Origin: a virus
DNA: 43,318 bases
IMG/VR virus record: IMGVR_UViG_2554235473_000004
Location: 1 to 43,318 of that record
Direction: 5' to 3' (one strand)
Shown: positions 1 to 43,318 of the stretch, one piece after another
How the letters are laid out: each line of letters opens with the position of its first letter
Position numbering within the stretch: the first letter of the stretch is position 1
Program-made: the position numbers and the translations under genes
The notes under the pieces: model-generated
Databases searched by the model: none
What the model saw: the letters and a program-made list of their open reading frames with translations, nothing else
What the model was told of the DNA's origin: nothing

Positions 1-1218
1 ATGACCGATCAGCCCCGGACTGCGATCGATCGCTCCGTTGAGCGGTGTCAGAATCGCGAGGGGATGAGCGAGGCCGACGCCGAGGCCATCCTCGACGCCC
101 ACCGACACATCGAGCTCCTCGGCCCGAGCGAGATCTCCGAGAGCCACCACAGCGACGTCCTCATGCGAAGCGTCAAGATGGCGCGCGAGGTCGGCGGCCT
201 CGCCGACGCCCTCGAGGACAGAGAGGCGGCCGAGGAGATCGTCCGCTGGATCAACCGCTCCTACGAGAACGAAGAGACGAACCGAGGATACCGGAAGTGC
301 CTCCGCGCCTTCGGTCGGCACGCCATCGGCGTCGAGGAGACACCCGAGACACTCGCGTGGGTTCCGTCGGGCTATTCCAGCACCTACGACCCGGCACCCG
401 ATCCCGGCGAGATGTTCCACTGGGATGAGCACGTCAAGCCGATGATCGACGCCGCCTCGAACGTTCGCGACGAGGCGCTCGTCGCCCTCTGCTGGGACCT
501 CGGCCCGCGAACCTCCGAGCTCTACGACCTCCAGGTCACCGACATCTCCGAAGGGGAGTTCGGCCTCCGGATCAACATCGAGAACGGGAAGAACGGCTCG
601 CGCTCGCCGACCATCGTCAAGGCCGTCCCCTACGTCCGTGACTGGCTCGAACGCCATCCCGGCGCTGGCGAGGACTACCTGTGGAGTCGCATCAACCGCC
701 CCGACCGCGTCAGTCGGAACTACCTGCGGGACGTCCTGAAGCGACTCGCCCGGAACGCCCCGATCGACCCGCCGGCGACGCCGACGCCGACGCAGTTCCG
801 GAAGAGCTCGGCCAGCTACCTCGCCAGCCAGAACGTCAACCAAGCCTTCCTCGAAGATCATCACGGCTGGGTCCGTGGTTCCGACAAGGCCGCCCGGTAC
901 GTCGCTGTCTTCGGTGACGCGAACGACCGCGCCATCGCGAGCGCGCACGGCGTCGACGTCGAGGTCACTGACGACACGCCCTCGATGAGCGAGTGCGTCC
1001 GCTGCGAAGAGCTCAACGAGCCCGACCGGTCGCGATGCCGTCGGTGTGGCTACCCGCTCGACCAGCAGGCGGTCGAGCGCGAAGACCTCCGACAGGAGCG
1101 CCTCAGTAAGCAACTCGCCATGCTCGACGGCGACGACGCGATGCGTCTCCTCGAGGTCATGGATGCCCTGGACGATCCGGAGGTCCTCGAAACGCTCGAC
1201 CGAATCGCGAGCCGGTGA
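1..1218 (+). CDS. int: Tyrosine recombinase/integrase with C-terminal Zn ribbon
   Basis: GPRTSEL (Arg), ENGKNG (Lys), TPTQFRKS, HHGW and RYV (Tyr) catalytic motifs; CVRC...CRRC at the C-terminus, typical of haloarchaeal viral integrases. Confidence 0.93.
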   Translation: MTDQPRTAIDRSVERCQNREGMSEADAEAILDAHRHIELLGPSEISESHHSDVLMRSVKMAREVGGLADALEDREAAEEIVRWINRSYENEETNRGYRKCLRAFGRHAIGVEETPETLAWVPSGYSSTYDPAPDPGEMFHWDEHVKPMIDAASNVRDEALVALCWDLGPRTSELYDLQVTDISEGEFGLRINIENGKNGSRSPTIVKAVPYVRDWLERHPGAGEDYLWSRINRPDRVSRNYLRDVLKRLARNAPIDPPATPTPTQFRKSSASYLASQNVNQAFLEDHHGWVRGSDKAARYVAVFGDANDRAIASAHGVDVEVTDDTPSMSECVRCEELNEPDRSRCRRCGYPLDQQAVEREDLRQERLSKQLAMLDGDDAMRLLEVMDALDDPEVLETLDRIASR

Positions 1219-1219
1219 C

Positions 1220-1390
1220 TCACTCGCCATCGTCGGCCTCCTGACGCTCGTCGAGCGCCACCAGCATGTTCTGGGCGTGCGGTGCCCACGGGCCGTCCTC
1301 CTCGACGATCTTCTCGAAGAGGTCGCGCTTGTCCGCGAGCTGCTCCCACGGTTCCTGTGCGTCGTCAGCTGTGGATGTCGTCGTACTCAT
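1220..1390 (-). CDS. Hypothetical protein, 56 aa (MSTTTSTADDAQEPWEQLADKRDLFEKIVEEDGPWAPHAQ...)
   Basis: Read manually, not in the ORF track; ATGA overlap with the upstream gene; acidic composition; converges on int. Confidence 0.7.
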   Translation of the reverse strand: MSTTTSTADDAQEPWEQLADKRDLFEKIVEEDGPWAPHAQNMLVALDERQEADDGE

Positions 1391-1728
1391 CGGGCAGCCT
1401 CCAAATTCCGCGGGTCAATCTGCGCGCAGTACTCCGTGCCACACTGCTCGTCGACGGCAGCCGCGACGGCGACGCCGTGGATGTTGGACAGGTGCGCCGG
1501 CGAGAGGCCGTACACCGTCACGAGCGCCTGGTCGCGACGGAAGACGACCGTGTCGGTCAGCTCGTCGAAGACGGCCTCGTCGTGTGCCGGGACGGGCGCA
1601 ACGGCCGGGATCGTCACGGTGACGCCCCGCTCGTAGGCCACCGCAGCCGAGACGAGCTCACCGCTCGTTCGGTCGCGCATCCGCCCCGCACAGTGCGGGG
1701 TGACGCACTCGACAGGCTCGATGCTCAT
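1387..1728 (-). CDS. Hypothetical protein, possible RelE/DUF4258-like (BECR) fold
   Basis: Start moved to MSIEP (ATGA overlap); pattern TPHCAGRMRDR...VVFRRDQALVTVY. Confidence 0.6.
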   Translation of the reverse strand: MSIEPVECVTPHCAGRMRDRTSGELVSAAVAYERGVTVTIPAVAPVPAHDEAVFDELTDTVVFRRDQALVTVYGLSPAHLSNIHGVAVAAAVDEQCGTEYCAQIDPRNLEAAR

Positions 1729-1817
1729 GCGACCACCATGATGATCAGGAGTGCGCTGAGCGCGGTTGCGGTACCGACGATGAACCAGTATGCGGTCCAC
1801 GCGAGAGGGTCGGTCAT
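1725..1817 (-). CDS. 30-aa single-TM peptide (MTDPLAWTAYWFIVGTATALSALLIIMVVA)
   Basis: ATGA overlaps at both ends; entirely hydrophobic. Confidence 0.65.
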   Translation of the reverse strand: MTDPLAWTAYWFIVGTATALSALLIIMVVA

Positions 1818-2545
1818 GGACTCACCTCGCTCGGGTCTCGCCCCTCGACGACGACCTCGTAGATCGCCCGAAGCGTCTCCTTGTTCCAGTCGTCGCGAGC
1901 GCCCGGCGCGTCGATGTCGAGGGCGCGCTCGAGAACGTCGGTCGTCGCGGCCTGTGTGAGCTCGTCTATCCACTCTCGCCGGTCGGCCTCCTCGGCCTCC
2001 TGGACGGCCGTCGGCTCGTGGCCAACGCGCTCGCAGACCGCCGCGAGGACATCGCGCATCCAGTCGACCGTCGTGATCGCCGTTTCCCAGCGCGCGCCGC
2101 CGCGCTCGACCATCTCGTAGCGGTCGCCGCCGGCGTCAGTCGCGGCCGAGATCTCGCGAACGAGGCTCGGCTTTTGAAGCTTCTGCGACCGACGCTGGGT
2201 GGCCTCGCCAGCGCGACGCTTGAACACCCACTTCACCGGCGAGGTATCGCGCCACTTCGAGACCTCGACATCAGTCAGGAAGTCCTCTGGCGTATCGCCG
2301 CGTAGGTGTGCGCCGAGCGTCTTCCCGATCTCTTGGGTGCGGACGTCGTCAGCGGTAGCCGCGATCGAGCCGGACGACACGATCCGCTCGTCGACGACGT
2401 GCTCGGACACGTACGTTTTGATGGCCGCGATGGCCGACTCAGAGCCCTGATACGCCGTGCCCTCGTAGTCGTTCTTCTGACCGACTCCCTGCTTTTCGAG
2501 CAGCTCTTCGACGGTCGTGGACTCCGACTCCGCGCTACTCGACAT
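1814..2545 (-). CDS. Hypothetical protein (243 aa)
   Basis: Start moved to MSSSAES, preceded by a GGAGGTG Shine-Dalgarno; acidic; coupled to neighbours. Confidence 0.8.
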   Translation of the reverse strand: MSSSAESESTTVEELLEKQGVGQKNDYEGTAYQGSESAIAAIKTYVSEHVVDERIVSSGSIAATADDVRTQEIGKTLGAHLRGDTPEDFLTDVEVSKWRDTSPVKWVFKRRAGEATQRRSQKLQKPSLVREISAATDAGGDRYEMVERGGARWETAITTVDWMRDVLAAVCERVGHEPTAVQEAEEADRREWIDELTQAATTDVLERALDIDAPGARDDWNKETLRAIYEVVVEGRDPSEVSP

Positions 2546-2672
2546 CGTCCACCTCCTCGAGGACGTACGTCGTGTCGTCATCGTGGGCGAGGATCGCGGT
2601 GTCGTTGCGCTCTAGGAGCTCGGCCGTCTCGCGCTCGACGCGGTCGACGACGCGGAACTGCGTCGCGGTCAC
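2535..2672 (-). CDS. Hypothetical protein, 45 aa (MTATQFRVVDRVERETAELLERNDTAILAHDDD...)
   Basis: Read manually; GTGA overlap with the upstream stop; halophile codon usage. Confidence 0.65.
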   Translation of the reverse strand: MTATQFRVVDRVERETAELLERNDTAILAHDDDTTYVLEEVDDVE

Positions 2673-2890
2673 AGGCCATCACTCTCCTGCGGGCCGCCGA
2701 GCGCCATCACCAGCTGGGCAAGCTCGTCGTTGGTGAACTGCTGTTGGGCCTCCGCGTCGGGATCGTGTTCCATCCCAGCGAGAGAGTCGATCTCTTGCCG
2801 GAGGTCGGCGGCCGTGTTCGCCTCGGCGAGGACAAAGGCTCGCGCCTCGAACGGCCAGTCCTCGTACTTGTCAGGGACGTCGAGGTTCAT
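2669..2890 (-). CDS. Hypothetical protein (73 aa)
   Basis: Coupled ORF in the early operon; acidic. Confidence 0.75.
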   Translation of the reverse strand: MNLDVPDKYEDWPFEARAFVLAEANTAADLRQEIDSLAGMEHDPDAEAQQQFTNDELAQLVMALGGPQESDGL

Positions 2891-3609
2891 GCTTCACTCT
2901 CCGTGCTGTCACGGACATCCCCGAGCGTGCCTTGGTACTCCTCAGGCAGGCTCGCGAACGGCAGGATCTCCGAGTTGATGAACGCCGCGTACGTCCCTGG
3001 CCGGTCGCCACCGTCGAACAGCGCGACGTAGCCGCTCTCGGAGACGACGCCACGCGTGTAGCCCTCGTTCCAGTTGTACTCGAAGCCAAGCATCACCGTG
3101 TCGCGACTTCCACCCGTGTCAGCGAGGTGGGCCGCGTCGTGGTACGCGATCACCGACTCCTCGGCATCGTCATCGGCGTCGAAGCTCCGCGTCTGCGTGA
3201 CGTTCCAGGCGTCGGCGGTCGGGTAGTCGCTCAGGTACTCCGCGAAGCCGTCGACGTCGATCTGGGCGCGGTGGATGCGAGTGCCCTTCGCCAGCCCGAC
3301 CGTATCGAACAACCAGTCGCCGTCCGAGCGGTTGACACCGAGCCAACCCTCTGACAGGTCCGCGATCCACTCGCAGTAGGTGTGCTCCGTCGCCTCCTCG
3401 GTCTCGGTGATGATCGAGTCATCGGAGACGTAGATCGTCTCGCTCTCGACGTCGATCCGACCGGCGGCGTCGCCGGCGTACACCGTGGTCCCGTCGAGGC
3501 GCTCGTACGCGGTCGCGTCGATCGCGGGGTACGTCGCGTTCTCGACGTGGCTTTCGATCTGCGGGTCAGCGATGTCGTCTTGGGCGAGCCCGAGGATGGT
3601 CGCGCGCAT
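2887..3609 (-). CDS. Hypothetical haloviral protein (240 aa)
   Basis: Start moved to MRATILG (TGATG overlap); long acidic ORF. Confidence 0.8.
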   Translation of the reverse strand: MRATILGLAQDDIADPQIESHVENATYPAIDATAYERLDGTTVYAGDAAGRIDVESETIYVSDDSIITETEEATEHTYCEWIADLSEGWLGVNRSDGDWLFDTVGLAKGTRIHRAQIDVDGFAEYLSDYPTADAWNVTQTRSFDADDDAEESVIAYHDAAHLADTGGSRDTVMLGFEYNWNEGYTRGVVSESGYVALFDGGDRPGTYAAFINSEILPFASLPEEYQGTLGDVRDSTESEA

Positions 3610-3860
3610 CAAGCCACCTCCCACTCGTCTTCTTCAACTTCGGCTTCGAGCAGCTCGTCGATGTCCGCGAACTCGCCGATCTCATTCTCCAGCGATCCGG
3701 CGAGTACGCGCAGTGCCTCCTCGGGTGTCTCCCCAGCGCACGGGTGATCAAGCCCGGGCGCATCGACCTTCCACTCCGTCTCGACATCACTCTCGAAGTC
3801 TTCACCGCGCGTCTCGTACGACTCCAGTGTCAGCTCGACCGTGCGGTCATCTCCCGGCAT
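3609..3860 (-). CDS. HicB-like small protein
   Basis: WKVDAPGLDHPCAGETPEEAL resembles the HicB/RNase H-like signature; start MPGDD at a TGATG overlap. Confidence 0.5.
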   Translation of the reverse strand: MPGDDRTVELTLESYETRGEDFESDVETEWKVDAPGLDHPCAGETPEEALRVLAGSLENEIGEFADIDELLEAEVEEDEWEVA

Positions 3861-4228
3861 CAGTATTCCCCCCGCTCCCACGCCTGCCGCTCGGCGAGCA
3901 GCTGCGTGGCCTCATCGCTCAGCGTGTAGTCGTTCGTCCGCTTGTCGCGCATGGTCTTCACGACGAGACCGGCCTCAACGAGGTCGTCGAGGTTCGGGTA
4001 CAGTCGCCCGTGGTTGACCTCGTCGCCGTACAGCGCCTCTAGCTGGCGCTTGATCCGCAGGCCGTACGCCTCGTGGTCGGCCTCATGGAATAGCGTCCAG
4101 AGGATGTCGCGCTTGAACGCGGTCAGGTCTGCGAACGCGCGCAGCTGCTCGCGAGTCTCGTGATCAGCGTCGATACGTGCCGCGTCGTTGGGCCCATCTT
4201 GAATAGGCCCCGAGTTTGACTTACTCAT
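3860..4228 (-). CDS. PadR-family winged-helix transcriptional regulator
   Basis: DLTAFKRDIL...YGLRIKRQLEALYGDEVNHGRLYPNLDDLVEAGLVVK...DKRTNDY is the haloarchaeal PadR pattern. Confidence 0.9.
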   Translation of the reverse strand: MSKSNSGPIQDGPNDAARIDADHETREQLRAFADLTAFKRDILWTLFHEADHEAYGLRIKRQLEALYGDEVNHGRLYPNLDDLVEAGLVVKTMRDKRTNDYTLSDEATQLLAERQAWERGEY

Positions 4229-4308
4229 GGGTCTCTCGAATGCCCTCGTCACGAGGGCGCCATCTCGGGACCCAGCCCGTCGGCGTGCCAGCGCCGGCGG
4301 GGTTTCTG
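4229..4308. promoter_or_regulatory. Structured leader of the early operon (two hairpins)
   Basis: GGGTC/GACCC-closed stem containing GCCCTCGT-C-ACGAGGGC (4229-4273) abutting the PadR start; CCCGTCGGCG-TGCCAG-CGCCGGCGGG (4276-4301) followed by GTTTCTG. Confidence 0.6.
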
Positions 4309-4339
4309 CTCCCGCGAAGGCCAGGTCAACTAACCTTTC

Positions 4340-4444
4340 ACACCCTCTCTACTAATAATTTGCTGTGCTGAATACAGGCTGTGGAGTACTCTTGTGAGTG
4401 TATTTATATTGGTGTGTAGCGTATAGCGTAACACCGGTATCACT
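4340..4444. promoter_or_regulatory. Divergent promoter region of switch 1
   Basis: AT-rich intergenic region between divergent regulators; TATTTATA at 4401-4408 (plus), AATTATTAGT on minus; TAGCGTA direct repeat at 4417-4430. Confidence 0.6.
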
Positions 4445-4744
4445 ATGAGTTCCACAGTCGAAGCCAGCGTCGTGCCACGAGGACGCGCGGAGTGGATGCG
4501 CCCTGTCGATGAGGCTATTCTGGAGCATCTGCGCTCGGAGGGGAACCTGACGCCTGACGCGCTCGAAAAGTTGGACGTCACCGTCTCGAACTACGCGAGC
4601 AACCGCCTCACGAAGCTCCGCAAATACGGGCTCGTCGAGCGGGTTGTCCCGGGTGTCCGAGGCCTTTACCGCATCACTGACGCTGGCGAGGCGTTCCTCG
4701 ACGAGGAGCTCGACGCCGCCGAGCTCGATCCGGTCAATTCCTGA
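4445..4744 (+). CDS. Winged-helix repressor (phiH1 repressor-like)
   Basis: EWMRPVDEAILEHLRSEG...YASNRLTKLRKYGLVERV...GLYRITDAGEAFL; divergent from the early operon. Confidence 0.85.
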   Translation: MSSTVEASVVPRGRAEWMRPVDEAILEHLRSEGNLTPDALEKLDVTVSNYASNRLTKLRKYGLVERVVPGVRGLYRITDAGEAFLDEELDAAELDPVNS

Positions 4745-4750
4745 TACCAT

Positions 4751-5002
4751 TTACACCACCCGCAGGCCGGGCGCGGCCTTCTTCAACGCGGGGCCGAGCC
4801 AGCGCGGAGCCGACCGCCCGGGCGTTCTCTTCACCTGTCCATACTCGTCGAACGTGAGCGTCCACTCGTCGGTGCCGTGAGCGACCTCAACGGTCGTCTC
4901 GTCGTCGTGCTCGTTGATCGTGACGTCGACGGCAGCGTCGACGTCGAAGCCCAGTTCAGTCAGGTCAACTGTCTTCTGTGTCCGGTGTGCCTGCGGGGGC
5001 AT
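4751..5002 (-). CDS. Hypothetical protein (83 aa)
   Basis: Acidic ORF with a CTTTTAC TATA-like box about 27 nt upstream. Confidence 0.7.
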   Translation of the reverse strand: MPPQAHRTQKTVDLTELGFDVDAAVDVTINEHDDETTVEVAHGTDEWTLTFDEYGQVKRTPGRSAPRWLGPALKKAAPGLRVV

Positions 5003-5054
5003 ACCGCAGCCGACGGGTGGATGAACGGTAAAAGGGGGCCGTACTTCCGGGGTC

Positions 5055-5825
5055 CTACGCTGTGATGGCTGCGCTCAGCATGTTGTCCCTTTGAGACCAC
5101 GGGACTAACGAGTCGCTGTAGTTCCTCAATATCTTCTCAGAGTCATAGCCGAACTCACCCGATTCATCATCAATTACGGAGATGCGATTGACTTTATTTC
5201 CGTAGTGGCCCTGGATCTCAGTCCATTTATACATCGTTCTTTGGGCCATTGTCTTAGCTGTGGAAGCGTCTTCAGCGTGGAGGGCCTGAATGTATGTTGG
5301 GCTTTCCTGACCCCTTACCCCGAAGTCAACACGGTGCTTTTCAGACGCGCCTTCGACTTCAGGATTGGTATCGTACCGGAATCCCAGTTCAGTGATGTAC
5401 GTTCCAACATCAGCTCTGAAATCAGTCTGGGTGTACTGTCTTCTGGTGAAGGTGAGATGAGAGATTGACTGAACAGCCTGGCCCACCTCAAGAATTCTCT
5501 GGCCAAGCTCATCTGCGGAGGCAGTTGTCTTGACCTCTTGCTTCGCTTGGTCAAGGCTGTAGCGCTCTTGGATAGTGTTGACACGGTTAGCTCGACGCTC
5601 TTGATCCAGGTTGATGTTTGAGAGGTACAGAAGTCCGTAGGTTTCGCCCTCATCAGTAATCGTGTACTGATCGCCGTTTTGAACAACCCACAGACGAATT
5701 GCGTCTCCATCCGATCGCTCAAGTGGGAGTGTAACACGGCAATCCTCACTGTCGGCTTCGATTGACATCCCTGTATCAAAGGCGTCAGTTAGCCGCGGTC
5801 GGATAAGTTCGCTACAGTTTGTCAT
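5055..5825 (-). CDS. DUF1828/DUF1829-like protein
   Basis: RVTLPLERSDGDAIRLWV...YTITDEGET N-terminus; C-terminal restriction-endonuclease-like segment (EGASEKHRVDFGV); AT-richer than flanks. Confidence 0.7.
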   Translation of the reverse strand: MTNCSELIRPRLTDAFDTGMSIEADSEDCRVTLPLERSDGDAIRLWVVQNGDQYTITDEGETYGLLYLSNINLDQERRANRVNTIQERYSLDQAKQEVKTTASADELGQRILEVGQAVQSISHLTFTRRQYTQTDFRADVGTYITELGFRYDTNPEVEGASEKHRVDFGVRGQESPTYIQALHAEDASTAKTMAQRTMYKWTEIQGHYGNKVNRISVIDDESGEFGYDSEKILRNYSDSLVPWSQRDNMLSAAITA

Positions 5826-6238
5826 GCTTCAAGCCTGTCTTGACGTTGGTAGTCGCCTCTCAGCTCTATATTACATTCATTAAGAAAGTCCTGAAAGGCC
5901 TTATCAACATCGTCCGTTGCTACGTCATCAACTGGATATGCGCAGTTGTCCTCATACTGCGGATGCCACTTGTGCTTGTGAGAGCCGTCGATCACTTCTC
6001 CATCTGGATTCCGATGTCGAGAATCATCCCAGCGTCGGACAACTTTGGAGCTTTTGTATAGCAGGCAGAAGCCATATGACCGCCTTTTCCAAGCTTTCAG
6101 AGAGAGTATTGCTTCTGAGTCAAAACAATATACCGTGGCCTCACCGATCAAGTTTGGTCCATCAGTCTCCCATATCCAGTCTTCTTCGATGATCTTCTTC
6201 ATGTCGTAGAGTTCCTCGATTTCAGCTTGTGAGACCAT
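5822..6238 (-). CDS. DUF6978-like protein
   Basis: RWDDSRHRNPDGEVIDGSHKHKW His cluster; ATGA-coupled to the DUF1828-like gene; start set at MVSQAE. Confidence 0.65.
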   Translation of the reverse strand: MVSQAEIEELYDMKKIIEEDWIWETDGPNLIGEATVYCFDSEAILSLKAWKRRSYGFCLLYKSSKVVRRWDDSRHRNPDGEVIDGSHKHKWHPQYEDNCAYPVDDVATDDVDKAFQDFLNECNIELRGDYQRQDRLEA

Positions 6239-6312
6239 GTAACCAGATATCACGATGATTTAACCCCCGGTTAATTATATTTTCGCACTCAATTATTCAA
6301 ATCGAAAAACAA

Positions 6313-7389
6313 TCACTTAGTCATACATTTTAATTGGATTTGTTGTTCATCTATCCCTGTAAGAGGTGCTATAAGCTCACTATCTGTAGGTGCGTACAAC
6401 CAACGGTGATCCAAGCGTTCACGCTCGACAAGGTCGTATGCCCGAAGTTTGTTGAGTTTGTTCCGCCGTGAGCGACGGCTAATCGGTGTGTACTCTCGGT
6501 TCGCGTAGACACCTTCTTTGATCTCCTCGTACTGCGCGTGTAGCTTCCGACCAGTCACTTGACTGCCCTCTCGGATCAACTCGTACAGCACGCGGTGATG
6601 AAACGGAAGCGACTGGAGATTCGCTTCACGGATGCTGGCACGAGCGCGCTCGTAGGCATCGTCGACGTCGGTATCATGAATCGATGTGTGTTCGCACTCA
6701 TTGGCAATCTCGGCAGCCGCCCGGAGCGTCTGAATCCCTTCCCGGGCCACACCGGCGACGTCGTCGGCGATCGTCTCCAACTGCTTGCGTGAGACGGCGC
6801 CGTCGACGAGCCCAACACGAGCCCGGTCAGCAAGGATGTCCGCGAGCTCGTCGACGCCGAATCGACGTAGCTCGATGCGCCCACTGTGGAGGTACTGCCG
6901 AGTGTCAGCCTCTGCGCGGGCCAGCCAGTCATCTGGCTCGTGGCAGATCACGACGACCTCGACGCCGGGCACGGCAATCAGCTGCCCGACAGCTCCAGTG
7001 CCAGCAATGTCGTCGGCCTCGTCAAGGAGCACGAGGAGATCGTCTCCGACGAGCGTCTCTCGAAGCTTCCTGGGAAGCGTATCGTTCGGCGCGTTGTCGA
7101 CGACGGACCCACCGGCGCCTCGTATCGCTTCCCGGAACAGCTCGCCAGTGGTCGTTCCGAGAGCCTGAATCCACGTCCAGTGCGTTCCGAACTCATGACT
7201 GAACTCCTCAAGAACGGTCCGGCCGAGAGCCGTCTTCCCGACACCACTCGGGCCGGCTAGCAGGGCACCCTGGTCGTGGTCGGTACGAGCGCGGTGGAGG
7301 AGGCGGATCAGCTCTTGGACCTGCGCTTCGCGGTGCCGAAGGTCTGGAGGAGGCGTCTCGTCGTCGAAGACCTCTGGACGACGTATCAT
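6313..7389 (-). CDS. orc1/cdc6: Orc1/Cdc6-family AAA+ initiator
   Basis: Walker A GPSGVGKT, Walker B LLDEAD, ELADILADRA sensor region, GVAREGIQTLRAA, C-terminal winged helix. Confidence 0.9.
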   Translation of the reverse strand: MIRRPEVFDDETPPPDLRHREAQVQELIRLLHRARTDHDQGALLAGPSGVGKTALGRTVLEEFSHEFGTHWTWIQALGTTTGELFREAIRGAGGSVVDNAPNDTLPRKLRETLVGDDLLVLLDEADDIAGTGAVGQLIAVPGVEVVVICHEPDDWLARAEADTRQYLHSGRIELRRFGVDELADILADRARVGLVDGAVSRKQLETIADDVAGVAREGIQTLRAAAEIANECEHTSIHDTDVDDAYERARASIREANLQSLPFHHRVLYELIREGSQVTGRKLHAQYEEIKEGVYANREYTPISRRSRRNKLNKLRAYDLVERERLDHRWLYAPTDSELIAPLTGIDEQQIQLKCMTK

Positions 7390-7429
7390 GTTGATGACGG
7401 CTGACGCGAGCAGGGGTAATAAAGCGGAG

Positions 7430-7449
7430 CCTCGCTTCCGGGGTGGAAC
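7430..7449 (-). promoter_or_regulatory. ORB-like element upstream of orc1/cdc6
   Basis: Minus strand GTTCCACCCCGGAAGCGAGG resembles the archaeal ORB core TTCCA..GGAAAC; lacks a G-string. Confidence 0.4.
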
Positions 7450-7512
7450 TAAAAGTAAATCAGAGCCACAATTGGCAGAGGTTTTACAACATCATCACAC
7501 CACTGGGCTGTC

Positions 7513-8568
7513 ATGAGACGTCGAAAGGTGCTCGCGTTCACAGCAGGTGGTATTGCCCTCCCACTCGCCGGGTGTTCAGGGGACAGCGATAGCGGACCAG
7601 AGCCCACGGACAGCGACAGTAGCGATGGATCGGACGGCGGTGATGGTAGTGACGGAAGCGACGAGTCCACAGACGAAAATGGGTCTGACGAGAGCGACGA
7701 TTCTGACTCTGGGCCTGAGCAAGTCCAGGCTGCTGTCGGCGATCTCGTTGAGGGCGACCAGCTCCACCTCGTCGTTGAGGGGATTGAGCGGACTACAAGC
7801 CTCGGTCAGTTCTCCCAGCCGGACGCTGGCAACGAGTTTGTCGTCGTGTCGCTCGCGCTCAAAAACGTGAGCGACGACTACGTGTCGGTAAGCAACCTGC
7901 TCCAGACACGGCTTCGAGACGCTGAGGATTTCCAGTACGACCAGACGTTCGCCGGTGGCGGCGGGAATACGTTCAACGCCGGCCAGTTCGCACCTGGCGA
8001 GGTTGAGCGCGGGACGATCACCTTTGAGGTACCAGAGGATGCGTCCGGGCTCCAGTTGGTGTTCGACCTGGACGCCTCGATCATCGGCGGCATCGACCGG
8101 GCACGGATCAACCTCGGAGAGCAGGCAGACTCCGTTGCCGAGCTCGAGCAAGACCTCGGTATCGATGTGTACGGGACTGGCGAGGAGATTGGGTATCAAG
8201 ATGTCGCCGTCACCGTCAACGGAACACGAACCGAGTCATCCCTCGGCCAATACTCGCAGCCGGATGAGGGGAACGAGTTCGTTATCGTCGACATCAGCAT
8301 CACCAACAATACCGGCGAAGAGCGAAGCTTCTCGACGATCCTCCAAATGATGCTCAAAGACGGCGAGGGGTACACGTATCAAGAGAGTTTGACAGCAACG
8401 TCTAGCCTCGATCGATCCTTCGACGAGGGGACGCCACTGAGCGACGGTGAGACACGACGTGGCGAACTTGCGTACGAACTCGCGGAGGGAACCGCACCGC
8501 TCTACTGGGTGTTTGAGTTCTCGGTGTTTGCGGGCGGCGATAAAACGTTCTGGGAGGTTCGAGGTTAG
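7513..8568 (+). CDS. Tat lipoprotein with two DUF4352-like Ig-fold domains
   Basis: MRRRKVL twin-Arg signal, LAGC lipobox, D/S-rich linker, internal duplication SLGQ(F/Y)SQPD(A/E)GNEFV. Confidence 0.85.
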   Translation: MRRRKVLAFTAGGIALPLAGCSGDSDSGPEPTDSDSSDGSDGGDGSDGSDESTDENGSDESDDSDSGPEQVQAAVGDLVEGDQLHLVVEGIERTTSLGQFSQPDAGNEFVVVSLALKNVSDDYVSVSNLLQTRLRDAEDFQYDQTFAGGGGNTFNAGQFAPGEVERGTITFEVPEDASGLQLVFDLDASIIGGIDRARINLGEQADSVAELEQDLGIDVYGTGEEIGYQDVAVTVNGTRTESSLGQYSQPDEGNEFVIVDISITNNTGEERSFSTILQMMLKDGEGYTYQESLTATSSLDRSFDEGTPLSDGETRRGELAYELAEGTAPLYWVFEFSVFAGGDKTFWEVRG

Positions 8569-8852
8569 CAGTCGTCCAGCGTGTCGAACGCGTCGCCGGG
8601 ATCGGCCGGCGACCGCCGAGAGGCGTCGCGCTGCGGACACGTCGGCTTGTGGACGAGTTCGTCGATGCTCGTCTGGTGGCCTCCAGGACCGTCGACGATC
8701 ACCTGTGCGCCACAGTAGCGACACCGCATGAATTTGGTCTCAGTGATGGCGAACCCGTCGACGCTCGGCGGCGACCCACTCTCGACGAGTTCCCACTCAG
8801 TGTCGGGGTCGATTACCCTGCGGAAGGCGCTCATCTGGTCAGCCATCGTCAC
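8565..8852 (-). CDS. Small Zn-binding protein
   Basis: CRYC...HKPTC; GTGA overlap with the upstream gene. Confidence 0.7.
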   Translation of the reverse strand: MTMADQMSAFRRVIDPDTEWELVESGSPPSVDGFAITETKFMRCRYCGAQVIVDGPGGHQTSIDELVHKPTCPQRDASRRSPADPGDAFDTLDDC

Positions 8853-9430
8853 GGGCCCTCCATGAGCGAGACGGCGGCGCGGTGCTCGCCCTCAACGACG
8901 AGTTCGTCTAGCTCCTCGCCACCACAGGGCACCCACGTCCGGCCGTCCCAGCGGTCGACGTGACGCTCGGCTTGGTGCGGCTTCCCCGGCGTACGTTCGT
9001 AGCGGACGCGCCGGCGCTCGCCCGACTCGGCCTGGTACGCGATCGTCGGGAGGTTGCTATCGTCACCCTCATTTGAATCCTGGGGCGTACCGTAGAACGC
9101 GGTATCAAGGCACGCGATTTCATCTCCGCGCTCAACCTGCTCGCCGGCACGGTAGTCACGCAGGTCGGGCGCCCATCCGAGTTCCTGACACCACTGCGCG
9201 ACTGCCCACCGAGCGACCTCGGTCTCGTCGCCGTCCCAGTTGCCATCGTACCGCTTCCCCTCGATGAGCAGCATCACGAGGTAGTCGATCGGGTTGTCGG
9301 CGGTCAGCTGCTCGCCGTCGACGACGAGCCGAATCGAACTCCGCTCGGCACTCGACGCCGGGATCTCGTCATTTTCCTCGGCCTGTCGGATCTGCTCGTT
9401 AACTGCGTTCGCGTGTTCGTTGTCAGTCAC
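8849..9430 (-). CDS. Hypothetical protein (193 aa)
   Basis: Coupled acidic ORF. Confidence 0.75.
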   Translation of the reverse strand: MTDNEHANAVNEQIRQAEENDEIPASSAERSSIRLVVDGEQLTADNPIDYLVMLLIEGKRYDGNWDGDETEVARWAVAQWCQELGWAPDLRDYRAGEQVERGDEIACLDTAFYGTPQDSNEGDDSNLPTIAYQAESGERRRVRYERTPGKPHQAERHVDRWDGRTWVPCGGEELDELVVEGEHRAAVSLMEGP

Positions 9431-9795
9431 TGGTCGAACACCTCCGTCCGGCCGTCGGCCGTTGCGATACGCGGGCTCGCGGCGAGGTGCTGGCCCAGCT
9501 GGTCGTCGATCGCCGAGCGGTCGACCCAGCCCGGGATCGGTCGCTCGCCGCGCGCCAGCGCTACGCGGAGCCGGTGCTTACAGCCCTCGTCGGGTGCCCG
9601 GTGGAGCGCGTCCGGACAGTCGCAGGTGTCGGCGATCGCGTCGACGCGGTAGGTACCCGTCGGCGTGACGACGAGGAACTCCTCGTCGCGGAGGTCGTGG
9701 TCGAGCGAGTCGTCGATGACGGTCATCGACTCGGTGAGGGCCTTGGCTGCGCGCGTGCTGAACTCCCCGGTCGGCGCGTCGGCGGCGCTAGACAT
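9427..9795 (-). CDS. SWIM zinc-finger protein
   Basis: YRVD...TCDCPD...GCKHRLRV; start MSSAAD after GGAGGT. Confidence 0.8.
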   Translation of the reverse strand: MSSAADAPTGEFSTRAAKALTESMTVIDDSLDHDLRDEEFLVVTPTGTYRVDAIADTCDCPDALHRAPDEGCKHRLRVALARGERPIPGWVDRSAIDDQLGQHLAASPRIATADGRTEVFDQ

Positions 9796-10183
9796 CGCCA
9801 ACCTCCATGTCGCCCCACGCCTGCTCCACGGGGAGATACATCAGCCGCGCGCTCGGGAAGTCGTAGGTCTTCCCGGGCTTGTGCGCGTTCTGGGGGTTGC
9901 CGTCGATGTACACGCACTCGTAGACGGCGTTTTCGACGTCGATTCCGGGCAGGTACGGGTGCGTCTTGTACGTCGCGAGGTCGTATCCCTCGGCCTCGTA
10001 GTGCGCCTCGAGGCTGTCGTACGTACACTTGCGAACGAACACGGCCTGCCGCGTGACGATGTCGATCGCGACGCCGCCCTCGACAGGCTCGGTCTGGACA
10101 TCGTCGAGCGCGTTCGCGACGCGCTGCTCGTACGGGAGCTCGGCGTCGTCGAAGTCCGAGTCGATGGCGCCCTGCTCAGACAT
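9788..10183 (-). CDS. Hypothetical protein (131 aa)
   Basis: Coupled acidic ORF. Confidence 0.8.
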   Translation of the reverse strand: MSEQGAIDSDFDDAELPYEQRVANALDDVQTEPVEGGVAIDIVTRQAVFVRKCTYDSLEAHYEAEGYDLATYKTHPYLPGIDVENAVYECVYIDGNPQNAHKPGKTYDFPSARLMYLPVEQAWGDMEVGDV

Positions 10184-10652
10184 TCTTGATCACCCCCTGA
10201 CGCGTGAACAGCTCATCGACGTCCGGGAGCGTGTTGCCGTAGTCGACACCGGCGCGCTCGGCCGGGTTCGTGTTCCGAGCGAGCCACTGGCGGGCCTCCC
10301 ACACGGCTTCACGGAGGTCGTCCTCGTCGTGGATGTCGGCCCACTCGCCGGCATCCTTCGCGACAAGCTCACACAGCTCGGCGAGTCGCTCGTACGACCG
10401 CTTCTCGATGGCGAACTTCACGTGGCCTGTCGCCTTGTCGAGGTTGCTGGCGGCGTCGTCGTATCCGTTCTCATCGTCGCGATGCGTACACGCCGCGTCG
10501 ACGGTGCCGTACGCCGCGGCCATCTGTTGCAGCTGCTCGTCCTCACGGAACCGGTCGTGGATGACGTCGCCGAGCAGCGTGTCGAACGCATCGGCGAACT
10601 TTGACTCGAGGCGCGAGATCTCCTTCTCGGCGGTCCGGTTGAGGTCGCGCAT
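10176..10652 (-). CDS. Hypothetical helical protein (158 aa)
   Basis: Coupled acidic ORF. Confidence 0.8.
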   Translation of the reverse strand: MRDLNRTAEKEISRLESKFADAFDTLLGDVIHDRFREDEQLQQMAAAYGTVDAACTHRDDENGYDDAASNLDKATGHVKFAIEKRSYERLAELCELVAKDAGEWADIHDEDDLREAVWEARQWLARNTNPAERAGVDYGNTLPDVDELFTRQGVIKNV

Positions 10653-10969
10653 CAGAACGCACCTCCGAACACGTCGCGAGCGGTCATCTGCGTACGCTCC
10701 GCCCAGCCGACCTCACCGCCGATGAACTCGTGGACGTACACGTCGACGGCGTTGCCCATCGCGACGTGCTCGCGAGTGGCGACCCACTCGGCGAGGTCCG
10801 ACCGGCGTTCGCGAGCGCCGGTCTCAGTGTCGATACGGTGGACGACCGCAGCGTCGCGGTCGAAGTGGTGGACGTAGCCCTCGGCGTCGACGCCAAGCGA
10901 CGTGTGCTGCGGGGCGAGGCGTGGTTGCGAGTCGGTACGGCTTTTGCCGCGTAGGTTATTAGCTGACAT
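10652..10969 (-). CDS. Hypothetical protein (105 aa), first gene of the second leftward operon
   Basis: LGVDAEGYVHHFD pattern; follows the structured leader. Confidence 0.8.
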   Translation of the reverse strand: MSANNLRGKSRTDSQPRLAPQHTSLGVDAEGYVHHFDRDAAVVHRIDTETGARERRSDLAEWVATREHVAMGNAVDVYVHEFIGGEVGWAERTQMTARDVFGGAF

Positions 10970-10990
10970 GCTGTCGTTAGTGGACAGCGC

Positions 10991-11028
10991 GGTCGTCGGC
11001 GTCCCACCGCCGGCGGCCAGACTTTCTG
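10991..11028. promoter_or_regulatory. Leader hairpin, second copy
   Basis: GGTCGTCGGCG-TCCCAC-CGCCGGCGGCC followed by ACTTTCTG; 21/23 identical to 4278-4300. Confidence 0.65.
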
Positions 11029-11052
11029 ACCGCGTCCCGCGCTTCCTACTTG

Positions 11053-11147
11053 TTAGTATATTTGCTAACTACTTATAGATTAGCATTTGCGCTAACTATT
11101 AGTATATGCGCTAAGTAACGCCCTGTAGAGGTTAGCAAATACTACAA
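11053..11147. promoter_or_regulatory. Operator array of switch 2
   Basis: TTAG-N8-CTAA at 11053-11068, 11080-11095 and 11099-11114, plus a partial inverted copy TTAGCAAATA at 11132-11141. Confidence 0.8.
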
Positions 11148-11170
11148 TGGACACGCACGGAACACGCGGT

Positions 11171-11380
11171 ATGGCGAAGACTCGCGCGCTCCTCACGGAA
11201 ACGGAGCGCGAGCAGATTGCGGGTGAGCATGGCGACTCTCGAAGGTATCAGGCAACCTCCAGAGTCCGCGGCCGGATCCAGGAAGAGCTCGAAAGGGACG
11301 TGGAGGTCCTTGAGGAGCATCACCCGGACCTGCTTGAGGAGCTCCGCGGAGTCGTGTGCGAGGAAACCGATGATGAGTGA
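11171..11380 (+). CDS. Small haloarchaeal DNA-binding regulator
   Basis: RALLTETEREQIAGE...RYQATSRVRGRIQEELERDVEVL pattern; sits directly behind the operator array (alternative start 11147). Confidence 0.7.
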   Translation: MAKTRALLTETEREQIAGEHGDSRRYQATSRVRGRIQEELERDVEVLEEHHPDLLEELRGVVCEETDDE

Positions 11381-11633
11381 CGGGAAGACCGAGACGTTCG
11401 AGGGGTACCTCGTCCTTGACTGGCGGTCGGGTGAACAGCGTCAGCGAAAGACAGAGCCCGATGATCTGGCGCCCCACCAGATCGCGATTCCGTACTCGAT
11501 TGACGTCGAGGTTCCCGACGTGACTGTGCCGACCATCGAAGCCGCGATCGAAGTCCCCGAGGCTAAGGTCGAGCAGTCGGTCATCGAGGAGACGCGCGAT
11601 CTCGCAGACGAATACGAAACGGGCGACGCGTAG
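11373..11633 (+). CDS. Hypothetical protein (86 aa, MSDGKTETFEGYLVLDWR...)
   Basis: C-terminal part of ORF 11217-11633; overlaps the regulator stop; acidic. Confidence 0.75.
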   Translation: MSDGKTETFEGYLVLDWRSGEQRQRKTEPDDLAPHQIAIPYSIDVEVPDVTVPTIEAAIEVPEAKVEQSVIEETRDLADEYETGDA

Positions 11634-11691
11634 CCCTCACCCGTTTGCCTTCTGTGAATGTAACAGCGCAGTTGACATCCTAGAGGTTCTT

Positions 11692-12174
11692 TTACTCCGG
11701 AGGATCGCCGATCGATGCCCTCTCTGTGTCGAACTCCTCTAAAATCCGCTCAAATTCAGATATCTCGACCTCAACACCCGCGTCCGGACGGCCACTGCTA
11801 AAATTGATCTTGTTGTTCTGGAATATTTCGGTGTCTACGTAAATCGGACAGTCGTTATCAGGGAAGAACGGTGGTATTGCTCCGATAGTATATCCGAGAT
11901 CTTCTTCTATGACTTCCTCGTCAGCGAATTTTAGGCTGCTGATATTTGCTGTCTCCCTGAGGGCACCAAGGTCGACTTTTCTCTCAGCTGGAACAATCGC
12001 AACAACCACCTCCCGCTGGTCGTCCAAAAATACCATCGATTTTATCATTTCAACGAGAGGGACGTTACGCAATTCAGCTGCCTTCTCAGATGTTAAGGCG
12101 TCGCTATTGTGTTCTAACAAGCTGTATTCGATTTCACGATCATGAAGATACTCCGTGATTTCTGTTTGTGTCAT
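11692..12174 (-). CDS. YbaK/ProX (EbsC) family aminoacyl-tRNA deacylase
   Basis: AAELRNVPLVEMIKSMV (conserved Lys), KVDL, GYTIGAIPPF loop, IYVD, FSSG; AT-rich. Confidence 0.88.
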   Translation of the reverse strand: MTQTEITEYLHDREIEYSLLEHNSDALTSEKAAELRNVPLVEMIKSMVFLDDQREVVVAIVPAERKVDLGALRETANISSLKFADEEVIEEDLGYTIGAIPPFFPDNDCPIYVDTEIFQNNKINFSSGRPDAGVEVEISEFERILEEFDTERASIGDPPE

Positions 12175-12239
12175 AACACCCTGCTGTGTATACCGGATGG
12201 TAGAAATAAGTTAATTAAACCGTGCGACTGCCGCCAGGT

Positions 12240-12438
12240 GACGACTCGGGGACGGAGGTGATCGCACGAGCCCCATCACGAGCCAGACAAGGTGCTCGGC
12301 GTCGCGAAGGACGTGCCGAGCAGGTCGTGAAGGGTGCGTTCCGCGAGCTCGTGAAGGAGGGACCACGGCGACCAAGGCGGCAACGACGAGTACGACGCAA
12401 GGGAGCTGAAGGGGAGCTCAGGACGCGTTAACTGAATG
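12240..12438 (+). pseudogene. Frameshifted J-domain (DnaJ-like) remnant
   Basis: Joining frames gives EPDKVLGVAKDVP/EQVVKGAFRELVKE/DHGDQGGNDEYDARELK/AQDALTE*. Confidence 0.6.
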
Positions 12439-12475
12439 AGTTATATTGTCTGTTGTGGTGTGTAGTATAACTCAT
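12436..12475. promoter_or_regulatory. 10-bp inverted repeat upstream of the nuclease gene
   Basis: ATGAGTTATA-N20-TATAACTCAT. Confidence 0.5.
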
Positions 12476-12508
12476 ATTGAAGTATTGTTAGCATAATCAC
12501 CTCAACAT

Positions 12509-14149
12509 ATGGAACTCGCAGATCTCATCGACCAAAATTGGCACAGCTACGAACGGAATCGGTTCCTCAAGGCTGATACAAAGCTCAGCATCGCCGATTT
12601 TGACCCGGAAGAATTCAAACACGATGGTTTCGATGACCGAGACGCGTATCTAGAGACGCACGCCCCTGCCCTTGCTGTCGAAGAGCGCGTACAAGAGGAG
12701 CTGAATAACTTCACCCCGCCGCGTGTCAGTGAGATCAATGATTCGCCGTATCAGGCACTTACGATTAGGTACGGTATCCTCCGGCAGTTGATTCAACAGC
12801 CAGACTACAGCATGGAGAAGGACGATCTCTTGGACGCGGTACAGGCTTGGCAACATGATCTGATTTCGTCCTTCGAGGAGGGCTCATTCTCCGAATCCGA
12901 CGATCTTCTTCATCTTGCGAAGGCAGCCGTCGATTACAAAAATCAGGTCGATGACTCTGAGCTTCACATGGTGTACAGCTACTTCGACCTACACAATCGC
13001 TCTTGTGAACACAAACGCGATTACTACACGTGGCTCGACTTCTTTTACCGACTGTCTGCGATCGGCCGTTTCCCCAAGGTTTCACGATCTGAGAGCCCTG
13101 AACACGCATTGAAAACCATCGAGAAAGGCCTCTGGTCGCTCCAAGAGCAAGCGCTGGTATATGAGGTAACACCCGAAGACGGAGGGGAACTCGTCGGAAT
13201 TCCCGAAGATTACATCGACGTGATTCAGGACTGGCTCCACTACGAGATGTCAGATGCCAACTTCCAGCGGATGCTGGACACGCTCGACGTCTTCGATCGC
13301 CAGAGCATCCTTATCGAGGCCCGTGACACATTTGATGTTACGGGGAAGAACTACGGGAAGAACCAAAATCGGCGTGAAAATATTGTTGAGGCAGGGGTTT
13401 ATCCCAGTGAGCTTCTGAGGGAGGTCGTTCCGAAAGATGTACTGAAGTCCATCGTTGGAGAGTATGGGTTAGACGCCCACAGGCGGAAGACTGAGGAGAT
13501 GATATCCGCGGTTATCGAATACTTCGAGCGCTCACAGAGGTCGGTAGACGAGGGTGAACCCGCTGCTGAATTGTTCCTCACTACGTATGATGAAATCGCA
13601 GACGGATCCGTGACGGAGATTCCACCACAACTTCAGGACCTTGTCGATGCTGACAATCCCTCTGAAAAGATGGATATCCTGTTTGAGGACGCAACGGTGG
13701 AGATATTCCAAAATGTGTTCAATCTTGAGGGGACAAACCAACTCGGTCAGCATTCAAGCGGCGTGGTGGCCGACGGAGAGATCACTCAGGGCGGTGACTG
13801 GTTGTTGTGGGATAACAAACGTCGACGGCAGAAGTTCCGTCTTGGCAGCAGCACCCGAAGCAAGATTAAAAACTATATTGACACCAAAAGCCAGCAGCAC
13901 GATGTCGAGTACTTCCTGATTATAGCACCCGGGTTTACTGAGAGCGCAGCTGAGAATGCGCTACAGCTGGAGATGGAGATTGGGACGGACATAAGACTCG
14001 TCCATGCGACCGAACTCCAGAAGCTAGCAACAGTCTGGAAAGAAGAATATGCGAGAGAAGAACGTGAACTCCCGCTGTCAGTGTTTCGCGGCTCTGAGAC
14101 ATTTGATGTTGAAACCGCAAAGAAGCTTCTGGAGACACAGTTCTCATAG
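12509..14149 (+). CDS. 546-aa protein with C-terminal PD-(D/E)XK (restriction endonuclease-like) domain
   Basis: LFEDATVEIF...VADG...WDNK...YFLIIAPGF; helical N-terminal region; AT-richer than the viral backbone. Confidence 0.75.
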   Translation: MELADLIDQNWHSYERNRFLKADTKLSIADFDPEEFKHDGFDDRDAYLETHAPALAVEERVQEELNNFTPPRVSEINDSPYQALTIRYGILRQLIQQPDYSMEKDDLLDAVQAWQHDLISSFEEGSFSESDDLLHLAKAAVDYKNQVDDSELHMVYSYFDLHNRSCEHKRDYYTWLDFFYRLSAIGRFPKVSRSESPEHALKTIEKGLWSLQEQALVYEVTPEDGGELVGIPEDYIDVIQDWLHYEMSDANFQRMLDTLDVFDRQSILIEARDTFDVTGKNYGKNQNRRENIVEAGVYPSELLREVVPKDVLKSIVGEYGLDAHRRKTEEMISAVIEYFERSQRSVDEGEPAAELFLTTYDEIADGSVTEIPPQLQDLVDADNPSEKMDILFEDATVEIFQNVFNLEGTNQLGQHSSGVVADGEITQGGDWLLWDNKRRRQKFRLGSSTRSKIKNYIDTKSQQHDVEYFLIIAPGFTESAAENALQLEMEIGTDIRLVHATELQKLATVWKEEYAREERELPLSVFRGSETFDVETAKKLLETQFS

Positions 14150-14152
14150 CAC

Positions 14153-14647
14153 ATGCATCAGAAAGGTCACATCGGTGCGTCGCTCCTCGTATACGCGCCG
14201 TTTGGGTTCGTTCTTGCCGCCCTCGCTTCGATGGAGTTAGCTTTCATCGGCGCCGCAGCCGTTGGGTCAATGGCGATGGTCCCTGACCTCGACATGCGAA
14301 TTCCGCTGATAAAACACCGTGGGATTACTCACACCGTCTGGTTTGCGCTCGTAGTCGGCGCCGCGTTCGGTCTGGTCGGGGCTGTCCTCGGGGTTCAGGA
14401 GAGTATCGTCGGCGGTGTGCTGTTCGGATTTCTCGCGTTCGGCTTCGGCACACTAACGATCGTGTCGCACCTGCTCGCCGACGCGCTCACGCCGATGGGT
14501 ATCAAGCCGTTTTCTCCCGTCCGAGACACGAAGTACACGCTTGATCTGTTCAAAGCCGCGAACCCGATCGCGAACTACGCGCTGCTCGGGCTCGGTGGTG
14601 CTGTCGTCGCGGTCGCGGTCGTCGCCGGCGGCGCAGTCCCGCTGTAA
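14153..14647 (+). CDS. Membrane metal-dependent hydrolase (YdjM-like)
   Basis: GHIGASLL, PDLD, HRGITHT, SHLLADALTPMG motifs; several TM helices. Confidence 0.9.
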   Translation: MHQKGHIGASLLVYAPFGFVLAALASMELAFIGAAAVGSMAMVPDLDMRIPLIKHRGITHTVWFALVVGAAFGLVGAVLGVQESIVGGVLFGFLAFGFGTLTIVSHLLADALTPMGIKPFSPVRDTKYTLDLFKAANPIANYALLGLGGAVVAVAVVAGGAVPL

Positions 14648-14655
14648 ACGGAGGT

Positions 14656-15486
14656 TCACTCGACATCGTCGAGGCCTTCAACCGTCACGGGTTCACCACA
14701 GTGCGGGCACTGCTTCCGTTCGTCAAGCTCGTTCTCGGCAGCCTCCATGAACCCAGCCGCGAGGATGGACGCCGGGAGCGCGAACATCCCGATCCCGAGG
14801 ATCGCCGTGATTGCACCGATGAACTGCCCGGGCATCGTGACGGGGTACATGTCGCCGTATCCGACGGTCGTGAGTGCGGCGACGCCCCACCACATGGTCG
14901 CTGGTATCGACGAGAACTCCTCCGGCTGGGCCCCGCTCTCGATGAAGTACATCACCGAGCTCGCGACGACGAGCAGCAACCCGTTCGCGAACACCGCGAT
15001 GACGAGCTTCTCTTTCCGGTCTTCAAGAACCCAGCCGAAGGTCCGCATCGCAGTTGAGTAGCGAGCGAGCTTCAGCAGTCGGAACAACCGGATGAGCCGC
15101 AGCGCTCGGAGGAATCGGAGGTCGAACCCGATACCGGTGATGGCGATGTAGAAGGGCGCGATCGCGAGCAGGTCGACAATCAGCAGAGGGCGACTCGCGA
15201 ACCGGAGCCGGCCGACGATCGCGCCGGAGTACTTGTCCGCTTCGACGGCCGACCACACACGGGCCGCGTACTCAATTGTGAACACGGCGACTGAGAAGAT
15301 CTCAAAGGCGCGGAAGAGGCGAGCGTATGGCTCGTAGATGGTGTCGACCGTCGTGGCGATCACCGCCGTGACATTAGCGATGATCAGCAACATGATAAAC
15401 CAGTCGACAACATACCCGATTCGACCGCCGTCTCGGGGGGAAAACAGTCGGTGAGTTCGCTCGCGGATCGATCGAGGCCCAGCCAT
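14656..15486 (-). CDS. 6-TM voltage-gated potassium channel with C-terminal CPHC Zn ribbon
   Basis: S4 LRFLRALRLIRLFRLLKLARY; pore helix and filter WWGVAALTTVGYGD; start set at MAGPR with AATATAAT about 30 nt upstream. Confidence 0.93.
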   Translation of the reverse strand: MAGPRSIRERTHRLFSPRDGGRIGYVVDWFIMLLIIANVTAVIATTVDTIYEPYARLFRAFEIFSVAVFTIEYAARVWSAVEADKYSGAIVGRLRFASRPLLIVDLLAIAPFYIAITGIGFDLRFLRALRLIRLFRLLKLARYSTAMRTFGWVLEDRKEKLVIAVFANGLLLVVASSVMYFIESGAQPEEFSSIPATMWWGVAALTTVGYGDMYPVTMPGQFIGAITAILGIGMFALPASILAAGFMEAAENELDERKQCPHCGEPVTVEGLDDVE

Positions 15487-15691
15487 ATGCTGAGCCAACA
15501 GCCGCTGCTACATGAAATTATATTGTCTTGTCGATGAGGCAGACGGCTAGCTCACTGATCTCGAAGCGGTCGTCGCAAATAAATAGCGCAGCGAGGTGCC
15601 GAACACACTTGTCGGCATTCACTACTTGTGTGGCCTCGCGTCCAGCGCCGACGTCGAGGCGCAGAAGATCGCCGACTGGTAGTATCGCTGA

Positions 15692-15898
15692 CTACAACGG
15701 TCTCATAATCTCTGCCGGCTCTTTGTGCTCGTTGGTCCAGGCGATGACTGCCTCACAATGGCGGCAGCGGAGTTCTTTGCCGCTCGGAATGAGGTGCTTG
15801 TGCTGTGCCGTGAACATCTCACCGCATGCCGGGCAGTCGTACTCGTCCCCTCGCTCAACCTCTTCCAAAACGTGATCGCCTATTGTGCCATGTGGCAT
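15692..15898 (-). CDS. Small Zn-ribbon protein
   Basis: CPAC...CRHC; start MPHGT. Confidence 0.7.
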   Translation of the reverse strand: MPHGTIGDHVLEEVERGDEYDCPACGEMFTAQHKHLIPSGKELRCRHCEAVIAWTNEHKEPAEIMRPL

Positions 15899-16001
15899 AC
15901 CCCTAGATAGACCTGATATATGAATCAACGCTGCGGGTCGCAAACGGACACGGGACGGTATAAGTGGAAAAAATGAGTCTACTCGCGCGCCCCGGCTAAC
16001 T

Positions 16002-16667
16002 CTACCCCCGCTCGCTCGCCTCGAAGCGGTCGTCGCTCGCGAACAGCGACGCGATCTCCGCGACGCCGCGGTCAGCGTCCCACCCGTCGCCGCGGTAGTG
16101 GCGGACGGGCTGGCGCCACGCCGACCGCTCGTAGTGCGCCCAGAGGCGCGTGCCGCCGTCCGGCGCCGGCGTCAGACGGACGTGGTACTGCCAGACTGCG
16201 AGGAACCCCTGCGGTCGATACGCGTAGCTGCCGACCTCCCAGACGCGACGCCCGTCTGCGACGTCGAACTGGATCGACGCGAGGGTGTTTGGCCACACGC
16301 GCTCCATCGAGCGGAGCTCCTCGCGGACGGCCTTGGGTGGTGCGTCCACGACGCCGACGTACTCCTCCGGCTGGAGCGGCAGCCCTGTCTTTTCCGGGAG
16401 GGCGTCGACGGCAGCCGACACATCGATAGAGGTGTGTCCGTCGACCCGCTCCACGACGTCATCGTACTCGCCGTCGGCAAGGCGGTCAAGGGCGGGCAGC
16501 ACGAGGCGCCGCGCCCGCCACAGATCGGGCCATCGCCCGAGGTGTCGGCGGGCGGCGACGAACAGCGCGAGCGTGACGAGCGGGACGATGATCGGTCCCC
16601 AGAGGTCAGCGGTCGCTAGTGGTTCGGTAGTGATGCGTCTCAGGGTGTTGTAAACTGACTGTATCAT
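16002..16667 (-). CDS. Membrane-anchored haloviral protein downstream of the tail genes
   Basis: One N-terminal TM; QYHVRL...LWAHYERSAWRQPVRHYRG. Confidence 0.8.
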   Translation of the reverse strand: MIQSVYNTLRRITTEPLATADLWGPIIVPLVTLALFVAARRHLGRWPDLWRARRLVLPALDRLADGEYDDVVERVDGHTSIDVSAAVDALPEKTGLPLQPEEYVGVVDAPPKAVREELRSMERVWPNTLASIQFDVADGRRVWEVGSYAYRPQGFLAVWQYHVRLTPAPDGGTRLWAHYERSAWRQPVRHYRGDGWDADRGVAEIASLFASDDRFEASERG

Positions 16668-16733
16668 TGTTACTGATTGTCGAGGCGCATGAAGATCAAA
16701 AGGTATTCAATATTTGACTGACAGAACGGAGGT

Positions 16734-16798
16734 AGGGACCATTGGTCCCTGCTGGAGACGGGTCGCTCCCTCCCCCATCCTCTGACCTGCCCGTCTCC
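16734..16798. other. Structured intergenic element after the last tail gene
   Basis: AGGGACC-ATT-GGTCCCT palindrome (16734-16750); GGAGACGGG/CCCGTCTCC inverted repeat (16754-16798). Confidence 0.5.
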
Positions 16799-16818
16799 TG
16801 CTCCTGCTGCGTCGTGGG

Positions 16819-19587
16819 TCAGACGTTGCGTGAGACGGCACTAATCCCAGACCGGATTTCGCCGAAGACATCGCGCGCGGCTTTGCGACTCCCGAGTGTC
16901 AGCGACACCTTCCGGGCGTTGCTGTTGATATTCCGCAGTTCCATCGGGCCTTCAAACGGCAGTTGCTCGGTAGGGATCGACGCGACAAGCGACTGGTCGG
17001 GATCGGCCTTACGAACAGTCACATCAGCCTCTTCAAGCGGCGCAGCCACCTCGCGGACGACCGCGAGCGCCACCTGTTGGCACTCACGGTTGCTCGTTGC
17101 ATCAGGGACTGACTCGCGCAGCGTATCGGGATCGTCGACGGCGGGCTGAGTGTACCGCCCCTCGAAGCGCGCCTCGTAGTCGATGGCGTACTCCGTATCG
17201 GGTGACATCGATCCGCCTTCGAGAATCTCGATGGTTCCATCTGAGTTGTCGAGCAGGTAGTCGATGTTGTGCTCGTATTGCGTCGAGCGGTCACCGACAT
17301 CGTAGACGGTCTCGGACCCCGTGTCGACCGGCGACTCCTCGAGGCCTACATTAAGTCCGGGCTCGTTCGTGACAAACGTCTCACCCTCTACGTCGTAGCT
17401 TTTCCCCTCTGCGATCACGCGCTGGTACGAACCTTCGATGGTTCGCGCACCCTCGAACGAGACCAGATCGGGCTCGATATCGGCGACGCGCTGGCCGGGC
17501 TGCGTCCATTCGATACGGTACTCCGCATCGGCGCCCGGCGCCGCACGCCGGAGCTCCCAGATGAAGTCGCCGGCGTCGGCGATCCGATTCAAGACCTCTT
17601 CAGCCGTCCCGCGATGAACGAAGTCGAGCAGGACAGGCGTGTTGACGAGGTCACCAAACAGGTCGACGAAGTCCAGCCGCTGCGGCTCGTCGCCGAACTG
17701 TCCGGACTGCGACCCTGAGTCCTCGCGACCCAAGCGAACACGCGCTTGGAGAATCTGGCCCGGCGAGGCGAACGACGTCTCGAAGCTCGTCGCGTTCGTG
17801 GCTGTCTGCCACGAGGCAGTCGTGTCATTCCGCAGCGCGAGCTGCTCCGGACCGGTGTCGCTGTCCACCTCGACATCGATGCGTCCGGCAACGACTTGCT
17901 CGACGGACCCCACGGGCGAAAACACGACCTCGGATGACGCCGGGCGCTGCTGCCAGCCCGTGACGACGCCGTTGACTGGCGTTGTATCGTCCAGGTCGTA
18001 GCTGAAGCGAGCATCGCGGACGTGAACAAAGTCGAGATAGACATCGGCACCGGACGACAACAGCTGCCCTACCTCGACCGCGTACGTCCCAGGCGTGAGG
18101 TCACCGACCCCGTCGTTGAGTGTCACGTCAAAGGTTGCGAGCTCGAACTGGCCACCGGTCTGGTTGAGGCCGCCCTCACCGAACGACTCGACGAGCGTTT
18201 CCGTGCCGTCGGGCTGGGTAAGTGTAAACTCCAGTCCCGGTCCCGGATCCGACGGGACTCCGTACACGATCCGCACTCGTGCCTCGCCCTCGGGAATAGT
18301 GTAGTTGAGGTCGAACTCGAACTCGCGGCCGTCGCCGGAACTAAGATACACGGACTGCCCGCCGGACCACTCGCCGCCCTGCGTCGTGTTGACCGACCCG
18401 CTGCCGTCACCGGTCTCCGCCTCGAAGAACCACCCTGTCTTGTAGGCAAACACCTCGTTGTCCTGTACCGTCAGCGGACTCGTATCTGGGAAGGGATCGC
18501 CACTGCCTTCGGCGCCGTCGGCAAAGTCGCCGGAGTCGCTCGCCTGGAAGAGTCGGACGTCTTCGCGGGCGCTCGTCTGCGGGTCGTCGACGTTCGCGAC
18601 CCAACCGAGTTCGTTCTCGATTACTTGCTCGGCGGCGACGTGTGCCTCCTCTTCTGGGAACTCGATCCCGTCGATGTCATCGTTGAGTGTCATGCCACCC
18701 TTGGCGACGAGCACGTCGCGCGTCTCGTCGCGCTCGACCGTCCGCAACTCCTCGATTGGCAGCCGCGTGCCGTCCTTCCAGACGCGAGTCGTTGACCCTT
18801 CGACGTCGGCGTCCTCCCACGTCGACGAGCGCGGGACTGGGATGCGGACCTGCGGCTTCGCTTTGAGTCGCGGGTTCCACTCTGCCCCCTCAACCACTGT
18901 CGGCGAGAGTGGCTCATCGGCGTCGGGGTGGTCGATCTCAACGTACCACCCTCGCGGTGGGACATGCCGGTCGCGAATGCCGTCAAGCGCGGGTGTTACC
19001 GCTGTGTCGGTATTGCTATCGGCCTCGGCGTGTTCGGTGAACGGTCGGATTCGATAGCGGTATTCGCGGCCGGGCTGTGCCGTATCATCGATGGCCGATT
19101 CGGTGTTAGGGCCGGCATCAAAAACGGCACGTTGCCGGCCCCACGAGCCGTCTGGGAGGGACCGCTCTCGAACGATGAGTTGACCTGCCTCGTTGTCGGC
19201 ATTATCCGTCCACGCGAGATCGACTGTCGTCTCGTCGATGACTGTCACCGAGAGCGCCGTCGCGCCGGGGAACTGCGTCGTGATCGCGGCTGGAGTGGTC
19301 CACGACCCGGTGACGTGTTCAGTCTCCGTCCGAGCGCGGATCTCATACTGCTCGCCGTCCTCGCGGCCAACAAACTCCATCGAGAGTGTGTCGAACGAGC
19401 CCACGAACTCACCGAAGCCGGCGGCAGTGGAATCCCACGAGGTCGCCACAGTCTCCCGGATCTGGATGCGGACCGAGCCGTAGTTTGAGACAGCACTCTC
19501 GCGGTCGACAGCGACCTCGTCCTCGACGCCGTTGCCGAGCACGGGCTGGTTCTCGTCGGGGAGATCGGTCGTGAATGTGGCGGGCAT
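16819..19587 (-). CDS. Tail tip/hub-type structural protein with FN3 domains (922 aa)
   Basis: Two N-terminal FN3-like repeats (YEIRART; YRYRIRPF); last gene of the tail operon. Confidence 0.8.
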   Translation of the reverse strand: MPATFTTDLPDENQPVLGNGVEDEVAVDRESAVSNYGSVRIQIRETVATSWDSTAAGFGEFVGSFDTLSMEFVGREDGEQYEIRARTETEHVTGSWTTPAAITTQFPGATALSVTVIDETTVDLAWTDNADNEAGQLIVRERSLPDGSWGRQRAVFDAGPNTESAIDDTAQPGREYRYRIRPFTEHAEADSNTDTAVTPALDGIRDRHVPPRGWYVEIDHPDADEPLSPTVVEGAEWNPRLKAKPQVRIPVPRSSTWEDADVEGSTTRVWKDGTRLPIEELRTVERDETRDVLVAKGGMTLNDDIDGIEFPEEEAHVAAEQVIENELGWVANVDDPQTSAREDVRLFQASDSGDFADGAEGSGDPFPDTSPLTVQDNEVFAYKTGWFFEAETGDGSGSVNTTQGGEWSGGQSVYLSSGDGREFEFDLNYTIPEGEARVRIVYGVPSDPGPGLEFTLTQPDGTETLVESFGEGGLNQTGGQFELATFDVTLNDGVGDLTPGTYAVEVGQLLSSGADVYLDFVHVRDARFSYDLDDTTPVNGVVTGWQQRPASSEVVFSPVGSVEQVVAGRIDVEVDSDTGPEQLALRNDTTASWQTATNATSFETSFASPGQILQARVRLGREDSGSQSGQFGDEPQRLDFVDLFGDLVNTPVLLDFVHRGTAEEVLNRIADAGDFIWELRRAAPGADAEYRIEWTQPGQRVADIEPDLVSFEGARTIEGSYQRVIAEGKSYDVEGETFVTNEPGLNVGLEESPVDTGSETVYDVGDRSTQYEHNIDYLLDNSDGTIEILEGGSMSPDTEYAIDYEARFEGRYTQPAVDDPDTLRESVPDATSNRECQQVALAVVREVAAPLEEADVTVRKADPDQSLVASIPTEQLPFEGPMELRNINSNARKVSLTLGSRKAARDVFGEIRSGISAVSRNV

Positions 19588-22500
19588 TATTCGTCGAACA
19601 CCTCCGTGTCATCAGTGAAGATACTCGCGCGGGTGACGTACGCCTCGCCGTTCTTGAGGTCGGAGAGGGTCTTTTTGACTCGCGAGAGCGGCGGCGCCCA
19701 TTCCGGGCTGTTGGCGAAGTCTCCATCCCACCCGTTAGGCGATTTGTCTTCCAGAGATGTGTTACTCGGGCCGCCGTCGTAGTCGTACTTTATCAGCAGC
19801 CCGGCGGTAGGCGGGGATGCCCCTAACACGTCTAACGCTTCTGCGTCGGACAGTTTTCTGTCGTAGATCCTCACCGTGTCGATTTTGCCCTGAAGCCTCC
19901 TTTCGCCGTCGCTCCAAGAGCCTGTCTCAACCGTGCCGATTTGCTCAATATCGTCTAAGTGGTTCTCAGTGTACGTTTTGATCTTCTCTCCGTCGTGGTA
20001 GAAGTCGCCGGTGTCGGTCCCGTAGTCGTATGTCCAAACCACCTCGTGAACATCCCCTGACACGAAGTCGCTCGAGGGGAGCGCGCTCTCAGACGGCCCG
20101 TTTGTGTGGCTCCATGCGCGGTAACTGCCGCCGCTCGACAGATCCTCTATTTGGAGGAGGTGCTGCCCCGCGCCGACGAGCGATTGCTTAGAGTTAGCCG
20201 TCCCGTCTAAAGCAAACCTGACGGCAATGGAGAAACCACCCCGCGCGTTGGATATGTTAGTGTCCGCTTTAGTGTACCCGTTCGTATAGTTGAGCGAGTA
20301 CTGCGGCGGGAGGTCGCCCCCGTTTTGCGTGTAGGTCGAGATGCCGTCCCACCACATTTCGAGCGCGCCGTCACCCCACCCGCCAACAACGTGGTAGTTC
20401 CACAACTCCACCGTCTCCACGTCGACGCCCTGTTTGAGCGGTATGTCCGACTCCGAGTAGGTGGCCTCGTCTGGCCCGTAGCTCTCGAAGTCGACGCTGA
20501 ACGTCCCAGCCGACCAGTCGAACACGACGAGGAAACGGACCCAGTGGCTGTATCCGCCTTCACCGGTTGCGGGTTCTCGCTGTCCGTTCGCGTCGTCAAT
20601 GACCCACGCAGGATTATCAGTAGCCACGCCGAGTTCGTAGTCACCGTTGCTGTTTTTGAGCCGGACGCCGCCTCCGTAGCTGTTCTCCGTTTCACGCCAA
20701 TAGAACTCGAACGCTCTGATCTGTTCGCCGCCGTCGTGATATACACGGCTGGCTCGGGGTTGGCTGTCGGAATCACCGCTCGGCCTCTGAGCGTACGCGC
20801 TCCAGTCACCGAAGTACGACTCGTCGTCGACGCGCTGGAAGCCCTTCTGTTCGGTCCACGCGTCGAAGTCGCCCTGCGCCTCGAAGCTGGAAACCGGTCC
20901 CGAATACGCGCGGTACCCCGCCTTGTTGTTGGCGTTGTCCTCGAACAGCACGTCCGCGCTGTCAGCGGTCACGCCCGACACGGTGAGTGCTGTCGGCGCC
21001 GGGAGGTTCGTCGTCGCCTCGCCCGCGGCCCGCTCGCTGTCGATCTCTACGCCCGGCGAGCCGCGCCGATGCTGGATGATTGAGTCGTTGACTTCCACCC
21101 GATACCGCTCACCGTCGAGGAGATTCGTGAACGTGTAGGTCTCCATGCCGCTGTCGCGGTTTACCCCGGTGAGCGAGTCACCAGTTGGCCCGAACCACGT
21201 TTCGGTGTCTCGCACGTCCGCCTTCGCCGCGACCGACGCGCTCAACGACCACGTCGCCGTAATCTCGCGTCCTGTAGAGGCGTCGAGCGACAGGTTAGAT
21301 GGGGTGGCGGGTGTCGTATATTCGTGGAGCACGTCGGAGACGACGAATCGGTCGACAGCGTGCTGATCTCCGCCTCCGAGGCCGCCGACGCCGAGGACCC
21401 TGACGCGGCTGTCCGCCGACAGCCACGAGTCGGGGATGATCTCGTGGACCTCGACCCAGCCCTGCTCGTTGTACGAATGGTCCAACCGTTCTACAGTATT
21501 CCACGAAGACCCGTCGTACCACTGGATCTCGGTGTACTCAGACGCGTTGTCCATCGAGCCGGTGGCGAGCGCGCACCGTACGAGTACGCTCGTCTCCCCG
21601 GTCAGGTCGCCGAGGCTCTTTTCGACGAAACCCTCCGCGTCGAAGGTCGCAAAATAGGAACCGCTGTCGGGTCCGTTGATTCCCGTGTCTGCGGCGTTAG
21701 GGTGCGACGCGTCCCCCGTCGCAACGACCCCGGTTGTACTATCCCACGCCGACAGGTCGCCGCTCTCGAAGTCGTCTGCGAAGTAGACGTTCCCCTCGTT
21801 GCCGTAATCAGCGTACACGAAGCCCGAGTCGAGCCCCGAGGAGACGTGTTCGTGGCGTAGACGGAATTGGTATCGAGCATCCCGCTCGAACCACGCTGCG
21901 TCGCCAACGGACACGGTCAGAGACCGCTGAGCACCCTTCGAGACCGCGCCGGTGCTAATCGCATCGGTGTACTGCCATGAGCCGTAGCCTGACCCGCTGT
22001 CCTTCCTGTAGAAAACGGCAGTCTTGTCTGCGACGTCGCTATTATCTGTGTATTCGATGACAAGGGTGTCGCCGTCCGGGCGGTTGATACTCGGGTCGTG
22101 CGGCGAGAGGGGTCGCGTGCGAACCGGATCAGTGTACGTCCAGTCGGACGGCCCGGCGTCGTTGACGGCCCGAACTCGAAACTCAAACTTCGAGTCGATC
22201 CCAATCTGCTCGCCGTAGCCACTGTCCGAGCTCGGACCGTAGCTGTACGTCCCAGCAGTGGACGTCGACGACGGACCGCCGGCGGGCGTCTGCCACGATC
22301 CTTCATCGCGCCGCATCTCTACCTCGAAGTTATCGGGGTCGCCCGCCGACGCGTCCTCGGATATGCTCACGTCGATCTGGTCGTCGGCGACGTACGCGGC
22401 CGACGCGCCCGGCGCGACCGGCGCCACCTCGTAGGTGATGGTGACGAGCCCACCCTGCGAGTAGGAGCGGGAGGAGGTGCCGCGCTCGTTCGCAGTGACG

Positions 22501-23144
22501 GTATCGAGACCGTCATCGTAGTTCGAGCCGCCCCCGCCGCCGTCCGATTCGTTTGTCCCTGTGCTGGTGACGTTCGAGCTCCCCGCGCCGCCGCCGTACC
22601 AGCCGGCGCCGCCGCCGCCGGCGCCTATGTCGTTAGATTCACCGGGGTGGTCGCCGCCGGAACCGAATTCGCCGTCGTTACCGGCTGAACTGTCTGTCCC
22701 GCCCGCGCCGCCTGATGACTGCGTGCCGCCCTCCCCGGCGTCGCTTCCGTACTGGCCGTCTTCGCCAGTATCTGCGCCGCCGTCGCCGCCGAGAAAGTCG
22801 TCGTACGGGTAGAACTCATCAAGTTCTCCGTATATGCCGCCTCCGCCGCCGCCTGCCGCGACGGCGATACGGTCACTGAGCGCGGTGCCGCCCCTGCGAA
22901 TGTCGATAGAGTCGCCGCCGTTCTGCCCGTCGCTCGCGCCGCCCGGGCTGCTGCGTATATACAGCGTTTCGCCGGGCGAGACAGATAGATCTCCCGCTAC
23001 GCGCCCGCCGTCTCCGGACTCGAAGATCTGTTGATTAGAGTTGTTTATTACCTGGCCCTTTGTGCCCTCGAGCTCGACTGTAATGGTATCGACACCGATC
23101 GGCACAACGAAGTCCTCACCAGGAGTGAACGTCTCAGTGACCAT
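19587..23144 (-). CDS. Putative receptor-binding/adhesin protein (Gly-rich, FN3, lectin/LamG-like; 1185 aa)
   Basis: AAGGGGGG Gly-rich N-terminus, several FN3 repeats, C-terminal LamG-like segment (HEVVWTYD...GKIDTVRIYDRKLS). Confidence 0.8.
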   Translation of the reverse strand: MVTETFTPGEDFVVPIGVDTITVELEGTKGQVINNSNQQIFESGDGGRVAGDLSVSPGETLYIRSSPGGASDGQNGGDSIDIRRGGTALSDRIAVAAGGGGGGIYGELDEFYPYDDFLGGDGGADTGEDGQYGSDAGEGGTQSSGGAGGTDSSAGNDGEFGSGGDHPGESNDIGAGGGGAGWYGGGAGSSNVTSTGTNESDGGGGGSNYDDGLDTVTANERGTSSRSYSQGGLVTITYEVAPVAPGASAAYVADDQIDVSISEDASAGDPDNFEVEMRRDEGSWQTPAGGPSSTSTAGTYSYGPSSDSGYGEQIGIDSKFEFRVRAVNDAGPSDWTYTDPVRTRPLSPHDPSINRPDGDTLVIEYTDNSDVADKTAVFYRKDSGSGYGSWQYTDAISTGAVSKGAQRSLTVSVGDAAWFERDARYQFRLRHEHVSSGLDSGFVYADYGNEGNVYFADDFESGDLSAWDSTTGVVATGDASHPNAADTGINGPDSGSYFATFDAEGFVEKSLGDLTGETSVLVRCALATGSMDNASEYTEIQWYDGSSWNTVERLDHSYNEQGWVEVHEIIPDSWLSADSRVRVLGVGGLGGGDQHAVDRFVVSDVLHEYTTPATPSNLSLDASTGREITATWSLSASVAAKADVRDTETWFGPTGDSLTGVNRDSGMETYTFTNLLDGERYRVEVNDSIIQHRRGSPGVEIDSERAAGEATTNLPAPTALTVSGVTADSADVLFEDNANNKAGYRAYSGPVSSFEAQGDFDAWTEQKGFQRVDDESYFGDWSAYAQRPSGDSDSQPRASRVYHDGGEQIRAFEFYWRETENSYGGGVRLKNSNGDYELGVATDNPAWVIDDANGQREPATGEGGYSHWVRFLVVFDWSAGTFSVDFESYGPDEATYSESDIPLKQGVDVETVELWNYHVVGGWGDGALEMWWDGISTYTQNGGDLPPQYSLNYTNGYTKADTNISNARGGFSIAVRFALDGTANSKQSLVGAGQHLLQIEDLSSGGSYRAWSHTNGPSESALPSSDFVSGDVHEVVWTYDYGTDTGDFYHDGEKIKTYTENHLDDIEQIGTVETGSWSDGERRLQGKIDTVRIYDRKLSDAEALDVLGASPPTAGLLIKYDYDGGPSNTSLEDKSPNGWDGDFANSPEWAPPLSRVKKTLSDLKNGEAYVTRASIFTDDTEVFDE

Positions 23145-24340
23145 CAGCGGCGCACCTCCTCACGCGCGACAAGGCCCTGTTCGACGCCCGGGTCGATCAC
23201 CGTCGTCGCCGCAATCGGGTCGAGCAGCGCCTCCAAGTCCGCAGGCATCTCGCCGTCACTCGTCTCCGTGATGAACAGCGCGTCGCGGCCGCGGTCAAGT
23301 TGGACGTCGGCCGCGTAGATGTCACCCGCCTGGTCGCCGGCGACCGCCTCGAACTCGATCCGCACGGCAACGCGTGACTGTCCAATCCTCACGAGGTCAA
23401 CGTCCAGCGGAGTCCAGTCCGTCGCGATGTCGCCGTCAGCGTACGAGGGCAGGCCGACCACGCTCCACGAGTCACTGGTGGCGTCGTACGTCTCGGCCTG
23501 GAGACTGGCTGTCGAGTCTGTAATGTCGGGCTCGTCGATGGTGACTCGTAAGAGGCCATTCTCGATGACGACAGCACCGTCGAAGTCGTGGCTGGTAGCG
23601 AACACGCATCCCCAAGACATGATGTCGTCGGCGTCACGAATCGAGTCGTTCCCGTACGTGTCCCACACGCCGGGGTCGACGTCGCCCTGGAGCTCGTAGG
23701 CGAGGTCGTAGAGGTAGGTCGGTTCGTCGATTGTCTCGGCTGTCGCGTCGAACAGGTCGACAGCGCCATGTTCTGCCTCGACCGTCGCGACGGGCGTGGG
23801 TCGATCTCGCTGCGTCGGCTGTGAGGTCGAGTCGACGATACGGACGCGCCGGGCGTCGGCCGGGATGCCAACGAGGCCAGTGAGGTCGTTGCCGAACGGA
23901 CTGCCGGGGGTGGGCTGGTTTGGAGCTGTCTCAACAGAAATCTCGTGTTTCTTCCGCGTTCCAGCCCGCTCCAACGTGAGCGTCAGGGACTCAGTGGCGT
24001 CAATTACAGCTAGATCAGATCCAGCCGGGTCGGCCATGATCGGGTTGCGACTCGTCGAGCTCGCAATGTAATAGCCGTCGAACCCGGCGTGGGTACACTC
24101 TCCGAACGGGAGAGCGTCGATAGCTGGGTTGTTCCCGAGCTGTTCAAGCGCGTTCGCGTACCAGGTGGCACGCCGATCGCTGTCAAACCGGACGTCAATA
24201 TCAAACGAACGGGAGCTGACTCCGTTGGATTTGACGAACGTGCCTGCGTTCAGAACGGATGTGGTCGCTGTCTCGTGCCCACCAGACCGGGGAGCGATCT
24301 CGGTCCTTCTATCCGGAAGGTCGATTGTGTAGAGGTTCAT
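23144..24340 (-). CDS. Minor tail protein (distal-tail position)
   Basis: Immediately downstream of the tape measure gene; 398 aa. Confidence 0.7.
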   Translation of the reverse strand: MNLYTIDLPDRRTEIAPRSGGHETATTSVLNAGTFVKSNGVSSRSFDIDVRFDSDRRATWYANALEQLGNNPAIDALPFGECTHAGFDGYYIASSTSRNPIMADPAGSDLAVIDATESLTLTLERAGTRKKHEISVETAPNQPTPGSPFGNDLTGLVGIPADARRVRIVDSTSQPTQRDRPTPVATVEAEHGAVDLFDATAETIDEPTYLYDLAYELQGDVDPGVWDTYGNDSIRDADDIMSWGCVFATSHDFDGAVVIENGLLRVTIDEPDITDSTASLQAETYDATSDSWSVVGLPSYADGDIATDWTPLDVDLVRIGQSRVAVRIEFEAVAGDQAGDIYAADVQLDRGRDALFITETSDGEMPADLEALLDPIAATTVIDPGVEQGLVAREEVRR

Positions 24341-26571
24341 TAGCGGCTTTGCTTGCCAGCGTCGGCAATCTTGGTGTCCACGATATCCTCGATGAACTGT
24401 TCGAAGCCGCGCTGGTCAGTGTCAAGTCGCGCGTCGAGTCGTAACCCGTCGAGCACCTCTCGAAGTGCCGTTTTGAACTCTTCGGGCGTCATCCCGGCGC
24501 TGCCGACGCTGGGGCTCGGTGAGCCACTCGCGCCATCGACGAGGTCAGCCGACGGCGTCGACCAGCCACCGCCTCCGGCAAAGCGCTGCATAAGTATCTT
24601 GAACTCACGCTCGGAGACGCCGAGTGAATCCGCGGTCGCACCCCCGTTAGAAGCAACGGCGTCAAACAGTTCTTTGTTTATTTCTGTTGGTACGTCTTCG
24701 ATCTTATCCGGGTCAGAGACGTACCCGTCGACTCCCTCTTTGAGTGCCGACCGAATTTCGGGCGTCATCTCGCCTTTGATCGGTCCACTCGAACCGGGTG
24801 TGACGGACGGAGTCGCGTTCGCTTCGAACTCTTCTTTCCAGTTCGAGCCGGCTTCTGCGCCTGATTTGCCAACCTTCTCTGGTTCCGGGATGACATCTTC
24901 GGCTTCTGGGGCGATGTCGTTCTCCCCGATGCCCGGAATGTTGGCGATCTGATCGCGGAGCCACGATATTTTGTCGCCGATGAACCCGAAGACAGAGTCC
25001 ACGACGCTCTGTACACCGAACAGGTCTTCTCTCCAAGCGAGATACAGCTGGCCGACCGGCCCGAGCAACGCGAGCATCCAGCTCGGGGCGCTCGTAAACC
25101 AGCGTTTTACCTGCTGGAACGCCGCCTGAGTGGTGTCCTTGATGCCGAGAACGTTGTTGTTCCACGCGTACCACAGCCCGGCGGCGGCGCCGACAAGTGC
25201 GCCGATGGCTGCGATGATCGCCCAGATCGGGACGGTAACCGGCCCGAGTGCGACCTGTGTCGCGATGCCGGCGGTCGAGACCGCGCCGAGTGATGGGACG
25301 AGCGACGTGAGGCTGACGCCGGCGAGGGTGGCGTACGCGCTGGACAGCGCAGACGCCGACGTCACAAGCGTTCCGAGCGCCCAGATGACCGGTCCAAGCG
25401 CGACCCCAAGGGCGCCGGCCGCGATGACCGCCTTCTGCTGTCGCTGGGACAGCCCACTGAACCGGTTCGCGAGCGTCCCGATGTAACCAGCAAGCGTCGA
25501 GACCATCGGCATCAGATCGGCGCCGATCGTGACCGCGGCGTCGTTCAGTTGCGACTTCGTCTTCTGGAGTTCGACGTTGAGCGTGTCCCGCTGGGTGCCA
25601 GCCATCGATTTCGTGGCGCCCTCGGCGTTCTCGATCTGCTTGGTGAACTCTTCAAGCGAGCCACCTCCCTGTTCCATCAGGGCCGCCATCGCCGGGGCCG
25701 CTTCCATCCCGAAGATCTTCGCCGCTTCACCCGCTTCGACGCCCGCCTCTTCCATGTTCTGGAGCAGCTGGGACATCGACACGATTTCGCCCTGTGCGTT
25801 CCGTGTCGTGACCCCCATCTGTTCGAGTTGTTTGGAGGCGGTACTCGTCTCGTCGGAGAGCTGGGACATCACGTTCCGGAGCGCTGTCCCAGCACGCTCG
25901 CCTTGGACGCCAGCGTTGGAGATCGCGCCGATCGCGGCGGCAGTCTCGTCGAGGTCCATCCCGAGAGAGGCAGCGACCGGGCCGACCTGGCTCATCGCCG
26001 TCGACATCTGCTGCATCGTCGTGTTCGAGCTAGCGACGGTCTTCGCGAGCGTGTCTGTGATCTCCCCCGTCTCGGAGGCTTCGCGCCCGTACGCCTTCAT
26101 CGTCGTCGTCAGCACCGACGTTGCCTGTTCGAGGCTCATCTGTCCCGCAGTCGCGAAGTCCGCTGCCTCAGGGAGCGCCTCCATCGATTCGGCGGCGTCA
26201 AGTCCGGCAGAGGAGAGGAAGTACAGCGCCCTCGCGCTCTGTTCGTGAGAGTGCTCGGTGGCGGTCGCGACCTCACGGGCTGTCTGCCGGAGGTCCTCCT
26301 CCATCGTGTCGGAGACGTCACCCATCACCGACATGCTCTCCGCCATCGCCTTGTCGAACGAGGCGGCCTGACGGACAGCCACCCCGCCCATCGCCGCGAG
26401 CGGGGCAGAGATACCCATCGTCATCGTCCGCCCAGCGGACTGCATCTTCTCGCCAGTGGCCTGAGCCCGATCCGAGAGCGAGCCGAGCTGCTGGTCGGCG
26501 TCGCTGACGGCTTTCTCAACGCCCGAGGCGTCGGCGGTGATAATGCCGCGGAGGGTATCAGCGACGGCCAC
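24340..26571 (-). CDS. Tape measure protein
   Basis: 743 aa, Ala/Gly-rich helical; AAIGAISNAGVQGERAGTALRN tape-measure signature; W-spaced repeats. Confidence 0.95.
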   Translation of the reverse strand: MAVADTLRGIITADASGVEKAVSDADQQLGSLSDRAQATGEKMQSAGRTMTMGISAPLAAMGGVAVRQAASFDKAMAESMSVMGDVSDTMEEDLRQTAREVATATEHSHEQSARALYFLSSAGLDAAESMEALPEAADFATAGQMSLEQATSVLTTTMKAYGREASETGEITDTLAKTVASSNTTMQQMSTAMSQVGPVAASLGMDLDETAAAIGAISNAGVQGERAGTALRNVMSQLSDETSTASKQLEQMGVTTRNAQGEIVSMSQLLQNMEEAGVEAGEAAKIFGMEAAPAMAALMEQGGGSLEEFTKQIENAEGATKSMAGTQRDTLNVELQKTKSQLNDAAVTIGADLMPMVSTLAGYIGTLANRFSGLSQRQQKAVIAAGALGVALGPVIWALGTLVTSASALSSAYATLAGVSLTSLVPSLGAVSTAGIATQVALGPVTVPIWAIIAAIGALVGAAAGLWYAWNNNVLGIKDTTQAAFQQVKRWFTSAPSWMLALLGPVGQLYLAWREDLFGVQSVVDSVFGFIGDKISWLRDQIANIPGIGENDIAPEAEDVIPEPEKVGKSGAEAGSNWKEEFEANATPSVTPGSSGPIKGEMTPEIRSALKEGVDGYVSDPDKIEDVPTEINKELFDAVASNGGATADSLGVSEREFKILMQRFAGGGGWSTPSADLVDGASGSPSPSVGSAGMTPEEFKTALREVLDGLRLDARLDTDQRGFEQFIEDIVDTKIADAGKQSR

Positions 26572-26601
26572 GCTGACACCTCCGCCGGCGAGGACGTCTC
26601 A

Positions 26602-26853
26602 TTAGTCTGTTGGCCGGGCGATAAACGCCGCCGGGATTGCAAGTAGAGTCAGCACCCCGATCCCCCACACTGCGTACGCGAGTAGGGGAATGCCGCTCAG
26701 GAGCAGCAGTAGCGCCCCGATCCAGATCGAACACGGCGCACCGAGCAGCCCGAGCCCGACAAGCGGTTTCCACGGTGCGAACCCGCACTCGGGACACGTG
26801 CGGGTGTCTGTTGGTATCGATTCGCCGCACTCGCCGCAGGGTTCGTGGTCCAT
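26602..26853 (-). CDS. Double Zn-ribbon plus 2-TM membrane protein (moron)
   Basis: CGEC...CPEC followed by two hydrophobic segments; own TTATCA box 21 nt before the ATG. Confidence 0.75.
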   Translation of the reverse strand: MDHEPCGECGESIPTDTRTCPECGFAPWKPLVGLGLLGAPCSIWIGALLLLLSGIPLLAYAVWGIGVLTLLAIPAAFIARPTD

Positions 26854-26897
26854 AGTTGATAGTTCGCATGAGTGTGATAAGGTGGTTGGGCCAAGGC

Positions 26898-27128
26898 TCA
26901 GCCGTTCAGCAACTGCTGCCCTCGCTCATCGAGTGTCTGGCCGGGGTTCTCACGACGGTCCTTGAGCCGGGCGAGCCAGAACTCCTGCTCCCAGCCCGGC
27001 ATCTCGTAGAACTCTCGCGGCCCGATGTCCCAGAGAACTTTCAGTTCGTCGAGGCGCCGTCCCCAACCATGTTCTGCAACACGGCGCGCCTCTCTTCCAG
27101 CTTTTCCCGATCCCCTTCGGTCAAAAAA
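26898..27128 (-). CDS. -1 frame extension of the tail assembly chaperone (gpGT-like)
   Basis: Open -1 frame from T TTT TTG (27128-27122) to TGA at 26898: FFDRRGSGKAGREARRVAEHGWGRRLDELKVLWDIGPREFYEMPGWEQEFWLARLK...LLNG. Confidence 0.8.
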   Translation of the reverse strand, partial: FFDRRGSGKAGREARRVAEHGWGRRLDELKVLWDIGPREFYEMPGWEQEFWLARLKDRRENPGQTLDERGQQLLNG

Positions 27129-27667
27129 TCCTCGAACAGCTCCCGGACCGTGTCATCGCCTTGGAAGATTGTCGTCCAGATGCCCGGGTCCCGGAACGAG
27201 TCGTCGACAGCGAAACACGAGAGGGCCTTCCGAATCGTCTCCGTCCCCTCCATCGCGTCGCCGTGGAGCTGTTCGAGCTCCTCGCCGGTGACTCCGTTGT
27301 TGCCAGCGCTGCCGATAACCTGGAGCGCCTGTCGCTGTGCCTCCTCGAACGCCGCGATGTGTTCGCTGCCGCGTTCGAGCCGGTCAGCGAGTTCGGGGCG
27401 GTTCTCGGCGATCGCCGAGAGGTCGGCCCCGGTCGCGTCGACAGGTCGATAGAACTCGATCTCCGTCGCGTGGCGCTCGATGGCGACCGTGTCGAGGACG
27501 CGCTGCTCGAACAGCTCCGCAGCCGCGCCGTACACCTCGACGGTCTCCTGAAGGCGCTCCTGCTGCGCCTTCTCGCGCTCGTCGACGTACTCCCGGGCCG
27601 CGTCAGCGTTCTCGAAGCGGTCGAAGTGATCCGTCGTGTCACCCGATGCTGCGCCAGACATGGTCAC
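27041..27667 (-). CDS. Tail assembly chaperone
   Basis: Between the tail tube and tape measure genes; carries the slippery site. Confidence 0.85.
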   Translation of the reverse strand: MTMSGAASGDTTDHFDRFENADAAREYVDEREKAQQERLQETVEVYGAAAELFEQRVLDTVAIERHATEIEFYRPVDATGADLSAIAENRPELADRLERGSEHIAAFEEAQRQALQVIGSAGNNGVTGEELEQLHGDAMEGTETIRKALSCFAVDDSFRDPGIWTTIFQGDDTVRELFEDFLTEGDREKLEERRAVLQNMVGDGASTN

Positions 27668-28161
27668 TGAGTCGAGAACTCGTGTTTGATCTCACCCATC
27701 ACACGCAGCGTGATAGTGGCGTTCGCGGGGTCGCCGCTCGCGAAGCTCTCCTCCGTCTCCTCGACGCGGACCCGTGCCATCTCTCGCTGGATGACCTCCT
27801 CGCCGTCGGCGTCCTCGCGGTCTTTGAAGACGTAGAGGCGGACGGCATCGTGGACATCGTTGAAGATCCGCTTCTTCGAGGTGTCGTCGACCACACCGAG
27901 CTCTTCGAGGTCGGTTTCGGCGTCGTGGTCAAGCGGGACCTCGACCGTGTAGTCGACGTGTTCGGTTCCAGATTCGCGGTGGCGAGAGGCGTTCGGCTCG
28001 GACTCCCACTGGTTCGTGTTCGGGGTGATCGAGATCTCGCCCGCCGTTCGGGTGAGGAACGTTTCCGTCTCTTCAGTCGCTCCAGGGCTCTCGACGAGCG
28101 AGACGTCGGTCCAAGCCCCGGAGAGCGTTTCAGTTGCGTCGTAGTTGCTTGGTGCGGACAT
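27664..28161 (-). CDS. Major tail (tube) protein
   Basis: Position; beta-rich acidic 165-aa protein. Confidence 0.8.
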   Translation of the reverse strand: MSAPSNYDATETLSGAWTDVSLVESPGATEETETFLTRTAGEISITPNTNQWESEPNASRHRESGTEHVDYTVEVPLDHDAETDLEELGVVDDTSKKRIFNDVHDAVRLYVFKDREDADGEEVIQREMARVRVEETEESFASGDPANATITLRVMGEIKHEFSTQ

Positions 28162-28200
28162 GAGTGCGTAGTGTTCTGTTGAATCGGGTTGGTTGGCGAG

Positions 28201-28716
28201 CTATGCTTGCGGACCGTCGTCACCGACGACCGTCCGCGTGACGCTCCAGCGCCCGGGGAGCGACCACTGGGCGCCCTCATCGGCCTCGATCATGTCTGAC
28301 CCGCCGATAGAGCCGTTCGGCTGTACGTACGGCACGCTGAACGCGATGTTCGCACGGGCCCCTACGTGGCTTAGCAGGTGATCCATGTACGACTCCGACA
28401 GCCCGAGCGCCTCGTCCTGGTCGACGGCCTGCCGCCAACCGAGGCGGGCGTTGACCGTCGCCTGGACGATGAACGTCGCGCTCGTCGACGAGGAGTTCGA
28501 CGTCCCGTCCCCGCCCCGCATCAGCCCGATGCCGATGCCGACCGGGTAGTCAGTGTCTTGGATCGTCTGCTGGGAGTACACCTGCGAGACTGGGTTATCG
28601 GGACCGTTGACGTCGTCGAGGTCGGTCGTGTCCAGCGCATCGAGCAGAGGCTGGTAGCTCCGCAAATCCCTGAGGATCGCGTTTCGGAGCTGGCCGCTCC
28701 CGAGATTTCGTGTCAT
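28201..28716 (-). CDS. Tail terminator/completion protein
   Basis: Position after the gp10-like gene; start MTRNLGS at an ATGA overlap. Confidence 0.7.
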   Translation of the reverse strand: MTRNLGSGQLRNAILRDLRSYQPLLDALDTTDLDDVNGPDNPVSQVYSQQTIQDTDYPVGIGIGLMRGGDGTSNSSSTSATFIVQATVNARLGWRQAVDQDEALGLSESYMDHLLSHVGARANIAFSVPYVQPNGSIGGSDMIEADEGAQWSLPGRWSVTRTVVGDDGPQA

Positions 28717-29099
28717 GAGACCCTCCGGACGGCGTTGTTCCACGCCTTCGTGCCCTCATCTTCGAGGGCGCCGCGGTGTTCTTCGATCGCCGGCGCGACG
28801 TGCGGCTTCCCCGTGTCGAGGAATTCTTGAAACGGCGCGTACTCGACGTCGGACTCGACGATACCCTCGATCACCAGCCCGAAGGCCGCCTCCATCGCCT
28901 CACGGACCTCAGTCTCGTAGGACGCGCGCAACTGACCCGTGTCGACGTTGACGAGCCGCTGGACGGTCTGGAGGACATCGCCCATCAGCCGGTCGATGGC
29001 GTCTTCGAGCTCCTCACCGAGCGCTGCGATGAACTCGTCGAGCGTCTCTTGCATCACCGGCGGGTCCGAACCGCGGACCCAGCGGAAGTCGGTGTCCAT
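28713..29099 (-). CDS. HK97 gp10-like neck/tail component
   Basis: VNVDTGQLRASY...VEYAPFQEF...PHVAPAIEE. Confidence 0.88.
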   Translation of the reverse strand: MDTDFRWVRGSDPPVMQETLDEFIAALGEELEDAIDRLMGDVLQTVQRLVNVDTGQLRASYETEVREAMEAAFGLVIEGIVESDVEYAPFQEFLDTGKPHVAPAIEEHRGALEDEGTKAWNNAVRRVS

Positions 29100-29527
29100 C
29101 AGTTATCCTCCGAGTCGACCTTTTCGACCTCGATGACGACGTGACTCGGGCGCTCTGGCCCTTCGTAGTGGACGTCGACGTCGGTCACGGCGAACTGTCC
29201 CGCGAGGCCAGCGATCGTCAGCCGCCAGTCGTCGCCTTCGTCGACGGCGACCTGGTACTCGTAGTCGGCGGGCTCGCCGTCAGGCGCGGTGTCGACCATC
29301 TCCCCGGCGGCACGCGGCGGGAGGAAGACGCGCGGCGTCGAGTAGACTCGGCCTCCCTGATCCTCCCGGACGTACCCTTGGCCGGCGGGCTCGAACCGCC
29401 CGGGCTCGCCGTCGACGACGGTGGCCCACTCCTCGACAGGAATGGTGCCGCCGGCGCCGTCGTCGACAGTCTCGCCAGTCTCCTGGTAGTGCTCGACCGT
29501 GACGAGATGGGTGAGCGTGCCGCGCAT
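29099..29527 (-). CDS. Head closure (head-tail joining) protein
   Basis: Position; beta-rich pattern. Confidence 0.65.
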   Translation of the reverse strand: MRGTLTHLVTVEHYQETGETVDDGAGGTIPVEEWATVVDGEPGRFEPAGQGYVREDQGGRVYSTPRVFLPPRAAGEMVDTAPDGEPADYEYQVAVDEGDDWRLTIAGLAGQFAVTDVDVHYEGPERPSHVVIEVEKVDSEDN

Positions 29528-29530
29528 GGA

Positions 29531-29836
29531 TCAGCTCTCCGTGGTGTCGTCGGCCCCGTCGATAGCGTACGCGTCGATGATCGCCTCCATCTCACTGTTC
29601 CCATCGACGCCGTTGACGTCGCCGGCGGCGGCAAGCTGCTGGAGCGTCGAGTACCGCATCGTCCCGAGCTCGTCACGCGGGAGGCGGCCGTCCTCGTCGA
29701 GGCGCTCCAGGTGTCGGCCGAGGCCGTCGACGGCGCCGGCCGGCGGATCGATCCACAGCTCACCCGCGTCGCGGAGTTCGCCGCCACCGTAGCGGCAGGT
29801 CCGCGTCACGCGGTAGATGCTGGGTCGCTCGGTCAT
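29531..29836 (-). CDS. Hypothetical virion-module protein (101 aa)
   Basis: In the head-neck cluster; helical C-terminal motif YSTLQQLAAAGDV. Confidence 0.7.
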   Translation of the reverse strand: MTERPSIYRVTRTCRYGGGELRDAGELWIDPPAGAVDGLGRHLERLDEDGRLPRDELGTMRYSTLQQLAAAGDVNGVDGNSEMEAIIDAYAIDGADDTTES

Positions 29837-29838
29837 GA

Positions 29839-30249
29839 TCAGTGGCCTCCGGAAGTGTCGGGGACGTGGATGGACGCCGTCGGCTTCGCGGCGTTCGCGA
29901 GCGTTCCGGACTTGTCCATCGAGATCGCCTTCTGCCCGAGCGTCGTGGACCGTAGTGCCTCGCCGAAGTCACCGGCGTAGGTCTTCGCCTCACGGTCGGT
30001 ACTCTCGCGGGTCGTCTGTCGGAGGTCGTCGATGCCCGACGAGAGGATGTTGTGGCCGGCGAGGTACCGCTCTATCAGCCCGAGTCGATCCTCGGACTGC
30101 CCTGTGTCGGCGAGATCCTCGGTGACGACGAGGTGCGCCGGGTCGAGCCCGACTGTCTCGATCTGGGAGTTCGCCAGCTGGGCGGTCGGGAAGTCTGTCC
30201 GCTCCAGTTCGGCGCGGACGTCACCGACGCTGCTCCGGTAGTCCGGCAT
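29839..30249 (-). CDS. Head-tail adaptor (gp6-like)
   Basis: LIERYLAGH...STTLGQ pattern and position after the MCP. Confidence 0.75.
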   Translation of the reverse strand: MPDYRSSVGDVRAELERTDFPTAQLANSQIETVGLDPAHLVVTEDLADTGQSEDRLGLIERYLAGHNILSSGIDDLRQTTRESTDREAKTYAGDFGEALRSTTLGQKAISMDKSGTLANAAKPTASIHVPDTSGGH

Positions 30250-30252
30250 GAC

Positions 30253-30621
30253 CTACCCCCTCAGCGACCTGATGCGCTGTTTGAGGGCGTCGGTGGCCGT
30301 CTCCCGGTTCTTGCCCTCCTCCTCGGCATCTTTGATCGCTTCGAGGAGATCGACGTCGTCGACGTCATCGATCCGGTCGCGGAGCTCGTCGACGGTGAGG
30401 TCCGACGGGTCCGGATCGACCACGATCTCGTCGTCACTGTCGGTGGTGTCGGCCCCCTCTTTGGCTGTAGACGCGTCAGGATCGTCGACGCGAGTCAGGG
30501 AGTTGGGGTGCTTCTCCAGCGCCGACAGCGCGACCTCCAGCTCGTCGCCGCGCGTGTAGTGCTCGCGCTCGTGGAAGTAGTCGCCACGATCGACGCGAAC
30601 ACGGATGGTGTCGTCACTCAT
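30253..30621 (-). CDS. Hypothetical protein with C-terminal Rho-N/HeH-like motif
   Basis: DPSDLTVDELRDRI...EEEGKNRETATDAL; directly after the MCP. Confidence 0.75.
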   Translation of the reverse strand: MSDDTIRVRVDRGDYFHEREHYTRGDELEVALSALEKHPNSLTRVDDPDASTAKEGADTTDSDDEIVVDPDPSDLTVDELRDRIDDVDDVDLLEAIKDAEEEGKNRETATDALKQRIRSLRG

Positions 30622-30626
30622 GAGGT

Positions 30627-31790
30627 TCAGGCGTCGATCCCAGTCATCCGCGCGATGCCGCGGATGTTGTCCGGCTGGCGGCGGACGAACGGCGTCCGGC
30701 TGGAGATCAGCCGAGCGTTCAGCGCCGCGCCACCGTCAGACTCCCAGGTCGTGTTGGTCACGCCCTGCGCATTGACGATCTGGAAGTAGCGCGGGTCGTT
30801 CAGCATCAGGATCAGCGAGTCGCTGTCCAGCCGCGGCGCCGGCACGACGTTGAGGTAGTCGTACTTCCGCTCGATGCGCTCGGAGACCGGCTCGTCGGTC
30901 GCGCTGGTCTCGTAGTCCTCGCGGTCGTACTCGCCCCACATCGCGCGCGGGACAAGCACCCAGCCACCCACCTCGGAGACGAGCGGGACGTCGTCCTCGT
31001 CCTCGACGTCGGTCTGGTTCTCGACGGCGTCGTGGAGGGTCTTGAAGTCCTCCAGGATGTTGTTCGGGTCGGCGACCCAGCCGCTGGAGCCGGATGCCTG
31101 GACGATCTGGTCGATGTCGCTGTCGAGGCCCTTGACAGAGATGAGCCCGCGCTCAGTCTCGACGTTGCCACCCCAGCCGTCCCAGAGCATGTTCGACTCC
31201 GAGCGGTTGAGGGCGCGGCGGGCTTCGGTCCCGACGCTGTCGTCGAAGTCCTCACCGAACGCCTGGGCGTTCTGGTACTCCCGGGCGTCGATCTGGTACT
31301 GGACCTGATGAAGCGGCAGCGGCACACCGTCCAGTCCGAATCCGGTCATCTCCTGCTCGGACTGGGTCCGCATGTTCATCCCCGTCTCGGCTTCGAGCCG
31401 GGTGTTGCTCATCGGGTTGAAGTAGGCGTACCGCGACAGCGACGAGGACACGCCGAAGCCGGCGCCGATGAGCTGATCGACGAGGGTCGACTCCACGAAC
31501 TGGCCGTCGAGGACCATATCAGTGATCTGGTCCCACGAGTCGACGACGAGCGTCGAGTCCGCGGTCAGCTCTTGGAGGTCACTCTTGTCGCTGGTCGACG
31601 TGACGCCGGTCGCCTCGTCGAGCTTCTTCCAGGTGTCCGGATCGAAGACGGAGTTCGCGCGCAGCTGCGCGAGCGCCTGCTTCCGGACGTCGGGTCGCGG
31701 GTTGAACAGCGCGGCCTGTGCGGTCAGCGGGATGGACGACTCGAACTCCTTGGGCCCTGAAACCGAGGGCTCAGAAACGTTAGTGCTCAT
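30627..31790 (-). CDS. Major capsid protein (HK97 fold)
   Basis: 387 aa; position after the protease and decoration genes; PLPLHQVQYQIDAREY, NMLWDGW. Confidence 0.9.
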   Translation of the reverse strand: MSTNVSEPSVSGPKEFESSIPLTAQAALFNPRPDVRKQALAQLRANSVFDPDTWKKLDEATGVTSTSDKSDLQELTADSTLVVDSWDQITDMVLDGQFVESTLVDQLIGAGFGVSSSLSRYAYFNPMSNTRLEAETGMNMRTQSEQEMTGFGLDGVPLPLHQVQYQIDAREYQNAQAFGEDFDDSVGTEARRALNRSESNMLWDGWGGNVETERGLISVKGLDSDIDQIVQASGSSGWVADPNNILEDFKTLHDAVENQTDVEDEDDVPLVSEVGGWVLVPRAMWGEYDREDYETSATDEPVSERIERKYDYLNVVPAPRLDSDSLILMLNDPRYFQIVNAQGVTNTTWESDGGAALNARLISSRTPFVRRQPDNIRGIARMTGIDA

Positions 31791-31792
31791 GT

Positions 31793-32278
31793 TCAGTAGA
31801 ATTCGACGACGAGGAGGTCGTCCTCGTCAGTGCGTTCGATCAGCTCGATGCCACGGCCGACGGGCGTGGTCGGGTCCGTCCCGGCGCCGTCGATGTCGTC
31901 GGTGATCAGGCCGTCCGCGTCGAAGCCGACTTCCGTGTCGGTCGGGTCGGCGGTCGCGTTCGGAGAGACGCGAAGCCGGGCGCGGTCGTAGCGGTGGAAG
32001 CCCACCGTCTCGACGTTGTCGCCGGCGTTGTAGCTCTGGTCGAGCGCGCTGGTGCCGGTGTCGCTGACAGTCATCCCGCCCCGCGGCGGGTTCCGCTGCT
32101 CGCGGACGATCCGCTTGGTGTCCTCGTCGGCGCCGGCCTGTCGGACGTGCCAGTCGCCGTCGGCGTCCTTGTAGACGACGGCTCCGGTGCCGGGGTCGAG
32201 GGCCGAGTCGGCCTCGCCTTCGAGGTAGCTGTTGTCGTTGTGTACCTGCGCCGGGACGCTCTGGTGTTCTGGGATCAT
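31793..32278 (-). CDS. Capsid decoration/cement protein
   Basis: Between the protease and MCP; beta-rich 161 aa. Confidence 0.7.
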   Translation of the reverse strand: MIPEHQSVPAQVHNDNSYLEGEADSALDPGTGAVVYKDADGDWHVRQAGADEDTKRIVREQRNPPRGGMTVSDTGTSALDQSYNAGDNVETVGFHRYDRARLRVSPNATADPTDTEVGFDADGLITDDIDGAGTDPTTPVGRGIELIERTDEDDLLVVEFY

Positions 32279-33786
32279 CAGTTGTCCTCCTTGACGCCAG
32301 TCCCGTACTCGTCGACGGCCGAGTCAGACCCCGCGGTCAGCGACGCCGCGGCGCCGGTGTTCCCCGGCAGGTTCGCCGCGGCCTCGCCGCGGACGCGCTT
32401 GAACTCCTTCTCGACCAGCGTGTCCGCCGAGGCCATGAGGTCCTCGCGGTCCTCCTCCTCGTAGTCGTCGCTCTTCGCGACGATCTCGTCGACCTTCTCC
32501 GCCTTCTCGTTCTTCGCCGTGGCCTGGTCGACCAGCTCATCGGCGTCGTCCTCGGTGACGAAACCCTGCTCTCGCAGCGCGTCACCGAGCTCGTCGACAG
32601 TCATGTCGCCGAGCGTCTGTCCATCCCCGCCGGCGTCGCCGTCGGGGCCGTCCGATCCGTCGTTCGTACCGCCGTTGGTGTCTCCCATGTCTGAGGTCGT
32701 GTCCGCACCATCGCCGGATTCCGCCGGCTCGTCGTCATCCGCTTCGCCTGCCGTCACCTCGCTCGTCTCATCGATCACGCCGTCCGGCGCGACCGCCACG
32801 AACGCGGAGTCGAGGTAGTACCCGCCGTCGCTCCGCGGAATAGGCTCGGAGACGTCGCCGTCCGCGTGATACCGCAAGAGCGCGAACAGCGTCTGGTCCT
32901 CTTCGATCGACTCGTCGAGGCTGATTCGCGAGCCCGTCGGGTACTCCCCCGGCTCGTACGGTTCGCTCATCCCGATCTCGGGACCAAGCCCGTCGCCGAC
33001 GTCGGGGTACTCCTCGCCTGGCGGGTGGATGGAGATCATCCACGGGGCGTCATCGAAGCTCGCGTCCTCGACGTCGACCGACTCGCCGTCGGTGGTCTGG
33101 TCAGCGAAGAAGACACCCCCGCGTCGGTCGCGGGAGTCGATAATGCCGAAGTGTTCGGCTAGCCGCTTGATGAGCCCACGCGTGTCCTCGTCTTCCTCGA
33201 CGTCGGCGGCAGTGAGTTCTGAGCCGATGTCTGCCGTCTCGGTCCACGAGGCGAGGGCCTGGTTTGGCCCCCACGTGGCGGTGTTGCTGGGTGAGTCTCC
33301 CTTCGAGACCACCGAGAGGTCGCCGAAGGTGATGTTGACAGCCTTCAGGTCCGCCTCCGCGCCGTCGTAGGACTCGGTGTCGAAGAACGGGTGGACGGAG
33401 ACCTCGTAGCTGCCGCCCTGGACGCCGCTGGCGATCGTCTCGTCGTGCGTGACCGCCTCGTAGCCGACGCCCTCGTGGTCGTCTACCCACCCGGCCTTGT
33501 CGACCTTGCCGAACGTCTCGTCGACATCCGGCGGGTACTTCGGCCGACCTTGGTCGTCCTCGGGGTGGTCTTTTGTGAGCGGTTCGCCCGCCTGCGACTC
33601 CGCGGCGGCTTGGAGCTCCTCGTCAGTAAAGAGAACCCGCTGGCCGTCTCGCGTGTGGAGGATGTCGCCGGCGGCGACGGCGATCCCGCCGAAGCGCCAC
33701 GGCGGACCATCCTCGTCGCCGTCTGCTGCTGCGGTGAGTCGGTAGGAACGCGCCGACACCCGCAGGTCTTGGTTGTGGTTGTTCAT
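32278..33786 (-). CDS. Prohead protease/scaffold (DUF2213-like) with an inserted surface-protein-like domain
   Basis: N-terminal PLTKDHP...YEVSVHP...DLSVVSKG protease-like domain; acidic helical C-terminal scaffold. Confidence 0.82.
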   Translation of the reverse strand: MNNHNQDLRVSARSYRLTAAADGDEDGPPWRFGGIAVAAGDILHTRDGQRVLFTDEELQAAAESQAGEPLTKDHPEDDQGRPKYPPDVDETFGKVDKAGWVDDHEGVGYEAVTHDETIASGVQGGSYEVSVHPFFDTESYDGAEADLKAVNITFGDLSVVSKGDSPSNTATWGPNQALASWTETADIGSELTAADVEEDEDTRGLIKRLAEHFGIIDSRDRRGGVFFADQTTDGESVDVEDASFDDAPWMISIHPPGEEYPDVGDGLGPEIGMSEPYEPGEYPTGSRISLDESIEEDQTLFALLRYHADGDVSEPIPRSDGGYYLDSAFVAVAPDGVIDETSEVTAGEADDDEPAESGDGADTTSDMGDTNGGTNDGSDGPDGDAGGDGQTLGDMTVDELGDALREQGFVTEDDADELVDQATAKNEKAEKVDEIVAKSDDYEEEDREDLMASADTLVEKEFKRVRGEAAANLPGNTGAAASLTAGSDSAVDEYGTGVKEDN

Positions 33787-33870
33787 GTCATGTTGAAGAG
33801 GTCAGTCGCCCAGGTCCTCGCCCCTCACGCTGGTGCGTGGATTCGAACGGGGGTCATCGGCCGGGCGCCG

Positions 33871-34731
33871 CTACAGTTGCTGCACGTCGGTCACCCGCCA
33901 GTCACACCGGCAGTGCCCGTGGACCGGGATCGGGTTCTGGTTTTGCGCCTCCTCAAGCGTCCACGACTGCGCCGAGAGCGCAAGGCAGCGCTCGCACACC
34001 CGGTCGTCGCCGGCGTCCTCGTAGGAGACGTCGACGTCGAGTTGGACGTCGGCCCGGACGCGGTCGTAGGCCGTCAGCTTCGTCGTCGAGTACTGGTTGA
34101 CGACCCGGCCGCTGGCGGTCGAGGTGACCTGTGACTTGTAGACCTGAGCGCGCTCGGTGACGTCGGTTATCAGCTGCGTCTTCGAGACCTCGCCGGCGAC
34201 GCCAGCCGTCACGAGCGAGCGCGCATCACTGGCGTAGTCGTCCATCCACGACGCGACCCGCTGGCGTGTGTCCTCCTGCGAGAGGTCGATCTGCGTCTGG
34301 ATGGTATCCTGCTCGACGACGTCGTCGACGGGGTTGGGGTCGACGTCGAACCCCCGGAGCTCGCCGTTCGCCTTTCGGACCGCCGTTCGACTGGCATGCT
34401 CGAACCAGTCGCGGACCTTCCGCGCCTCGATTGGGTCGAGGACCTCCGTCTGGATCGCCTGCTGGATCCAGCTGTCGAAGCGCCGGGCCGTCTCCGCCGA
34501 CGAGAGGTCTGCCCAGCGCCCGCCGACGCCGTCGCCCAGTCCGAGGGCATCCTCTTCGACGAGTAGCTTCCGGACGTCAGCGTTCAGATGGCCGATCCGG
34601 CCACGGAGGAATCGGGCGAGGGACCGCTGGATAGAGATGGTACTCGTGGGGTCGACACGATTGGGCTCTTCGAGGGCGTAGTCCGCGGCTGTCACTTGGT
34701 GGCCGTGGGTATGTGCCCGGGCACTACTCAT
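33871..34731 (-). CDS. Minor head protein (Mu gpF/SPP1 gp7-like)
   Basis: AGDDRVCERC...IPVHGHCRCDW. Confidence 0.88.
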   Translation of the reverse strand: MSSARAHTHGHQVTAADYALEEPNRVDPTSTISIQRSLARFLRGRIGHLNADVRKLLVEEDALGLGDGVGGRWADLSSAETARRFDSWIQQAIQTEVLDPIEARKVRDWFEHASRTAVRKANGELRGFDVDPNPVDDVVEQDTIQTQIDLSQEDTRQRVASWMDDYASDARSLVTAGVAGEVSKTQLITDVTERAQVYKSQVTSTASGRVVNQYSTTKLTAYDRVRADVQLDVDVSYEDAGDDRVCERCLALSAQSWTLEEAQNQNPIPVHGHCRCDWRVTDVQQL

Positions 34732-36295
34732 CGTCCACCTCGCCGCCGTCGGCGACGGCCTCCTCGCCGGTGCCGTACTTCGCGGTCATCTCCTCGACGT
34801 CGCGAGCGCCGTCGGCCGCCGCAGATGCCTCCTCAAGGGCGGCCGCGTCATCAGGCGCCTCGTCGAACTCGCTCGGGAGGATGCCGTCCTCGATGTACTC
34901 GGCCTGTTGCTGGCGGGTGAGCATCGCCTCCGGCATCCCGCCGGTCCACTTTTTGAGGGCCTGCGCCCGCGTGTGCTGGATCTCCGCCTGGTCCTTCTGA
35001 CTCAGCTCGTGTAGCGGCGTCCACTCCACGGAGTACGATCCGGCGCCGTTCGACGGCGGCGAGACGACGCTGTACTCGATGAGCCGGTCGATCAGCTCAC
35101 GCACGATCGTCGGCGTCACGAACTGCTCGCGACGCTCTTGGATCTTCCCGTACCACTCCTTGAGGTCCTGCGTGGTCGCCCGTTCGCCGGTCTCGTTCCC
35201 TTTCAGAACCGACTGCGGGATCCCCGTCTGGGCGCTGATGGCCTCGACGTTCGGGTCGATCACCGGCTGCGGGTCGATGTCCTCGCCGCCGAGCGACTTG
35301 ACGTCATCGGCACCGTGCGTCCGGAGGACGTTTTCGAGCCCGGACTGCCAGCGGGCGAGGTGCTCCCGCATCTTTTCGCCATTATCCTCGACGTCGAACT
35401 CCGGCGCGATGTTGATGTTGATCCCCCACGCCGACGCCCGGTAGGCAAGTTCGCCGGCGCTCCCGAGCGTCTTTTCGATGTCGACGAGGTTGTTGTAGAC
35501 GGGTTGCTGGCGCGGGATGCCACGGACCTCGTCGTCGAGAAGCTGATCCGAGTGGATGTGGATGACGCGCGAGTGATGGACCCACATCGAATCGGGGCCG
35601 CCCTCGTCGATGGCGAACTCCTCGTCGTTCTCGTCGCTGAGGTCGAGCTCGTAGCGGATGGGTTCGCCCCACCGCCCCGAACCGGGGCCGCCAAGCTTGA
35701 CCTCCTCAATGGATTCTCGGGAGTACGGGCGGAGGCCCTGAAGACCAGTCGCGCCATTGACCTCGGCGCCGAAGCCTTCTTTCGGATCGCCATCGCCGAC
35801 ATCGTCCTGCTCGACGTCGTCGAACTCCAAGACGAGGACTCCGAACGTCCCGATGCCGGCGAGCATGTCCGCCCGACTCGCGTAGCTCCACAGGTCGTGG
35901 TCCCGGAGGAGGTCGTCGACGTCGCTCTCGAACGCAGTCTCGTTCTCGCCAGCCTCGGCGTCGTCGACGATCCGTGGCGGGTCACGCCACGACGTCATCG
36001 ACGGAAGGAAGGTCACTGCGTAGGCATACGGGTTCCGCAGCGCCATCGCGTAGTAGTCCGTCGCCGTCGGATTCGGATCCCAGTCGAAGACGTCGTAGTA
36101 GTCGTTGACCCCCTCGGCGTCGATGTTCTCGCCGAACTGGTTTTGGAGCGCCTCCCGCATCGCCATGTCGACCTGCGCTGCGGCGAGCAGCTCGTCCTCT
36201 CGGGCCTGCGCCTCAGCCTGAGTGTCGCTCGTCGCCTCAGTACCCCTATCGACGTCGCCGGCGTTGATACTCTCAGTGTTGTCTGTGTCAGTCAT
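34724..36295 (-). CDS. Portal protein (DUF1073-like)
   Basis: RADMLAGIGTFGVL, VHHSRVIH, ISAQTGIPQSVLKGNETGERATTQD; follows TerL. Confidence 0.92.
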   Translation of the reverse strand: MTDTDNTESINAGDVDRGTEATSDTQAEAQAREDELLAAAQVDMAMREALQNQFGENIDAEGVNDYYDVFDWDPNPTATDYYAMALRNPYAYAVTFLPSMTSWRDPPRIVDDAEAGENETAFESDVDDLLRDHDLWSYASRADMLAGIGTFGVLVLEFDDVEQDDVGDGDPKEGFGAEVNGATGLQGLRPYSRESIEEVKLGGPGSGRWGEPIRYELDLSDENDEEFAIDEGGPDSMWVHHSRVIHIHSDQLLDDEVRGIPRQQPVYNNLVDIEKTLGSAGELAYRASAWGININIAPEFDVEDNGEKMREHLARWQSGLENVLRTHGADDVKSLGGEDIDPQPVIDPNVEAISAQTGIPQSVLKGNETGERATTQDLKEWYGKIQERREQFVTPTIVRELIDRLIEYSVVSPPSNGAGSYSVEWTPLHELSQKDQAEIQHTRAQALKKWTGGMPEAMLTRQQQAEYIEDGILPSEFDEAPDDAAALEEASAAADGARDVEEMTAKYGTGEEAVADGGEVDDE

Positions 36296-36300
36296 GATGA

Positions 36301-37638
36301 TCACCAGGTTCCCGAACCGCCGGCGCCGTCGTCCTCCTCGATATACCGGTCGCCCATGATGGCGTACCGAAGTGCGTCAAGTGCGTGATCTGTCGCCCGG
36401 CTCGTCCCGACGTCCTCCTCTTTGTAGCTCTGGAACTCCTTGATCAGCTCCGTACAGTCCTCGAGGACGATGAGCCCTGGACGGCCATCGACGTCAGTGT
36501 CAAGAACGCTCCGCATCTCGTCGATACCCTCATCGAGGTCCTTCGTCGCGGCGTGGGCCTCGTAGCCAGCGGCCCGGAATTTCTGGATGTGCTCAGGTTC
36601 GTGGTCAGAGTAGAGCTCGCCCGCGGGTTTCTCTTCTCGCAGCATCCACCCCGAACCATCACTCGGATCGATGAGGTGCTCGACTGGCTGCTGACTCTCG
36701 TAGTACAGATCGAGAACGACGTACTGGTCCGCCGGCGTCTTGCCGATCTCAAGGAGAACGCGCGGGTCTTTGAACCCGTAGTCGTAGCCGTAGAGCCGCC
36801 AGCCGCTCCGAATCTCGACGTCGTCACGGTTGCGAACGTGCGTCGGCCGGGAGAACGTCGAGTAGACGAGGCCCTCCGCAGCGGCAAAGCCGCCGGCGAG
36901 GCCTTGATCTTCCTTCTCCGTTCCTTCGAACTGCCTGACGAGTTTCTCCTTCTCGGGGAGGAACGGGTTGTTCCGCGAGTCGGCAACGACGTTGATGAGC
37001 CGCGTCGGGAGGTCGTCGTCATCCGGCGTCACCTGACGCTCGACGAAGTCGTAGTACTGGTTGTACCCGTTTCCCGTCGACGTCCAGAGCGTGACGTTCG
37101 GTCCATCGCGGGTGCGCTGCCGGGAGAGCAGCATCCGGTTGAGGTCGAAGATGTCGGTGTGTTCGTAGTGAGCGACCTCGTCACACCAGATGGCGTTGAA
37201 TTCCCCACCGGCGTACCGATTCCAGACGTCGGCGCTTCCAAGGCGGACCACGGAGCCGTTGAACCACGTGATCCGGCGCTCGTTCCGATTGTACTCGGCG
37301 ACGAACGGCGAGTTCTCGGGATCACCGCCCTCGTCGGGAACAGTGTTCTCTCCAGGGAGTTCCTCGAAGAAGACCTTGTACGTCGTCGGGCCGCCCTTCT
37401 TCGAGTCCGGTGCGATGATCAGGTTGTCGGAGCCGGCGACCTCCGTCGCCTTCTCCATGATCCATCGCGAGCCGAGGATCGTCTTCCCCGAGCCGTATCC
37501 GCCCCGGAAGTTGACGACGTCGTACTCGCCCGACTCCAGCGCAGCGATGGCGTCGAGTTGGGCATCCCAGAACCCCCAGTCGAGGTCGAGGGTGCCGCCC
37601 GTCGTGTCGACCGCGATGCCCTCACTCGTTATCGACAT
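36301..37638 (-). CDS. terL: Terminase large subunit
   Basis: Walker A GGYGSGKT, Walker B IWCDE, nuclease motifs GYDYGFKDP and DHALDALRY; start MSITSEG. Confidence 0.96.
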   Translation of the reverse strand: MSITSEGIAVDTTGGTLDLDWGFWDAQLDAIAALESGEYDVVNFRGGYGSGKTILGSRWIMEKATEVAGSDNLIIAPDSKKGGPTTYKVFFEELPGENTVPDEGGDPENSPFVAEYNRNERRITWFNGSVVRLGSADVWNRYAGGEFNAIWCDEVAHYEHTDIFDLNRMLLSRQRTRDGPNVTLWTSTGNGYNQYYDFVERQVTPDDDDLPTRLINVVADSRNNPFLPEKEKLVRQFEGTEKEDQGLAGGFAAAEGLVYSTFSRPTHVRNRDDVEIRSGWRLYGYDYGFKDPRVLLEIGKTPADQYVVLDLYYESQQPVEHLIDPSDGSGWMLREEKPAGELYSDHEPEHIQKFRAAGYEAHAATKDLDEGIDEMRSVLDTDVDGRPGLIVLEDCTELIKEFQSYKEEDVGTSRATDHALDALRYAIMGDRYIEEDDGAGGSGTW

Positions 37639-38335
37639 CGGTGTCCTCCTCGGTGACGCGGTGGTGAGTGATCGACACGTCGAACCCGCCGCTGTGTTCG
37701 AGGTCGCCTTCGAGTTCGATCTTCTCGGAGTACACGCCAAGCGCGTCGCCCTTCGCTTGGAGGTGCTTCGACTGCTCCTGGCGGGCCATCGCCTGCTGTT
37801 TCAGATCGTCGACGTCGCGTTCGAGGCCAACCATCTCCGTCGTGTACGTTGGCGATCCGTCGATCGCGCGGACCGGGTAGCGTTCCCCGGGCCTCACCTG
37901 TGTCCGCTGGTCGTCGTCGAACCGGATCACGACGTCGCGCTCTTCGGCCCAGTCAGGGCGGCCGGGGTCGCCCGGTTCGACGAGCTCCCACGCCGGCCAC
38001 GACATCGGGTTCTCCCGGTCTGCGGGAACAGTATCGGTCTTCGGAACCGTGCGTCGGATGGGCTCGTCATCGGTCGCCTTCGCCTCACTCTCGCGAGCTC
38101 GCTTGTACATCCGCTCTTCCCGCTCGGCGATCTGGAGACGGACGTCGGCGTGTTCCGCCTCGATCTGCTCGATGACCGCCTCCTTCGGCTCCTCGTTGAG
38201 GTAGCCCCGGATCGTCGATCGTGCGTACGACCCGATCCCCTCCTCTTCGAAGCGGTCCCGGATCTGCTCGACGTCGAGGTTATCGAGATAGTGCCACTTC
38301 AGGGCGAGTGTGACACGTCGGTCGCGGGTGGACAT
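37622..38335 (-). CDS. terS: Terminase small subunit
   Basis: N-terminal HTH-like region, coiled coil, directly upstream of terL. Confidence 0.75.
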   Translation of the reverse strand: MSTRDRRVTLALKWHYLDNLDVEQIRDRFEEEGIGSYARSTIRGYLNEEPKEAVIEQIEAEHADVRLQIAEREERMYKRARESEAKATDDEPIRRTVPKTDTVPADRENPMSWPAWELVEPGDPGRPDWAEERDVVIRFDDDQRTQVRPGERYPVRAIDGSPTYTTEMVGLERDVDDLKQQAMARQEQSKHLQAKGDALGVYSEKIELEGDLEHSGGFDVSITHHRVTEEDTDVDNE

Positions 38336-38432
38336 GGGTGGGAAAGCGTTCTACAGCGTTCGGAGCGGATTTATACTTTAAGTAGGGGCGAGTGCTGGCG
38401 ACGTCGACGACGACATCGACGACGATTGTGTG

Positions 38433-38597
38433 TCACGGCGCCAGACAGATCAGGCAGTTAGGGTCGTCGCACGTCTCGCGGTGAGAGGTCTCCTCTTCGG
38501 CGACCGCTTCGATACACGACCAGCACTTGTCGCGATACCAGCAGCGGTTGTCCTTATTCTCGACTGGGTTGCCACATCATTCGCACTCGGCAGGCAC
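38433..38597 (-). pseudogene. Cys-rich Zn-finger gene with an in-frame TGA
   Basis: VPAECE*CGNPV...CWSC...HRETCDDPNCLICLAP*; TGA at 38577-38579. Confidence 0.6.
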
Positions 38598-38598
38598 C

Positions 38599-38769
38599 TC
38601 ACTCGTCGCCGTCGCCAGCGTCATCGCCCGTCGCAGCGTTGTACTTCCGTATCTCTGCGGGTTCGACGCCGACCTGCTTCCCGATCGCAGCGACGGCCAG
38701 CCGAGCGAGGTCGCTCGTCGGGATCGCGCCGAGGGCGACTCCCAAGAGCAGGAGTTCGAGGTCAGTCAT
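38599..38769 (-). CDS. 56-aa membrane peptide (MTDLELLLLGVALGAIPTSDLARLAVAAIGKQVG...)
   Basis: Read manually; overlaps the upstream stop; hydrophobic N-terminus. Confidence 0.7.
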   Translation of the reverse strand: MTDLELLLLGVALGAIPTSDLARLAVAAIGKQVGVEPAEIRKYNAATGDDAGDGDE

Positions 38770-39082
38770 CACGTTGGTCGTCGCGGCCGTCTTCTGGGGA
38801 GAGGTCGATGCTGATCGGGAGGGAGTCGGCAGCGGCCTCCATCAGTTCGCGTTCGATTCCCCAGAGCCGCCCGACTAGCAGGAACACGAGTGCTGTGAAG
38901 ATGCCATAGTACGGCGGCGCCACCGCTTCGATGCCCTCGAGCGTGAGCGAAAGCGTGATCGCGAGCCACACGAGGACGAGGGCACCAGCGATGATGCTGG
39001 CGAGTGGGCGATGTCCGTTAGGCATGATGGACTTCGCGAGGCACTGTGCCTCGTGTTGGGGATCGGCGAGCGGTGGCGTCAT
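38762..39082 (-). CDS. 2-TM membrane protein (holin-like by size and topology only)
   Basis: Two hydrophobic helices and an acidic tail; upstream of the terminase genes. Confidence 0.65.
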   Translation of the reverse strand: MTPPLADPQHEAQCLAKSIMPNGHRPLASIIAGALVLVWLAITLSLTLEGIEAVAPPYYGIFTALVFLLVGRLWGIERELMEAAADSLPISIDLSPEDGRDDQRDD

Positions 39083-39198
39083 GAGACATCCATGAGAGAC
39101 TGGCAGTCACAGGGCTTCGCAGAGTTGTACGAACACCTGTACTCAGAGCACCGGTTCGGTCGGTACGTTGACGGTCGAAGTAGATATGAGCCGTTCAT
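39079..39198 (-). CDS. Possible 39-aa Cys-containing peptide
   Basis: MNGSYLLRPSTYRPNRCSEYRCSYNSAKPCDCQSLMDVS; ATGA overlap with the next gene. Confidence 0.35.
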   Translation of the reverse strand: MNGSYLLRPSTYRPNRCSEYRCSYNSAKPCDCQSLMDVS

Positions 39199-39374
39199 GA
39201 TCAGCGGTACTTGCGAAGATTAAGCGGGTCGTCCATCGTGTGCCGCGGTGGGATCTGGCTGTAGTCGTAGCATACGAGTGGTCGAGGAGGGTGCCGGCCT
39301 CAAGCAGAGATACGGACGTTGTTTAATTCTTCTTGAGATAAATTTAAATCGGCAGTAAATATGACATATAGTAC

Positions 39375-39857
39375 ATGTCAGACTGGAACTGGATAACTGA
39401 CGAGGGTTCAGTAGGCGAACTTCCAGTTCGTGTCCTCCCCGATCAAACTGCTGAATTCTTGGATTTTGTTGAGGGGGTTATGATTAATTACGAGAACACC
39501 ACCAGCCAGTCACTAGGTGCGGGTGACAGGTGTATCCTGACAGCCAAAATCGTAGATGTTGATATCAACCAGCAGCCTGTATGGATTACTGTAGAGCCAC
39601 TAAATGTAGAGTTTCTTCGACGGTCTGAGCCCAGCGATTCTGAGATCGACGATATGATGGTCTACTTAGACGGGGCACGAAAGCGCCGCGAACGGGAGCG
39701 CAGAGAAAAACAATGCGAAAATTGCGAGACAATTGACTCTTCTACTCGCCTCTCTGTTGAGACTAAGATTGGTAACCGAGAGCTACACCACTGTGCCAAC
39801 TGCGAGCGGTTGCTCTCTGTAGATGAATACGAGCGGTGGATGAGCGCAAACCGATAG
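39375..39857 (+). CDS. Hypothetical protein with C-terminal Zn ribbon
   Basis: CENC...CANC; AT-rich; own AT-rich promoter region at 39320-39370. Confidence 0.8.
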   Translation: MSDWNWITDEGSVGELPVRVLPDQTAEFLDFVEGVMINYENTTSQSLGAGDRCILTAKIVDVDINQQPVWITVEPLNVEFLRRSEPSDSEIDDMMVYLDGARKRRERERREKQCENCETIDSSTRLSVETKIGNRELHHCANCERLLSVDEYERWMSANR

Positions 39858-39907
39858 CGTTTGAGAACCAGTTCTCACAACTTATTCTGAGTTGGGTGTT
39901 TGTAATA

Positions 39908-40858
39908 TTATTCAGAGGTAGCTACTTGATCCAGACTCTGTAGAGACTGAACCGCCTGCTGCCGAACATCTGGCGCCGTATCCTCAGCTAAATGCTGAAG
40001 TACTTGACTAGATGCCTCACAGTCGAGATTCCCCAACGCGAGAGCAGATGCCTGTCTAACATCAGGGTCTTCATCTTTGGCTGCAGGGGAGATGGCCTTC
40101 ACATACGCGGTCTGTGAGTCACCAGCTGTACGACCGATGTTTCCGAGGGCAATCACTACGCCTGTCTGGACTATTGAGTCTGAATAATCAACAAACGAGG
40201 CTAGCTGTTTTGAGAATGGCTGGAACGCCGGCGAATAGTCACGAGAATACCACTTGATTGTACTTGCGGCAAGCTGACGCTCCAGCTTATTCTCATTGTG
40301 TAGTGATTGGATCAGCGTCTCAGCAATTGACGATGCGTCTCTATTGCTTTGTTTGAGGACTTTTCCAGGCGTTCCTTCTGAGACGTGATTGATCAGTTCA
40401 AGAGCGCCACATCTAATCTCTGGTTGATATGAGTCGACGTACTGAAGCGTATCAGCGGCCCCCTCTGGAGTTGGAGATGTTTTCAATGACCGTATCTGCC
40501 TGAGACATCTATAGTCGAGAATTCCCAGTATAAGTCCCCAAATCGAAGCGACTGTACCAATCAAGAATGTAACAATACCAACTAAACCAACAAGTTCGAC
40601 ATCACTCGAATTAAGCATTAAACAGAACATGCCCGTTATAAAAAACAAAGAGTGTGGACTTCCTAGTGCGGAACTGAGCTTGGAAACGTTGACCTCTCTT
40701 TGATTGCTGCCTGACTTGTACATGACAAGTCCAGGAACATAGAACACGGACGGTGATTGATATATGTCATCAATAGCTGCAAACCATTGACGCCTGAAGT
40801 GATTTACAACACGACGGTGGATGTTCACTCTTGAACCACCAGCATACTCAATCAGCAT
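39908..40858 (-). CDS. Membrane-anchored HEAT-repeat protein
   Basis: Two TM segments followed by HEAT-like repeats (DEDPDVRQASALALG; DTAPDVRQQAVQSL); AT-rich. Confidence 0.8.
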   Translation of the reverse strand: MLIEYAGGSRVNIHRRVVNHFRRQWFAAIDDIYQSPSVFYVPGLVMYKSGSNQREVNVSKLSSALGSPHSLFFITGMFCLMLNSSDVELVGLVGIVTFLIGTVASIWGLILGILDYRCLRQIRSLKTSPTPEGAADTLQYVDSYQPEIRCGALELINHVSEGTPGKVLKQSNRDASSIAETLIQSLHNENKLERQLAASTIKWYSRDYSPAFQPFSKQLASFVDYSDSIVQTGVVIALGNIGRTAGDSQTAYVKAISPAAKDEDPDVRQASALALGNLDCEASSQVLQHLAEDTAPDVRQQAVQSLQSLDQVATSE

Positions 40859-40990
40859 TTGACAGACACAATAATTGTGTCGTTTATTTTTACTTAAATT
40901 ACTGTCAGGCAGGGACCACAGGAATAGGAAGCATTGGGAAGGAACGCCTGCTGTTGGTCAGTAAAATAAGCGGCATTATCGCCTATCTGG

Positions 40991-41007
40991 AGTGGAAACG
41001 GAGGGGT
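40991..41007 (+). promoter_or_regulatory. ORB-like element with G-string
   Basis: AGTGGAAACGGAGGGGT matches the 3' part of the archaeal ORB consensus. Confidence 0.4.
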
Positions 41008-41026
41008 ATGTCAGTGTATCTCGTAG

Positions 41027-41126
41027 GGCGACGCCGGGGATCGAACCCAGCACGGGATGGGTCCGTCTCAGGCTTTGGTTTCGCCTGAGCCCATAGGACC
41101 GTCCGTGACCACACCAGTGGCGTCGC
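41027..41126 (-). tRNA. Degenerate tRNA-like element with an intron-like insertion (anticodon CCT/Arg if spliced)
   Basis: 7-bp acceptor GCGACGC/GCGTCGC, GGG-TTCGATC-CCC T-arm, CGTGC variable loop, extended anticodon arm with a CTCAGGC/GCCTGAG hairpin; poor D-arm. Confidence 0.55.
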
Positions 41127-41129
41127 AAG

Positions 41130-41299
41130 GCGACCGGACTTGGCAGTTTAGACCGAGCAAGATACGATCGACGCGAAGCTCCTCACGCTCACGCACAGCA
41201 TGTCGTGGTAGTACTGCCGGTCGCTCGTGTGGCTCAGCACTCCCTCGGGCGCTGACCTGGCCTTCACAGTGAAAACTGTGAACGCCACGCCGTCGGGAG
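41130..41299 (-). ncRNA. Candidate structured ncRNA between the two tRNA-shaped elements
   Basis: Long hairpin at 41240-41299; second domain closed by GCGACCGG/CCGGTCGC plus CAGT/ACTG. Confidence 0.5.
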
Positions 41300-41300
41300 A

Positions 41301-41372
41301 TGGATCGACTCGGAATCGAACCGAGGCACGCGACGTCTTCAGCGTCGTGCTCTCCCACTGAGCTATCGATCC
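41301..41372 (-). tRNA. tRNA-Phe(GAA), 72 nt, CCA not encoded
   Basis: GGATCGA/TCGATCC acceptor, GCTC/GAGC D-stem, CGACG-CTGAAGA-CGTCG anticodon arm, CTCGG-TTCGATT-CCGAG T-arm. Confidence 0.95.
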
Positions 41373-41701
41373 CGTCGCTTCTCGCGGCGAATCGCCTCGC
41401 GAACGTTCCGCAGTTGGCCTTCGGTCCAGCCGTTCGCGAGCGCGGTCTCTCGGTCGATGCCCTGCGGGTAGCCCGTCACGACCTCTCGGCTCTGCGGGTC
41501 GAGCACGAGGCGGTAGTGGATGCCGTCGACCCACTGCTCGGTCGCGACGTAGCCGTTGCCGAGTTGGTGGCGAACACCCTCCTCGATACACGCCCGGATG
41601 GCCTCGCCGTTGAGGTGGCGGCCGGGTTTCCGGACGCGGTCGCCGAGGTGTGGCGTCGGGCTCCACGCGCTCGGCTCGCGCGGCAGTTCCTGTGCGCTCA
41701 T
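41363..41701 (-). CDS. Small protein with DUF4258/RelE-like (BECR) RNase pattern
   Basis: PTPHLGDRVR...AIRACIEEG...YRLVLDPQSREVVTGYP; stop codon lies inside tRNA-Phe. Confidence 0.65.
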   Translation of the reverse strand: MSAQELPREPSAWSPTPHLGDRVRKPGRHLNGEAIRACIEEGVRHQLGNGYVATEQWVDGIHYRLVLDPQSREVVTGYPQGIDRETALANGWTEGQLRNVREAIRREKRRDR

Positions 41702-42201
41702 GCCGGCACCTCTCGGCGGGCGTCCTCGTCCGGATCGGCGGTGTCGTCGCGGGTAACGGCTCTCCGGATGGCCGCCTCGATCGCGTCGCCGAGGCAGTCG
41801 TCGACGTGCTCGTCGTTCTCCCGGGCCTGGAGCGCACGGGCAGCGAGTGTCTGTCGGTCGATAGTGACGTCCTTCGCCTCGAGCGTCCGGATCGTGTTCT
41901 GGATGAGCTCGCGAACGCGCTCGTCATCAAGGCGGTCGTCGCCGGCGTCGTCCCAGTACCGGTGGTCCGGCCCCTCCGTCCCGCAGTGGTCACAGAACAC
42001 ACCTTTGGCCTCGCTCGCCGAATCGGCAGGACCGTAGCCAATCTCGGTCGTCTCCTGGTTGCGCTCGTAGTGGCTCTCGAACTCGCGGGTGAGCCCGCTG
42101 CGAGCCGGGTCGACACGCTCGACCCGGATGACACGGAGGCAGTTGATACAGACGTCCGGCGCCTGAAGCAGGTGCTCGAAGTATGCTGGACTCTCTGTCA
42201 T
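41698..42201 (-). CDS. Zn-binding hypothetical protein (167 aa)
   Basis: CINC...CDHC; ATGA-coupled to the next gene. Confidence 0.8.
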   Translation of the reverse strand: MTESPAYFEHLLQAPDVCINCLRVIRVERVDPARSGLTREFESHYERNQETTEIGYGPADSASEAKGVFCDHCGTEGPDHRYWDDAGDDRLDDERVRELIQNTIRTLEAKDVTIDRQTLAARALQARENDEHVDDCLGDAIEAAIRRAVTRDDTADPDEDARREVPA

Positions 42202-42349
42202 AGGTACAGTCTCCCCCGCATGCCGTCTTTCCGGCCCTGTCGTCTCAGCCCGTGCCTTCTTGGCCGCGGGCCACCGGTCGCCCGGCTGTCGTCACCCGTG
42301 TGTTGCTTGGCCGAGGGCTTAAGTGGTCCATCGACCGCCATTTTGTCGG

Positions 42350-42607
42350 TCACCCGTTGACCCGCCACTCGGACTGCGGCGGCTCGGTGTGTCGCGGGGA
42401 GCAGGAGACGAGATCTTCGTCATAAAGCTGGCGCAGCGCCCGCAGGACGGACCGCTCGGGGCGCGCTGTCCGGTGGGTGAGCTGTCGGAGGGTCCGCGGA
42501 CCGCCGGCGTTGTACAGCTCGAGGTAGACGAGTGACGCCGTCGGCGGGAGGTCGGCGAGTTGCTCGCGGGTGTGTCGGTCGAGGTCACCGAGAGCAGCGT
42601 CAGTCAC
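42350..42607 (-). CDS. Winged-helix (TrmB-like) regulator
   Basis: LPPTASLVYLEL...TLRQL...RSVLRALRQLYDEDLV. Confidence 0.8.
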   Translation of the reverse strand: MTDAALGDLDRHTREQLADLPPTASLVYLELYNAGGPRTLRQLTHRTARPERSVLRALRQLYDEDLVSCSPRHTEPPQSEWRVNG

Positions 42608-42869
42608 AGGGGTTCACCTCTTCAGATTGGTCAGTATCAGTGTTTACTGAGCACCGAGCACCCAATCCCCAGCAGGCGGTGCCACTATACGTGCCAATTG
42701 TCGATTTATTGAGAATCTTGGTGAAAGCGCTGTTACTTTCCACCAGAGTTTGGAGGGCCAACGGGGAGGCGTGTGCCTCTGACATGAAGCGCGTGGAGAA
42801 TAACCTCTCCTGTGGAAACTCCCCTTTGTGGACTGGTTGTTCGATGCCGTTTGTAGATTGATCGCTCAT
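42600..42869 (-). CDS. Hypothetical protein (89 aa)
   Basis: Start MSDQSTNG at an ATGA overlap; atypical composition. Confidence 0.45.
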   Translation of the reverse strand: MSDQSTNGIEQPVHKGEFPQERLFSTRFMSEAHASPLALQTLVESNSAFTKILNKSTIGTYSGTACWGLGARCSVNTDTDQSEEVNPCD

Positions 42870-43318
42870 CGGCTCGCCCCCACAGCTGCCCCGGACTGTC
42901 GGCTCCACGAGACCTCCTCTCCGCCCTCGTCGACGAGCACCGCCACGCTCTCGGCGTCGCGCTCGGCAGCCACCGCCCGGCGGTCGGCCGGCGTCATCTC
43001 GGTCTGCGCCAGCCCCTCGCCGTGTTCCTCCAGTTCGGCCTTCCGCTCACGGATCGCGCGTTCGACGCGCTCCCTGGGTTCGCGACTCTCCTTGTTCGCA
43101 AGGGCTCGTTCGACGGCGAGCCAGAAGCCACACAACTCGATCGTCTCCAGGCCGCGAATCCGCGCGAGCATCAGTTCGCCGCTGGTACCCTCGCCGTCGT
43201 CGACGGAGAGCTCCTCGACGAGGAACCGCGCTGGGTTCTCGCCGTACTCGAGGGCGGGCTCAGGGAACGGGTTCGGCGTCGCCGACGCCTGCTCGTTGTG
43301 TTGGTTCGTGGCCGGCAT
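42866..43318 (-). CDS. Hypothetical haloviral protein (150 aa)
   Basis: Complete acidic ORF at the window edge. Confidence 0.8.
   Translation of the reverse strand: MPATNQHNEQASATPNPFPEPALEYGENPARFLVEELSVDDGEGTSGELMLARIRGLETIELCGFWLAVERALANKESREPRERVERAIRERKAELEEHGEGLAQTEMTPADRRAVAAERDAESVAVLVDEGGEEVSWSRQSGAAVGASR

Follow-up and report, generated by a model that had tools for sequence, protein, structure and literature searches.

The 43,318 nt of viral DNA analysed here (the window) raise the question of what occupies the stretch that follows a tRNA-Phe gene on the minus strand, where a preliminary description had proposed a highly structured RNA of about 170 nt bracketed by two tRNA folds: is this a genuine conserved RNA, how would its ends be generated, and what might it do? 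The window corresponds to G000:C26:170675-213992 within a 3.65-Mb genome of 69 contigs. Humcor1, an inducible provirus of Halorubrum coriense Ch2, has been placed at nt 170617-217091 of AOJL01000026 in a 69-contig draft (PMC7911831 Table 6), and was induced and characterized as a BJ1-related siphovirus (PMC7911831). From the agreement of coordinates and contig number with that report, rather than from a sequence comparison, we infer that the window is Humcor1.

The stems that had been named are all present at 41127-41300 on the minus strand (CTCCC/GGGAG, the tandem GA/GA, GGCG/CGCC and TGGC/GCCA, along with the pairings TTCACAGT-TTTC-ACTGTGAA, GCGACCGG/CCGGTCGC and CAGT/ACTG), and two tRNA folds do bracket the RNA. 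On the 5' side the discriminator A of tRNA-Phe (41301) directly adjoins RNA nt 1 (41300), while on the 3' side a tRNA-like element (41126-41028, with its discriminator at 41027) follows after CTT. The 174-nt extent given to the RNA agrees with the predicted cleavage sites, but the unit as first delimited left out the tRNA-like domain and the CCUU linker: the complete cassette runs from the tRNA-Phe through a two-domain RNA of 174 nt and the invariant CCUU linker to a non-decoding tRNA-like domain of about 100 nt (Table 1).

Table 1. Features of the cassette and its surroundings (positions are those of the window; RNA nt 1 is position 41300)
Feature	RNA nt	Position	Strand	Basis or remark
112-aa ORF		41363-41701	minus	PHROG 14318; stop codon inside tRNA-Phe
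tRNA-Phe(GAA), 5' flanking tRNA		41301-41372	minus	ARAGORN; Rfam RF00005, 67 bits
Domain 1	1-61	41240-41300	minus	covariation, alignment
Linker	62-76	41225-41239	minus	ends in nearly invariant CACGA, followed by G77, the first P4 base
Domain 2	77-171	41130-41224	minus	P4 covariation; constrained fold
CUU, last three bases of the CCUU linker		41127-41129	minus	between P4 and the tRNA-like acceptor
Non-decoding tRNA-like domain	175-274	41027-41126	minus	covariation in all six helices; CM R1, 121.7 bits
Conserved trailer		40985-41026	minus	alignments; BJ1 annotation
Terminase gene		36301-37740		
Portal gene		34724-36304		

Domain 1 is built from the helix P1 (2-6/57-61), a GAC/CGA internal loop, the helix P2 (10-13/50-53), a conserved AGGUCA bulge (nt 43-48) and the P3 hairpin (14-26/31-43) with a U-rich loop. 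The columns A73, G75 and G77, at and just beyond the end of the linker that follows, are invariant in our alignment A4. Domain 2 is closed by P4, an 8-bp helix (GCGACCGG/CCGGUCGC, 77-84/164-171), and its interior of 60-150 nt is lineage-specific, ending in a conserved CAAAC and a CAAGU bulge; in the window copy the constrained fold of this interior contains three hairpins. The first C of CCUU is nt 171 (41130) and belongs to P4, so that the tRNA-like domain starts 3 nt after this helix; the columns C171, C172, T173 and T174 are invariant or nearly so, and the CUU is a predicted RNase P leader with a U at position -1. Conservation within the cassette is highest in the CCUU linker and the tRNA-like domain, both of which, together with P4, are always present. 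Domain 1 is the least constrained part, and in L058 and L063 it is swapped in its entirety for another hairpin. Two details of the preliminary description hold in part: the tandem GA/GA is present in the window but its loop is turned into Watson-Crick pairs in one subgroup, and of the architecture given for domain 2 the closing helix is conserved but the inner hairpins vary by lineage.

Among isolates, the only relative recovered by a distant blastn search of the phage collection was Halorubrum virus BJ1, in which the match covers the tRNA-Phe and the whole of the unannotated 318-nt gap before ORF43 as a block of about 400 nt with 75% identity. Even in this pairwise alignment, the hairpin, P4, the acceptor, the T stem and the tRNA-like domain's long arm carry compensatory changes. 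A search of 401 genomes of the same class recovered the family in 10 other genomes of the same genus, and further members were found in IMG/VR contigs, in genome contigs of 10 named Halorubrum species and in 22 metagenome contigs. CM R1, a covariance model of the tRNA-like domain, additionally detected divergent copies in a further two genera of the family, one of them full-length with a mini-tRNA upstream. The RNA family thus spans BJ1 as well as BJ1-like proviruses from two other genera and no fewer than 11 Halorubrum species; the related virus CGphi46 is without the cassette. In the host genome CM R1 finds the tRNA-like domain in a single copy, and neither the covariance model nor nhmmer recovered a copy of the RNA elsewhere in its 3.6 Mb. 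About a quarter to a third of the matches to shorter patterns were due to chance and were removed using nhmmer. The 60 full-length loci correspond to 37 distinct sequences, to which L064 was added to give 38.

Folding energy, which had been offered as one check on the RNA, does not stand out: the 174-nt piece on the minus strand has a minimum free energy of -70.7 kcal/mol as against -63.7 +/- 4.5 for dinucleotide shuffles (z = -1.56), 13 of 200 shuffles fold as well, the plus strand yields z = -0.71 and the unconstrained fold omits the P1 and P2 pairings. As this measure was not discriminating, covariation was used instead, with alignments prepared by MAFFT without structural input, stems taken from the window sequence and controls in which the 3' partners were slid by 1-3 columns. 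The stems were 93.3% paired in 23 sequences; in A4, with its 38 distinct sequences, 96.5% of the cells are paired, as against 39-46% (about 43%) in the slid controls, and cells in which both partners have changed number 236 as against 5-24. P4 is paired in all 38 sequences and displays three covarying pairs (C-G/U-A, G-C/A-U and C-G/A-U/U-A); P4, the acceptor, the mini D stem, S1, S2 and the T stem have two to three covarying pairs each and are 98-100% paired. P2 is 98.5% paired and covarying, the base of P3 is 95% paired with G-C/A-U exchanges, and P1 displays wobble variation only. G.U pairs outnumber A.C mismatches by 114 to 27, which identifies the minus strand as the RNA strand. Conserved blocks are interrupted by 1-2-nt indels (alignments A2 and A4), and hence there is no conserved ORF, as had been supposed. 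Covariation and conservation thus demonstrate a conserved RNA structure on the minus strand. The proposed alternative hairpin GTCGC-CTT-GCGAC did not survive the same analysis, being 72% paired, equalled by 488 of 500 shuffles and devoid of covariation. Likewise, a pseudoknot between CACGAG of the linker and UCGUG of domain 2 is unsupported (helices of 5.7 bp within the same sequence and 5.5 bp across sequences), and complements of the conserved loops that could pair in antisense occur within the provirus at chance level only. As a separate observation, domain 1, the linker, the interior of domain 2 and the arm of the tRNA-like domain each come in two or three sequence types among the 38 relatives of A4, and these are combined differently among viruses, suggesting recombination between cassettes.

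The tRNA-like domain is typified by an acceptor of 6 bp, not 7, which yields an 11-bp acceptor/T stack. Its mini D hairpin has a 4-bp stem and a loop of 4-5 nt that keeps UGG, and its T arm of 5 bp, with three covarying pairs and the G53-C61 pair, bears the loop UUCGAUC, which conforms to the UUCRANY pattern. In the place of the anticodon arm there is a 57-nt arm of three helices (S1 and S2 of 5 bp, S3 of 7 bp) in which two loops are conserved, the asymmetric CUAUKGG/AC and the apical GARAYCMAA. The coaxial acceptor/T stack, the T loop and the GG in the D loop, all of which are shared with archaeal tRNAs (RF00005), suggest an L-shape. The domain differs from RF00005 in its 6-bp acceptor, in its small D arm and in having no 7-nt anticodon loop with U33 (the apical loop is 9 nt long and contains no U), no variable loop and no strict bulge-helix-bulge (loops of 2/4 and 5-6/2 nt flank a 5-bp helix). 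Those bases that might be taken for U33 and an anticodon covary inside helix S2, and hence no anticodon is conserved; the discriminator base also varies among relatives. Consistent with this, ARAGORN calls the tRNA-Phe and not the tRNA-like domain, the latter has no match to RF00005 even at E <= 10, and its best Rfam score is 18.6 bits with tRNA-Sec, for which the gathering score is 47. As judged from its sequence, the domain does not decode; binding to some factor is suggested by its conserved loops.

A comparable picture emerges on the 5' side, where a tRNA or an anticodon-less mini-tRNA ends at the base immediately before RNA nt 1 in 37 of the 38 homologues with enough upstream sequence; in the most divergent copy, L065, no tRNA-like element was seen upstream. 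This element is tRNA-Phe in most relatives, tRNA-Trp(CCA) in one, tRNA-Asn(GUU) in two, tRNA-Val(GAC) in one and a mini-tRNA in 11, and the GAC (Val) anticodon is Phe-derived, lying one base away from GAA (Phe). The mini-tRNA is about 47 nt long and lacks both the anticodon loop and the D arm, keeping an acceptor, a small hairpin and a T arm; it is 94.4% paired across the 11 relatives, with seven covarying pairs as against 0-2 in slid controls. As the identity of the decoder changes while the tRNA fold stays, selection acts on the fold rather than on decoding. The conserved upstream feature is therefore, on comparative grounds, a putative tRNA-shaped cleavage signal, as a tRNase Z site requires. 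Switches of tRNA identity at the same position were observed among L011/L053 (Halorubrum sp. HHNYT27), L022, L067 and L078. Both the upstream mini-tRNAs and the 3' domain are non-decoding acceptor/T-arm folds that adjoin the RNA, as in the t-elements of haloarchaea. In Haloferax volcanii, tRNase Z cleaves the t-element that precedes 5S rRNA, and an RNA flanked by two tRNA-like t-elements is released in vivo by RNase P and tRNase Z (PMC4326828). Since a tRNA-shaped element ends at nt -1, excision of the RNA by tRNase Z and RNase P would be the best-supported mechanism.

The genomic setting bears on how such a transcript would arise. At the loci examined the cassette always lies between replication genes and packaging genes: an MCM helicase gene, several small genes and a gene for a 59-aa protein (PHROG 37636) are followed by the cassette, an optional gene for a HTH and exonuclease-like protein (BJ1 ORF43, PHROG 284), two small genes, and the genes for the small and then the large terminase. 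This fixed synteny indicates that the cassette marks the junction of the replication and packaging modules. The downstream gene gives hits to PHROG 284 and GerE, and among the neighbouring genes neither a recognised RNA-binding family (Pfam and PHROGs) nor an adjacent conserved protein partner of known RNA-binding fold was found. By eye, no AT-rich archaeal-type promoter is visible before the tRNA, and the preceding ORF terminates inside the 5' end of tRNA-Phe; together these features suggest co-transcription with the upstream genes.

On balance, we consider it probable that these observations describe a non-coding RNA cassette of BJ1-like tailed viruses of Halorubrum and its close kin, which is excised by the tRNA enzymes of the host. 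It would form the last part of the minus-strand transcript of the replication-gene operon, in which tRNase Z would cut behind the discriminator of the upstream tRNA, creating the 5' end at 41300, and RNase P would cut before G175 of the tRNA-like domain, creating the 3' end at 41127; the released RNA would then be nt 1-174, matching 41300-41127 exactly. A further cut by tRNase Z may free the tRNA-like piece and thereby provide a new 5' end for the packaging-gene mRNA. We infer these cleavages, as well as any function in trans of the RNAs so released. The 6-bp acceptor with its 11-bp stack could impair RNase P or tRNase Z, as could the CCUU leader, which may pair with an upstream GAG. Beyond excision, a more specific and improbable proposal is that the RNA acts in trans as a component of a viral RNP, whose tRNA-shaped domain, with its invariant loops, would dock onto a host factor that handles or targets tRNAs and decoy or redirect it. 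Candidates for this factor would include RNase P, tRNase Z, the CCA-adding enzyme and a defence-system anticodon nuclease; such an effect would operate in the switch from replication to packaging.

Some of the potential impediments to cleavage also lend weight to a single intact RNA of about 275 nt, in which the tRNA-like domain would serve as a 3' module for stability, CCA tagging or docking rather than as a cleavage signal. Nowhere in the cassette is the sequence more invariant than in the CCUU linker and at the P4/acceptor junction, a GAG...CUU pairing could mask the RNase P site, the acceptor is limited to 6 bp, and domain 1 is replaceable whereas P4 and the tRNA-like domain are always kept. 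However, tRNA-shaped folds with a U at -1 are generally good RNase P substrates, and Haloferax t-elements are cut on both sides (PMC4326828); we regard an uncut RNA as rather unlikely. Less probable still is that the locus acts purely in cis, as a platform for tRNA punctuation that would separate the early message from the late packaging-gene message and set the 5' end of the latter, with the excised RNAs being by-products. A cis-acting role would fit the constant place directly upstream of ORF43-like or c4-c9-terS-terL genes and the gap before the next ATG, which has neither an AT-rich promoter nor a Shine-Dalgarno sequence, and BJ1 ORF43-48 were described by the BJ1 authors as being without ribosome-binding sites (PMC2194725). 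Yet a tRNA or mini-tRNA would suffice for such punctuation, leaving unexplained both the approximately 170 nt of covarying helices and the invariant loops AGGUCA, CAAGU, CUAUKGG and GARAYCMAA that are kept across genera; these unpaired motifs speak for a role beyond that of a cleavage site.

The remaining alternatives are far less probable than either of these. The preliminary description had suggested that the RNA might be the partner or antitoxin of the protein encoded at 41363-41701, to which a RNase fold had been attributed. Its AlphaFold model (pLDDT 93, 29 homologues) best matches colicin E5, CdiA-CT, BrnT and RelE ribonucleases (VIA-align Z 5.0-6.1), while Foldseek returned nothing at E <= 0.001 and DUF4258 was weakly matched by two of the 29 homologues; a RelE/colicin-E5-like RNase fold is therefore plausible for the modelled protein, as had been proposed, but the scores are only middling. 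The gene adjoins the RNA, however, only in this provirus and in one metagenomic lineage (L033/L088), while about 60 loci carry at that position an unrelated gene for a 59-aa protein (hhalign probability 3.9% for homology to the 112-aa protein), and with a distribution restricted to two lineages the RNA-protein partnership is not supported. Moreover, the RNA is single-copy and without the tandem repeats of a type III ToxI-like antitoxin. For a Y-RNA-like partner of Ro60, the 100%-complete host genome lacks TROVE (PF05731) while control genomes are positive, and there is no match to Rfam YrlA (RF02553); we thus consider an antitoxin or Ro60 partner very improbable. A decoding tRNA that contains an archaeal intron, such as tRNA-Arg(CCU), is likewise a scarcely credible reading of the 3' element. 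The acceptor, the canonical T loop, the GG-containing D loop and a UAU bulge after a helix are compatible with such a tRNA, but it was rejected since the U33 and anticodon bases in S2 covary (G-C/C-G, C-G/G-C/U-A), the loops do not amount to a pair of 3-nt bulges around 4 bp, Rfam gives no tRNA match and the discriminator varies. Nor do we give more credence to a site acting at the DNA level (attP, pac or an origin) instead of an RNA. Temperate haloviruses often have tRNA-like attP sequences (PMC8707807) and the region is near the terminase genes, but the compensatory changes seen in ten helices and the 4:1 ratio of G.U to A.C speak against this, as does the position of the cassette about 5 kb inside the provirus and not at its end (PMC7911831 Table 6), which indicates that it is not an att site.

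The 59-aa protein, which is absent from the window, is a more widespread candidate. It is acidic, has a C-terminal VVDVDGxTYRVxES motif and is encoded, for example, at L059:1107-1286 and at about 60 other loci. Its gene almost always directly precedes the cassette, even in the divergent genera represented by L064 and L065, and terminates within the tRNA or mini-tRNA. The protein could conceivably be a partner of the RNA.

Returning to the excised cassette that we favour, its processing logic is already known from t-elements and MALAT1/mascRNA, while the RNA family itself, like the elaborate non-decoding tRNA-like domain that it contains, appears to be new. Only the tRNA-Phe gives Rfam matches, both at the gathering threshold across the whole window and at E <= 10 within 40800-41500; RNase P, SRP and ribozymes are among the families without a hit. 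The BJ1 paper reports the tRNA alone at this locus (PMC2194725), the Humcor1 paper makes no mention of the RNA (PMC7911831), and the literature searched contained no description of it, so that the claim of an undescribed RNA stands. The closest parallels are the haloarchaeal t-elements, in which non-decoding tRNA-shaped folds likewise adjoin a functional RNA as sites for tRNase Z or RNase P; examples are the tRNA-like structure upstream of 5S rRNA in Haloferax volcanii and an engineered icrRNA flanked by t-elements (Hoelzle 2008 and 2012, cited in PMC4326828). The mini-tRNAs of the 11 relatives have the same layout of acceptor, small hairpin and T arm. Unlike the engineered construct the cassette is natural and viral; further, its 5' flank is usually a real tRNA, its 3' flank is more elaborate, with a conserved 57-nt arm, its cargo is a conserved 174-nt RNA, and its cleavage is a predicted one. 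In MALAT1 and NEAT1_2, RNase P cuts at the tRNA-like fold of mascRNA or menRNA, generating the 3' end of the upstream RNA (PMC8457004, PMC9777231). This arrangement is similar in that a tRNA-like fold lies 3' of a structured non-coding RNA and the released piece is non-decoding, but these RNAs are eukaryotic, nuclear Pol II products whose 3' end is guarded by a triple helix, with no sequence or family relationship to the cassette.

Viral precedents include the stable RNAs species 1 and 2 of phage T4 (rnaC and rnaD), which are non-decoding, tRNA-linked and matured by host tRNA enzymes, and the tRNA-miRNA units of murine gammaherpesvirus-68, in which small RNAs linked to tRNAs are likewise produced by host tRNA-processing enzymes. 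Both belong to viruses of another domain of life and have no detectable homology to the cassette, and the T4 RNAs lie inside a tRNA cluster whereas the halovirus cassette lies between gene modules; to our knowledge, the function of the T4 species 1 and 2 RNAs is still not known. GOLLD and ROOL are also structured viral non-coding RNAs of unknown function beside tRNAs, but they are bacterial and 500-800 nt long, and no Rfam match to them was obtained here even at E <= 10.

We know of very few non-coding RNAs of archaeal viruses, and found no other that is defined by covariation across dozens of genomes. Should the decoy or docking proposal be true, no tRNA-mimic effector RNA would have been described for an archaeal virus before this one. 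More generally, the family offers a natural test of whether haloviruses carve RNAs and mRNAs from long transcripts by means of host tRNase Z and RNase P, and adds to this a non-decoding tRNA mimic with conserved loops, for which a binding partner can be searched directly. Tractable members are available, with Humcor1 being inducible in Halorubrum coriense Ch2 (PMC7911831) and BJ1 being a cultured virus. The 318-nt 'intergenic' gap of BJ1 and the equivalent gaps in proviruses should be annotated as an RNA gene.

Finally, the region immediately downstream displays variability of its own. In BJ1 and most relatives the conserved trailer leads into the ATG of the ORF43-like gene (HTH and exonuclease-like), but in the window this ATG is lost (CCAGAT/AGG at 40985/40984) and low-GC DNA comes next. 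About 1.7 kb of such DNA (39300-40984; 46-50% as against approximately 65%) stands in place of the ORF43-like gene of BJ1, with its junction exactly at the lost start codon. On its minus strand it encodes a HEAT-repeat protein of 316 aa (39908-40858; Pfam HEAT_2, E = 6.6e-16), and it contains a 160-aa ORF on the plus strand (39375-39857) that belongs to no family. L011/L053 have a different insertion at the same point downstream of the cassette, and this point therefore looks like a hot spot for accessory genes.

Follow-up and report, generated by a model that had tools for sequence, protein, structure and literature searches.

In BJ1-like haloarchaeal viruses, the gene preceding a viral tRNA ends on the tRNA's own UAG, whether it encodes a putative toxin-type ribonuclease or an unrelated small protein

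Results

A Viral tRNA Supplies the Stop Codon of the Gene in Front of It

In a lineage of archaeal tailed viruses, the gene before a viral tRNA always borrows the stop codon of that tRNA, whatever the gene may be and also after a change of tRNA identity. We describe this arrangement for a provirus in which the borrowing gene is ORF112, and for the loci related to it (IMG/VR record IMGVR_UViG_2554235473_000004; the whole stretch of 43,318 nt that was analysed is referred to below as the window; Table 1). Judged from the comparison of these loci, the overlap goes with the tRNA locus rather than with the RNase that ORF112 probably encodes.

Table 1. Features of the ORF112–tRNA-Phe region, in window coordinates.
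Feature	Position	Strand	Description
Small winged-helix (TrmB/MarR-like) regulator	42350..42607	minus	BJ1 ORF39 position; first gene of the syntenic block
ORF167, CxxC...CxxC protein	41698..42201	minus	BJ1 ORF41 orthologue (52% identity, E = 7e-58); phrog_27334
ORF112	41701..41363	minus	112 codons plus TAG stop; last codons CGG GAT CGA TAG
Overlap of ORF112 and tRNA-Phe	41363..41372	minus	10 nt; stop at 41365-41363 = tRNA U8 A9 G10
tRNA-Phe(GAA), virus-encoded	41372..41301	minus	72 nt, without encoded CCA; ARAGORN, Rfam RF00005
Element A, conserved structured RNA	41125..41300	minus	~175 nt; directly past the tRNA 3' end (discriminator base)
Element B, tRNA-like	41020..41127	minus	14 of 29 pairs with compensatory changes (18 viruses)
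Conserved leader	40984..41019	minus	~40 nt; in relatives leads into the ATG of the BJ1 ORF43 homologue; ATA in the window, with foreign low-GC DNA from there

The window corresponds to C26:170675–213992 of a 3.6-Mb haloarchaeal assembly and is collinear with Halorubrum virus BJ1 over its full length (tblastx). Together with a tyrosine integrase and with att repeats located at a tRNA gene of the host, this collinearity identifies the provirus as BJ1-like (Beejeyvirus, Graaviviridae). The repeats, 22 bp long and in direct orientation, are located at C26:170617–170638 and C26:217091–217112 (−57 and +46417 in window numbering, just outside the window) and enclose a provirus of 46.5 kb. Next to the left repeat is the integrase gene, which continues off the left end of the window; integration was into an intron-bearing tRNA-Met(CAU), whose 3' end forms the right repeat. 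As the att repeats lie at tRNA-Met, the viral tRNA-Phe is internal cargo and not the attachment site.

The geometry of the overlap was determined from the ORF coordinates, the ARAGORN call, and the match of the tRNA to the Rfam model (67 bits, E = 1.4e-12). Together they place the ORF112 stop codon exactly at nucleotides 8–10 of the tRNA-Phe, just as a preliminary description of this DNA had claimed. The third base of the CGG codon is G1 of the tRNA, and the codons GAT, CGA, and TAG make up tRNA positions 2–10. A second in-frame stop, UGA, is found at 41341–41339 (minus strand), eight codons past the UAG; it coincides with U33-G34-A35 of the anticodon loop in the 72-nt versions of the tRNA and is out of frame in the 74-nt versions.

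Related loci were collected by scanning viral, genome, and metagenome collections for DNA patterns, which succeeded where a protein-based scan of viral contigs for ORF112 relatives returned no matches. The scans yielded 22 non-redundant loci with an intact tRNA in the slot. In all 22, the upstream gene terminates at the UAG of tRNA positions 8–10, and the spacer between gene and tRNA is zero. The overlap is, in other words, not unique to this genome. Its conservation follows the tRNA slot: ORF112 occupies the slot in only three loci (the window, L003, and L004), and in the other 19, including BJ1, the slot gene is unrelated to ORF112 and encodes 59 aa wherever it is complete (one of the 19 copies is cut by a contig end). 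This runs against the idea, put forward in the preliminary description, of a built-in coupling of the RNase to the viral tRNA or to an RNA antitoxin. No homologue of the 59-aa gene was found anywhere in the genome that contains the window, and ORF112 therefore replaces the 59-aa gene rather than adding to it. A tree of ORF167, the CxxC protein encoded upstream of the slot, left undecided whether the cassette was switched once or twice.

The overlap was also retained where the tRNA itself has changed. Three acceptor pairs differ in L019, where the overlap is kept and the ORF ends in LDQ instead of LDR. A tRNA-Asn(GUU) with a Phe-type acceptor stem (GGAUCGA) fills the slot at L045:3191-3266, with both the ORF overlap and the downstream element A kept; this looks like a swap of the tRNA body inside a fixed acceptor frame.

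Homologues of ORF112 were found in other settings as well. The closest, in L006-L010, keeps the overlap although the tRNA has decayed: it terminates at a TAG located 13–15 nt inside a 65-nt tRNA remnant that retains the acceptor stem and the T-arm. The Rfam tRNA model did not match this remnant, and the sole ARAGORN call was an 89-nt tRNA-Ala with a badly mismatched acceptor stem. The distant homologues of L038 and L039 (~43% identity), phiH, and HSTV-2 end at a stop codon of their own and lack a neighbouring tRNA; no tRNA adjoins the homologue of phiCh1 either.

Two further arrangements were noted. At L039:1655-2030, the ORF112 homologue has its own TGA stop, followed by ~370 nt of non-coding DNA, the ends of which by eye resemble an acceptor stem and a T-arm around a large insert. 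In L012, an extra tRNA-Trp(CCA) (6259-6333) is located between tRNA-Phe and element A, and element A again begins at the base directly after the 3' end of this tRNA.

We also looked for comparable overlaps among the 48 tRNAs of the host genome. An open frame that ends at TAG 8–10 and spans 100 codons or more was found for three of them. One is ORF112; the other two frames, which have no family match, run antisense to genes for an M20 peptidase and a MoxR ATPase, respectively. ORF112 is thus the one genuine coding gene of this genome with its end inside a tRNA. For most tRNAs, U8-A9-G10 yields an in-frame TAG in one of the three frames. Once a slot gene lacks its own stop, a frame match has a chance of about one in three, and the upstream gene families seen amount to two independent cases. 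The conserved overlap could reflect plain inheritance together with purifying selection on each of the two genes, without adaptive value.

Likely Co-Transcription of the Slot Gene and the Viral tRNA

The viral tRNA-Phe was assessed via its substitutions across 18 loci. Compensatory double changes were found in 9 of its 21 pairs, and the GAA anticodon is invariant in these 18 loci. With the cloverleaf and the Rfam score given above, this is the profile of an elongator tRNA-Phe, and the pattern of changes indicates that the tRNA is functional and under selection. The host has its own canonical tRNA-Phe(GAA) on contig C5, preceded by an AT-rich region. The viral and host tRNAs are identical in the anticodon loop and different in the stems.

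As a proxy for a promoter, we used AT-richness at the position of the archaeal TATA box, a crude measure that calls for at least five A/T out of six at −42 to −18. Such a stretch precedes 31 of the 48 tRNAs of the genome. By the same crude proxy, no AT-rich TATA-like box was found at −42 to −18 in any of the 18 viral loci (0 of 18; maximum, four A/T of six). As the viral tRNA has no TATA-like box, co-transcription with the upstream gene is likely. The locus combines the elements of a tRNA-punctuation layout, i.e., gene and tRNA on the same strand, zero spacer in all 22 loci, and no promoter of the tRNA's own by this proxy.

The best explanation of these observations, and one we hold to be fairly probable, is that ORF112 occupies a cassette slot before a promoter-less, co-transcribed viral tRNA, and that the tRNA punctuates a viral operon. 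The slot, between the gene for the CxxC protein and the viral tRNA, would house an exchangeable accessory gene. Whether ORF112 or the 59-aa gene, this gene has no stop of its own and ends on the UAG of the near-universal U8-A9-G10 of the tRNA. A single transcript would carry the winged-helix regulator, the CxxC protein, the slot gene, the tRNA, elements A and B, and the next ORF, and RNase P and tRNase Z of the host would cut it at the tRNA and probably at element B too. Cleavage by RNase P between 41373 and 41372 would strip the slot mRNA of the last base of codon 110, the final two codons, and the stop. Each RNA molecule would then give either a mature tRNA or a normally terminated slot mRNA, but never both. 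Such mutual exclusivity of intact mRNA and mature tRNA had been proposed for ORF112 in the preliminary description; it would hold for one and the same RNA molecule if gene and tRNA are co-transcribed, but it is not specific to ORF112, as the 59-aa gene would be affected alike.

The same layout allows a stronger reading, in which the tRNA and elements A and B are obligatory RNase P/tRNase Z punctuation of the early-to-middle operon of Graaviviridae and the stop codon has been selected to lie inside the tRNA. Maturation of the tRNA would then leave a non-stop slot mRNA, so that the output of the cassette gene, in this provirus an RNase with toxic potential, would be capped or timed in inverse relation to tRNA processing. 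We regard this version as unlikely; if true, archaeal viruses would gain their first described case of a tRNA-punctuation switch.

The tRNA might instead be driven by a promoter of its own, located within the upstream ORF, and the shared UAG would be a matter of compaction in a GC-rich, stop-poor genome with no consequence for expression. The ready supply of an in-frame TAG by U8-A9-G10 would suit such an account, as would the overlaps between neighbouring genes of the operon and a C-terminal tail of ORF112 that varies among homologues. However, the 18 viral loci lack the AT-rich element that most host tRNAs possess, and a zero spacer was observed in every locus, across two gene families and one change of tRNA identity; we consider this account quite improbable.

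Structured RNAs Downstream of the tRNA

The comparison brought to light a conserved and unannotated structured RNA region of ~300 nt downstream of the tRNA. Its two parts, elements A and B, are present in all these viruses, with or without ORF112, and lie within an unannotated 318-nt gap of the BJ1 record. At its 5' side, element A has a hairpin domain whose apical loop is U-rich and whose internal loop is of the tandem G-A type. Its other component is a 12-bp long-range helix that closes a variable region of ~80 nt; the covariation in this helix amounts to 7 and 4 double changes. In element B, a canonical T-arm and a 6-bp acceptor stem are combined with a D-like hairpin of 4 bp, whose loop reads UGGY, and with a long extended arm. 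Two loops of the extended arm, CUAU(U)GGG and GGCGARACCMAAGCC, are invariant.

No anticodon of element B is conserved across the aligned viruses. A reading of element B as an intron-containing decoding tRNA (U33-CCU-A37) was considered and rejected: the column assigned to U33 contains T, G, or C and covaries as one half of a base pair, and those assigned to the anticodon are part of a covarying helix. When elements A and B were searched against Rfam at a permissive threshold, no meaningful family was recovered. The matches included tRNA-Sec (18.6 bits, E = 0.56) and, as a weak partial match of element B in L006, mascRNA (E = 0.22), and no match to RNase P or SRP RNA was found among those at E ≤ 10.

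An acceptor stem and a T-arm are the minimal features needed for recognition by RNase P and tRNase Z, and a tRNA-like structure upstream of the Haloferax 5S rRNA is cleaved by tRNase Z. Element B is like such tRNA-like processing elements (the Haloferax structure and mascRNA of MALAT1) in having an acceptor stem and a T-arm but no anticodon. It is unlike them in its long extended arm with two strongly conserved loops, and its cleavage is a prediction.

The downstream RNAs also bear on whether ORF112 might be paired with an RNA antitoxin. No tandem repeats of the kind expected for a type III (ToxIN-like) RNA antitoxin were found in 40850–42300. Elements A and B are shared with viruses that lack ORF112, and therefore neither is an ORF112-specific antitoxin.

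ORF112 Likely Adopts a BECR Toxin Fold

ORF112 is a real gene, with homologues of 86, 80, and 64% identity in syntenic viral contigs. A profile search recovered 99 representative clusters, and ORF112 matched phrog_14318 with an E-value of 4e-26. Homologues are found in phiH (gp91), phiCh1 (ORF90), HSTV-2 (gp88), and other haloviruses, and these matches indicate a family that is widespread in haloarchaeal tailed viruses.

Family assignment of ORF112 by sequence was sparse. None of the Pfam families matched at E ≤ 1, and NCBIfam and PADLOC gave no match. Among 60 relatives of ORF112, four weakly matched DUF4258 (PF14076; best E = 2.3e-4), and the nearest named Atlas clusters were DUF4258 as well (scores of 0.80–0.83, which are a lead only). 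The AlphaFold model built from 60 sequences (pLDDT 94.5) has helices at residues 17–24 and 32–41 and four strands, and shows the N-terminal helices on a four-stranded antiparallel sheet that characterise the BECR fold. Foldseek returned weak rows only for this model. In an exhaustive VIA-align comparison, nearly all of the top ~25 rows were BECR toxins, at moderate Z scores of 7.1 to 4.8. The best rows were a Salmonella TA toxin (7vd7, Z = 7.1), BrnT (3u97, Z = 7.0), and the tRNase CdiA-CT NC101 (5i4q, Z = 6.7); RelE, colicin E5, MqsR, YoeB, ParE, YafQ, and HigB followed at Z scores of at least 4.8, and colicin D was also among the top ~25.

A BECR (RelE/BrnT/colicin-like) fold is likely for ORF112, because the VIA-align rows are consistent and are joined by the DUF4258 matches. 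The RelE/DUF4258-like pattern noticed in the preliminary description was borne out by these comparisons, and the putative RNase it proposed does have a predicted fold of the BECR type. Going by the model, ORF112 is probably a toxin-type ribonuclease, distantly related to DUF4258. With this, a fold and a likely activity class can be assigned to a family of haloarchaeal virus proteins (phiH gp91, phiCh1 ORF90, phrog_14318).

The residues H18, R22, R28, G42, and T76 are conserved among the homologues. ORF112 shares with DUF4258 and other BECR toxins (BrnT, RelE, CdiA-CT NC101, colicins E5 and D) a compact alpha/beta fold, an N-terminal helix bearing His and Arg (the conserved H18, R22, and R28), a small size, and an upstream partner gene. 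It differs from DUF4258 in scoring below the Pfam threshold, in an extra C-terminal helix (residues 94–111), and in being carried by archaeal viruses. DUF4258 is a BECR toxin family of uncharacterised activity, for which an antitoxin-toxin gene order and fusions to MqsA, a zinc-ribbon antitoxin, have been described (PMC11980606). A recent preprint classes it as a BECR toxin in the colicin-like branch (bioRxiv 10.64898/2026.08.28.747851, 2026).

A chromosomal paralogue of ORF112 was found on contig C16 of the same genome (L002:1261-2019, minus strand = G000:C16), with 31% identity over the core. It has an N-terminal and a Cys-rich C-terminal extension and in this recalls the DUF4258-MqsA fusions (PMC11980606).

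Possible Partners of ORF112

The gene directly upstream of ORF112 suggests a partnership of another kind. ORF167 and ORF112 could be a toxin-antitoxin-like pair of type II, in which a zinc-ribbon antitoxin and a DUF4258-like toxin would serve provirus maintenance or the exclusion of other viruses, and the tRNA overlap would then be incidental. The stop codon of ORF167 and the start codon of ORF112 overlap by 4 nt (ATGA), in antitoxin-then-toxin order, as known for DUF4258 along with the MqsA fusions (PMC11980606). In L038, L039, phiH (gp90-gp91), and phiCh1, too, the gene before the ORF112 homologue encodes a CxxC protein, and the C16 paralogue bears its Cys-rich extension at the C-terminus. 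However, ORF167 is a conserved core gene that is present where ORF112 is absent, as BJ1 ORF41 and as an orthologue in all 19 loci with the 59-aa gene. We thus found no adjacent antitoxin that co-varies with ORF112, and the distribution of orthologues indicates that ORF167 is not a dedicated partner of ORF112. Nor did ORF167 match Pfam, NCBIfam, or PADLOC, and it resembles phiH gp90 only marginally (E = 0.003). Its AlphaFold model (16 sequences, pLDDT 55) is confident solely in a C-terminal three-helix bundle. Overall, we take a toxin-antitoxin pair to be possible, if somewhat doubtful.

The preliminary description had favoured a coupling built into the overlap: ORF112 would be a tRNase or mRNase paired with the viral tRNA-Phe, a cleavage-resistant replacement for the host tRNA, or with a downstream RNA antitoxin. 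Some features speak for such a coupling. Some BECR-fold relatives of ORF112 are tRNases (colicins D and E5, CdiA-CT NC101); the host already has a tRNA-Phe with the anticodon loop of the viral one and different stems; and where nucleases have cleaved host tRNAs, phage tRNAs can take their place (PMC10264068, PMC11555353). The provirus is like the phages with counter-defence tRNAs in carrying a tRNA redundant with the host (PMC10264068, PMC11555353), but unlike them in that the viral anticodon loop is identical to that of the host.

The comparative survey leaves little room for this coupling. In 19 of the 22 loci, the same tRNA, the identical overlap, and the downstream RNAs occur with the unrelated 59-aa gene and without ORF112. 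Conversely, one ORF112 lineage (L006) has lost the functional tRNA and retains a remnant, and the homologues of phiH, phiCh1, HSTV-2, L038, and L039 do without an adjoining tRNA, the distant ones ending at a stop codon of their own. A tandem-repeat RNA is missing as well. We therefore consider the coupling very improbable, and the comparative result, with exchangeable genes before a punctuating tRNA, replaces the account of a toxin tied to its tRNA.

Comparison with Known Systems

In animal mitochondria, tRNAs punctuate the transcripts, from which tRNA-processing enzymes free them, and stop codons are completed by polyadenylation. The tRNAs of Mimivirus and chlorella viruses are part of mRNA-tRNA polycistrons (reviewed in PMC4810235). 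The provirus locus, as read from sequence alone, is like these cases of tRNA punctuation in having a tRNA that is probably embedded in a coding transcript and an overlap of CDS and tRNA. It is unlike them in belonging to a tailed virus of an archaeal host and in having the stop codon inside the tRNA, so that processing would make a non-stop mRNA.

The nearest precedent is the unremarked annotation of BJ1 itself. In the BJ1 record (NC_008695), ORF42 (19803-19982) overlaps tRNA-Phe (19973-20046) by the same 10 nt. Both sets of coordinates are given in the BJ1 paper, and the overlap is left uncommented (Pagaling et al. 2007, PMC2194725). BJ1 and the provirus share the order of winged-helix regulator, CxxC protein, slot gene, tRNA-Phe, ~320-nt gap, and ORF43; they differ in the slot gene, which in BJ1 encodes the 59-aa protein unrelated to ORF112. 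The BJ1 paper and a 2021 survey of archaeal tailed viruses discuss neither the tRNA-overlap arrangement nor elements A and B. The locus points to a tRNA-based processing of archaeal viral operons that these two sources do not describe.

A Low-GC Segment beyond the Leader

The provirus departs from BJ1 beyond the conserved leader. BJ1 ORF43-46 (exonuclease and others) are absent at 38600–40984 of the window, and a low-GC (46–50%) segment of ~2.4 kb is found instead. This segment begins exactly at the position of the ORF43 start codon, where the ATG reads ATA. It encodes a HEAT-repeat protein (39908–40858, minus strand), with a weak PADLOC match to HEAT_CxxC_PD-DEXK (E = 5e-6), and a 160-aa ORF (39375–39857, plus strand). 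The provirus may be defective in replication; alternatively, the segment may represent a cargo or defence cassette that was swapped in.
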